Shown here: positions 1 through 64,000 of the stretch, piece by piece
Position numbering within the stretch: position 1 is the stretch's first letter
Layout: every line of letters begins with the position of its first letter
NCBI GenBank assembly: GCA_030390025.1
Contig: CM059432.1
Span: 43,216,001-43,280,000, forward strand
DNA length: 64,000 bases
Source of the DNA: Squalus acanthias
Lineage: Eukaryota
Reading direction: 5' to 3'
Position numbers and translations under genes: made by a program
The notes under the pieces: model-generated
The model's input: only the letters and a program-made list of their open reading frames with translations
The model's database searches: none
What the model was told of the DNA's origin: nothing

Positions 1-695
1 GAAAATTGGCTCGCGCCCCCTTCGGGGCGATAACTACTTTTAGCGCCTCAAAAATGTTAGCAACCCCGTGCCTGAAATTCAATGGTAGTGCCCCAAGCAG
101 GAGGCAGGGCGCTACTGGAGGCGCTCCCCCTCCCTCTTGGGGTGCTCCCATTGAATATCGCAGCGCTACGTGCAGCAGCGCGACACGTGTCGGCACGTAG
201 CGGGCGGTACTACAGGCCTCCCTCCTCTGATTAAAGGAGAGGGACACCAGGGCCCTGCTGGACCACTGGGGAATGGGGTGCCGGCAAAAGAGCCCGGCAC
301 TCGAGAGGAGTGCCGGGCTGACAGATCGTGGCCGGCACCCCACAAGAGGAGGCCAGAGGGGGCAGGTGCTGGCAGGCAGCCCAAAGATAAAATGGCCGCC
401 CGAAACCTGCCCATTAGTCATCGCCGCCCCGGCTGCAAAAACGCCCCCCCGACCTTGTCGGACGTGGTGTCTGGCGGTAGGTCAGGGGGTGCGAGCCAAG
501 TTTGCGGCCGGGGCACGAGCAGGGCGCTGCGTACGGCGATGACGTCATCGCCAGAGGTGCAGATACCGCCACCGCTAACCTCCTGCTGAATTTCACGGGA
601 GGCGTTAGCAGCGTCGTGCCCGAGCGCTAGTTGCTTTGCGCCCCGTTAGCACCCCCTCACTAATGGGAGACGCAAAGCAACTGAATTTTTCCCCC
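1..695. mobile_element. Non-autonomous Harbinger-type TIR element (left TIR clipped by window start)
   Basis: Starts GAAAATTGG and ends CTGAATTTTTCCCCC. Subterminal sequence (GCGCTAGTTGCTTTGCGCCCC..TTAGC) matches the right end of the Harbingers at 8953-11809 and 13333-17582. Confidence 0.8.
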
Positions 696-785
696 CAGGT
701 GTCCCATTGATGAACAAATAACGTTTAACATTTTGGCACCTGAGATGTATGCACATGCACATTTCTCTTTTTATGCAATGCAACC

Positions 786-2028
786 ATAGATCACGAAACG
801 TTAGTACAAAGTCACACTCAACCTCATCCTGCTGTGCCTCTCATCACATCCCCATCACTCTACCTTCCCTACACTACTCCTGCACATTCTTACTCACACC
901 AACTTACCTTGCACCTCCACCCATCCCTCTCTATCTACATTATCACTTCCCCATCTCACTAGCCATCCCTCACACTCACCCTCATCCTAGTCCAATCATA
1001 CCAACTAACAACACACAAGGGTAGGCACTTGGGTGTTTTAGCCAATGTTCATATGAAGTTTCTGTTAATGTGCTGTCAAACATTGAAATCTTTATTTTCA
1101 ACACTTTGCATTCTTAGACAGATTTGTGTGCACCTTTGGAAGTGGCTTAGTTAGTTGCAGTGAATGGTGAGACATAACAATACCTCCCGCAATGCTGATG
1201 AGTGTGTAAGGAATGGCTTGGGCATTGTAGGGATGCTTTATGGTGTTGGTGTGGGGTGGTGCCAACCTGGTGCATCATGTGGCAGCCAGGGTGTACAGCA
1301 TCAAGTGAAGTAAATCTGGCCATGGTGAGGCCATCCCTGGCGTCCCGGGCAGCAATGTGGTCGGGTACTGATGCCCTCTGTCCTGTGCAGCATCAGTTGA
1401 TTGCGGAGAAGTTTGGTGTTGTTATTGGTGCTGCTGGTGTGCCTGGTGCTGCTGGTGTTGGGGATGATCGTGGTGGGATTCTGAGCACCAAGGTGAGAGA
1501 GTATAAAGGGCACCCATGCTGATGGAATAGATGGCAGGTGAAGTTGAGATGACAGAAGCGACCTGTCAATGGTGAGAGAGGTTGTTCCAATGAGGTGACA
1601 CTGGATACAGAGCCTGCTGCCAAACACCTGCAAGCTGCATAAAGCTCAATCTGTCTTCCAAATGCAGTAAGCAACAGCTTCTAACCTTGTAAAGTGAACA
1701 ACTGTGAAATGGGAGCTTTTATAGACCATTTGCAGCTGTCAAGTTAAGAAATCATCCTATGCTGAAACAACTCCCGACCTGCTTACCTGACGTGATCCAC
1801 GAGCAGCGGTGAACTCTAAAAATCTAAAGGTGAGCTTAAAATAGTTTTTAAGTGCCTGTTAACAAGCTCTTAATAATCTAAATTGCCTCCCCCGCCGCTT
1901 GGTGTCAGGTCTGCTCAGCGATGACAGACCCCACATCTGGGAAACTAGCGTGGAGACGGGTTGAAAATGTTTTTTCCCACCCGACCCGCCTCCAAACGTG
2001 CCCGCTGATCCCCCGAAAAATTCTCCCC
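786..2028 (+). mobile_element. 5'-truncated copy of Harbinger deletion-derivative family C (same as 40913-42844 and 49471-51036)
   Basis: Long high-identity match to 49978-51036 and 41407-42390; ends in TIR-like AAAATTCTCCCC. Confidence 0.8.
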
Positions 2029-2514
2029 AAGACTTCAAACTGAATTTTGCAGATAATTAACTAACTGAAAGAAACAATGCTCCAAGCTGCAGAGCTATTA
2101 GAAATCATGCATGCTGCCATTTCAACTCTTTTACATATACCAGTTGTTTTCTCTCAGTACTCCAAATGGATAAAAACCATGTTCATGTTTCTTTCAATTT
2201 TTTTTTTACTATATATAGGCCTTAGTCCTACTAAATATGACAACTGCTCATGTCTGCTGTCTGTGTATATATATTAATACAAAATCACAATCTATGGCCC
2301 ACTAAGTGTTGCATCTTTCTATTTAATTTTGTCTGTGGTAACAATTCCCTCCATTGAGCTTTAACCACAGAAATTTCAACTATGATTTCTAAAAAATTTC
2401 TTTTTTAGTTTAACTTTTTCAGAAGTGCTACAGAAATATTTCATAATAATATTTGATGAATCAGGGCTCAGCTATTCACAGGAAAGAACTGACTCTGGTA
2501 TATAACTGACAACT

Positions 2515-2817
2515 AATGAGATAACGACCAAATAATCTGATTTAATGGTGTTGGTTGAGGGATAAATATTGGGCAAGACACTGGGGAGAACTCCCCAACT
2601 CTCCTGCAAAATAGCTCCATGGGATCTTTTACATCCACCTGAGAGGCACTCGGTTTTAATGTCTCATGCAAAAGTTGGCTGCTCTGACAGTGCAGCACTC
2701 TATCAGTATTGCACTGCAGCATCAGCCTGGATTATGTTCTCAAGTATCTGGAGTGGGACTTGAATCGACAATCTTCTGACTCTGAGCTGAGAGTGCTACC
2801 AATGAGCCATAGCTAAC
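2515..2817 (-). mobile_element. DeuSINE (SacSINE1-like) tRNA-derived SINE, partial
   Basis: Reverse-complement match to 59024-59340 (head, AAAAGATCCCATGG, CCAATATTTATCCCTCAACC). Confidence 0.8.
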
Positions 2818-2993
2818 TTCTGCATATGAAACATGAGCATAATGCTGCATAGAGATGCTGTAGAGCAAGTTTGGTTTTAACTGACCTTGTTGGACACCTA
2901 TGCAAGTTCAGATTTCCCTGTGGAAATATAACAATTCCATGTTTTGATGAGGACCATGTGAAAAGAATGCCTTTTTACCCAATCAGAAAAGTA

Positions 2994-4210
2994 GGGTAAA
3001 TTTTCCAAGTCCTCGTTGTGAAAATTAGAAATTCCACAATTTTTTCCCATTGATTTTAATGGACAAAAATATTCTCCTGAGGTATTCCCTGAGTGAGATG
3101 AGGTTGAGCGGTGGATGGCTGGGCTGGTGCCTCTGGAGCCTTAGAGACCTGAGGTGACTATCGTCTCAAGGATGCAGCTGCTCCAGAGGGATCAGCTTTC
3201 GATAGCCTTTCTGTTACAGTGACAAGGGGTGCCGGACCCATGTCTGAAGCTCCCTCATTTGTAGGGATTGGAGAGAAGCTTAAGACAGCAGGCACAATGC
3301 CACACTCCAGGGAGACAGCGACATCTGCACCCACTCCTTGCAGCCCATTGCTGCTGAGGACAGGCTCAAGAGGTGTTACTGGTCAGTACCAGTATATACC
3401 TAATGGTTCCAATGAGGTCTTGGAAGTCCTGTGCCAGTGTGGCATTCAGGCTGACCCTCAGGATATTTATTGAAGCAGTGGTAGTTGCTACTCCAGAAGC
3501 CATCCATGTTCTTAGCAGTTGTTCCTGGCACCTTGATGCTGCTTAAATCTCCTGGGCTGTCACTACCTCCAGGTTGTTTGAAGGTTGTGGGAAACTTCCT
3601 GCTATGTGTTTCAGATGTGGGGAGTGGACTCTTCCCACTTGTCCATCATCTCATATGCATGGAAACTGCCTTGACCTGAGATCAATGCTCCCCAATTAAA
3701 ACTCTTTTGAAGACTGAGCCCCTGAGATCTGGGTGCCTGGGATCCTCAACCAAGGGCAGTAATGTTTCCACCCTCTGTGGAGGAATTGCATTTTCTCCTT
3801 CTTCCACCCCCAGGTCCTCATTCTTACTAGTGTTCAATCCATGCAGCCATCTCCATTACTTTTGTTTAGACTCTGTTCCACACATCCAGCACTCTGTGGG
3901 GAATTTTTTGTCTGATCTTTGGTCTCAGTTGAGGTTTTGAGTACATCTTGGGAAATGAATTAACAGAAGATAACAAAGTGAGTGCCTATGATTGCCTGAG
4001 ATGTAATCACTGGCAGGTCATGAAATCACACCCTTTCTTTCATAGTGCAGATGAGCAGCATTCTTGTGTAGATGCTCTGTGCTCATTGCCACTTTAAACA
4101 GCTAAGTAGCAAACAGCTGATTAATCAGCAGCTTCTCTTCTCCTGATGCCGATTCAGTCTTTTTTGACTTGGGAGCATAATTATTACTCATTGACAACTG
4201 TGAAAAAAAA
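2994..4210 (-). mobile_element. Possible highly decayed Harbinger-derived sequence
   Basis: TIR-like GGGTAAATTTT at the left end and composition resembling Myb-like gene 3' exons; no clean ORF. Boundaries uncertain. Confidence 0.25.
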
Positions 4211-4328
4211 TGCTTGTTAAATATAGAAAAACATGACTCAAGCCTGAATATCATCAGTTTTGTTACTAGCACACTTAATAGTAGTGGTCTTTTTGTTTCA
4301 TTATTTTATAGCCCAAAACAGCCACTCT

Positions 4329-5253
4329 GGGATAGAAATGTGGGAGCACTAAACAGGCGCTATCGCATCAGCCGCCTGTCATACACCCCGCTTGATATTC
4401 CGTTCTGTTGAAGTCGCTTTGCACTACCACCTAAGATGAATTTTTACCCGTGACTGGACACTGCTCAATGCTCACCGGCACTTCAAACAGCCGCCGCCAG
4501 CCTCCCCGATCCTGGGCCAGCGCTCCCTCCCTCCTGATCGCCCCCTTACCGGTCGCCCCCACTCTCTCGGTTTCCCCCCTCCTGGTTGTGCCCCTCTCCC
4601 GATTATCCCCTCCCAGCTCCCCCTCCTCTCCTGGTCACTTTTAAAGATTTACCTGAGAGCCTCTGTTGGAAATGCAGTGGACCGATCTTCGAGGCCTCTT
4701 CTCCGGCGAGCTGCCTGGGGACGCCCATTAGGTGTCCGCAGCTCGCTGGTTTGATGATAATGAGGCTCGAGGCCCAATATTAGGTGCGCTTCAGAAACTA
4801 TCTAAGAACATAAGAACATAAGAAATAAGAGCAGGAGTAGGCCATACGGCCCCTCGAGCCTGCTCCGCCATTCAATAAGATCATGGCTGATCATCGACCT
4901 CAACTCCACTTTCCTGCCTGATCTCCATATCCCTTGATTCCCCTAGAGTCCAAAAATCTATCTATCTCAGCCTTGAATATACTTAAAGACTCAGCATTCA
5001 CAGGCCTCTGGGGGATAGAATTCCAAAGATTCACAACCCTCTGAGTGAAAAAATTCCTACTCATCTCGGTCTTAAATGGCCTAGCCCTTATCCTGAGACT
5101 ATGCCCCCTAGTTCTAGACACTCCAGCCAGGGGAAACAATCGCTCAGCATCTATCCTGTCATTCCCCTTCAGAATCTTGTATGTTTCAATGAGATCACCT
5201 ATTCCGTGTGCCCACTGTATGGCTGGAAACGGGCGCAAACAAATTCTTCCCCC
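4329..5253. mobile_element. GC-rich non-autonomous TIR element interrupted by a CR1 fragment
   Basis: GGGATAGAAAT ... AAATTCTTCCCC ends, C-rich internal minisatellite at ~4500-4630, CR1 at 4803-5200 inside. Confidence 0.5.
4803..5200 (-). mobile_element. CR1 (HER1-like) LINE 3' fragment
   Basis: ORF2 C-terminus GDLIETYKIL..SRTRGHSL..FFTQRVVNLWN, 3' UTR and (TTCTTATG)n tail. Confidence 0.93.
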
Positions 5254-6061
5254 TGTGTGTTTTGGTATGGTAACTTTTTCCCTCAACAAGTGTAATAAGT
5301 AGTTAGAATTTCCAGTGTTTTTGCATGGATTGACAGATGGAGGAACCTCATGCTGTGAGAATCCAGTGGAGTGTGAAAGGTCTGTCTCTGGAGCAGAGGA
5401 TATCTATGCTCAATGGGCAATTGGTCACACCCAACAGCATCAGAGATGATAAGGGGGATACTGATTGAACTCTTCAGAATGTTATAATTCATGAGGTTAA
5501 ATACATAGGTGTGCAGAGCACTGAGTTATTGGAACTGTCCACAGATACACAGGGCTTGATTTTGCCAGGCCCGAGGAGGCGGGATTGGAGGTGTGTGAGG
5601 TGCTAAAATCGCAAAGAATGGCGGGCAGATCTTATCCCGCCTCCAGCCCACCTCTGAGCAATTTTCCCAAAATCAGGGTTTCAGACCCCGTTTCCATCCA
5701 GCCTCCAGTAGGCGGGATAGGCCCTTAAGTGCCTCTATAATCCCATTTTGAGAGGCCTTTCTGAATTTAACACATTTCCCCCATGCTGCACGTCTCCTCT
5801 GGAACAGGGCAGTTAATCCTGGCGGCCTCACAAGTGGATTGCTTACTAACAGCTGCAGCTCCACCATTAAAAAGGAGTTTTCAGCAATCATCATTTGCAG
5901 GTGGCAGAACTTTGTTGTCTCTGGTCTGGGGGAACTTTTAGCAGGCCTACTCATTGTTGTGGAAGTTTGGAGCCTGACACCCATCTCCAGTGTGACCTCC
6001 TGGGAAACCCCTCTCCCCACCTTGACTGAGCGCTTCCTCAACTGAGGTATATACCAGAAGC

Positions 6062-6790
6062 ATGGGAACCATTTATTTCCTTTTCTCCTGGACATCAGAT
6101 TCGGACGAAGACCAGCCGCGGCAGCAGCAGCACCCGGAGCAACAGCAGCACCAACAGCAGGAGCAACAACAGGAGCGCCAAGCTGCTGCTCACCCACCTG
6201 AAGCTGCGCAGGCCAGAAGGCGCCAGCGCGCATGGAAGCCCGTCGCCGCAGGAGATACCCCCAAAACAGTGTTTACAGACAGAGTGTGGAGATGCCGGTG
6301 TTGGACTGGGGTGGACAAATGTGAGAAGTCGCACAACACCAGGTTATAGTCCAACAGCTTTATTTGAAATCACAAGTTTTCGGAGCGCTGCTCCTTCACC
6401 TGACGAAGGAGCAGCGCTCCAAAAGCTTGTGATTTCAAATAAAGCTGTTGGACGATAACCTGGTGTTGTGCGACTTCTCATATTTACAGACCGAGGATGA
6501 GCTACCTCAACATGACGGAGCAGCAATGCCAAAGGAGGCTCAGACTTTCACGAGAGGTAGTGGGCGACATCTGCGCAATGCTGCAGCAAGACCTGGAGCC
6601 CAGAGGAGCGGGTGGAAACCCCTTACCAGTGGCCGTCAAAGTCACCACCGCACTCAACTTTTTTGCTTCAGGCTCATTCCAGGGATCAACAGCAGACATC
6701 AGCGGCGTCTCCCAGGCGGCCGCACACACTTGCATCATGCAGATAACCGATGCCCTCTTTGCCATCGCTCACAATTACATCAACTTCTCC
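6062..6790 (+). pseudogene. Harbinger transposase N-terminal half (frameshifted, interrupted, truncated)
   Basis: [48 protein letters not shown] is homologous to the 15918-17069 transposase; the DDE region is missing. Confidence 0.9.
6285..6482. mobile_element. Penelope-like retroelement-derived palindrome (inverted pLTR ends) with degenerate hammerhead motif
   Basis: 81-bp inverted arms 6317-6397 / 6405-6485; target duplication TTTACAGAC(A/C)GAG at 6272-6284 and 6483-6495; closely related to the arms of 44238-44897. Confidence 0.85.
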
Positions 6791-8289
6791 AAGGACCATG
6801 TTTTCAAGACCCTGGCGACTAAGCTCCTCCATGGCCGTAGCCATCCTCTCCTCTACCGTAGCCATCCTCTCCTCTACGGTAGCTAGCCTTACCATGGAGG
6901 TAGCCATCCTTTCCATGGAGGTTGCCATCCTTTCTGTGGTGATGCGTTCATGCGCCAATGCCTCCACAAAGGCTCTGCTCATGTTAGCAATGGACTCCTC
7001 CATTCGCTCCACACTTGCAGCGACCCTGGAGACAAAACCTGCCAGAGACTCCTGCACCTGTTGCTGGAGTTATAGCACCGCTCTCCTTCTGGATGGACCC
7101 AGAGGCACAGGGTCGACATGCAGCGGAGCCGAGCTGGGAGAGTCCTGCGCCCTCCGACGAGGACTCTCCACTGCTGTTCCTGTCTCCACCATCTGCTGAT
7201 GCTCACTTGTGAGCTGTGATACGCCAGGTGACAACACTACTCTATCTCCCGAAGGTCCCACTGAGGTGTGAGTGTCTGCGCTGGTGCTGGGTGCGCTGAA
7301 TTCTGCTGACGCTGCACCCTCAGAGGTTGCAGCTTCCTCTGAGGACTCAGGCTGTTCCTCCTGGACAGTGGGGAGGGGGGCTGTCGATGGTCCTGTGGGC
7401 AGTAAAGGAAAGAGTTAGACATGTGAGATAAACGTTGCATGCACATTGAATTGTGCAGATGATCATAAGTCAATCTGTTAGAGCATCAGAATCAATATCA
7501 GTCACTCATGCAATGTCAATGAGAGAGATGAAAAACTATTCTGTCACCAGCTTGCTCTGATGCGCCCATCTGTCCGTCCCCCATATGCGCATCCTCCTCG
7601 ACTCCCACGATCTCCAGGGCTGCCTCCTCTGCAGTGGTGAGCTGGCTATTGAGGGTGGTCCTCCTCCTGTCCTCGCCCTCTCCCTCTTATTGTGGGCTCT
7701 CTTTTCCTGCAATGAGGGAGACAAGTGGAGTTTGAGTGAGAATGAAGAAGTGAGTGTAGAGAATCCATAGCATAGATGCTCAGAAGAACACAAAGATGGA
7801 GTGATGTCCCAAGACCAAGGGCCCTCCCTGTGTGTTGTACATTGTTGTCATTGCATCACAGTGATAGGGAGTGTGAGGGCTGCATAGTTGAATAGTTAAG
7901 TGAATGTGAACATACAGAGAGAGGGAATGGTTAAGGGTGCAGGGATGTAAGGGTCAAGTGGGATGTGGAGGAGGAGGTTGACAAAGCTGTGTGCTGGTGA
8001 TGAGAGACGATGGGGATCAGATTGAGGTTCATGGGGATGGAATACTCACTTTTCCTGTGCGGAGAAGGTCATGAAACCTCTTTCTGCACTGCAGCCAGGT
8101 TCTGCTGCACATTGATATGGCATTCACCTCCTGTGCCACTTGCAACCACACAGCTTTGGTCTGTTATGGAGGCTTTTTCCTCCCTGAAGAAGGAAACAGC
8201 ACTTCCCTATTCGCTCTTGCTCCCTCCACCAGAGCTTGCAGGGAGTTCTCATCGAAGCGGGGTGCACACTTTGGTCTGGTGCATGACAT
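6791..8289 (-). pseudogene. Harbinger Myb/SANT-like gene remnant (exons ~8289-8050, 7706-7548, 7392-6791)
   Basis: MSCTRPKCAPRFDENSLQALVEGARANREVLFP (then stop) ..CRKRFHDLLRTGK|gtgagt; exon 2 EKRAHNKRERARTGGG; exon 3 with 21-bp heptad repeats (ERMATxx) at ~6826-6935. Confidence 0.82.
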
Positions 8290-9313
8290 GGATTTTGAAC
8301 TAATCCCTCAGAAGTAAATAGCAAAAGTTGTAAGGCTGAAAAAGAACCAAGGCTGCTTGCAGGCCTTAGATGACATCATCAGAGGCAAGTTTCAGGACCA
8401 AAAGACTGATTGGGCCAGGGGTTCCCACACGCTGGAAATCAAGTGCCCAATTAGGGCAAAATGGCTCAATTGTCCCGCCTTACATCGCAGGCGGGATCCG
8501 GACCCGCCGACCACCTGACCCGATCCCAACCCGCCTCCACTGACAAAATCCAGCCCATAAGGTTTGAAAATCCATGTGTTGCATCGCCAGTGGTTATGCA
8601 ATAATCATGCCTGCTGTTGCCCTGCAGTGCTGACCCTGCCGAAGTTTATGGGGTCAGTGGCAGGGCAGCTCATTACCGTGGGATAGGCAGGCCCACCTCC
8701 CCAACAGGGGGGAATTGCAAATGGTTATCCAACCCTATGCTTGACCCCAGCCATCATCTCCTTGGCCTAAACCTCACCGCCAGGGCTCACCCCTACTCTT
8801 GTGGAAACCAGTATGGCTCACCTCACTGGGTGCATTGTCCTCCACTGATACACTGGATCCTGACTGAGTATAAGGAGCAGGAACTCCTGGCGTAGGGAGT
8901 CCCTGCCCTTGACGCTTATTTTCAGGAAAAGGATCATCAGGAAAGAAATTAAGGGGGAGAAATTCAGTATCGCCCCATTTGGGGCGCAATTATCGGCCAG
9001 GCACAAAGATTGGCGCCTGGTGCTAATTATCGCCTCCGACTGCAAACTTGACTTTTATCGCCCCTGGAGGTGATTGGAGCGCTAAATCAGGCGCTACACA
9101 CCTGTCTTAAGGCGTAAAGGCCGAGGAGCGAGGCGCTAACTCAGAGCGCGGGCGCAGCGCAGGTGCTGTCAGTTAGCGATGGAACACAGACACACTGGTG
9201 CCGGACAGTTCTTAAAGGGGAGGGTCGATCTTGCACTCCAGCCACACCCTGCTCATTGGAGCCTTGAATCTCGGCCTGGAGAGACCTGTGCCTAAATCTT
9301 CCAGCCAAGGACT

Positions 9314-9465
9314 ATGGAGAGGGTGAGAGAACGAGCTCAGCGCTTCAGCGAGCGGGCCTTGGATGCTCTGATTGGCGCGGTGGAGCGCAGAAGATCTATA
9401 CTCTACCCTGAGAGTGGCAGGAGGCCTTTGTCGCGCGAGTACAGAAGAGTGTGGAGGGAGGTGGC
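9314..9465 (+). pseudogene. Myb/SANT-like gene exon 1 fragment
   Basis: [51 protein letters not shown] matches 13679-13830, then fused to antisense transposase. Confidence 0.88.
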
Positions 9466-9811
9466 CGATTGTGTGCTCAACGATGTTCCTGGTAGCTTGA
9501 TGGCTCTCGTTGTACCGCAGCTCAGCAGGGGTGTTGGGCGTACGGAGTGGTGTCATCAGCCAGGTGCTCAGTGGATATCCCTTGTCCCCGAGAAGCCAAC
9601 CAACTGGCTGATGCGGTGCCTGGAAAAGTTCTGCCACAGTAGTCTGGCGCAGGATGAATGCATCGTGGCAGCTGCCAGGATAGTGGGCATTGACAGCGAG
9701 TATCAGCTGTCTGTGGTCACAGACCAACTGAACGTTTAAGGAATGGAAATAACAACAGAAAACGCTGGAAAAACTCAGCAGGCCAGGCAGCATCCGTGGA
9801 GAGAGAAAGAG

Positions 9812-9848
9812 AGTTAACGTTTCAGGTCGATGACCTTTCATCAGAACT
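9812..9848 (-). ncRNA. Minimal type I hammerhead ribozyme motif
   Basis: AGUU-CUGAUGA-A-AGGUC-AUC-GACCU-GAAAC-GUU-AACU: core boxes, stem II, stem I and palindromic stem III all present. Confidence 0.78.
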
Positions 9849-10559
9849 GGGAAGAGCCGGAAATCAAATAGATTTAAGGCCAGGGTAAAGCTGGGAAAAG
9901 GGGGGGGGGGATAAAGGAACAAAGGGGGAGATGAAGAGACATTAAGAGATATGCAAGGCTAGAGGTGGTGTTAATGTGACAGATTAAGGCTGAATGAAGT
10001 GTGAAATCCACTGGCAGAATGAAGGACAGCTGCCAGCTTCTAGGAGGAAAACGCAGATTGGGTGACCGCTTTGCGGAACACCTCCGTTCAGTCCGTAAGG
10101 GGGACCCCGAGCTCCCGGTGGCCTGTCACTTTAATTCACCGCTTCACTCCCACTCTGACCTCACCGTCCTCGGCCTATTACACTGTTCCACGGAAGCTCA
10201 GCGTAAGCTCGAGGAACAGCACCTCATCTTTCGTTTAGGCACGCTACAGCCCTCTGGACTCAATATCGAGTTCAACAATTTTAGATCATAACCTCAGCTC
10301 CAATCACATTTATATTTTATTTTATCCACCCTTTTATTTGTCCCCCCCCACCTTTTTTTTCCTCCTAGAAGCTGGCAGCTGTCCTTCATTCTGCCAGTGG
10401 ATTTCACACTTCATTCAGCCTTAATCTGTCACATTAACACCACCTCTAGCCTTGCATATCTCTTAATGTCTCTTCATCTCCCCCTTTGTTCCTTTATCCC
10501 CCCCCCCCTTTTCCCAGCTTTACCCTGGCCTTAAATCTATTTGATTTCCGGCTCTTCCC

Positions 10560-10596
10560 AGTTCTGATGAAAGATCATCGACCTGAAACGTTAACT
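10560..10596 (+). ncRNA. Minimal type I hammerhead ribozyme motif (one stem II mismatch)
   Basis: AGTT CTGATGA A AGATC ATC GACCT GAAAC GTT AACT. Confidence 0.72.
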
Positions 10597-11881
10597 CTCT
10601 TTCTCTCTCCACGGATGCTGCCTGGCCTGCTGAGTTTTTCCAGCGTTTTCTGTTGTTATTTCAGATTTCCAGCATCCGCAGTATTTTGCTATCGTTTAAG
10701 GAATGGAACCTCTTTCTGTTGCGGAAATCCTCGGCATTCTCATGCGGAGCACGCAAAGCCACATGCGTGCAGTCAATGGCGCCCTGCACCATGGGGAAGC
10801 CCGCTATCCTAGCAAAGCCCATTGCGCGTTCTTGCTGCTTGTCTGGGGTCATGGGGAAAGAGATGTACTCTTGTCTCCTTTTAAAGAGGGCATTTGTGAC
10901 CTGACGGATGCAGCAATGCACCACGAACTGGGAGATATTGGCGATGTCCCCAGTAGCAGATTGAAATGAGCCAGTGGCATAAAAGTTCAGAGCCACTGTG
11001 ATCTTCACTGCCACGGACAGAGACGTCCTGGACCTCAGTTGAGGCTGCAGATCTGGCTGCAGCAGGTGGCAGAGCTCAGTGACCACCTCCTTGCTGAAGC
11101 GCAGCCTTCGCAAACACTGCTCCTCAGACATAATATATGTGAATTGTTGGCGATATACCCTGGGAGGGTAAAGTCTCTTGTACAGAGGCCTGTTGGCCCT
11201 CCTCTGTCTGGCCATGATTGCCACACTCTCTCTGCGTCTCTGTGTCCTCCGATTCTGGTGGCGCAGGACGACGCCCCCAATCAGTGCAGCCCCCATAGTC
11301 TCTTGGCAATCAAAGTTATGAAGGCCAAAAACCAAAGTACCTGCAAAGTTATGATCAGTAGCCAAAACTATTTCACACAGCGTTGACTCAATGCAGAAGT
11401 CTCTCTTTCTCTCTCTCCGAATCTCTCTCTCTCTTTCTCAGAACGAGTGGTGCAAAAATGTCAACCACAGAGAAAGACAGGAAGAGGCCCCCTTTAAATA
11501 ACGCCCCCCCCAGCCCCACAGCGACTGGGAGTGTTCCAGTCTTCTGGTCGCTGGTTGCGCCAGGCGGAAAGGATGGGGGCACCACTCAATTTCTGCTCCG
11601 GGGCGCCACAAGGGCGTTGCACCCTCGTATGACGTCAAGATCTGCGTGCGCAGGAGATCACGGCGGTAAAGTTTAGCGCCGCCGCAAAATGTCTAGTTAA
11701 TTTCGCGAGCGGCGCAAACATCGCTGCGCCCAGGCGCTAGTTGCTTTGCGCCCCATTAGCGCCCTCTTAAGGCGCTAACGGGAGGCGCAACCAACTGAAT
11801 TTCTCCCCCTAAGTTTGTTATTTAAGTTAATCTATGGCACATCCATCATTACGATATTATTTGGACATTCAGGGAGGACAT

Positions 11882-12885
11882 TGGCCCGGATTTTGCAGTC
11901 GGTGGTGTAATGTAGGATTACACTGCTGGCATCCAAACCGAATGTGCACTTACCTGCTGGGAACCCTCCTCCAGTAAGTTGCTGTCAGACGCTCTAGAGT
12001 AGAGGGCAGCGTAGTGGCCCACGGATCCCAGGAGTGCACCATGTGCGGAAGCGTACCTGGGATCACATGGGCCGGTGCTCCAATCAGCGAACAGAAGGTC
12101 TCTCATTAATACTATTAGAGATCGTAGGGCTATTCTCCATTCAAACTTCAGTACTTCAAACATTTGTGATTTTTGGGTCTGGGGTGTTTCGAACAAAAGT
12201 ATGGATAGCTCGAAATTGTGGTGCTACTTTGCTTTTAAAAAAAGTACTGATTTAGAGCAAGTTACATTTCCAATAATTTAGATTGAAAATCACCACTACC
12301 CTTCTGGGCTACACACAACCAAGTGTTCTCTGGTTAGAATGCTTCCATTGAGAGAGGACTGACCCCAGACCTGTGAGTAGAGCTGGAGAAATTTTCTCTC
12401 TGCAAAGCAAATTTGAAGTGTGGCTTTCTTATACACATTGGAATTCCTGTAGTCTCTGGAAACTATGCTTGATCTTCCATAATATGCATTTCAGAATCGT
12501 CTGAGCAAATCATTTAATTTTTCATGTACAAATTGGAAAGCTATTTTCACCACTTCGTATTATTGTTTAACCTTCCTTTTTAATTAATGGAGTGCAATTT
12601 CTTAAATAACTTGTCAGGAGGTATCCCCTTACGCTGTGCAAACAGGCCCTGCGCCTGCTTGCACCAGCCGTAAAATTTTCATACATAATTGCTGGGCAGT
12701 TGTTGGGCAATTTGCCCAACTCTGCGGCAGCAATTAGGATTTCAATGTCAGTGCGGATCAGCTGTCAAGATAGATCACAAGTTTGGGATTTAGCACAGCG
12801 CTTCCCGAACTTGCTGTCCATTTCAAAGGCGGTATGACGGCATACTCTGACAGTGCGCTGTCATACCAACCACAAATTCTGGCCC
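11882..12885. mobile_element. Non-autonomous TIR element (same family as 32315-32966)
   Basis: Ends TGGCCCGGATTTTGC / CAAATTCTGGCCC; shares GCGTACCTGGGATCA and ACAGGCCCTGCGCCTG..ATAATTGCTGGGCAGTTGTTGGGCAA blocks with the 32.3-33.0 kb copy. Confidence 0.7.
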
Positions 12886-13678
12886 AATGTCTTTTAACTG
12901 CTATACTCATGCACAATTGAGATGGTGGACCTGAATTTACGATCGGAGGCTTCCTGCGGACGGATGCCTCCGATCATCAAATTTTCTACGCATTTACCTG
13001 GTGGTCCAGGATATACGGAGGCTTGCGATCCTGGGCCTCTCCTGGTAGAAATGCGTTGAGGCCCACGTATCCCAGGGGCGCATGCGGTTCACAAGCGTCC
13101 CTGGGATCACGTGGGCCGGCTCAACCAATGAAAGAAGGGAATCCCCATTCATACTTATGGGGTTTCTGTACATACGGAACTCCAATGTCATAAGTATGAA
13201 TGGGGATGACTTAAAAAATACACGAACACATGAAATAAATTTATAAACACCATTACATATATAAAATTAATTAAAATAGCATTTAATTAAATATTTTAAA
13301 CAAAAATTTAACTTTTTGAAAAAAAAAATTATGGGGGAAAAATTAGGTCGCGCCCCATTTGGGGCGCAAATATCGTCTGGACGCGAATATTAGCGCCTGG
13401 CGCTAATTATCGCCACTGACTGGAAACTTCACTTTTACCGCCCCGGGAGGTGAGTGGAGCGCTAAATCAGGCGCTGCACACCTGTCTTAAGGCGCAAAGG
13501 CCGAGCAGTGAGGCGCTAACTCAGCGCAGCTGCTGCCAGTTAGCGAGGGAACACAGACACACTGGCGCCGGCCACTTCTTAAAGCGGGGGGGGCCAACTT
13601 GCTCCCCAGCCACACCCTGCTCATGGCAGCCTTGAATCTCGGCCTGGAGAGACCTGTGAATCCATTTTGCTGCCAAGG

Positions 13679-15605
13679 ATGGAGAGGGTGAGAGAACGAG
13701 CTCATCGCTTCACCGAGCGGGCCTTGGATGCTCTGGTTGGCGCGGTGGAGTGCAGAAGATGTATACTCTTCCCTGAGAGTGGCAGGAGGCCTTTGCCACG
13801 CGAGTACAGAAGAGTGTGGAGGGAGGTGGCTCAGAGCGTCTCCTCCAGGAGCATGGTGCCCAGGACCCATACTCAATGCCGCAAAAAGTTCAACGACCTC
13901 ACTCGGGTCGTCAGGGTGAGTGGCTTTTTCTCAATACCTCTCCATCCCTCCATCTCAACCTCACTCTATGGCCAGAGGGTCTTAAAACCCCAATGCACAA
14001 CACTCATCCAACACCTATGGCCCTTTCATGAAAGACACACACACATTCCACACTTTGCATACAGTAAGGGCTATTCACCTATGGGAGGCACATCAGGCAA
14101 GACCATGGCTGCATACAGTAAGGGCTATTCACCTATGGGAGGCACATCAGGCAAGACCATGGCTGTATACAGTAAGGGCTATTCACCTATGGGAGGCACA
14201 TCAGCAAGACCATGGCTGCATACAGTAAGGGCTATTCACCTATGGGAGGCACATCAGGCAAGACCATGGCTGTATATTTACTCAGATGCTGTCCTTTTTC
14301 TTACAGGCCAAGCTGGCGCATAATCGGAGACAGCAGCAACGGACAGGTGGAGGGCGGCCTCAGCTGCAACCCCTCAGCGATCTTGAGGAGCGCGTCCACA
14401 GGATTGTGGCAAGCCGGGTGATCGGTCCCGTCGCCACTGGAGACGCCGACCCCGTTCTGGACAGCAATGGTAAGGTCATCACCTTTTTGTCCTCTGTCCT
14501 TCCACTTGTCCCTCACAACACCAGCCTTTGACACTTTCAATCCAACTTGCTAACTCGCTGCACTTATTCCTCCCTTACTGCCACCCTGTCCTCACGCTAA
14601 AGCCACTCTTGTACCTCCCTGCTTTCAGATGGTGATTCACCAGCTGAGGAGACGGGCCCTGAAGCTGCCACTGGGAGTGAAGCTGCAGCCGAGGAGGAAG
14701 AGGAAGCCGGAGCATCAGTGCCACCCTCTCCCGAGGAAGCCCATGCCCACACTGGGAACACGCCTTCCCTGGAGGGGAGCAGGGGGGAAGGGTCTGATGA
14801 GGGTGAAGCTCCAGGACCCAGCGGGCTGCAGCAACGCCATGGGGGTAGGGAAGAACGGGGGCCTTCTCCCCAGAAGGAGAGTATGCCAGCGACTCCTACT
14901 GCAATGGACGCAGAGGAGGAGCGGCTGATCACAGAAATGAACACCCAGGCGGTGGGCATGCACACTGAGCTCATGGGTGCAGTGGGAAGGGTGCCCGAAT
15001 GCATTGAGTCACTGGCAAGGAGTGTGGAGCACTTCGCTGTAGCACAGGCGGATGCCACACTAACGCTTAGTGCTGCAATTCAGTCACTGGCTGCCGTGAT
15101 CCCATCTCTGACTGCTCTCATGCAGACTCAGATTGAGGCCACGCGAGCACAGACTGCTGCCAACCTCGATGGTTCGTTCACATGTCCCCGGGGCTCTCAC
15201 CGCGCCGCAGCAGGCCAGCAATCTGTTCTCCAGCAGATTGCTCCGGATGCTGAAGTGCTGCCCCGTGGGAGTGCCAGTGTGTCGGGCGAGCAGGGAGTTG
15301 CTGTCCTCTCTCACGATGACAGCATTCCTGCTGCCAACACTGTCACTTCTCCACTGCACTTGCCACCGCCTGTAGGACAGACTGCTGCCGCCCATGCAGA
15401 GTTGGTGCAGTCTGCAGCCGGGCCCTCCAGGCCCAGAACTGGTCGAGGCCGTCCTTCAGGGGCATCTGCAGTGTCAGGGTCTGACGATCAGCAGCCTTCC
15501 ACCAGCCTTGCTGCAGCCACTGAGGTCCCATTACGGAGGAGCAGTAGGGTTAGAAGCGGGGAAGTGCGCAAGGGAAGGAGATCACCCTCGAAGGGCAAAA
15601 AGTAG
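13679..15605 (+). CDS. Harbinger Myb/SANT-like DNA-binding protein, predicted 458 aa; exons 13679-13915, 14307-14469, 14629-15605
   Basis: Myb-like RF..LDALV..WREVA..RTHTQCRKKFNDL; exon 2 AKLAHNRRQQQRTGGG; canonical GT-AG introns (phase 0 then 1) join all exons in frame with no stop; basic C-terminus RKGRRSPSKGKK. Confidence 0.88.
14057..14274 (+). repeat. 54-bp minisatellite, 4 copies, in intron 1 of the Myb-like gene
   Basis: Unit GCATACAGTAAGGGCTATTCACCTATGGGAGGCACATCAGGCAAGACCATGGCT starts at 14057, 14111, 14165, 14218. Confidence 0.95.
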
Positions 15606-15917
15606 GAGGTGTGACAAAATGCTGGTCATTTTTTTATTAAAGGCCGAGGTTCATGGTCCAACTTTTGTTTAGTGTTTTGGACATTATCTCCAGGTTGTGA
15701 GAACCAGTTATGTTATTGACTGTTTTTTTGTGTTTATTTCTATGAGTTTGTCATGAGGAATTGACACACACAAAGTTTGTAAAATAAATAAGTTTCTGTA
15801 TTCAAAATATACATGGTTGGTGTTTGGAATTACTGGTGCCTTGGCCGGCTTAGGGGTTGCGTGCTGGGTTCATTGATGTTGTTAGCAATGGCAGAAGCCA
15901 TTTCCACAGCAGGGGCC

Positions 15918-17069
15918 CTAGAAGCGGCTTGCTATCAGCCGTTGACGGACGGCCCTTGCAGTTTCACCATTGTGGGCCGCCCTCCCGCCTTGGTGCTGCT
16001 GATGATCATCCTCCTCGTCCTCTTCCTCCTCCTCCTCTGGTGGTGCTCCAAGGCCTGGTGGCATTGGCTGGGTCCTGACGATTGCCATGTTATGCAACAT
16101 GCAGCACACAACTACGAAGTTGGATACTCGTTCAGGCGAGTACTGCAGGGCTCCTCCAGAATGGTCGAGACAGCAGAACCGTTGCTTCAGCACGCCGATT
16201 GTGCGCTCAATGATGTTCCTGGTAGCTTGATGGCTCTCATTGTACCGCAGCTCAGCAGGGGTGTTGGGCGTACGGAGCGGTGTCATCAGCCAGGTGCTCA
16301 ATGGATACCCCTTGTCCCCGCGAAGCCAACCAACTGGCTGATGCGGTGCCTCGAAAAGTTCTGCCACAGTAGTCTGGCGCAGGATAAAAGCATCGTGGCA
16401 GCTGCCAGGATAGTGGGCATTGACAGCGAGTATCAGCTGTCTGTGGTCACAGACCAACTGAACATTCAAGGAATGGAACCCCTTTCTGTTCCGGAATTCC
16501 TCGGCATTCTCATGCGGAGCACGCAAAGCCACATGCGTGCAGTCAATGGCGTCCTGCACCATGGGGAAGCCCGCTATCCTCGCAAAGCCCAGAGCGCGGT
16601 CACGCTGCTTGTCTGGGGTCATGGAGAAAGAGATGAACTCTCGTCTCCTTTTAAAGAGGGCATTTGTGACCTGCCGGATGCAGCAATGCACCACGAACTG
16701 GGAGATATTGGCGAGGTCCCCAGCAGCAGCTTGAAATGAGCCAGTAGCGTAGAAGTTGAGAGCCACTGTGACCTTCACTGCCACCGACAGAGACGTCCTG
16801 GACCTCAGTTGAGGCTGCAGATCTGGCTGCGGCAGGTGGCAGAACTCAGTGACCACCTCCTTGCTGAATCGCAGCCTTCGCAAACACAGCTCCTCAGACA
16901 TATGAATGTAGGAGAGCTGTTCACGATATACCCTGGGAGGGTAAGCTCTCCTGTACATACGCCTGTTGGCCCTCCTCCGTCTGGCCATCATTGCCACTCT
17001 CTCTCTGCGTCTCTGTGTCCTCCGATTCAGCTGGAGCAGGACGACGCCCCCAATCAGTGCAGCCCCCAT
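15918..17069 (-). CDS. PIF/Harbinger (HARBI1-like, DDE_Tnp_4) transposase, 383 aa from first ATG
   Basis: Uninterrupted ORF with [60 protein letters not shown] and CCMLHN motifs. Confidence 0.96.
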   Translation of the reverse strand: MGAALIGGVVLLQLNRRTQRRRERVAMMARRRRANRRMYRRAYPPRVYREQLSYIHMSEELCLRRLRFSKEVVTEFCHLPQPDLQPQLRSRTSLSVAVKVTVALNFYATGSFQAAAGDLANISQFVVHCCIRQVTNALFKRRREFISFSMTPDKQRDRALGFARIAGFPMVQDAIDCTHVALRAPHENAEEFRNRKGFHSLNVQLVCDHRQLILAVNAHYPGSCHDAFILRQTTVAELFEAPHQPVGWLRGDKGYPLSTWLMTPLRTPNTPAELRYNESHQATRNIIERTIGVLKQRFCCLDHSGGALQYSPERVSNFVVVCCMLHNMAIVRTQPMPPGLGAPPEEEEEEDEEDDHQQHQGGRAAHNGETARAVRQRLIASRF

Positions 17070-19054
17070 AGTCTCTTTGCAAGCAAAGTAATGAAGGACA
17101 GCAACTAAAGTACTAACGAAGTTAGGATCAGTAGGCAAAACTACCTCACAAAGCGTTGAGTCAATGCAGAAGTCTCTCTTTCTCTCTCTCCGAATCTCTC
17201 TCTCTCTCTCAGAACGAGTGGTGCAAAAATGTCAACCACAGAAAAAGACAGGAAGAGGCCCCCTTTAAATAGCGCCCCCCCCCCAGCCCCACAGCGATTG
17301 ATAGCGTTCCAGTCTTCCGGTCGTTGGATGCGCCAGGCGGTAAGGCAGGGGGCGCCACTCAATTTCCGCTCCGGGGCGCCACAAGGGCGTTGCACCATGG
17401 AATGACGTCACAATCTGCGCGCGCAGGTGGTCGCAGCGGTAAAGTTTAGCGCCGCCGCACAATCTCTAGTTAAGTTCCCGAGCGGCGCAAACATCGCTGC
17501 GCCCGGGCGTTAGCGGCTTTGCGCCCCATTAGCGCCCTCTTAAGACGCTAACGGGAGGCGCAACCAACTGAATTTTTACCCCTATATGTTTTAACGAGGC
17601 TAAAAATAAACTTACCTTATTGGACAGGATTTTTAATGTATAAGTGAGTGATAAAATTTTATTTTTCTATTTTTTAAAACTCTTATGCTGGTAAAAGCAG
17701 GCCTTACGCCTGCTTTTACCAGGCGTAAGAATTCCACAGCCTTTCAGCGGGCGGAAGTTGGGCAAAGGCCGCAGAGGCCCTTCTCCCACGCATGCATGCG
17801 ATCTGTCAAGATTCTTGACAGATCGCAACTGCCGGGTTTTAGCGAATACGCTTCACATGCCTAAACCCAATACTTGTGCAGCCCCTATGGGCGCGTACAC
17901 TCCTCGTACGCACCCGTAGGGGTCGCAAAATATGGCCTAATGTGTTTCAGAATTGACCAGGGGCCTAATTATATAAACAGAAAACATACATGGTAAGGTT
18001 GCTGTTTCAGTTCACTGCAGCAGGAAGTGTAGGCAAAGCCAAATAAACAATCTGCAGCACAACATAGATAGACTGGTTTGAACCGCAAAACTTACCAGTT
18101 GCTTTATGCATTGAGAATATATGGTGTACTTTTTTCCTTGCAGTGGCCTCACCATTATTTTTGGTTACTTTATTTTAGTTTCCAACTGAGATATTTGTTT
18201 GAGGCAGAAGATAAAAGGTAAAAGACGTTCTTTATAAGACTTGTTCTGTACCTTAGACTAAACATCTAAGCATCTTTTTTAATATGCAGTTTTGAATTGT
18301 TAACTATTATGATATGTTGGAAAACCATCCGATTTAAAAATAAAAACCCATTCTAACTTTACAAATATAATGCTGAATATTCTTTATAGCATGATACTTG
18401 GAAATCAACAATTTTGCATATGGTGCATGCTATCAGCAATATTAGAGTCAAGGTGAGTACGCTTCAATCTAGGAGCCAAAATTACTATATTTCCAAAATA
18501 TTGGTGAAAATCTGTTGCCATTTTTGAATTCCTATGTCATGGGAAGGTACACGGTTGAAATTTCTGAGAATGTGATTTTGTTTGCGGCAATGCAAATCTA
18601 GAAACAAATCATGACACGTGCAATAATGATCCTTTAAAGTTTCTCAAGGAGTAAACCACTATAAATGTTGTGAAGCTTATTAATGCAACTGTAGTGTGCA
18701 TAACTGTAGTGCAGAGTGGCTCAGCACTGCAGAGAAAATCTTATTTCAGCAACCAAGTGCTGCAGGGCCTCATGAAATCTCTAGGAGAGCATCACAAGGA
18801 TATTTTTCGTAGCAAAGACACCCCCTAAATATGCAGTCGAGGAGGCAAACGTGAGAGGATGTTACAGAGTTACTGAAGAGATGCTGAACTCTGTCTTAAT
18901 GACTAGAAGGACCGAAGCAAAAATGAGAAAAAAAGTTAAAAGACTTGAGGGCACCAAGGAAAGGTATAAATATTATTGTAAAGTAGCAGCACAGGACCTA
19001 TCTACACATGGCGTGCAACCGCACAGCAGTGCTGTTTCCTGAAGAAAGAGAATG

Positions 19055-19230
19055 TTTAATAGCAAGAAGGATATTAGGGCCATAGAGAAGGTGCAGAAGA
19101 GATTCATTAAGATGATATCAGGGATGGGAGGCTAGAGAAACTGGGACTCCTTTAATTAGAACAGAGAAGGTTAGAAAATTTGATACAGGTCTTCAAAATT
19201 ATGAAAGGTTTTGGTAAGATAAAAGATTGG
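19055..19230 (+). mobile_element. Decayed CR1 ORF2 fragment
   Basis: GGATATTAGGGCCATAGAGAAGGTGCAGAAGAGATTCA resembles DI.ALE.VQ.RF of neighbouring CR1 copies. Confidence 0.65.
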
Positions 19231-19246
19231 GATAAAAGATTTGCTA

Positions 19247-19608
19247 AGTGTCAGCTGTGGCTCAGCTCAGTTGGTAGCACTCTCACCACTGAGTCAGAAG
19301 GTTGTGGGTTCAAGTCCCACTCCAGAGACTTGAGCACAAAAATCTAGGCTGACACTGTCATTGTGCTGCATTGTCAGAGGTGCCGTCTTTCAGATGAGAC
19401 GTTAAACTGAGGCCCCGTCTGCTCTCTCAGGTGGACGGAAAAGATCCTATGGCACTATTTTGAAGAAGAGTAGGAGAGTTATCCCTGGTGTCCGAGACAA
19501 TATTTATCCCTCAATCAACTTCTAAAACAGATTATCGGGTCATTATCACATTGCTGTTTGTGGGAGCTTGCTGTGCGCAAATTGGTTGCCGCGTTTCCTA
19601 CATTACAA
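19247..19608 (+). mobile_element. DeuSINE (SacSINE1-like)
   Basis: A/B-box head (TGGCTCAG..GGTAG; GGTTCAAGTCC) and body matching 59024-59405. Confidence 0.88.
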
Positions 19609-20261
19609 TGAATATAAGTGCAACCACGGAAATTAATAGGTTATGTTATCCCCCCTCCCCCCCAAAAAAACATGGTTATGACTCACTGAACAGATGGAAA
19701 CATGAGGCACACATGCAGAGCAGAGAGGGGAATTGAAGCACAAGAACTCTAATCCTCACTGATGGGGTTAAAAGAGCCTTGTCTCCTTGTAAGACCAACT
19801 TTGGAAATTTCCCCGAGACTTCAGGAAAAGATGCCAAGCTGAGGACGCTGCCCCTGCTGGATTGCATCCTAGTTCTCAAGTCCATTTGAATAACATCTCA
19901 GGAATCTGTACAAGCCAGAGCCTATTCTAACATGCAGTTATAAAAATAGATACCAGTGTGCAGGATCTAATTGTAAAGGTTAGACAAAAAAAGCTTCCTT
20001 ACATCTCTGTGCCTGTTTCTCTTCTGTTAATTTTGTGTTTCTAAAATAATTAGGCACATCTGTTCACTTGCAGAGAATGCTCATATAAACAGTATCACAG
20101 TTTAAAGCATTGATAATGTGGACTCTATGCAAACAAATTATATTTATATTTAGGTATTGTATTAAATACTGCTTGTGCATGGTTAGTGTATATGGATGCA
20201 TTCATATGACAAAAAATAGAATTGCTGCACAGAAGGCAATTCAACCCATTTTATATTTGTT

Positions 20262-20522
20262 CTCGGGATGTGTGTGACACTGGCAAGGCCACATTTATTG
20301 CCCATCTCTTGTTGCCCTGAGGACATTAAGATGCATCCATGTAGTGTAGGACAGAAGTAACATGTAGGCCAGACAATTCTCTTCCATGGAGTAAACCAGT
20401 TGGGATTTACAATATTTTATCTGGTGCCCAGCCCACAAATTTCCAGGCTTTACTGAATTCAATTTCCCATGAGGGGATTTGATCCTCTGGATTAGTTGTC
20501 CCGTACCATAACCACTAGACAA
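20262..20522 (-). mobile_element. tRNA-headed SINE with tail shared with the 26.4-28.1 kb LINE
   Basis: Tail GGGCAAC..GATGGGCAATAAATG.GGCCTTGCCAG..CACATCCC equals the LINE 3' end at 28081-28135; body similar to 63365-63642. Confidence 0.68.
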
Positions 20523-20596
20523 CTGTGTCCGGTGTATGTGCTGGTGCTGGCTCTTCAACAGGAGCTATGCATTCTGTCAAGCCCATGCTAATAGGC

Positions 20597-20626
20597 ATAA
20601 GAACATAAGAAATAGGAGCAGGAGTA
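20597..20626 (-). mobile_element. Detached 3' tip of the CR1 fragment at 25086-25615
   Basis: CATAAGAACATAAGAAATAGGAGCAGGAGTAG is followed by GCCAT.CGGCC in the intact copy at 4809-4850; here that continuation is at 25086. Confidence 0.8.
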
Positions 20627-20731
20627 GTGCCTCTAACAGAATTGCACACACGAAATAGGAGCAGAATCAGGCTACACGGTCCCTGGGCCCGCTCCACTAC
20701 CCACAGGGCCATGACCGATCCGAACCTAGAC

Positions 20732-23683
20732 TCATGTCCAAATTCCTGCCCGCTCCCCGTAACCCTTAATGCCCTTTACTTCTAGGAAACTGTCTATTTC
20801 TGTTTTAAATTTAATTAATGTTGTAGCTTCTACAGCTTTTTGTGGCAGCATATTCCATGGACCTACCACCCTCTGAGTGAAGTAGTTCCTCCTCATCTCA
20901 GTTTTGAAAGAGCAGCCCCTTATTCTAAGACTATGTCCCCTAGTTCTAGTCTCACCCGTCATCGGGAACATCCTCCCCGCATCCACCCGATCCAACCCCT
21001 TCACAATCTTATATGTTTCAATAAGATCGCCTCTCATTCTTCTGAACTCCAATGAGTAGAGTCCCAATCTACCCAACCTCTCCTCATATGACCACCCCCT
21101 CATCCCCGGGATTAACCGAGTGAACCTTTTTTGCACTGCCTCGAGAGCAAGGATGTCTTTCCTTAAGTAAGGACACCAAAACTGTATGCAGTATTCCAGG
21201 TGCGGTCTCACCAATACCTTGTACAACTGAAGCAATACCTCCCTATTTTTATATTCTATCCCCCTAGCAATGAAAGCCAACATTCAATTTGCCTTCTTAA
21301 TCACTTGCTGCACCTGCATACTAACCTTTTGAGTTTCGTGCACCAGGACCCCCAGATCCCTTTGCACTTCAGTACTCTCCAGTTTCTTGCCATTAAGATA
21401 ATAAATTGCTCTAGGATTTTTCCTGCCAAAGTGCATCACCTCACACTTTCCAGTGTTGTATTCCATCTGCCAAATCTCTGCCCACTTACTTAGCCTGTCT
21501 ATGTCCCCTTGCAGGTTTTTTATGTCCTCCTCACTCACTACTTTCCCTCCCATCTTTGTATCATCTGCAAATTTTGATATGTTACACTTGGTCCCTTCCT
21601 CCAAATCGTTAATATAGATTGTAAAGAGTTGGGGACCCAGCACTGACCCCTGTGGAACACCACTAGTTACTGATTGCCAGTCTGAGAATGAACCATTTAT
21701 CCCAACTCTTTGCTTTCTGTTGGATAGCCAATCCTCTATCCATGCCAGAATATTACCCCCAATCCCGTGATTTTTTACCTTAAGCAATAATCTTTTGTGT
21801 GGCACCTTGTCAAATGCCTTTTGGAAGTCTAAATACACTACGTCCACTGGTTCCCCTTTATCCACTCTATATGTTACTTCCTCAAAGAACTCCAGCAAAT
21901 TTGTCAAACATGACTTCCCCTTCGTAAAACCATGCTGACTTTGTCCTATTAAATTATGATTATCCAAATGTCCTGTTACTGTTTCCTTAATAATGGACTC
22001 CAAAATTTTACCTACCACAGATGTTAGGCTAACCGGTCTATAGTTACCAGCCTTCTGTCTACTGCCCTTTTTAAATAAGGGTGTTACATTAGCAGTTTTC
22101 CAGTCTGCCGGGACCTCAGCGGAATCCAGGGAGTTTTGAAAAATTATTACCAATGCATCTACAATCCCTACCGCCACTTCCTTCAAGACTCTAGGATGTA
22201 AGCCATCAGGTCCAGGTGATTTATCCGCCTTGAGTCCCATTATTTTACCGAGTACCACTTCCTTAGTGATTTTGATCGTGTTTAGCTCCTCTCCCCCTAT
22301 AGCCCCCTGTTTGTCCAGTGTTGGGATATTCTTAGTGTCCTCTACTGTAAAGACTGATACAAAATATTCATTCAGTGTTTTTGCCATCTCCATATTTCCC
22401 AACATTAATTTCCCGGTCTCATCCTCTAAGGGACCAACATTTACTTTAGCCACCCTTTTTCTTTTTATATAACTATAAAAACTCTTACTATCTGTTTTTA
22501 TATTTTTTGCTAATTTACTTTCATAATCTATCTTCCCTTTCTTAATCAATCTTTTTGTTATTTTTTGCTGCCTTTTAAAGTTTTCCCAATCCTCTGTCCT
22601 CCCACTAGATTTCGCTACCTTATATGCCCTTGTTTTTAGTCGAATACTATCCTTAATTTCTTTACTTAGCCACGGATGACTGTCCTTTCTTTTACACCCT
22701 TTTCTTTTCAGTGGAATATATATTTTTTGGAAGTTGTAAAATAACTCCTTGAATGTACACCACTGCTCATGTGTCGTCTTACCCTTTAATCTATTTTCCC
22801 AATCCACTCTACTCAATTCCGCTCGCATACCTTCATAGTCTCCTTTATTCAAGCTTAGCACGCTTGTTTGAGATCCAACCTTCTCACCCTCTAATTGAAT
22901 ATGGAATTCAACCATGTTATGGTCACTCATTCCAAGGGGATCCTTTACTAGGACATTTTTAATTAATCCTGTCTCGTTACACAGGACCAGATCTAAGGTT
23001 GCTTGCCCCCTGGTCGGTTCAGTTACATACTGCTCAAGAAACCCATCCCTAATACACTCAATGAACTCATCCTCAAGGCAGTCCTGCCCCATTTGATTTG
23101 TCCAATTAATATGATAGTTAAAATCCCCCATAATTATAGATGTTCCCTTATTACATGCCTCAACTATTTCCTGATTGATACTCCGTCCAACAGAGTTGCA
23201 ACTGTTCGGAGGCCTATAGACTACGCCCACTAGTGTTTTTTTCCCCTTATTATTCCTTATCTCCACCCAAACTGTTTCATTATCATGATTTTTTGACCCA
23301 ATATCATTACTCTGTATTACAGTGATTCCTTCCTTTATTAACATAGCCACCCCACCTCCCCTTCCTTCCTGCCTGTCCTTCCTGATCGTTAAATAACCTG
23401 GTATGTTTAATTCCCAGGCATTGTCACCCTGCAGCCATGTTTCTGTAATGGCCACAATATCATAACCATATGTAGTTATTTGTGCCATTAACTCGTCTAT
23501 TTTGTTACGAATGCTACGTGCATTCAGATAGAGAACTTTCAAATATGCTTTGTGGCACTTAGTTCCAGCTTTTTCACTTTTTACCACTTTACCTTTTACT
23601 CCACACACTCTGTCCCTTCCTGCCACGCTCTGATTAGTGATTCCCCTACTGCTATCTATGTCTATGACCCTCTCTGTTGTCAT
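20732..23683 (-). pseudogene. CR1 ORF2 (AP endonuclease + reverse transcriptase), 983 aa if the single TGA at 21284-21286 is read as Gly
   Basis: YLNARSI, ITETWL, MGDFN, SDHN, NYRPVSL, DFQKAFD, GVPQGSVLGP, KFADD; the 799-aa and 183-aa ORFs are in frame across KKAN*MLAF (KKANGMLAF at 47.6 kb). Confidence 0.95.
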
Positions 23684-23721
23684 TTTTATTTTTTGCTCTC
23701 TTGAAACCTCCCCCCCACTAA

Positions 23722-24678
23722 TTAGTTTAAAGTCCTCTCCACAGCCCTAGTTATTCGATTCGCCAGGACACTAGTCCCAGCACTGGCCAAGTGAAGTCCG
23801 TCCCAACGGAACAGCTCTCTCCTGCCCCAGTACTGGTGCCAGTGTCCCAAGAAGCAAAACCCATTTTTCCCACACCAGTCTTTGAGCCACGCATTCAACT
23901 CCCTGATTCTATTTACCCTAGCCAAATTTGCTCGTGGCTCAGGTAGTAATCCAGAGATTATTACCCTCGAGGTTCTGCTTTTTAATTTGGCCCCTAGCTG
24001 CTCAAACTCCCTCAGCAGAACCTCTTTCCTTGTCCTATCTATGTCATTGGTACCAACATGGACCACGACAACTGGATCCTCCCCCTCCCACTCCAAGTTT
24101 CTCTCCAGCCCAGAGGAGATGTCCTTAACCCTGGCACCGGGCAGGCAACACAGCCTTCGGGACTCTCGCTCTTGGCTGCAAAGAACCCTATCTATCCCCC
24201 TAATGATACTATCCCCTACCACTACAACATTTCTTTTTACTCCCCCCACTTGAATGGCCCCCCTTACCACGGTGCTGTGGCCAGGTTGCTCATCCTCCCT
24301 GCAGTCCCCGCTCCTATCCACACAGGGAGTAAGAGCCTCGAACCTGTTGGACAGGAGCAAGGGCTGCGGCTCCTCCAACACTACCTCCTGGATTCCTGTA
24401 CCTGCCTCACTCGTAGTCACACCTTCCTGTCCCTGACCACGGGCTACTTCTGAATTAGTTACTCTAATTGGTGTGACTACCTCCTGAAACACGGAGTCTA
24501 GGTAACTCTCCCCCTCCCTGATGTGTCGCAGTGTTTGAAGCTCGGACTCCAGCTCATCAACACGGAGCCGGAGTTCCTCGAGCAGCCAACACTTACTGCA
24601 AATGTGTTCACCGTGAACATCAATGGTGTCCACCAGCTCCCACATATTGCAGCAGTAACACATCACCTGCTCTCCCAT
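23722..24678 (-). CDS. CR1 ORF1: zinc finger / coiled coil / SGNH esterase, 318 aa
   Basis: CYCC..CSKC, heptad LEELRLRVDELESEL, VVGDS, LPGA, VHVGTND, DGLHL motifs. Confidence 0.93.
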   Translation of the reverse strand: MGEQVMCYCCNMWELVDTIDVHGEHICSKCWLLEELRLRVDELESELQTLRHIREGESYLDSVFQEVVTPIRVTNSEVARGQGQEGVTTSEAGTGIQEVVLEEPQPLLLSNRFEALTPCVDRSGDCREDEQPGHSTVVRGAIQVGGVKRNVVVVGDSIIRGIDRVLCSQERESRRLCCLPGARVKDISSGLERNLEWEGEDPVVVVHVGTNDIDRTRKEVLLREFEQLGAKLKSRTSRVIISGLLPEPRANLARVNRIRELNAWLKDWCGKNGFCFLGHWHQYWGRRELFRWDGLHLASAGTSVLANRITRAVERTLN

Positions 24679-24898
24679 TCTATGTAATTAATTAAAAAAT
24701 TTATTATTTACCCTTCAGTTAATTTATGCCAGCAGTCTCTGCTACACCACAGATACCCGAGAAACTATAAACTATGGAATTGAAGTTTTGTATAAAAAAA
24801 AGAGAAATACTCACCAACCAATCACTTACCTGCTTTCTGGTGACGTCACACTTCGATTTTATTTTACCTCTCTCCTGCTCTCGGCTTGGTGAAAGCCG

Positions 24899-25088
24899 AC
24901 CTGGTCGCTGCCGCCTTTTACCGCCGCCGCCTCGCCGCTGTTGCTCCACCCAGGTCCGCCGCCTCTGTGGGCCTACCTGGTCGCTGCCGCCTTTTACCGC
25001 CGCCGCCTCGCCGCTGTTGCTCCACCCAGGTCCGCCGCCTCTGTGGGCCTACCTGGTCGCTGCCGCCTTTTACCGCCGCCGCCTCGCC
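24899..25088 (-). repeat. 76-bp GC-rich tandem repeat (2.5 copies) at the CR1 5' end
   Basis: ACCTGGTCGCTGCCGCCTTTTACCGCC.. recurs at 24899, 24975, 25051. Confidence 0.95.
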
Positions 25089-25615
25089 ATTCGGCCCCTC
25101 GAGCCTGCTCCGCCATTCAATAAGATCATGGCTGATCTGATCTTGGCCTCAACTCCACTTTTCTGCCTGTTCCCCATAACCTTGACTCCCTTGTAGTTCA
25201 AAAATCTGTCCATCTCAGCCTTGAATATCTTCAATGACTCAGCCTCCACTGCTCTCTGGGTTAGATAATTCCAAAGATTCATGACCCTCTGAGAGAAGAA
25301 ATTCCTCCTCATCGCCGTCTTAAATGGGCGATCCTTTATTCTGAAACTATGCCCCCTAGTTCTAGATTCCCCCACGAGGGTAAACATCCTCGCAGCATCT
25401 ACCCTGTCAAGCCCCCTCAGAATCTTATATGTTTCAATAAGATCACCTCTCATTCTTCTAAACTCCAATGAGTATAGGCCCAGCCTGCTCAACCTTTCTT
25501 CATAAGACAACTCCTTCATCCCAGGAATCAACCTAGTGAACCTTCTCTGAACTGCCTCCAATGCAAGTATATCCCTCCTTAAATAAGGAGACCGAAACTG
25601 TACGCAGTACTCTAG
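25086..25615 (-). mobile_element. CR1 (HER1-like) 3' fragment, host of the full-length CR1
   Basis: LEYCVQF..RRMRGDLIETYKIL..FFSQRV ORF2 C-terminus and 3' UTR. Confidence 0.92.
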
Positions 25616-25869
25616 CATGTGAGGCATTTTCCCTGTCATTAATGGGAGTGGAGCAGTATTTAAAGAGGAGTTCATGCTGCTGTTGTATAGGAGCTCTTAT
25701 GGCAACTATTGAAGTGGTTCCAAATATAGCTGAGTGAATCCCATTTTTGGAAAGTTAATCTGCCCTACCAATGATTTGCATTCCTACTGAGTGGTTAGAA
25801 AAGTATGTAACTTAATGAAAATAATCTTTTAATATATATTGTGTAAATTAAATACAATATTTATTTTTG

Positions 25870-25987
25870 AGCTGGAAATCTAAAATAAAAACAGAAAAAG
25901 CTGGATATAGACATCACGTGAATCAGGATCTGTAAAGAGAAAAGACAGATTTTTGATGTTTTGGGTATGTAATCTTTCATAAGAACT
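25870..25987 (-). mobile_element. Decayed Penelope-type pLTR remnant (another at ~26310-26375)
   Basis: GCTGGAAATCTAAAATAAAAACAGAAAAAGCTGG..CTTTCATAAGAACT resembles 9746-9848. Confidence 0.55.
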
Positions 25988-26445
25988 TGTATTTTTAAGT
26001 ATAATTTGGCATATCCTGAAAAGTAACAATTTCTACTATGTTACACTGATGTACACTTCTAATTAAAACAGCAGTTTTCTGATAGAGACAGCCGTTGGAT
26101 ATGTTCTTTGATCTTTGTACAAAAGTGCATTAAGGGTAAAATTAGGGAAGTTAGATCAAAATGACAATTGTCTTAGTTAAGCAAATCATATACAATATAT
26201 GACAGGTATTGTAGTGGAGGAGTGTGGTAACGTAATGGCTATGGTACTGACCTGATAACCTAGTGATTGGGAGTTCAAGTCCCACTATAGCAAGTTGTGA
26301 ATATATCATAAAATGAAAAAACTGTAGATGCTGGGAACTCTCAGCAGGTCAGTCGGCATCTGTGGAGAGAACAGGTAAATTATTGGGGGGAATTTTAAAT
26401 TTTGGCAATAGTGTAAAACAGGCAATACTGAATCATTGTTAATAT

Positions 26446-28140
26446 AAGGCTGAAGCATTTGCAACTATCTTCAGCCAGAATTGCCAAGTGGATGATCCAT
26501 ATCGGCCTACTCCCGAGGTCCCCACCATCACAGAAGCCAGTCTTCAGCCAATTCGATTCACTCCACGTGATATCAAGAAATGGCTGAGCGCACTGGATAC
26601 AGCAAAGGCTATGGACCCCGACAACATCCCAGCTATCATGCTGAAGACTTGCGCTCCAGAACTAGCCGCGCCTCTAGCCAAGCTGTTCCAGTACAGCTAC
26701 AACACTGGCATCTATCCGACAATGTGGAAAACTGCCCAGGTATGTCCTGTCCACAAAAAGCATGACAAATCCAATCCGCCAATTACCGCCCCATCAGTCT
26801 ACTCTCAATCATCAGCAAAGTGATGGAAGTGTCATCGACAGTGCTATCAAGCGGCACTTACTCATCAATAACATGCTCACTGATGCCCAGTTTGGGTTCC
26901 GCCAAGACCACTCGGCTCCCGACCTCATTAGAGCCTTGGTCCAAACATGGACAAAGGAGCTGAATTCTAGAGGTGAGGTGAGAGTGACTGCCCTTGACAT
27001 CAAGGCAGCATTTGACCTGAGTGTGGCATCAAGGAGCCCTAGTAAAACTGAAGTCAATGGGAATCAGGGGGAAAATGCTCCACTGACTGGTGTCGTACAT
27101 AACACAAAGGAAGATGGTTGTGGTGATTGAAGGTCAATCATCACAGCCCCAGGACATCGCTCAGGAGTTCCTCAGGGCAATGTCCTAGGCCCAACCATCT
27201 TCAGCTGCTTCATCAATGACCTTCCCTCCAACATAAGGTCAGAAATGGGGATGTTCGCTGATGACTGCACAGTGTTCAGCGCCATTCACAACTCCTCAGA
27301 GAATGAAGCAGTCCATGCAACAAGACCTGGATGACGTTCAGGTTTGGGCTGATAAGTGGCAGGTAACATTCGCGCCACAGAATTGCCAGGCAATGACTAT
27401 CTCCAACAAAGCGAGAGTCTAACCACCTCCCCTTGACATTCAACGGCATTACCATTGCCAAATCCCCCACCATCAGCATCCTGGGGGGTCACCATTGACC
27501 AGAGACTTAACTGGACCAGCCACATAAATACTGTGGCAACAAGAGCAGGTCAGAGGCTAGGTATTCTGCAGCGAGTGTCTTACCTCCTGACTCCCCAGAG
27601 CCTTTCCACAATCTACAAGGCACAAGTAAGGAGTGTGATGGAATACTCTCCACTTGCCTGGATGAGTGCAGCTCCAACAACACTCAAGAAGCTCAACACC
27701 ATCCAGGACAAAGCAGGCCGTTTGATTGGCACCCCATCCACCACCTTAAACATTCACTCCCTCCACCACTGGCGTACCGTGGCTGCAGTGTGTACCATCT
27801 ACAAGATGCACTGCAGCAACTCGCCAAGGCTTCTTCAGCAGCACCTCCCAAACCCGCAACCTCTTCCACCTGGAAGGACAAGGGCAGCAGGCGCATGGGA
27901 ACACCACCACCTCCAAGTTCCCCTCCAAGTCACACACCATCCTGACTTAGAAGTATATCACCGATCCTTCATCATAACTGGGTCAAAATCATGTAACTCC
28001 CTCCCTAACAGCACTGTGGGAGTACCTTCACCACACGGACTGCAGTGGTTCAAGAAGGCGGCTCACCACCACCTTCTCAAGGGCAACTAGGTATGGGCAA
28101 TAAATGCTGGCCTTGCCAGCAACGCCCAGATCCCATAAGC
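26446..28140 (+). mobile_element. CR1-clade LINE of a second family, 5'-truncated, frameshifted RT
   Basis: LDTAKAMDPDNIP, QFGFRQDHS, ALDIKAAFD, GVPQG, FADD, YKAQVRSVMEYS fragments and 3' tail. Confidence 0.92.
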
Positions 28141-28459
28141 GAAAAAAATATATATATTTTGTGTATTCCTTTTTCTTTAGATTCAATTCCTCACCTCTTT
28201 ATTTATCCATGGCATTTCATTCTTGGCCAGTTTATTATTATTTTTAGTGGAATCTGTTTCTCCTGAACTCCTATTGGTCTCTCCTTTATATATTTATCTC
28301 TGTTGTTCTACCTCTTTGTCAATATTTTTCACCAGTTTAACTCTCTTACTTCCATCCTCATTCCCTCATATTTGGCTTTTTTCCAATCTAATACTTTGGT
28401 CTTTGTATAATCTATATCTCTCAATTATTATCTTAAACATGATATTGTAATTACTACTC

Positions 28460-28772
28460 TTTCGGATGGATGTTAAACCGAGGCCCTGACTGCTCTCTCA
28501 GGTGGACCTAAAAGATCCCTTGGCACTATTGCAAAGAAGAGCAAAGGAGTTCTCCCCGATGTCCTGGCCAATTTTTTATCCCTCAACCAAAATCACTAAA
28601 ACAGATTATCTGGTCATTATCTCATTACTGTTTGTCAGACCTTGCTACACGCAAATTGGCTGCCACGTTTCTTACATTACAACAGTGACTACACTTCAAA
28701 AGTACTTCATTGGCTGTAAAGTGCTTTGGGATGACCTGAGGGCCTGAAATGCGCTATAGAAATGCAAGTCTT
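28460..28772 (+). mobile_element. DeuSINE 3' part
   Basis: Matches 59175-59487 including the GCGCTATAGAAATGCAAGT tail. Confidence 0.85.
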
Positions 28773-28789
28773 ACATGTTCTCCTAATGG

Positions 28790-31495
28790 CACACACCGTT
28801 ATTTATGTGCAAATGCTACAGCAACTTCAGGCGAGGGCAGATGTGCAGTTAAACACGGAAATCCAGGAGTTTCTGTCCAAGATGCGCCGCTCCACTATTA
28901 GTTTCGTGAAACTGGCATCATGCTTTCTGGCTCACCATTGAAATACATTGAATGGCGCGAAGTTGCTGTATTTGCGCAGTAGATACAAACTAAGTTTGCC
29001 ACAGAAAGTTAAGTTTTGTCCATTATAGTCTATGTACCCTTTTAACAATGTGACAAGTGGTAATTACTGCCAGTCAACCTCCCTGGCACTGAAAATTAAC
29101 TATTACAAGTGTCGAGTCTCATTCCTTCAGGTTTTAATCATTGTTGGTGATTTTTAAATTGTAAAAATGTTTTTAAAAATTACTTTTCCTTTCTATCTCT
29201 TTGTTCTCTCTCTCTTAATCAAATCTTTATTTCTCTCTCTTTATTTTTCTTTCTGTATCTGATTTGGCATTGGATTCACCCACTCTAATTTACACTTCCT
29301 TCTCGGTCACGGAATCATAGAATCATAGAATGGTTACAGCACGGAAGAAGACCACTCGGTCCGTTGAGCCCATGCCGGCTCTCTGCAAGAGCACTTCAGC
29401 TAGTCCCACTCCCCCGCCCTTTCCCCATAGCCCTGCAAATTTTTTTTCTTCAGGCTACTTATCCAACTCCCTTTTGAAAGCCGTGATTGAGTCTGCCTCC
29501 TCCACCCTTTCAGGCAATGCATTCTAGATCCTAACCACTCGCTGAGTAAACAAGTTGTTCTTTATGTCGTCTTTGGTTCTTCTACCAATCACCTTAAATC
29601 TGTGTCCTCTGGTTCTTGACCCTTCAGCCAATGGGAACAGTTTCTCTCTATCTACTCTGTCCAGACCCCTCATGATTTTGAACACCTCTATCAAATTTCC
29701 TCTCAATCTTCTCTGCTCTAAGGAGAACAACCCCAGCTTCTCCAATGTATCCACGTAGCTAAAGTCCCTCATCCCTGGAATCATTCTCATAAATCTTTTC
29801 TGCACCCTCTCTAAGACCTTCGCATCCTTCCTAAAGTGCAGTGCCCAGAAGTGGACACAATACTCCAGTTGAGGCCAAACCAGTGTTTTATGCAGGTTCA
29901 TCATAATTTCCAAGTTTTTGTACTCTATACCTCTATTCATGAAGCCCAGGATCCTGTAAGCTTTTTTAACTGCTTTCTCAACCTGCCCTGCCACCTTCAA
30001 CGATTTGTGCACATATATCCCTAGGTCTCTCTGTTCATGCACCCCCTTTAGGATTGTACCCTTTAATTTATATTTCCTCTCTTCATTCTTCCTACCAAAC
30101 TGTATCTTTTTGCACTTTTCTGCATTAAATTTCATCTGCCACGTGTCCGCCCATTCCACCAGCCTGTCTATGTCCTCTTGAAGTCTACCCCTATCCTCCT
30201 CACTGTTCACTATACTTCCAAGTTTTGTGTCATCTGCAAATTTTGAAATTGTGCCCTGTACACCAACATCCAAGTCATGAATATATATCAAGAAAAGCAG
30301 TGGTCCTAGAACCAACCCCTGGGGAACACCTTCCTCCAGTCCAAAAAGCAACCGTTCACCACTACTCTCTGTTTCCTGTCACTTAGCCAATTTTGTATCC
30401 ATGCTGCCACTGTCCCTTTTATTCCATGGGCCTACTATGTGGCACTTTGTCGAACGCCTTTGGGAAATCCATGTACACCATGTCAACCACATTGCCCTCA
30501 TCAACCCTCTCTGTTACTTCATCAAAAAACTCGATCAAGTTGGTTAAACACGATTTACCTTTAACAAATCCATACTGGCTTTCCTTAATTAATCCACACT
30601 TGTCCAAGTGACTGTTAATTTTGTCCCTGATTATTGTTTCTAAAAGCTTCCCCACTACCGAGGTTAAACTGACTGGCCTGTAGTTGCTGGGTTTGTCTTT
30701 ACATCCTTTTTTGAACAAGGGTGTAACATTTGCAATTCTCCAGTCCTCTGGCACCACCCCTGTTTCTAAGGAGGATTGGAAGATTATGGCCAGTACCTCC
30801 GCAATTTCCTCCTTCACTTCCCTCAGTGTCCTAGGATGCATCCCATCTGGTCCTGGTGACTTACTACTTTAAGTACAGCCAGCCTTTCTAGTACCTCCTC
30901 TTTATCAAATTTTATCCCATCCAGTATCTTCTCTACCTCCTCCTTCACTATGTCCATGGCAGCATCTTCTTCCTTGGTGAAAACAGTTGCAAAGTACTCA
31001 TTTATTACTTCAGCCATACCCTCTGCCTCCATGCGTAGGTCTACTTTTTGGTCCCTAATCAGCCCCACCCCTCCTTTTACTACCCGTTTACTATTTATAT
31101 GCCTATAGAAGACTTTTAAATTCCCTTTTATGTTAGCTGCCATTCTATTCTCATATCCTCTCTTTGCCCCTCTTATTTTCTTTTTCACGTCTCCTCTGAA
31201 CTTACTATATTTAGCCTGATTCTCAGATGTATTCTTGACCTGACATTTGTCATACGTGCTCTTTTTCTGCTTCATCTTCCTCTCTATCTCTTTCGTCATC
31301 CAGAGAGCTCTGACTTTAGTTGCCCTACCTTTCCCCCTAAGTCCTTGTGCTGTTGATTTCACAATCCTTCTATTTGATTGGTTAAGGAGGTACATTTTAT
31401 CAGTTCGCACTTTCAGCAACTTGCCACGCAAAAATGTTTAAACCCTAAAAGGGCAAGTGCAAGGGCAATGCACTCCGACAGCAAATTATGGCCCA
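28790..31495. mobile_element. Non-autonomous TIR element (inverted relative of 56220-56820) split by a CR1
   Basis: CATTGAAATACAT..GAAGTTGCTGTA and CTGGCACTGAAAATTAACT blocks are reverse complements of 56480-56645; ends AAATTATGGCCC. Confidence 0.6.
29310..31340 (-). mobile_element. CR1 LINE, 5'-truncated, frameshifted ORF2
   Basis: NYRPVSLTSVVGK, GVPQGLVLGP, KFADDTKL ORF pieces and (TTCTATGA)n tail. Confidence 0.94.
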
Positions 31496-31839
31496 GTAAC
31501 TGTCCATTGATCTCAAGCAAAAGTACCCTATTATCCTATTTTTAGGCAAGGAGGAATTTTGAGCCCATTACATGAAACAACACTATATTTTCAGTATATT
31601 CTTATAAAACAGAATTTTTATTATTTTATTTTTAAAAGAGAAAATATTGGGAATAATGATCATAACTGAACAAATTATTCAACCACACACCTGACAAATG
31701 ATGTACACACGTGTTGCAGATCTTGAAGATATCTGTACGGTCCACTTCCTTGGCACTGTTGCACCTGATTCTGCTCCTAACTTTTCCAACACAGGAAGCA
31801 CATCTCCTGCAATGGCTTCTCTCATGTCACATTTTCACA

Positions 31840-32162
31840 TCAGGAGTCCTCAAGGGTGCATCCTTGGTGTATATGCTGCTCCTCAGCAATATCTTTCATA
31901 GGCATGGAGTCAGCTTTCATATATATGATGATGACATCTAGCCCTATCTTTCCACCACCTCCTTTAACCCGACAGCTACCACTAAGCTGCTTGTCTAACA
32001 ACAAGTGGTGGATGACCCAGGACTATCGCCAACTTAATGTGAAGAAGACCAGTGCCTTGCTGTTCAACTCCTGCCAAAACTCTTTTCCTATTATTAATTG
32101 GCATCCATTCTCACCTTTGTGAAGACCTTTGGGACATTTTACTACATAAATGCAAGTTGTTA
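31840..32162 (+). mobile_element. Decayed L2 LINE RT fragment and tail
   Basis: PQGCILG, HGVSFHIYDDDI, CLSNNKWWMTQDYRQLNVKKT resemble L2 RT motifs; ATAAATGCAAGTTGTT tail. Confidence 0.7.
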
Positions 32163-32314
32163 ATTGCCTCCAATAACTAGCATCTCTGCAATATTTTAAA
32201 ATCCCTCTGCAGATTGACTATTGTAAAGATTTCACTACATAAGGCCATCTTTAACAGTAAATTATCAAATTAATTTATACAGACAACCTATATATTGGAA
32301 GAGTCTGTATAAAT

Positions 32315-32966
32315 GGGCCACAAATTGCGGTCGGCGGCGTATCTCCGGAGTACGCCGCCGATTTGTGAAAAGAATACCCACCTACCTGATGGCGGCCCAC
32401 CTGCGAAGACGCAGCCTGTGTGGAGGCGTACCTGGGATCATGTGGGCCTGGTCCTCCAATCAGAAAACAGATTGTCATTCATTCATTTAAATTACTACAA
32501 TACTCATTACGACAGCCTTTAAAATACTATCAGATTTAGCGTTTATCGTGGGAATCCCTTACTACTCATAATTCCCACTTGTAAACAAATACTGTGCACT
32601 GTGCAGAAAGATATGAATTTTTTTTTTTTAAAACCTGCAGCTTTAACGTACAGTAGTATTGCTTCTCATTAAAGCTTTTATCTCGGGTATCCCCTAACAC
32701 TGTGGAAACAGGCCCTGCGCCTGTTTCCACCAGCCGTAAAATTTTAGTACATAATTGCTGGGCAGTTGTTGGGCAAATAGCCCAATTTTGCACTAGCAAT
32801 TAGGTTTTCGCAGGCGGAGCGAATGGCCTGTAAACGCATATGTTGACAGACTGCAGGTTCAGGATTTAGCGAATGCACTTAAATCCCGAACTTGTGGTGG
32901 GTTTCAAAGGCGGCATGATGGCGTACTCTGAGAGTATGCTGTCATACCCACCGCAAAATTCGAGCC
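32315..32966. mobile_element. Non-autonomous TIR element
   Basis: Ends GGGCCACAAATTGCGG / CCGCAAAATTCGAGCC; homologous to 11882-12885. Confidence 0.7.
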
Positions 32967-35155
32967 ATTATATTGTTTGCTATATCCAAAGCAGATGTTC
33001 AATCAGTAACAATGTAATATCGTTTGAAAAAATTCTAATCAAAATTTGTGTGTAAAATTGAAATATACTGAATTTCAAATCATATTTGTTGATTAAATAT
33101 ATAAACCAAACTTGTTTTTCATGTACTAGTGCAGATGGGCTGCAAACAAAGTCCACTGCCATACAGCAACAGTGAACATCAGACACATTACCACACACAT
33201 CTCCAAGAAATCACAACTCACCATCACTAAAAATACATAAATTCTCTCGACCAACTCTTCTCCAATTATTTCCACAGAACCCTCAGCTACTTAATTCTGA
33301 AATTTGGTTGGCTGAAAGCAAAGCAAAACCACTCAAATTATTCAGCCAGTCGTAAGGGGCCTTAGTGTGGCTTGGCCTGATCGCAATGAAAACCATCAAG
33401 TCGAATGACATGATGTAGCTTTATTACGACCTAAGTAAAGGGAAACGAAAAGCATGACAACGAATATTCCTGCTGGCAGCCTCCAGATGCAATTTTTGCA
33501 CAATAAAATAACACACACGCCATCCTAGTAAACTAGCAAAAGTTAATCCACAGCTTCAAAAAAAGCTGAGACTCACAAACAAGCCTGAATATAAAGTAAA
33601 TAGTAATAAATTGTTTCTACTGGTCAGTAAGATTGTAACAAATTTAAGATATTCACAAAAGAAATTAAAGGTGGGTGTTAGAGAAAAAAAAAATTACCCA
33701 GAGGATGGTTAGAATGTGGAATTCTCTGTCACAAATCATTGTTGCTACAGAGTCCATAAATTCTCTCTCTAACTGCTGACTGGCCTATCTTATTTTTCCA
33801 GCATACGCTGTTTTATTTCAGATTTCTAGTATTTTATGCAGACAGTTAGCATTTCAGACCCTGTGTACACACCTCCATATTTTTCCAGTAAAAATCAGCA
33901 TGGATTTCAGCTTATGTTTTCCAAGGTTATCATTGAACCGCCATGGTTCAGATTTTCTGCACATGAGCTGTTGCATCACATGAGTGTTGCACTTGGTGGG
34001 ACAGATTATTGTTGCTAGATGGAGAGGGAGATAACTGGGTGGGGGGTTTGACTGCACTCTACTCCAGAAGCTTTTACCAGTTGAACTGTTTATTTTTATC
34101 CCACTGCATGAATCACACCGTAGTGAATTATTGATTTTAGTCACGCCACAATTAGTATAATTATTCACACTAGAAGTATCATTTTTATTTGTTGCAATTA
34201 ACATTTCTAATCATACTGAATTGAATTATTGATTTTAACCATATTGCACTTATCAGTTCAAACACCCGGCTTTACCTCATGACTTTAGGGGCAGTTAGAG
34301 CCAGTTGAATTTCCCTCCTGACTCTCCCTCTCCACCAGCATCAGAGTTTGATGTTTTAAGCTGCGGGTTTGAAACTCAAGTAATTAATGGTCTGCTAACA
34401 TAATCACATTCTCAGAAATCACACATTTCAAAGTTGCGTGTTCCCACAATTTCTTTCATGGCTCATTAAGTTTGGAGAAAATCAGGCATTCTCCCAGCTT
34501 TCGTTAAAAAAGGAATTTCATTCTCAGTGTGTTTTGATGTGAGAAAATCCTATCCAGAAGCATTTTTAGAACTAACTTAATTTAAATAGTGCGTGGTCTT
34601 CAACAGTGCAGATTAACTCACTGCAGTTGCTGTGTAGACAAATAGCTCAGAATGCCTAGTCAGTGTAATTTCCTTGTCCTCCAAAGAAGAGCTACTTCAA
34701 AATTTTGGAAAAAGTGTCAAAAATTAGACCCTGAAAATAAATCTTGCACCCTCAACATTCATATTCCCTTTAGAAATGTCTGTATCTATCATTACTGGCC
34801 AGTTGTGTTTAAATTTTAAAAGAATAGGCATCAATTTTCTAACTACCTTTACATTTTTGTCTCCTCTTTCCCCAGCCCTCATACCCCATTTCTGGCCAAT
34901 TGAGAAGTTCTTTAAGCTGTACTTACACCTGGAACTCTGGTGATACGTTTAAATCATTTGGCAAACTCAGAACTGTGAGGTTCATGTAAAGTTCTAACTC
35001 TCTGACTTGACAGTGCACCAGGAGAATGGTACATGCCTTCTTCATTGATGACCTTTACCCAGCAAATAATTGACTTCAAACCCACTTTTCACTGAAGTTC
35101 ATTAAGTCATTTTTGACAGCTAGAAATGGTCAGACCACTGCTAAACACAGACAAA

Positions 35156-35898
35156 GGGCTGGATTTTGAATGACCCATGGAGTCGGGTTTGGAGGCGTGT
35201 GGGGGGTTAAATTTGCGGGGTCGGGGTTTCCGACCCTATCCCGACTCCATCCCGCCTCCACACAATTTTGACATAATCAGTTGCGGGGTTCCCGATTCCG
35301 TCCCGCCTCCAAGAGGCGGGAGAGGCCATTAAAGCCCTTAACAAGCTCTAAATTGGCTCTGTAATGCCATTTTGAAACGCTGTAGCTAGTTTAACCCTCT
35401 TCTGATGTGAAGCACGCCTGGTGTGAAACACTCCAGTGAAACCTGGCGGGAGCACAAGTGGATAGCTGACTATCGGCTGCAAGTCCACTATTGCAACGGA
35501 GATGTGATGAAGGTGGTAGTAGTTGTATTAGGTCTGAACATTGCCTTTGATGCTGCTGCATTGAATGTCTTCAGAGACTGCCTGGGAGGACTTACTTGGC
35601 AAAAAAATTCTCATTCTCTCTCTCTCTCTCTCTCTGCATCCAGGTCCACTCATATCAAAAGCCAGGCAAGTCCTCTCTCACCAACAGTCCTGAGACTAGG
35701 CAGTCAGTAATGATGACATCATCAGAGGCGGCTTTCAGACTGAAAACACTAATTAGTTCATGGGTTCCCACATGCTCCAACTCAATTGCCCAATTAAGTG
35801 AAAATTGCATCAGGCACCCACATTAATCTGGAGTCGGGGGGGAAACACGAAATGCGGATTACACGACCCCAACCCGACCCCAAGACAAAATCCAGCCC
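35156..35898. mobile_element. Harbinger-type MITE, copy 1
   Basis: TIR GGGCTGGATTTTG / CAAAATCCAGCCC (same as family B); near-identical to 56985-57767. Confidence 0.9.
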
Positions 35899-36120
35899 AA
35901 TTAGTCTGTCATTGTTTCTCTACAAATTTCACAACCTTTAACACGCATTTAGTCCTTTGGTATAATTAGCAAGGGCAGGAGTTATGGGCCCGTGCTAGTT
36001 TAAATAAACTAGATGGGGATGCCAGAGAGATATTCGGAAAATGTAGCAACTCCACCCAGCTTACTCCAGGCTGCTTTGGATGGTTTACATTAATTGGTAA
36101 GAGCACCGTCAAAGTCTAAA

Positions 36121-36627
36121 TCAGTGCTGTCCAAGATGTTGGCCACGGGCAAAATGCAACCCACAAAACCCCTGCCTGTTTTCTTCATCATTCTTCTTGT
36201 GCTCAAAGTCAACTTCAGCACCTTCAAGTTGTTTAAAGTTTGCGAGCTTTTGGTAGATTTGATCAATGGTGGAGTTGCCTGTTATCAGTTCTCCAGGCTC
36301 AGCAATTTTAAAGAGCTGCAATATTCTGTCCCACTCTCTGTGCTGCTTTACTATTTGTCTCACATACTATGTATCATCATCCAGAGCACACAATTCAATT
36401 GTCTCAAAATGACCATCAATCATCTGTGCAGTAGCCTGAAGGTCCTTAATATCTGCAGTAAAAGGAGTTTTGATGATGGCCGGTTCTGCCCAAAGAGCTC
36501 CGATTTCAACCAAGGTCAGTGAAATGCAAGCTGAGGATCTACAGTGGGGAGAGTTGCAAATCTTGTGGCACAAACTGAACTTGAAGCGCTTGAGAATCTC
36601 GGGTTTCCTTTTTTTAAATTTTTTGCA
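36121..36627 (-). other. Unidentified ~168-codon reading frame with one internal stop
   Basis: ORFs 36367-36573 and 36121-36363 are in the same frame, separated by one TAG; frame extends upstream to 36627; protein-like composition. Confidence 0.4.
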
Positions 36628-37180
36628 TTAACCAATGTGTTATTCCCTTCTAAAGTGAATTTACACGTTTGGTTTTAAAGCAGCAAAAGATGACACAGAA
36701 GGACCCAATCGGGAAGAGCAACACAAGTAGGGAAAAGGAGGGAGGAGGGTGCGAGGGAAAGAAGGATGATGGCCTCATGTGGGCTTGCCTTTTTGTATAG
36801 GGAGCGTGTATTTTTGTATGGGAGTTTGCATTATTAAGTAATCATATGCAACCACTCACTGGTTTTGAAATGTGTTTCTGACCTAAGCTTCAAAAGGATG
36901 GACATCCCTAGCCTAAATAATATACTGAGATCTTCTTGCAATACAATCATACTTGCACTACTTATTAGATTATTATAAAATAGTGGTTAAATATGACATT
37001 TTACTATTAAGATTTTAAAACATTGATTAATGATATAAGGATTCTCCATTGAATCAGTATCTCCACGCGATGAGTAGCCGCAAACTCACTGCTGATTGGA
37101 TCTTGCTGCACATTGCACTGAGATAAAAGAAACACTGTGCATGGCAGGAGTGACCAGCACAAAATCCTAGTGAACACAAA

Positions 37181-38021
37181 GGGGGCGATTTTGCCAGCCC
37201 TGGGGAGGCGGGTATGGAGGCGGGACTGCTGGGAAAATGGCAAAATTCCCAACCTGCCCCCAACCCGCCTCCATACCATCTTGCCAGGAGGCGGGTAGCC
37301 GTCCCGCGCTGGGTCCCATCTCCTTGGAGGCGGGAAGCGATTAAAGCCTATTAACTGCCTGTTAACAGGTAGTTAACAGGCAGAAAATAGGATTATCCCC
37401 TTTTTGCCCTCACAAGTGCAGGCTTCCCGAAGGCTCCGAAACCTGCCAGCTCAGCTCAGCGAGTACTGGGTCTGCGGGGGTCGGGGGGGGGGGGGGGTGC
37501 AAAAGTGTGGTGTGAAGGTAAGTGATGGGTGAAAGAGTGTAGAGGTGAGTATCTGAGGTAAGTGCAAAGTGTTAGTAAAAGTGTACTTACCTTTGTTTCT
37601 CCCTTCAGGCTTCAGTCAATGTGTATGCGGAGAGCCTTGGACCTCTGTGTTGCAGATGAGAGATGGCTGTTGCATTCTCAGATGCAACAACCATCTCATT
37701 TCTGTAAAAGAAAGAAATTTGATGAGGTCTTGAATTCAAGACCTCATCAAACTGCGGAGAATGTCACTGTTTGACAGCTTCACAGAGCTGTCAAACGATG
37801 ACAATTCATCTGACAAAAATTTTTGACAGATGAGACGTCATACGTTGACGTTCTCTGCAACCGGCTTTCCCTTAATTGGCCTGCTAAGCCCGCTGGGCGG
37901 GCTTAACAAGGTTAATCAAGGGAAAATAGCGTGGGTTGGCCACAAATCGATGGAGGCGGGACATTGACCCGCCAAGCAGCAGTCCCGCCTCCAACGCGCC
38001 CCCATTAACAAAATCGTCCCC
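37181..38021. mobile_element. Harbinger-type MITE
   Basis: TIR GGGGGCGATTTTG / CAAAATCGTCCCC; subterminal GGAGGCGGG/CCCGCCTCC motifs as in the other MITEs. Confidence 0.78.
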
Positions 38022-38059
38022 AATGTCTCACCTTCATACTGAGGACACCCCCCATCATG

Positions 38060-38635
38060 TCCTACCATATCCAGTCAAGAATGGTGGTGGACAATTAGGA
38101 AACTAATGGGAGGAGGAGGGTCCAAAAACATCCCTATTTTCAACTATGGCAGAGCCAACATGTGAGTGCAAGAGACAATGCTGAAGAGTTTTTAACCAAA
38201 AACATTGAGTGGACAATCCTATTGGTCTCTTCCCAAGGTTTCCTCCATCATAGATGTCAGTGTTTAGCCAATTAAATTTACTCTACATGACATTAAGAAC
38301 CACCTGAGTGCACTGAACACTGCAAAGGTTGTGGGTCCTGACAGCATTCCAGCTGCAGAGCTGAAGACCTGTACACCAGAACTATCTGCTGCCCCCACCC
38401 CCCAGACAAGCTACTCTAGTGCAGTTATGATACTGGCATTTACCTGACAATATGGAAGATTGTCCAGGTATATCTGATCCAGAAAAAAAAAGGATAAATT
38501 AACCTGGCTAATTCCTGCCCTATCAGCCACCTCCCAATCATCTGTAAAGTGATGGAAGAAGTCATCCTGATCACTTAGCACCCACTCACCAATAATCTGC
38601 TCGCCAGCAACTAGTTCAGGCTCTGCCAGAATTGT
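38060..38635 (+). mobile_element. Decayed copy of the 26.4-28.1 kb LINE family
   Basis: CTGAGTGCACTGAACACTGCAAAGG..GCTGAAGACCTGTACACCAGAACTA aligns to 26584-26664. Confidence 0.8.
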
Positions 38636-38835
38636 ATGTCTCGACCCAGCTCAAAAAGGTTGGACATCCCTGGCCTAAACAATATGCTGAGATCTTCCTG
38701 CAATTTGAGTGTACTTGCACTGCTTAATATATTTTTATGACATGATGGTTAAAACATGCATACTAAGAAAATTACACTCTCTCCTTCATCTTTTAAAACA
38801 TGTCACTTCCCATGTGTGCACTGTATTAGAATTTA

Positions 38836-38868
38836 CCTATAACCTGGTGTTGTGCGACTTCTCATTTT
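38836..38868 (+). mobile_element. 33-bp Penelope-type pLTR tip with 12-bp target duplication
   Basis: TATAACCTGGTGTTGTGCGACTTCTCA (as in 6454-6480 and 44871-44897) flanked by TATTAGAATTTA twice. Confidence 0.82.
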
Positions 38869-40912
38869 TATTAGAATTTAGATTGAGATATAATCTGTGA
38901 ACATGATAGTGACTGCCACCTAAATTTGAAAGTAAAGTGTAATCTAGGTAGATCTGAATTGGAAATCTTGACAGTTTCGCAGCTCAAATTTTTCCAAAAT
39001 CGACACTGATTTTCTTCCCAGTAGAGTGCAATGAATGGATCTGGGTTAACCTTCCCCAACCAGAACAATAACTGTACAAATAGTTCAGCGGTAAGTCCAA
39101 GAGTATGTGTTTTAAAGGTGAAGTACAGGGTGTAATCGGTGCTTGCTTGAAAAATTAACCCATAAAGAAAAAGACTTGCATCTATACGGTGGCTATCACA
39201 TCTCAAAGTGCTTCACGTACAATCAATTACTTTGAAATGCCATGACAGTTGTTAATATCCACAGTATACATTTCCAGACATAGTGCAGAATTTCATGATT
39301 AATTGGCCCTGTCTAACACTGTACAGCTTAATCAATTAATGCATTATTTATTGATCTTTCTCTCGTGTCTCCTGCTGTCTTCTACTCCAGTTCAATTTCA
39401 ACAGGAACAACATGGAAAGATTTTGAAGGGTCAGCCCGACCCTGACTTGTCCATCATTGGAAATTGTTTCATGGGATAGTGAGAATATACTCACCAATGA
39501 TTATTTGAATATTCAAATAATTGTTGGCCACATGTAAATGGAAATCTAGTATTAATGCAGCAAACATTCATATTGCAGGTAGTTAGTATTCTTTCCACTG
39601 TACTATCTAGCCTTTAGTTTAATCACTTTGAATCTTTAAGATTTCACAGTTTCCAAAGAATTATACCATACATTTCATGTGAGTAATCATCCAATACTGT
39701 CTGTCTGTTCCAATAAAATATAAGGTAACAGTCTTTAAATTGTCAAATAGCATCATTTTGCTTTATTATTTGCAGAGGTATCTAATTTTTAAACTAAATT
39801 GTACTTTCTTTAAGCAGCTTGTGTTTTTAAGAGACTTATGGTAAGCAAATACAAGGGAGACATCCAAAGGATGCTCCCATGGAAAGTATGGTGAATATCC
39901 AAACATGCTTGAGATGGAGAGCCTCACCCATCAGGAGTGCACATCAGGAGATCAAATGGATGTTATTAACTCTAATGGATGGAAAATTGTGCCTGTGATT
40001 TCTTGATTATATATTTTTGGTGGATGATACCCACTGGCAATGAGTATTTGTAAAATGGGGCATTTAAAACTCACTTACTGTAGAATCCTTTCCCTCACCA
40101 CATGGAGAAAACATCTTTATATATGATTACTGCAAGTTCTGGAAAAGAAACTCCAGTAAATAAATTACAGAAATCATGTTAATTTAGTTAAGATTTAAAG
40201 GAAAGGGCACTGATTATTTTTACAATATGTTTTAAGCAAGTTTACAACGGCTTCTTACTTTTTGTTTACTGAATTGTCCAATACACCAGAGAGACTGCAC
40301 GTATTGTTTGACAAGAACTACAGGCAGTGCTAAAAGATAGCAGGGGTTTTATGGCACACTTTGTGTTTCTTGCTATAAGCTCCTGCTGTCTGGCAGATGG
40401 AGAATTTGGTACACCTGTTAACATATGAAACAAGTCATGTTAATAGGGATTGCTTTAGGGTGCAATTCTTTACAGGAGAATTTCTTAAATTGTCTCCTTA
40501 TTGCATATCTATCCTGGTTTATATTATCAAAATTTTTCCATAAGTTATATTTATATCCCAACTTATGTCTTAGTAAAATGAAGAATGACGATCTGATCTG
40601 TTTCACTGCATATGAAGTGCAACACAATGGGGTCATCTGAAATCAGGGGTCAGAGGCAAACAAGGCTTTCAATCATTTAATACTGAACCTTGCATTGCCA
40701 GGGAATGGAGACTCATGCAGCTTAGCTGTAGGTATGCCTGTAGTGTAGAATGAGTGTGAATACCCCAGGTCCTGATAACTCATTGGATAAATGCCCTTTG
40801 TGGTGAGATAGAGACATTAGGAAGTAGAGTTTATTTCCTAAAATATAAACAGAAAATGCTGGAAATACTCAGCTGGTCAAGCAGCAGCGGTGGAGTGAGA
40901 AACAGAGTTAAC

Positions 40913-42844
40913 GGGCTGGATTTTACTAACCTCGGCGGGTCCGTGGTGGGCGACATCAGTGGCGGGTCCCGACCCCGCTGCTGTCTCCATCTGAAATTAA
41001 TTTACCGTGATTGGACTTGTTAAGCCCGCCCAGCGCGTTTCCCGGCCAATTAGAGGAAGCGGGTCTGGTGACGTCATTTGATGACGCTTCCTTAGCCGGT
41101 TAAAGGGACCATGGCCAACTTTCTTTGACATTAGTGCTGTCAGTGTTCTACAGCATTAAGGTGCTGCAAACACTGACAATCACTGCACAGAGGTGCAGGG
41201 CTGCACCCAGGTTCTCCCATGACTCCCTCCATATGCTTATGGAGGGAGTCACAGCATGCAGGGAGGTCCTCGTCCCTTCCCATGGGCGGACGACTCCTCC
41301 CCAGGAGATCAACACAGCCTGGTTGCACATTGCACAGGAGGGCACAAGCAGGGATGTGGGCAGGAGGTCCTGGGTGCAGTGACACAAACCTTTCAATGAT
41401 CTCAGTAGATCACAAAATGTTAGTACAAAGCCACACTCAACCTCATCCTGCTGTGCCTCTCATCACATCCCCATCACTCTGCCTTCTGTACCCTACTCCT
41501 GCACATTCTAGACACAAAAGGCATCAAGGCGTATCGGGAGAGAGCGGGAATATGGTATTGAGATAGAGGATCAGCCATGATCATATTGAATGGCGGAGCA
41601 GGCTCGAAGGGCTGAATGGCCTACTCCTGCTCCTATCCTTACTCACACCAACTTACCTTGCACCTCCACCCATCCTGCTCTATCTACATTATCACATCCC
41701 TATCTCACTAGCCACCCCTTATACTCACCCTCATCCGAGTGTAATCATACCAACTAACAACACACAAGGGTAGGCACTTGGGTGTTTTATGCAATGTTCA
41801 TGCAAAGTTTCTGTTAATGTGGTGTCAAACATTGAAACCTTTATTTTCAACACTTTGCATTCTTGGACAGATTTGTGTGCACCTTTGGAAGTGGCTTAGT
41901 GAGTTGCAGTAAATGGTGAGACAAAATGGTAGCTCCACAATGGTCATGAGTGTGAAAGGAATGGCTTGGGCATTGTAGGGATGCTTTATGGTGTTGGTGT
42001 GGGGTGATGCCAACCTGACGCATCATGTGGCAGCCAGGGTGTACAGTGTCAAGTGAAGTAAATCTGGCCACTGTGAGGCCATCCCTGGCCTCCCAGGCAG
42101 CAATGTGATTGGGTGCTGATGCCCTGTGTCCTGTGCAGCTTCAGGTGATTGTGGAGAAGGTTGGTGTTGTTGTTGGTGCTACTGGTGTGCCTGGTGCTGC
42201 TTGTGTGCCTGGTGCTACTTGTGTGCCTGGTGATGCTGGTGTGTCTGGTGATGCTGGTTTTGGAACTGATCGTGGTGGGATTCTGAGGACTAAGGTGAGA
42301 GAGTTTCAAGGGCACCCATGCTGATGGAATAGATGGCAGGTGAAGTCGAGATGACAGAAGTGATCTGTCAATGGTGAGAGAGGTAATGAGGTCAGACTGG
42401 ATGGAGACTTGTGTAAAGACTTGCAGCATTCTGAATCCATAGTGGAAATGCAGCTTAGAGAAGCTAGTGGTTAAGGGAACATTTCTCAATCAGCTGGGAG
42501 CTTTGACTTGACATTTGAAGCTGTCAACTCATCAGCTGATTCACTGACCTCCTGCCTCAGCTTCACAGACAAAGTCTAGGCACAGCAGGAAACCGGTGGG
42601 CGACCTGTCAAATCCAAAAAGCTGTGAAAAAACCACTGATAAGTGGCTGTAAACAAGCCACTAATGATTTTAATTGCCCCCCCGCCACTGCGTGTCGGGT
42701 TTGCTCAGCGCTGACAGACCTGACATTTGGTAAAGGCGCGTGGCAGCAGGTTCACAGCGGGTTCCCGACCCGCTGGGGAAAAGAAACACTTTCCCACCCG
42801 ACCCACCACTGATCGCGCCCGCTGACCCCCACAAAATCCAGCCC
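40913..42844 (+). mobile_element. Harbinger deletion derivative (family C), complete with both TIRs
   Basis: TIR GGGCTGGATTTT / AAAATCCAGCCC, AAC target duplication; Myb-like exon 1 remnant (AAPRFSHDSL..REVL.P..AWLHIA). Confidence 0.9.
41509..41636 (+). mobile_element. Short CR1 3' end inserted in the family C element
   Basis: GGATCAGCCATGATCATATTGAATGGCGGAGCAGGCTCGAAGGG..CCTACTCCTGCTCCTAT; absent from the other two family C copies. Confidence 0.88.
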
Positions 42845-43345
42845 AACGTTTCAGATAGAAGACCCTTCATCAGAATTATTTCCTAATTTGTATTGAGTTA
42901 AGTGATCTCAGTAAAGTAGACAACAATTGGCTTTAACATTTCCAGACTAGGGAGGGAGGAAGCTGGGTAGAGTTCCACTCCTGATAGTTATCCAGCAACT
43001 CCTGCAGGAAGTGCACATGTTTGGATATTGGGTGAAAGACAGCATCAGATAAGCCTCATGGTTGAGTGCTCCATCAGCATTCACTGTCCAGACTGTCATG
43101 GGGTTCGTAACAATTGGATAATATCATCAGAATATCTAACAAGAGTATCACTCTGGAGCTTCATCTATGAAATCCAATATTAGAGAAAACAAGCTAACTC
43201 CAGATTAGACACAGATTGTCACTAAAAATGCAACAGAGACCAACGTCTATTGAACAGTTTGTGTATCTCACATTGACAGGCGTGAACTAAAATACCATTA
43301 CAAAATAATTCAGTGTAGCAGTTAAAATATTTAAAATAAAATGAA

Positions 43346-43667
43346 TTCATGAGTTCTTTGATGAGGTAACAGAAAGGGTTGATGAGGGCAATGCAGTTGA
43401 TGTAGTGTACATGGACTTCCAAAAGGCGTTTGATAAAGTGCCACATAATAGGCTTGCCCGCAAAGTTGAAGCCCATGGAATAAAAGGGACAGTGGCAGCA
43501 TGGATATGAAATTGGCTAAGTGACAGGAAACAGAGAGTAGTGCTGAATGGTTGTTTTTCGGACTGGAGGGAGGTATACAGTGGTGTTCCCCAGGGGTCGG
43601 CACTAGGACCACTGCTTTTCTTGATATATATTAATGACTTGGACTTGGAAGTACAGGGCATAATTTC
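43346..43667 (+). mobile_element. CR1 RT internal fragment
   Basis: EFFDEVTERVDEG..DFQKAFDKVPH..GVPQGS.LGP; matches 30250-30530. Confidence 0.88.
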
Positions 43668-44325
43668 TGCTGTGCCTAACAAGGGTGTGCTGGCCACAGT
43701 TCCCAGCCTCTGAATGGCCCCATACACACTCCCAATGCTGGCAGTGGCAGCTGATTTGGGAGATGGGTTGGGTGAGGGCGGGAAGGGCAGGTGGAAGACA
43801 TCTTATTTGGGTTGCTGCATACACGAAGCAGAAACCGGGTGGATCTGGGTTCCACCACAAATTCCTAGCACCCCACAGATAATTTGTTCAAGCTCCACCT
43901 CTTTTATCCAAGGAGTTTCAGGATTAATGTTCCATAAATTGTACTGGAGAAATGAAAAATGTAACTACATAGTATTGCATAGAATTTACATCACAGAAGC
44001 AGGCCTATTCATGTGTTTATGCTTCATACGAGCATCTTCCCAATATAATTATTTGAGTTCACCTCAACTACATGAAGGGCTGAATTAGAAATCCATATAT
44101 TGAAGGCACAAATTGGCAGTGCATTTCTAGATATGGCCTGCGACATTTTCCCCTGTTCAGTTGGTAATCTCCCCTTCCCACAGGAGTTCATGTTGATAGT
44201 CGGTACTCAGCCAGGTCATACTGGCACTCTTTTCTCATGATGCGGAGATGCCGGTGTTGGACTGGGGTGGACAAAATTGAGAGGTCGCACAACACCAGGT
44301 TATAGTCCAACAGTTTTATTTGAAA

Positions 44326-44367
44326 TCACAAGCTTTCGGAGCTATCGATTGCTCCTTCCTCAGGTGA
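44326..44367 (-). ncRNA. Minimal type I hammerhead ribozyme motif
   Basis: Reverse complement of 44808-44849. Confidence 0.78.
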
Positions 44368-44807
44368 AGTAAATTAGATACAGAATCGCCAAAGCATATA
44401 TAGATAGAAAACAAAGCATGTGTACTTTACAATTGCAATCGGGATCTTGGGTTTATGTCACGATACATGACGTGATCCGGACTCGAGTCGTCGTTAGCTT
44501 GTTCACAGATGTGATTCCCAGTAAAAAAGTAAAAATTTTCCCAGTAAAAAAGTAAAAAAAATTTTAAGCTTTTCGTTTTACATACAGACGGCAGCTTTTG
44601 ACACGTTAGAACCCCTGCGACTACACCTCATTGTCTCAGTTGTATCTTGCTATGTCTTTGATGTGGTACCTTCCTGGCTGACTTAATTAACTTTATCACA
44701 CCTCGGCAGATAGTCAGGATGATTTAATTTAGTGGTCTGCAATTGTAAAGTACACATGCTTTGTTTTCTATCTATATATGCTTTGGCGATTCTGTATCTA
44801 ATTTACT

Positions 44808-44849
44808 TCACCTGAGGAAGGAGCAATCGATAGCTCCGAAAGCTTGTGA
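44808..44849 (+). ncRNA. Minimal type I hammerhead ribozyme motif
   Basis: TCAC-CTGAGGA-A-GGAGC-AATCGATA-GCTCC-GAAAG-CTT-GTGA: cores, stem II, stem I (TCAC/GTGA), palindromic AGCT stem III. Confidence 0.8.
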
Positions 44850-45231
44850 TTTCAAATAAAACTGTTGGACTATAACCTGGTGTTGTGCGACCTCTCAACT
44901 CTTTTCTCACCCAGTTCATGCTGACACTCTGCCTGCCCACTCTTTTTCAGCTAATGCTGGCACTCTCCTTCCTCCCCCACCCAAAGCAATGCTCCCAGCT
45001 TCTGCTCTCTTCTACCTGACCACATCACACCCCCTCCCATTGCCCCCACCCCGGCCCCACTCCATGCATGTAAGATCATTGCAAAATAATGGCTGCTCTT
45101 ATACAATAGTTTATGGCAGCCTAAGGAAGGATGTAAGGAGCATATTTGCTTGCAATCAGGGACTATGATTTAATCACAGAATTACCTGTGGCCAAAATTT
45201 GGCTGGAATACTTCAGATATGCAAAAAGAAA

Positions 45232-45650
45232 AAAAGAAAGACTTGCATTTATATAGTGCCTTTCACGACCAGTGGACATCTCAAAGCGCTTTACAATCAA
45301 TGAAGTACTTTTAGAAGTGTAGTCACTGTTTAATGTAGGAAACGCAGCCAATTTGCGCACAGCAAGCTCCCACAAACAGCAATGCAGTAATGACCAGATA
45401 ATCTGTTTTTATTATGTTGATTTGAGGGATAAATATTTGCCAAGACACCGGGGATAACTCCCCTGCTCTTCTTCGAAATAGTGCCATGGGATCTTTTACG
45501 TCCACCCGAAAGAGCAGACAGGGCCTAGGTTTAACATCTCATCCGAAAGACGGCACCTCCAACAGTGCAGCATTCCCTCAGTACTGTACCAGAGTGTCAG
45601 CCTAGCTTTATGCGCTCAAGTCTCTGGAGTGGGACTCAAATCCACAACCT

Positions 45651-45684
<34 letters not shown>

Positions 45685-45697
45685 CATAGCTGACACT
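45232..45697 (-). mobile_element. DeuSINE (SacSINE1-like), full length
   Basis: Full reverse-complement match to 59024-59488. Confidence 0.9.
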
Positions 45698-47415
45698 CAA
45701 TTGTAACTTCCATGACCCATGACCATGCAGGGGTCATGGAAGTTGCAATTTATTCACCCACGCCATTTAATATTTTAAGAGGTACTAACAGAGATACAAA
45801 GGGAGTTATAGACCAGTATCCGAGGGAAGAGGAGATCAGGGTGATGCAACTTGGGGCTGGCCTTATTGGTCCAATGCAAACAGCTGAAGTTGCTGGCCAA
45901 TTTGCACAACATCTGGTACTACCCACACCTGAAAGAACTCGGGGAGCTTGGATGATTTCAGATGGAGGGCTTGCTGGGTCAGCACCAAGCACTGCGGAGA
46001 CAGGTGAGGCAGCGGCAAATGGTGCATCATATAGATTGTTTCATTGTCGAGGGAGGCCTTAAGAGTACAAATTGAAGCAGGTTGGAGGAGACACTTGGGC
46101 AATAATGCTCAAGGGCTCAGGGAAAGGCCTCTTACCTCACAGGCTGCATTTACAAAGGCACCACCATGTCCTGAGAGAGTCTGTTCAGTGTCACAGGGTG
46201 TTCAGGCTGAGATAGCTTCATGTGCTCCAGAGAGAGACATGGGAGGCCAGCTGGAACCAGAGCGAGCCATTCATTCAGTGCATCTATCTTATCTAGGTGG
46301 CAAATGGACACATGGAGGCAGCCGATGGAGGAAACCAGCTACCATCCTAAGACAAACTAGGGGAGTGCACTGTCATCCACCCCCATACATGGAACTTTGG
46401 TTGGCACTAGAGGTCAGATATATCAGACAGAGGGGTTGCATGTCCCTTGGACAGATTTCCCTGAATCTCATGGATTCCTGGAACCTGGTGGATTGGCACT
46501 CATCTAATGAGCAGTGTACGGTCTTCATAAGCAAGCAATGAGAGATCTGCCCTAGGGGGAGGGGGGGAGGGAGTTGGAAATCTATCTCATGTTTCAGGAT
46601 TCTTTTAACCATATTGCTACAGAAAGCATTCAGAAAAAAAGAGATACTTTTAAGTATTGCGTTTTTAAAGTAAAGGGTACTCACCCAAATCAAAACAGGC
46701 ACTGAGATGATAGGTGGTTAAAATGCTAATGATCTAAGCTTGGAGTTTGTTTCCCCATTGATTGTTAGCTTGTCTCAGCAAATGATAGCACTTCATACCC
46801 AAAGTGTTGGGAAGTCTCTTGTCCTTTCTGGCTGTGGAATACAAGGTAATTCAAAATCAGCGTCAGAGATACAAGCAATTAGTTATGGTTTTAAACAGAG
46901 GCAGTAAGGACAAGTTGTTTGCAGCTTCATGAGGAGAATGTAGAAGGGTAGTTAGAAGTTAATTTGCTCAAGTCAAGTACTAACATGAAGAAATGTAACT
47001 TATTCATCATTTTGGTATTATTATGCAAAGACAAGTTGTACTGATTGGATTACGTTATGTCCAAGTATAACTGCCGATCTATCTTTGAAAAGATTAAAGA
47101 AGCACATCAACAACAACAACAACTGTTGTAAAGAAGCACACATGCGAAAACCATGAATATCCAGTTCAGATCACTAAGAGATAGTATTGTTACACTCCTG
47201 GATTACGGTATTATATAGTTAATATTAGGTCATATGGGCACACTTCTTATGGGCATGACAATATTTAAGGCAAGGCCCTAAACTTATAAGCTTGCTATAA
47301 ATGCTCATTGTTGTTGTATTCTAAGAATCTGGAAGTACAAAATTATATTGGGCTCACAAGTCTTGAGTTATATTTATTTAATTCTAACATCCGATGTTAG
47401 AAATGACACAAAAAT

Positions 47416-48097
47416 GATTGGGCAGATGCATGGCAGATGCAGTATAATGTGGATAAATGCGAGGTTATCCACTTTGGTGGCAAAAACAGGAAGACAGATT
47501 ATTATCTGAACGGCAATAGTTTGGGAAAAGGGGAAGTGCAACGAGACCTGGGTGTCCTTGTGCACCAGTCGCTGAAGGTAAGCATGCAGGTGCAGCAGGC
47601 GGTTAAGAAGGCAAATGGTATGTTGGCCTTCATAGCGAGAGGATTCGAGTACAGGAGCAAGGATGTCTTGCTGCAGTTGTACAGGGCCTTGGTGAGACCA
47701 CACCTTGAGTATTGTGTGCAGTTTTGGTCGCCTTATCTGAGGAAGGATGTTCTTGCCATGGAGGGAATGCAGTGAAGATTCACCAGACTGATACCTGAGA
47801 TGGCAGGAATGACGTATGAAGAGAGATTGGGTTGATTAGGCTTATATTCACTAGAGTTTAGAAGAATGAGAGTGGTGAACCTGTGGAATTCTCTACAAAG
47901 GCAGTTGAGGCCAATTCATTAAATATATTCAAGAAGGAGTTAGATATATTTCTTAAGGCTAAGGGGATCAAGGGATATGGGGAGAAAGCAGGGACAGGGT
48001 ACTGAATTTGGATGATCAGCCATGATCGCATTGAATGGCGGAGCAGGCTCGAGGGGCTGAATGGCTGACTGCTGCTCCTATCTTCTATGTTTCTATG
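47416..48097 (+). mobile_element. CR1 (HER1-like) 3' fragment
   Basis: MQYNVDKCEVIHFG..KKANGMLAFIARG..RPHLEYCVQFW, 3' UTR and TTCTATGTTTCTATG tail. Confidence 0.93.
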
Positions 48098-48834
48098 ACT
48101 TCTCTGCCCAGACTTCCCTTGTCCTGGGTTTTCCTGCCCCAGACTTCTCTCCCTCTCCCATAACAGTAATCCCCTCCAGAACTCCCTGACGACTTACCTT
48201 AGGGCCTCCGAGGACACCGTCTCTGGTTTGGCCAGAAGTCTGATGCCCGATCATGCTTACTTATTTTAAGCTGAATAAAATCTTTTTAATAATGCTTGAG
48301 TGCCGCAAATTCTAAAGTATTATGAATTTTCAAGTAAAATTCAAATTGATTTATTTTAGGAGATTTTTTGTGTACACTGGGGCAAGGAATGTCAGCACTG
48401 AAGAATGCATATTTTACTTGTTGCACCCAGTGTAGGCATCAAACAGTCTTGATAATTATACAGTGTCAGGTATAACATGCAGAGTAAAGCTCTTTCCAAT
48501 CTATCGTAACAATATGTTCTAATCCAATCTTAGTAGAGCACTCCTTAATGTACTAGTGTGATATTTGTGTTTCTCACACCAGACACTTTGTAGCTCATCT
48601 GAATGAGAGTGCATTAGAAAGTGAATGTGGATTCCAAGACCCATACTACGGGGAGTCAATGGTGTACCTGAGGTGGGATTCCCACAATAGTGACTGGGGG
48701 GTGAGGGGTGGGGAGAGGGAAGGGGGAATGGTGTGGGAACTGATAATACTGGCTGTGGGAATTTTCCATGGGAGCAGAAACCGACAGAACTTCTGTCCAC
48801 CTCTGGAAACCTGTCATTATAAAAGGAGTGCAAT

Positions 48835-49082
48835 TTCTGACTCTGGTAAGGCTGGCATTTATTGATCATCCCTAGTTGCCTTGAGAAAGTGGTGGTTGGA
48901 CAAATGAGTAACTTGCCAGGACACTTCAGAGGGTAAGGAGTTTTTATTTTCAAATTTTCATTTAAAACTGATTTCAAACTTTCAAACTGCCATCTTGGGA
49001 TTTGAACTCATGTTCTCTGGAATATTAGTCTAGACCTCTGAAATACTAGTCCAGCAATATAACCAGTACACTACTGTATCCC
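48835..49082 (-). mobile_element. Decayed tRNA-headed SINE with LINE-shared tail
   Basis: GCATTTATTG..CATCCCTAGTTGCCTTGAGAA tail and GGGATTTGAACTC B-box on the minus strand. Confidence 0.6.
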
Positions 49083-49470
49083 TGAGAAGCTTCAGACTCA
49101 ATTCTTTAAACTTCCTGGACTGGAGGGCTGATTGGTGAAAAAAGATTGCTTTCTTATTGGTCTAAATCTGCTAATCAGCTAACAGTCTTTTCTAGTCCTC
49201 CAGGTGGGAAGTTTAAAGTGTTGCAGCTGATCAGTTTCTCTGTTCCCTGTTTTTTCTCCTGTTCAATGTAGAAAGCCAAATTTCAACTTGGAATAGTCTT
49301 AGCTCCCAGTGAAACTAACCATAGTTGAAATGGGGTTTGTACACTGAATATGAAGACTGGGCTAGATAAAAAGTGTCCATGGACCTCATTTGGTCTGTGG
49401 TTTAAATGTTAAACACATACATCCTATAGAGCCATTAATTTCCATGGGGGTTCTCGCAATCAACCATTAT

Positions 49471-51036
49471 GGCCGCGATTTCACCTACCGAGACGAGTCT
49501 GGTGCGGCCGGGGCCGGCGGTGGGGTGCGACCCCACTGCTGGCTCTAGCCCACTCTGTGAAATGATCTTATGATGATTGGGCTTGTTAAGCCCGCCCAGC
49601 GCGTTTCCCAGCCAATTGAAGGAAGCGGATCTGATGATGTCACTTGATGACGCGTCATCAGCCGGTTTCTTTAAAGGGACCATGCGCAAATTGATTTTGA
49701 CAGTTCTGCTGTCAGTGTTCTACAGCTTTGAGGTGCTGCAAACACTGACAATGACTGCACAGAGGTCCAGAGCTGCACCCAGACTCTCCCATGACTCCCT
49801 CCATATGCTTATGAAGGGAGTCACAGCACACAGGGAGGTTCTCTTCCCTTCCCATGGGAGGAAGAGACCTCCCCAGGAGATCAACACAGCCTGGTTGCAC
49901 ATTGCACAGGAGGGCACAAGCAGGGATGTCATCAGGAGGACCAGGCTGCAGTGGCGCAAACCTTTCAATGATCTCAGTAGATCACGAAACGTTACTGCCA
50001 AGCCACACTCAACCTCATTCTGCTGTGCCACATATTACATCCCTATCACTCTGCCTTCCCTACCCTACTCCTGCATATCCTTACTCACACCAACTTACCT
50101 TGCACCTCCACCCATCCCTCTCTATCTACATTATCACTTCTCCATCTCACTAGCCACCCCTCACACTCACCTTCATCCTAGTCTAATCATACCAACTAAC
50201 AACACACAAGGGTGGGCACTTGGGTGTTTTATGCAATGTCCATGTGAAGTTTCTGTTAATGTGCTGTCAAATATTGAAATCTTTATTTTCAACACTTTGC
50301 GTTCTTGGACAGGTTTGTGTGCACCTTTGGAAGTGGCTTAGTGAGTTGCAGTGAATGGTGAGACATAATGGTACCCCCTGCAATGGCGATGAGTGTGAAA
50401 GGAATGGCTTGGGCATTGTAGGGATGCTTTATGGTGTTGGTGTTGGTGTGGTGTGGGGTGGTGTCAACCTGGCGCATCATGTGGCAGCCAGGGTGTACAG
50501 CATCAAGTGAAGTAAATCTGACGATGGTGAGGCCATCCCTGGCGTCCCGGGCAGTAATGTGATCGAGTGCTGATGCCCTGTGTCCTGTGCAGCACCAGCT
50601 GATTGAGGAGAAGGTGGGTGTTGTTGTTGGTGCTGCTGGTGTGCCTGGTGCTGCTGGTGTTGGGGCTGATCGTGGTGGGATTCTGAGTACCAAGGTGAGA
50701 TTTCTCCAAGGGCACCAATGCTGATAGAATAGATGGCAGGTGAGGTTGAGATGACAGAAGCGACCTGTCAATGGTGAGAGAGGTTGTTCCAATGAGGTGA
50801 CACTGGATAGAGAGTTTGCTCCAAACACTTGCTAGCTGCATAAAGCTTAATCTGTCTTCCAAATGCAGTAAGCAACAGCTTCTAACCTTGGAAAGTGAAG
50901 ACCTATGAAATGGGAGCTTTTGTAGACTATTTGCAGCTGTCAAGTAAAGAAATCATCACATGCTGACACAACACCCGACCTCCTTACCTGACGTGATCCC
51001 CGAGCAGCGGGGAAGCCATTGGCGAACTCTAAAAAT
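49471..51036 (+). mobile_element. Harbinger deletion derivative (family C), right end missing
   Basis: Matches 40913-42390 and 786-1826; open Myb-like exon 1 at 49751-49990 (MTAQRSRAAPRLSHDSL..WRKPFNDLSRSRN). Confidence 0.85.
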
Positions 51037-51933
51037 CTGTTCTGGTGTGCAGGATGTCAGTTCCAAATGACGCCGATGTAAAATATTTATCCAGGGCTAT
51101 TAGTGATTCAGCATGGTCAGACATTGATTTAAAGGCCACAGTAAGTAAATTGATTCTGTATTTTAAAGTCATTTCGTAACCATTTCTCTTCATTTTCTTT
51201 TTCTCTTGACACTTTGGTTCACATAGCTTTTGTGCCAATTATTCCATTTTTATTTGCTCCTGCAACATCAATGGATTTCATAATGGGAATCTCCCTATCT
51301 TATGTGTGTACAAGAAGAAGAGGAGCAATGAGGGAATACCAGGCAATTCAAGAAGGATGAGAGATGATCTGTGCCCCATCCCTCCCCACCAGTACCTGCA
51401 TCTGTAGGCAGTGGGGAACATGTCTTGCTTAAGAGCATGGTTAGTGCAGACCAAGGCTCCCATTTCCAAAGGGAGCTGGAACATCTCACCTAATGGCACC
51501 ACTAAAATAGGTGAATGTGCAGGATAGGTGAGTCACTATACTTTCTGGAGGGTGAGCCAGCCAAAGCTAGAAATGATGTTTAAGGATCACTACACGAATG
51601 AAGCAAATGGGGATTGACAGGTATGCAGGTAGCAGAAATCTGCGTTGACTGCTATTTATTTGTCAGTTTTTTCTTTCACTATACTGGCCTGCAGGTAAAA
51701 TTTAAAATGAGGAACCCAGTTCCCTAACAAAAGACAGAAGTGGAGAGGGCTTCAACGTGACACTAAATTTTAGAGTTGGACCTAAAATATTGGTTAATTT
51801 TTAAAAAAAATGATCTCTGTTTATTTTAAGTTCTGCTTGATTTCCTTTGGCAATGCTGCCTATGGTAGTGAAAAAGAAATAATCTACATTCAGACAGTGT
51901 TTGGCCTGTAGCCAATTTGACTTTGAGATTTAA

Positions 51934-52640
51934 GGGATGAAATTAGGTGCCTTTGCGCCTCCCATTAGTGCCCCCCGGGGTCGCTAACAGGGGTGCAAAT
52001 GGCTTTGCGAACTGGACGCGGTGTTGACATCGACTCCCGCCATATTCGCCGGGAGTTTTGCGGCCGCACTACAACGTTGCACCCCAATCTCTTTCGCCAG
52101 GAGATCGTGACGCCATCACCATGCGCATCGCCCCGGTAGCGCCCAGGACCCGAAATTGACTTCTGTCCCCTGCAGCTGCGCCGGTCGAAAACACCGACAG
52201 CTGCAAGAGGCATGCATTGTGCGGCCAGCCGCTTTGGGGGCGATGATTAAAGGCGAGGTGGCCGAGGTAAGTAAAAAAAAACTTTCCTTTCTTGTTCCAG
52301 TTTTTTTCGCGGGTTCCTGCCCGCGATCGATCAGCTCGTGGATCGCAGCTGCCTTGGTGGTCCAGGTAGGTACTCTTTATATTGCAGAGCCTGCAGCGAT
52401 GGCCCTTCCCTTTAAGGGAGGGAAGGAGCCTTTGAATGCAGCAGTGCTGCACAGCCCAGTGTCCGCCCTGCCTGCTGCCGATTGCGCTCCAAGAAGGAAG
52501 TGGAGCGCTTGATTTAACACTTCACTTCCTTTTTGGAGCGCAAACAGGCAAATTTTTCAAAAGTTTGAAATCGTTAGCGCTAACTTTTCAAACTTTTAAA
52601 AATTAGCACCCCAAATGTGGCGATAGTGAATTTCTCCCCC
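51934..52640. mobile_element. Non-autonomous Harbinger-type element with family A-like ends
   Basis: Ends GGGATGAAATTAGG / GTGAATTTCTCCCCC, flanks TAA/TTA; left end resembles the reverse complement of 640-695. Confidence 0.78.
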
Positions 52641-53921
52641 TTAGTGTTTAACAGACACATTTTTCAGTTCCATAGTTGACAAACCACTAGCACTGTGAAT
52701 GCATGGTCCTTTAAATGCTCGCTTTTATCAGGACTTGTAAAACCATCCCACCAAACCTTGTGATATATCTTTTTTGTGCGTACGCAATGTAGTTCACGAC
52801 AGAAGAGATATATCGCAAGACTTTGTAGGGCAGTTTGACAAGCTCAGAGCTGTGGTGCAGGCAAGGTGAATGTGGGAGGCAAGCAAATGGCCATTGCCTG
52901 TCATTTGAGCAGGCTTGTTAATACCAGTGTAAGATGATACAGTTTGAAACATGATCATATCATTCAATTACCAATTGTGTTTGCTGCTAAAAATGTTATA
53001 ACTTTATTCGAAGTTTATGAAACAAACTAGAGAGCCACGTGAAAATCATATTATATCAGTTTGTACTGCAGTATTTATCACATCTGTTGCAACACTAACT
53101 TTCTCAGCATCTAACATGGCAACCCTCAAGTGCAAACAGCCCACCCAAAAGCTGTAATGATACCTCTTTAAATAACCTGCAATTATTTGGTGCAATTAAT
53201 TGCCTGGATTAAAATCAGGCCGACCATGTGGAGTGCTTTTCCTCCCCAGAACCATACTTGTCAACTGTTCACTTTTTAAGCAGACAGCATAAACACCACT
53301 GTCTGTTGTTTTCCACCTGGGCTTGCAGCTGGAAATCCGTAGGAATTCGAAATTCCTGTGCTATTCAAGATCGCCCCATAATGCACCAAACAAGAGAGAA
53401 GTCAGGGCTTTTGAGTCCCAATCGGGGTAGGGGAAGTAGCCTCTGTGCTGTATTCAGCCAACTCCCAGCCTGTTTCACCTTGTTTATTGGGCAGACAAGT
53501 AAGTGCTAGCAGTTTCTGAAGTTGTCCTTTCTAGCCAGGTTGAAATGGGAGGAACTGTGGTGTCTATGGGCAGGCATCGATGGCTTACTAAACTGCAGGA
53601 TCTTAACTGACACTAGCAGCTGGGTGAAGCAGAAAATGAAACAAAACGTCCAGAGTCGGTTCTAAACCTGCATCAAATTGCTACTGATATCAATCTGGTA
53701 CATATTTTAAAAACGGAAGAATTAAAACTCCTAGTCCTGGGATTTGTTTTCACACTCATACCCAGTATCTTCTTAAGCGTAACAGCTCAGACAACATGAA
53801 GCCAATATCAACATTCTGCTCACCCCAGTATTTTAGCTGGTAACCATGAGGCTACCCATGTTGGAGTATCATTTTCATAGATAAACATCTCTTGAAGTCA
53901 GGACTTATATATAGTGGGCAA

Positions 53922-54508
53922 GGGGATGAATTTCGTGGGGGTTCTTCTGCTCATCTGCCGTAACTTCAACAGAAGAGCTGTAGAAACCCCGGAAAAACGG
54001 CGTAAACAGTGGTGATCAGGAATTCACCTCCTTAGTCCATAATGATGCAAAGACTGTTGATTTTGATCATTATGCACATGTTTTTAGGAAAAGTGGGTGC
54101 AAACAACTTCCTGGCAACAGCTGCCCTCGGTACCCACATCCCTATTAAAAAGACTAGCTTGAAAAGCTTTAGCACCTCAGTTGCCACTTTCAGTTGAAGT
54201 TGGTTCCAATAGGATCTATTCAATTTACATCCTTAAATCGGATGGACCCGATTGGAAAATCCAGGATGGTTCCTGGTTTAGACACCGCATGTCGCAGTAA
54301 GGAATCTTCAATCTGATTGATTGAGGAGACACGTCATTGCTTGCGCTGTTCACACAGGTCCTAGATCTCCTGTAGAAGGCGCTGCGCTGTTTTGGCTCTC
54401 TAATTACCACAAATCACAGTGTAAAAGCCCACAGAAAGTCTGTGGGCAAGTGTAAGTGCAATGAACAGCGAGCACCGTTCGTTCGCCGCTGATCGCAAAA
54501 TCCAGGCC
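53922..54508. mobile_element. Possible decayed or composite TIR element
   Basis: GGGGATGAATTTCG and CGCAAAATCCAGGCC TIR-like ends with CpG-rich subterminal regions. Confidence 0.35.
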
Positions 54509-54690
54509 AATATAATAAACAGGCTGACTATAAATAACAATCCAGATCTTTGAAAATATAATACTAATACATTCTTGTCATTAAAAAGTAGCATTTGCTA
54601 TGAGCAACTCCACAGGAGTTAATTTAGGAATATTAAACTATTTTTACTTTATCGACTCTTCATTATAGTTTCTTGTAAAACTGGACCACA

Positions 54691-55585
54691 GGGATTGATT
54701 TTAACCCTACAAAGGGTAACACGGTGGCATAGTGGTTAGCACTGTTACCTCACAGCGCCAGGGACCCGGGTTCGAATCCGGCCTCGGATGACTGTCTGTG
54801 TGGAGTTTGCACATTCCCCTGTGTCTGCGTGGGTTTGCTTCGGTTTCCTCCCACAGTCCAAAGATGTGCGGGTTAGGTTGATTTGGTTATGATAAATTGA
54901 CCCTTAGTGTTAGGGGGATTGGATACGTGGGGTTACGGGGATGGGGTGGGATGTGTGTCGGTGCAGGCTCGATGGGCCGAAATGGCCTCTATCTGCACTG
55001 TGGGGATTCTGTGATTCTGTGATGCCCGGTTTCCACCGGGCAGATAGGTAGTTAAAAATTAGGGAATTACTTACCCGCATGTAACTCGACCCATTTCCCG
55101 ACATTGCCAATTTTAACCTGTAGGGTGCTGCGGCCAGATGAGGTACCCGTAAAGCAGGTGAGTGTCTCATGAATTTATGCAATTCAGGGTCTTAATACAT
55201 CAAAATGGCCCCGCTTGCATTCTAACTGAGGCCTTAGTGAGGAAGTTACCACGTCTTTCCCGGCGTCAGGCCGAAGCAGATCTGCAGAGAGAACAGGTAC
55301 TTCAAAGTAAGTACAAAAATTTCCTTTGTGGGTCCAGAAGGAAGAGAAGAGGAAAGTCGCAGCCTCCACTGCCCCGGAATCCCCACCTCTCTCTAACGAG
55401 ACCCTCCCAAAACCCTGAACCCGGGGCTTACCTGCTCGCTGGCGAGTCTTCCCTTTGTGCTGACCGGCAGCCTCCTGCTGCTCAAACATCCTCTCCCCTC
55501 CACCGGCCAGCTGCTACTTAACACCGATTTTGGGCGGGCAGCTGACTGGGGGCATGTAGATGAGGCTCGGGAGTTAAAATCCCAC
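54691..55585. mobile_element. TIR element interrupted by an HE1-type SINE
   Basis: Ends GGGATTGATTTTAACCC / GAGTTAAAATCCCAC. Confidence 0.55.
54714..55023 (+). mobile_element. HE1-type V-SINE
   Basis: tRNA-like head (GGTGGCATAGTGG; GGGTTCGAATCC), V-domain TGTGTGGAGTTTGCACATT..GGTTTCCTCCCACAGTCCAAAGA, CR1-like tail ending (GATTCTGT)n. Confidence 0.9.
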
Positions 55586-56219
55586 TGGGTTCAAACCTAG
55601 GTCAACAAATGCGCTTCCTACATGTGTACAGTACAGGGACATCTATACAAACAATCTTTAGTCTACAAAAAATGTTGCTAGCCCATCTATTGTGATCCTT
55701 CAATGGTTTGAAGGCTTCCTCATCTACGTCTTCAAATATATGAATAATTTCCTATCATTTGAATACTTGATTCATTTTTGTTTTGCTCAGAAAATGCTAT
55801 TGCCTGCTTTTATTATCTTATAACATGGGCACCCGCTCACATTATTGCTCTATAGAGCCAGAGAAACCAGACTTCAACGTTTATAGATATAGAAGACAAA
55901 CATAAAGTACACAACTTAATATAAGGACACTTTTTAAATTCTTTAAACTTCAGACTTCTCTAACGAATTAAAAATTTCAGCCTGTCACAAATGTATATGG
56001 TGAAAAGATGATTCATAGCCCTCAAACTCCTAAATGTGTACCTGTGCTGAAGACAAATATCTGGCATGAATACTTTCCACAGGTTTATTAATAACACAGC
56101 ATTAAAAAATTGGTGAAAACATCTCGCCCATGTCCATCCAATGAGGATAGGATATTTGCTTTTCTTTCATCATGTTGCTTTGGCCATGCAGTTCATGGAC
56201 TGAGTGTGCTGCAGACATT

Positions 56220-56820
56220 GGGCCAGTTGGGTAAGCGATACAGCAACAGTGTATCTCCTTAAATAATCAGATTGCAGAACGTTAATGAGCAGTGCAGCGT
56301 CTGAACCGGGAAGTGTCAGTTAGAATACTTAATTCAACGTCAAATCAGGTACAGAAAGCTAAATGAAGGGAGGGAAAGAAATATGGGATTAAGAGAGAGA
56401 GATAAAAGAGACAGAAAAAAAGTTTTTAAAATACCATTTTATAAAAAAGAAATATTTTTTTAAACCTCCAACAATAGTTAGTTAATTTTCAGTGCCAGAG
56501 AAGTTGTTTGGCGGTAATTAAAACTTATCATGCCACTAAAAATGTATTTACACTGGAATAAACAAGCCCTAGCTTATCTGGCGAGTTTAGTGGGTATCTA
56601 TCACATAAGTACAGCAACTTCACACAGGTCCATGTATTTCAATGCCGAGTCTCTCAGCGAGATACCGGTATAGTGCAGCATCTGGAGGAGCAGGGCAACT
56701 CTAACAGCAACTTCCTGATTTCCGTATTTAACAGCGCATGTGCAGTCGCTGTCCGATTTACGCTTTAATAACGGTGAGCGCCGTTAGCCTCATCGTTATT
56801 TCTACAGCAAAATCCGGCCC
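56220..56820. mobile_element. Non-autonomous TIR element
   Basis: Ends with CAGCAAAATCCGGCCC; homologous (inverted) to 28790-31495. Confidence 0.62.
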
Positions 56821-56984
56821 ATTGTCACCTATTATGCCACATGATATTTTATGTTGCATTATATAGACTGGTCTTGAAATTATCATGCACAAAATCAGCG
56901 TTTGTATGAAAGAGTCAGTTGCCACTTCCAGTGGGAAACAGCGGTGGAGCGGTGGAAGCAGGAAATTGTGCGTTCAGAGCCTAT

Positions 56985-57436
56985 GGGCTGGATTTTGAAT
57001 GACCCATGGAGTCGGGTTTGGAGGTGTGTGGGGGGTTAAATTTGCGGGGTCGGGGTTTCCGACCCCATCCCGACTCCATCCCGCCTCCACGCAATTTTGA
57101 CATAATCAGTCGCGGGGTTCCTGACTCCGTCCCGCCTTCAAGAGGCGGGAGAGGCCATTAAAGCCCTTAACAAGCTCTAAATTGGCTCTGTAATGCCATT
57201 TTGAAATGTTGTAGCTAGTTTAACCCTCTTCTGACGTGAAGCACGCCTGGTGTGAAACACTCCAGTGAAACCTGGCGGGAACACAAGTGGATAGCTGACT
57301 ATCGGCTGCAGGTCCACTATTACAACGGAGATGTGATGAAGGTAGTAGTAGTATTAGGTGTGAACGCTGCCTCTGATGCTGCTGCATTGAATGTCTTGAG
57401 AGACTGCCTGGGAGGACTTGCTTGGCAAAAAAATTC

Positions 57437-57468
<32 letters not shown>

Positions 57469-57767
57469 CACCCCCACCCCCACCCCCCATTTTTGCATCC
57501 AGGTCCACCCACATCAAAAGCCAGGCAGGTCCTCTCTCACCAGTAGCCAGACAATCTCCGAGAGCAGGCAGGTAGCAATGATGACATCATCAGAGGCGGG
57601 TTTCAGACTGAAACCACTAATTAGTTCATGGGTTCCCACATGCTGCAACTCAATTGCCCAATTAAGTGAAAATTGCATCAGGCACCCACATTAATCTGGA
57701 GTCGGGGGGGGAAACACGAAATGCGGATTACACGACCCCAACCCGACCCCAAGACAAAATCCAGCCC
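56985..57767. mobile_element. Harbinger-type MITE, copy 2
   Basis: Same TIRs and near-identical body as 35156-35898. Confidence 0.9.
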
Positions 57768-58436
57768 AATGATTCTCCACACATGCTCCCTGCGAGGGAG
57801 TGCAGGATCAGCCCTGAAATTCCTTTGTGCACTATTTAAAATACAGCTAATTTAAAGACCATGATTTGTTTTTAGAGATTTTGTGGTTAATAATGCTGAT
57901 CATTAAACTGGGCAGGATTTTACCACACAGGTTTGGATGCTTGTCTCATTCAGGCTTCTGGCTTCTTCACTAAGGTTATAATTCTTGTTTGGTGTTTAAT
58001 ATATGTAGGACTTAGCTACATTTGATAACAAAAAAAACAATTTTACCAATTGATCACAGTAATAGAGGCTTACGGAAAGCAATTTCATGAAAGGACTTCA
58101 AAATGATCATTATGAGGATGAAAAAAATGTATGTAATTCTATTTTAAGTCATTGATTGGATTGATGTAGTTGTGTTTGTATCAATTTTTATACTTAAAAA
58201 AAATTACATAATTTATTTTCATCTTTATGTTCAAATATGTCCTACTGTCCTACTGATGCATTGGCCGGAATTTTAATTTGGAGGCAGGTAGGGAGCGGGG
58301 TGGGGTGAGGGGGGGTGAGGCTGGAAAGCAGTCGGGAAACCTGGGAGAACGGGCTTCCCGCAGACCCTGCCAAATTTAATGGCAGGGCCTGATTAACATT
58401 TAGAATCACTGATACCCGCCCGCAGCCAGCCAGATA

Positions 58437-58815
58437 GAAGGCTGGAGGGGGATCGGGGGCCGGAGGGGGGAGGTCGGAAGGCTGGAGGGGGATCGGGTGC
58501 CAGAGGGAGGAGGTCAGAAGGCCAAAGGGGGTTTGGGGGCCGGAGGTCGGAAGGCTGCAGGGGAATCGGAGGCCGGAGGGGGGAGGTCAGATGGCTGGAG
58601 GGGAATCGGGGGCCGGAGGGGGGAGGTCAGAAGGCTGGAGGGGGATCAGGGGCCAGAGGGAGGAGGTCAGAAGGCTGAAGGGGGTTCGGGGGCCGGAGGT
58701 CGGAAGGCTGGAAGGGGGTCGGAGGCTGGAGGGGAGGTCAGGGGGCCGGAGGGGGTGTCTGGAGCCAGAGTCGGGATCGGCGGCCAGAGCCGCCAATCAT
58801 AGGCTGGAGGAGGGA
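58437..58815 (+). repeat. G-rich ~40-bp minisatellite within a TIR-element fragment starting ~58263
   Basis: Unit approximately GAAGGCTGGAGGGGGATCGGGGGCCGGAGGGGGGAGGTC(G/A), about 8-9 degenerate copies. Confidence 0.85.
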
Positions 58816-59023
58816 TCGGAGATTGGAGACCTTGTGGGAGGAGGCCGGGGGGTCTTGCTACAGTTCATTAAGCTTCCCTTTTTCAATCTGAGATGGAGAG
58901 TGATATTATCAAATGACATTAGGGTGGATTTTGACAATTTCATTCTAGGTGCACAGCTTTAAATGGACAGGAAATCTCGTGGGGCCCACTAACCTCCCCA
59001 CATAAATTCACTAGATTCACTAG

Positions 59024-59488
59024 AGTGTCAGCCATGGCTCAGTGGGTAGCAGCGCTCACCTCTGAATCAAGAAGGTTGTGGGTTCAAGTTCCACTCCAGA
59101 GACTTTGTGCACAAAAATCTAGGCTGACACTCCAGTGCAGTGCTGAGGGAGTGCTGCACTGTCGGAGGTGCCGTCTTTCAGATGAGATGTTAAACCAAGG
59201 CCCCATCTGCTCTCTCAGGTGGATTGTAAAAGATCCCATGGCACTATATCGAAGAAGAGCTGGGAAGTTATCTCCGGTGTCCTGGCCAATATTTATCCCT
59301 CAACCAACATCACTAAAAACAGATGATTTGGTCATTATCACATTGCTGTTTGTGGGGTGGGAGCTTGCTGTGTGCAAATTGGCTGCTGCATTTCTTACAT
59401 TACAACAGTGACTACACTTCAAAAGTACTTCATTGGCTGTAAAGCGCTTTGAGGTGGTCGTGAAAGGCGCTATAGAAATGCAAGTTTT
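59024..59488 (+). mobile_element. DeuSINE (SacSINE1-like), full length
   Basis: tRNA-like head, central GGTGCCGTCTTTCAGATGAG..AAAAGATCCCATGGCACTAT domain, L2-like tail AAAGGCGCTATAGAAATGCAAG. Confidence 0.9.
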
Positions 59489-59799
59489 CCTAGATGCACT
59501 TCGATGTATGAAGCTCCACACTGGGAGAGCAAATTCAACAACTCTACCCTATTATGTCTACCAGCCTTACAGAGATTTGGTAATGACAGAATGAGGAAAG
59601 CTAACAGAGTTTGAGCAACTGTCGGTCAGGGCTGAGATTCAAGTTCGTACTGGGCTGCTTTGTGAATATTCATTTACTGACCAATTTTAGACCTTATTCT
59701 AACCAACATGCTCTTACTGATATACTTATAAGTTTTATGTTGTGCAAATGGAAAAAAGTAAATTTTTGTGTCTTAGTGAAGTTCAGTCCAGATGACTAA

Positions 59800-60150
59800 G
59801 TTCTAGTGTGTCTAGCTAGAAGGTATGTGCATAGTACTAAGAAATAGACCTTTTCTGGTAATTACGGCGTCTAGAATTAAGGGAGAAACATCTAAGACTA
59901 AATGTAAAAGATTTAGGAAAGAGTGTTGGAGAAACTTCTTTGTATGCAGGTATGAGGCTGTGGAATGCATTGCCAGAGCTGTGATTGAAGCAGAGACCAT
60001 GTCAACATAAAAGAATAGATTAAATTGATGGTTCAAAGAAAGGGGAATAAAGCAATATGGGATTAGGACTTCAGCTTGTGTGGAGGATAATCACCAACAC
60101 AGACTAGTTGGGTCGTACGGCCTGTTTCTATATTGTAATTTCTATGTAAT
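59800..60150 (+). mobile_element. Decayed CR1 3' fragment
   Basis: GAAACTTCTTT..GCTGTGGAATGCATTGCCAG..GGCCTGTTTCTATATTGTAATTTCTATG. Confidence 0.7.
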
Positions 60151-63100
60151 TCCAGAAGTGTAATGTGCTAACTGCTGGCACTTTTCCTGGGTCAGTTCAT
60201 TTCCATAATTATTCACAGCTACCTGTGTAAATTTGACCTTGTGCAGGAAGCCAGCCTAATTGGATACAGGAAAATTGCAGTGTTGGTGAAGTTTAAAGGG
60301 ATGTAGTCACTTAAAGGTAAGTAGCCACATAGAGGAACAAAATCCTAACAACCTTCAGAAAAGTTCAAAATGCATTTCAACACATTGGCAACTTTTGGCA
60401 AGTCTGAAGGCTAAGAAGGAGAAATAAGTGTCAAGTAAAAATAAAGTGAAGGGAACCACAATGTGGAAGCACGATGCAGGGTCTGAGGACTTGTGGGACA
60501 ACAGCACAGCACTGTAACCCTATCTCATGACTGGCAAAGTGCACATTATGTTGCATGTGATGGGTGTAAGAAGGATTGCTCTCTTTGACACTCAAGAATG
60601 AGAAGGACTGAAGTGATCTTAATAGCCACGAGTGATGCCATGCCTATGTTGGAAGGTTGGATGCAGATGTCCTTGCAGCAGATGGCCTGTGAAGGCAGCT
60701 GTCCTCAGTCATTGTCGGGTCCTTGTGCCAAAACCTGCAGTTATGCTTGATGGCATAATGGCAGGTGTAGCCATTGTCACTTAGATGCCTGCTGATCTCC
60801 CTGGTACACCTTCTTTCATCCTGCACCACTTCACCTGTGAAATACTATATTTGGGATGCATCCAAACCAATCTCCATCTTTAACTTAACCTTCACTTACT
60901 GCCACTTCACTCTGCAGCTTGTACCTAGATAACTTATGGCTCTTTGAATCTAGTGAAAATTGGTAGTGGAAAAACCCTTTTCATGTGCCCCTTTTTCCAT
61001 TTGTGCCTAGTTTGTTGCAGTGTGTGTTTCACTTACAGTCTACTTTCTAGTGATTTAATGGGCAATATGGACTATTGCTTTTGCGACATTTAAAATCAAA
61101 CTTACCATAAAAGGTAAATAAAAAATAGCCCACAAATATAACTCCAGAAATTCATATCATTACATTACAAAAATATTGGAAAAAATCTCTAGTAAAACAA
61201 GAGTACTGAAAAAGTTCTACAAACATTGTACCAATATTAAATCCAAAGCATGTTCCCTTTTAAGAGTTCTATTGCACCCATTTAAAATGGTCTTAGCAGA
61301 GAATGAGTGCAAAAGCCAAAAAATTGTATCAGCTATCATTTAAATACCATTGCATGATTTCTAGGACCTTAATGAGGCTGAAGCACTCTAGCATACAAAA
61401 TTAAGTCAGGTGGAAAACATATCTAATGCCTCTTCCCCACATTTTTCAGTCACCCTGCACCTGCTCTGCACCTGCAGAACCAGGGCAGATGACCTGAAAA
61501 TCTATTCTCCAGTATCTAACATCACTGGGCTACTTTCTAAAGCTGTTCTCTTTCCCCATGAAGCAGTTTTATGCCATTCAAATTTTTGTTGATAGTGTTT
61601 TAGCTGCCTTTTTTGTGCGTATTGTGTTAGCATCTCTATCTGAATTCTGTTTCATAGCCACAGCTCTTCCCGTTGTACATATTGCTTACTTAAAAATATT
61701 CTCTCACTGTTATGGCATGTATATTGCTATGTGTGCCACGTGGAAATTATTAAATTTTGGATGGTTAACTGCCAAATGTTGTCACTTCCTGAAAATGAAA
61801 CATGTAATTTACTACTCTGCTTCTGACAGAAAGTTTTTAAAAAATTGATTTGGCTGAAAGGTTTGTTGTCGAGCTTCATAATGGAGTTTGGATCAGGTTC
61901 CTTGATTGCCCTTTCTTGTAAACAACCTACATGCAAGTTCATTAAATATTAAAGTGTGCTGGTGTCTATTAATGTTGTCGGACAGTTGAAATATGTCTGA
62001 TAGATTTATTCTGCTATAAAGGAGCCATATCCCACTGTCTCCTGGGACACACTCCAGCTGTTTAGACTATAATTCCATCACTGGCAGAAATGGTTAGGGC
62101 AGACCTCTCTGAAATGTCTTCATTTCTGCTTTCCCTATAAATTGCAAATGAGGCCTTTTGTAATAATGTTAAAATATGCATGTGGAGGAATTAAGGTACC
62201 TTAGGGTCAGTGGCAAAGTCTCAAAAGGGGGTCACTGAAAGCTAGGAGCAGCTGGCAGATGCAGTCCAAAACTTACTTACCCAGAGATTGTTGATCTGAT
62301 TTTTTTTTTATTTTAGAAGAACCACATTTTAATGGTTTATAGATGTCTGCATAAATCTTAGTCAAAAGAATGTGTTTGTAACGGGCTTTTTTGTACTGTA
62401 GTTTTGTTTGTTCTTGTTGCATTTGATCCTGTGTTCTGCCACGAAGCCTGCTGAGAGGATTATCATTTCTCTTTTGCTCTTTCAATGCACCCATCCTGAT
62501 CTCACCAATTAAAAAAAAAATAAGATCAAACTGAAGATGTATATTATACAATTCAAACAGATTGTTTAGAATGGGTTCACATTCCTTATTAAAAATGCTG
62601 TACCACTCCCATTCATTGTAGCATCGAAGTAACGTAGGAACAGAATTCTATTTTTATTATTGTGGACCATATTCAACCTATTGTTATTTTTTATTGCTAT
62701 GAACATATATACAGTAATTTGAGAAGATTAATTCTGAGGCTGAACACCACCCACAATTCATTCAGTCTGGGGGTCAGATGGGCAGCTGCAAAAACTGCTC
62801 TGCTAATTATAAGGATTCGGCATTCGTTAATAGAATCTTTCTCTGCAAACGGCAGATGTGTGTTCGCTCATGCAGATTATTAATTCCGGCTTTACCTCAG
62901 CTGCAGCTTCTGCTGTGCTGAGTGGAATCCACTGATAGAACTGTCAGTTATCAGCAGAGTGATGCTGCCAGAGAGTGAGAGAAACAGAGAGGGGGGAAAA
63001 AATCATTTAATCACAGGTGTACCTAAGCTAGAATCTACCTCTACTCTTTCCACTCACACCCAAACAATTAAACTTCAATTTTGGAATTCATTAATCTGTA

Positions 63101-63364
63101 GGCAACATTACAAGAACTAATTTATGCCTGTCAGAGGCAATGGACAGAAACTAATATGAAGGTAATTGCAATAAAGAAAATCCCAGTACCCTACTGATCA
63201 TGTGCTTTTATTAACAAACATTTGATCTGGCATTTATCATTAAACACAATTAAAAATAACAATGGTCATCTACGACATTAAGCAGCCATATAGGGCATAA
63301 CCTTAACTCTTATCTATGTAAATTTAATTAATGAAATGAAACTGCAACATTTTGTTATTTTTCC

Positions 63365-63642
63365 TTAGGATGTGGGTGATACTGGCAAAATGGTATTTAT
63401 TGCCGATCCCTAGAGCATTAAGAGTGGGAATAGAGCCATGTGTAGGCCTGACCAGATAGGGGGCAGCAGAATATTGGTGGAACTAGTTGGGTATTTATGA
63501 CAATCCAGTAGTTTTTATGGTCATTTTCTGGCAGCAGACCACAAATAACCAGACATATTGAGTTCAATTTCATAACTTGCCATATTGGGATTTGAGCTTA
63601 CAATCGCTGGGTTGCTCGTCTAGTGTCATAACGACTAGGCTC
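63365..63642 (-). mobile_element. tRNA-headed SINE with LINE-shared tail
   Basis: Colinear with 20262-20522; GGATGTGGGTGATACTGGCAA..ATTTATTGCC tail. Confidence 0.68.
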
Positions 63643-64000
63643 CTATTTGCATTATGCAGCTTGCCTGGAAATAAATTGGCTGTGCAAATACATTGAGTTT
63701 ATATTATTATGAAAGATACAATATAACCCCCATTAAGCCAAAACATTAACTTATAACAATATATCTACATGGACATCAGCATTGTAGCATGCTGTGGAAA
63801 TATAAAATTAGGAAGCAAGTTGAAATCTCCATGAAAAATTGAAAATATTGTTCCTATGAAATGAATAGTAAAAGGAAAACAAATGCTGTCCTAAAATGTG
63901 CTTGTATGTACATTTTTCTTTAAATAGCAGGCCAATTTTCAAAATCTAGTACATGCAGAGAAAGATCCTGTTAATGACTGGGAAATTCTTATCCTGTAAT

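Follow-up and report, generated by a model that had tools for sequence, protein, structure and literature searches.

The PIF/Harbinger group of DNA transposons belongs to the PHIS superfamily, and a survey counted 88 families as potentially active, with both open reading frames (ORFs) intact, and describes the group as carrying DDE transposase and Myb/SANT ORFs, short terminal inverted repeats (TIRs) that start with GG and a 3-bp target-site duplication (TSD), with a reported average length of about 4.1 kb (PMC4482050). For the zebrafish Harbinger3_DR system both proteins were reported to be required: the Myb-like protein binds the TIRs and imports the transposase (PMC2836001, PMC9179366); as an earlier note on this DNA had stated, the activity was shown for reconstructed proteins (PMC2836001). 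In sea kraits, fully intact copies of Harbinger-Snek number 269 in L. colubrina and 1 in L. laticaudata, and this natural two-gene element has RNA reads over both ORFs (PMC8437027); with that report, vertebrate Harbingers that are both intact and expressed are already on record. Harbingers are described as expanded and expressed in newts (PMC5741667), the superfamily is listed in the whale shark and grey reef shark genome papers (PMC8455134, PMC12498223), and a review asks that cartilaginous fish other than the elephant shark be checked for Harbingers (PMC9179366). In the literature searched we found no detailed description of a full-length shark Harbinger family; the repeat tables that accompany shark genome papers may list the one described here.

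Here we describe a full-length two-gene PIF/Harbinger element of 4,250 bp (13333-17582) in a window of the Squalus acanthias genome, the window being the whole stretch of 64,000 nucleotides that was analyzed. The element shows each of the features by which the group is recognized, namely a 3-bp TSD, TIRs (which here too begin with GG), a DDE_Tnp_4 transposase, a Myb/SANT gene and a dispersed, multi-copy distribution, and its length is near the reported average. It differs in its target, TAT, whereas the consensus TSD of the group is TWA (PMC4482050); a sister copy in the window has TAA, and TWA fits one of these two complete copies. With respect to the Nuwa groups, it is a candidate member of PIF/Harbinger in the narrow sense. 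With Harbinger3_DR it shares the two-protein architecture. Harbinger-Snek entered the snake by horizontal transfer (PMC8437027), whereas relatives of the shark family are spread over sharks and rays, a distribution that would fit vertical descent: the best 80 of 423 transposase homologues (120 of them listed) are all shark or ray proteins, with 46-66% identity, and from these matches the host would likewise be taken for a cartilaginous fish. Many are annotated as "putative nuclease HARBI1", with dozens per genome in Pristiophorus, Heptranchias and Scyliorhinus and none above 66% among the matches listed; these are transposon copies bearing the name of the host gene.

We consider it likely, at a probability of about 80%, that the element is a full-length, neutrally drifting and probably inactive member of a high-copy PIF/Harbinger family that was once very active. 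It would have inserted into an older host repeat and then drifted, with both of its frames staying open by chance.

Structure and splicing of the element

The features of the locus are collected in Table 1. The TIRs, the TAT duplication and the limits of the element, as proposed in the earlier note, hold on re-reading of the sequence. The TIRs are imperfect, with matches at 11 of the 12 terminal bases and 13 of 16 overall; the left one had been described as less perfect than that of the sister, and it does differ, but the right end departs from the sister TIR as well. Contig joints that skip the whole element (for example, from 13325 to 17583) are found in the DNA run X2 and in X8 and X9, two runs that we presume by guess to be RNA (X8 shares its organism label with X2). 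In these joints TAT is present once, and the duplication is therefore genuine; the flanks are two halves of one host repeat. The empty forms derive from other copies of this repeat and say nothing on insertion polymorphism.

Table 1. Features of the Harbinger locus, in window coordinates
Feature	Position	Strand	Basis or remark
Sister copy, of a related subfamily	8953..11809	.	TIRs perfect over 16 bp; TAA/TAA duplication; large deletion inside the element; transposase with an insertion of about 945 bp
Left half of high-copy host repeat	12950..13329	.	outer edge approximate; contig depth and joints
Left TSD, TAT	13330..13332	.	sequence and empty host-repeat form
Left TIR	13333..13348	+	13/16 bases complementary to right TIR
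Myb/SANT-like exon 1 (Myb_DNA-bind_5)	13679..13915	+	private R25C at 13751
Intron 1, GT..AG	13916..14306	+	junction backed by colinearity with P0009
54-bp tandem repeat, 4.1 copies	14056..14276	.	within intron 1
Myb-like exon 2	14307..14469	+
Intron 2, GT..AG	14470..14628	+	spliced in family transcripts, X8 and X9
Myb-like exon 3	14629..15605	+	low-complexity tail, terminal stop; private changes at codons 216, 235, 443
Shared 3' region of the convergent genes	15606..15917	.	poly(A)-signal-like hexamers at 15636, 15783 (+) and 15633, 15733 (-); motif match only
Transposase, DDE_Tnp_4, 383 aa, no internal stop	15918..17069	-	ORF and Pfam
Catalytic residue D176	16542..16544	-
Catalytic residue D252	16314..16316	-
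Catalytic residue E288	16206..16208	-
Right TIR	17567..17582	-
Right TSD, TAT	17583..17585	.
Right half of high-copy host repeat	17586..17900	.	outer edge approximate; contig depth and joints

The convergent Myb/SANT-like gene, which had been read as three GT-AG exons encoding 458 aa, is borne out: the exons fuse in frame into 458 aa plus a stop, and exon 1 matches Pfam PF13873 (Myb_DNA-bind_5, E=3.9e-9). Exon 3 had no Pfam match, and a search with exon 1 among longer proteins gave one match in 74 candidates, too few for a conservation profile. The exon 1 and exon 2 peptides align to the consecutive residues 8-82 and 83-116 of a predicted sawshark protein (P0009). In P0009 the Myb domain is fused ahead of a Harbinger transposase, which may reflect a same-strand element merged by the gene predictor.

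Splicing had been predicted for both introns, and one of the two junctions is seen in presumed RNA. A 159-nt GT..AG skip at intron 2 (14469/14629) occurs in X8 (depth 210.8) and X9 (depth 90.2), and was not found in the DNA run X2, for which the joints were counted incompletely; the intron 1 junction (13915/14307) was not seen among the 15 of 139 joints listed. In X8 an unspliced contig with a depth of 408.8 also runs over intron 2, and intron depth resembles exon depth, so that a large part of the RNA is either unspliced or read-through.

Family size and changes private to the copy

The family is dispersed and very high-copy. In X2, 74,895 contigs align to the stretch, and the summed depth, which is no copy number, reaches 3e5-2e6 per bin within the element as compared to 6.57 for a flank contig. 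Dividing the depth of 348,927 at position 16831 by the largest overlap factor (31) and by twice the flank depth gives a rough estimate of ~870, and by this rough arithmetic the 16831 segment is present in hundreds to thousands of copies.

At a threshold of 25%, the places that differ over 5,301 bases number 89 in X2, 87 in X8 and 83 in X9. In X2 the element differs from the family majority at no more than ~83 of its 4,250 positions (2.0%), 6 of the 40 difference rows listed (of 132) lying in the left flank. Between 0.58 and 0.62 of its 31-mers are contained in 12 of the 20 runs, which would correspond to a divergence of 1.5-1.7% if the runs hold majority words only. Some 1.5-2% of the positions of this copy differ from the family majority. 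At the mutation rate reported for the epaulette shark (7e-10 per generation, 95% CI 1.4-14.1e-10; PMC10587355), 1.6% would amount to about 2e7 generations, a loose figure given the other species and CpG decay, but one that speaks against a fresh insertion.

The 31-mers are spread over organisms A-G. Horizontal transfer was not adopted as the explanation, as two of the three listed organism D runs lack the words and contigs were aligned for B only. The organism D runs (X12, X22 and X23, one study) comprise one with 0.59 of the words and two with none, which suggests mixed or mislabelled material.

Changes private to the copy were read from the 40 of 132 difference rows listed, among which G173D, L76F and the TIR positions do not appear. 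The family letter accounts for nearly all of the X2 depth at these sites: 348,908 of 348,927 units at 16831 (L80P), 265,358 of 265,891 at 16321 (L250R), 97.5% at 16175 (R299C), 98.9% at 16625 (P149S), 99.0% at 16693 (A126V), and 97.6-100% at the Myb positions 13751, 14875, 14931 and 15557. The private Myb changes are R25C, R216K, A235T and R443S, most of them in the low-complexity tail. The listed coding sites with an X2 majority of at least 80% number 11, of which 9 are non-synonymous and 2 synonymous (16131, 16386), as compared to 13.4:5.1 (about 2.6:1) in a neutral simulation. The private changes therefore look unselected, near the neutral expectation.

Open frames can be retained under drift as well. 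When 4,000 copies were simulated neutrally at 1.6% divergence, 22.6% retained both frames, the DDE triad, the starts and the splice sites, and 1-5% stayed open once indels were added at an assumed one per 10-20 substitutions. A family of this size should contain some open copies even in the absence of selection, provided that a fair share of its members are full length.

The uninterrupted 383-aa transposase stands as it had been reported, with a match to Pfam PF13359 (DDE_Tnp_4, E=7e-38) and an intact triad, whose residues D176, D252 and E288 are the majority residue, shared by 100/120, 94/116 and 75/118 homologues, respectively. A search of PDB sequences gave five chance matches (best E=0.026), and Foldseek gave nothing at E<=0.001, its top rows (piggyBac, TnsB, integrases and Tn5) being generic DDE folds. 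Seven departures mark the protein: L76F, L80P, A126V, P149S, G173D, L250R and R299C. Among aligned homologues, R250 occurs in 0/116, P80 in 0/106 and F76 in 0/104, while D173 occurs in 8/120 and C299 in 13/117; at positions 250, 80, 76 and 173 the sister carries L, L, L and G. The reading VQDAIDCTH (G173D, with G in the sister) had been raised as a caveat and is confirmed, but several other changes at conserved sites had been missed, and L250R, L80P, L76F and R299C rule out G173D as the sole defect.

In an AlphaFold model (pLDDT 88.8), which says nothing on burial or activity, residue 250 lies in strand E248-250 just ahead of D252, residue 173 in strand E171-182, which bears D176, and residue 80 between two N-terminal helices. 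L250R puts a charge into the strand that leads to D252, L80P a proline between the two helices and G173D an acidic side chain into the first catalytic strand. Judged from homologues and the model, these changes probably impair the enzyme, and the transposase is probably dead or weak.

Transcripts, the sister copy and neighboring relics

Other copies of the family dominate the transcripts. In X8 the family letter takes up the whole contig depth at 16831, 16321, 16175, 16625, 16693, 14875 and 14931, and makes up 95-98% at 13751, 15557, 16131 (97%) and 16386. This may point to silence of the 13333-17582 copy; contigs lose rare variants, and missing private letters do not prove it. X8 and X9 share letters, uncounted in X2, at 16742 (where G110C replaces an almost invariant glycine) and at 17133, and a 2-base deletion at 16353 takes up the entire X9 depth there. 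From G110C and this deletion, broken copies appear to be the source of the main transcripts. The variant letters common to the two organism labels at 16742 and 17133 may mark one orthologous broken copy expressed in both. The raw RNA run X21 (organism H) was uninformative, its 33 partial reads all falling on a TC microsatellite.

The sister differs from the 13333-17582 copy by 11.1, 4.2 and 8.8% in three parts. At 7 of 10 tested sites it has the family letter, matching the copy at the other three (16693, 17443 and 17444), which rules it out as a daughter of this copy; it belongs to a related subfamily. Between the two transposases, 22 codons of 295 differ silently and 33 by replacement, a mild sign that selection may have acted on these lineages in the past.

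Within the sister, Myb exon 1 is joined directly to the 3' half of the transposase at 9465/9466, with an internal deletion of about 2.4 kb. Its insertion (9749-10694) is flanked by a direct duplication of ~15 bp, contains a 317-bp inverted repeat at 98%, and looks like a retro-insertion.

Relics of Myb and transposase genes at 6482-6790, 8056-8265, 41203-41409 and 49775-49981 are 38-49% identical in protein; they therefore belong to other Harbinger families and are ruled out as derivatives of the copy. The 64-kb window is rich in such relics of other families. It also holds two lone Harbinger-type right ends, at 589-695 (followed by CAG) and 52625-52640 (followed by TTA), with TIRs like those of the family described here, and on the minus strand (20732-24687) a CR1/L2-type LINE that is broken close to the 3' end and has an endonuclease-RT frame of 820 aa. 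The ORF1 of this LINE appears, from a motif, to be esterase-like.

Standing of the copy and of its family

If the mechanism described for Harbinger3_DR is carried over to the shark family, the Myb-like protein would bind the TIRs and bring the DDE transposase to them, and the transposase would excise the element and paste it at an AT-rich 3-bp target. A copy with a dead transposase could then still contribute, either by supplying its Myb-like protein in trans or through ends that are mobilized by another copy. The Myb domain retains its Pfam match and is largely spared by private changes, yet R25C lies inside it, and no RNA contig carries the letters of this copy at 14875 or 14931. Similarly, the TIRs keep most of their terminal matches, but both differ from the perfect pair of the sister. 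Two samples of organism A contain private words of the copy, consistent with a fixed insertion. Such a contribution we regard as improbable.

The earlier note had gone further and suggested a naturally functional element driving the local derivatives. That this copy is still competent for transposition, and mobilizes derivatives locally or genome-wide, appears to us very improbable. Its frames, triad and four splice sites are intact, the family's intron 2 is spliced in vivo in the presumed RNA, and the copy is among the best preserved of 90 near-complete homologues: of the 90 columns conserved in at least 80% it departs at 2 against a median of 10, with 7 of the 90 homologues equal or better, in a set composed mostly of decayed genomic copies themselves. 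Most annotated shark copies are less well preserved. Against competence stand L250R, L80P and L76F, absent from 104-116 homologues, together with R299C and the neutral-looking 9:2 of the private changes. The X2 depth is divided in the same way. The R250 letter reaches at most 533 of 265,891 units, more than one copy might give, whereas the P80 letter takes at most 18.6 of 348,927, near the single-copy level, and the private letter at Myb 14931 takes 0, which argues against an expanded daughter subfamily. The supposed local derivatives point the same way, the sister lacking the copy's letters at most tested sites and being 4-11% different, and the relics being far more distant; the X8 contigs are without its letters at seven sites and carry the family letter in 97% at 16131.

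Domestication of the pair by the host (a HARBI1/NAIF1-like co-option, with selection keeping both frames open, as in published vertebrate and insect co-domestications; PMC9392472, PMC9710019) is scarcely credible, since such genes are single-copy, lack TIRs and TSD and are under purifying selection, whereas here the TIRs and TSD are still present, the family has many copies, the 2/11 synonymous private sites are no excess, and the X8 contigs show no copy-specific RNA.

We therefore return to an inactive, neutrally drifting copy as the preferred reading. For the family the outlook is somewhat different: spliced Myb-like transcripts in two organisms, together with a divergence of only ~1.5-2%, make a competent master conceivable; its survival in the shark lineage, within the family though probably not as this copy, is unlikely but deserves mention.

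As a single copy, the element matters little and is an ordinary find. It does serve as a clean template for a Harbinger family of sharks, with exon structure, TIRs and target defined, and with majority letters that can be read from public runs. If a competent family copy were found, vertebrate Harbinger transposition would be open to study without reconstruction; a competent master would mean that a Harbinger is naturally active in a vertebrate lineage with a slow mutation rate, and would provide cell tests with a second two-component system from vertebrates.
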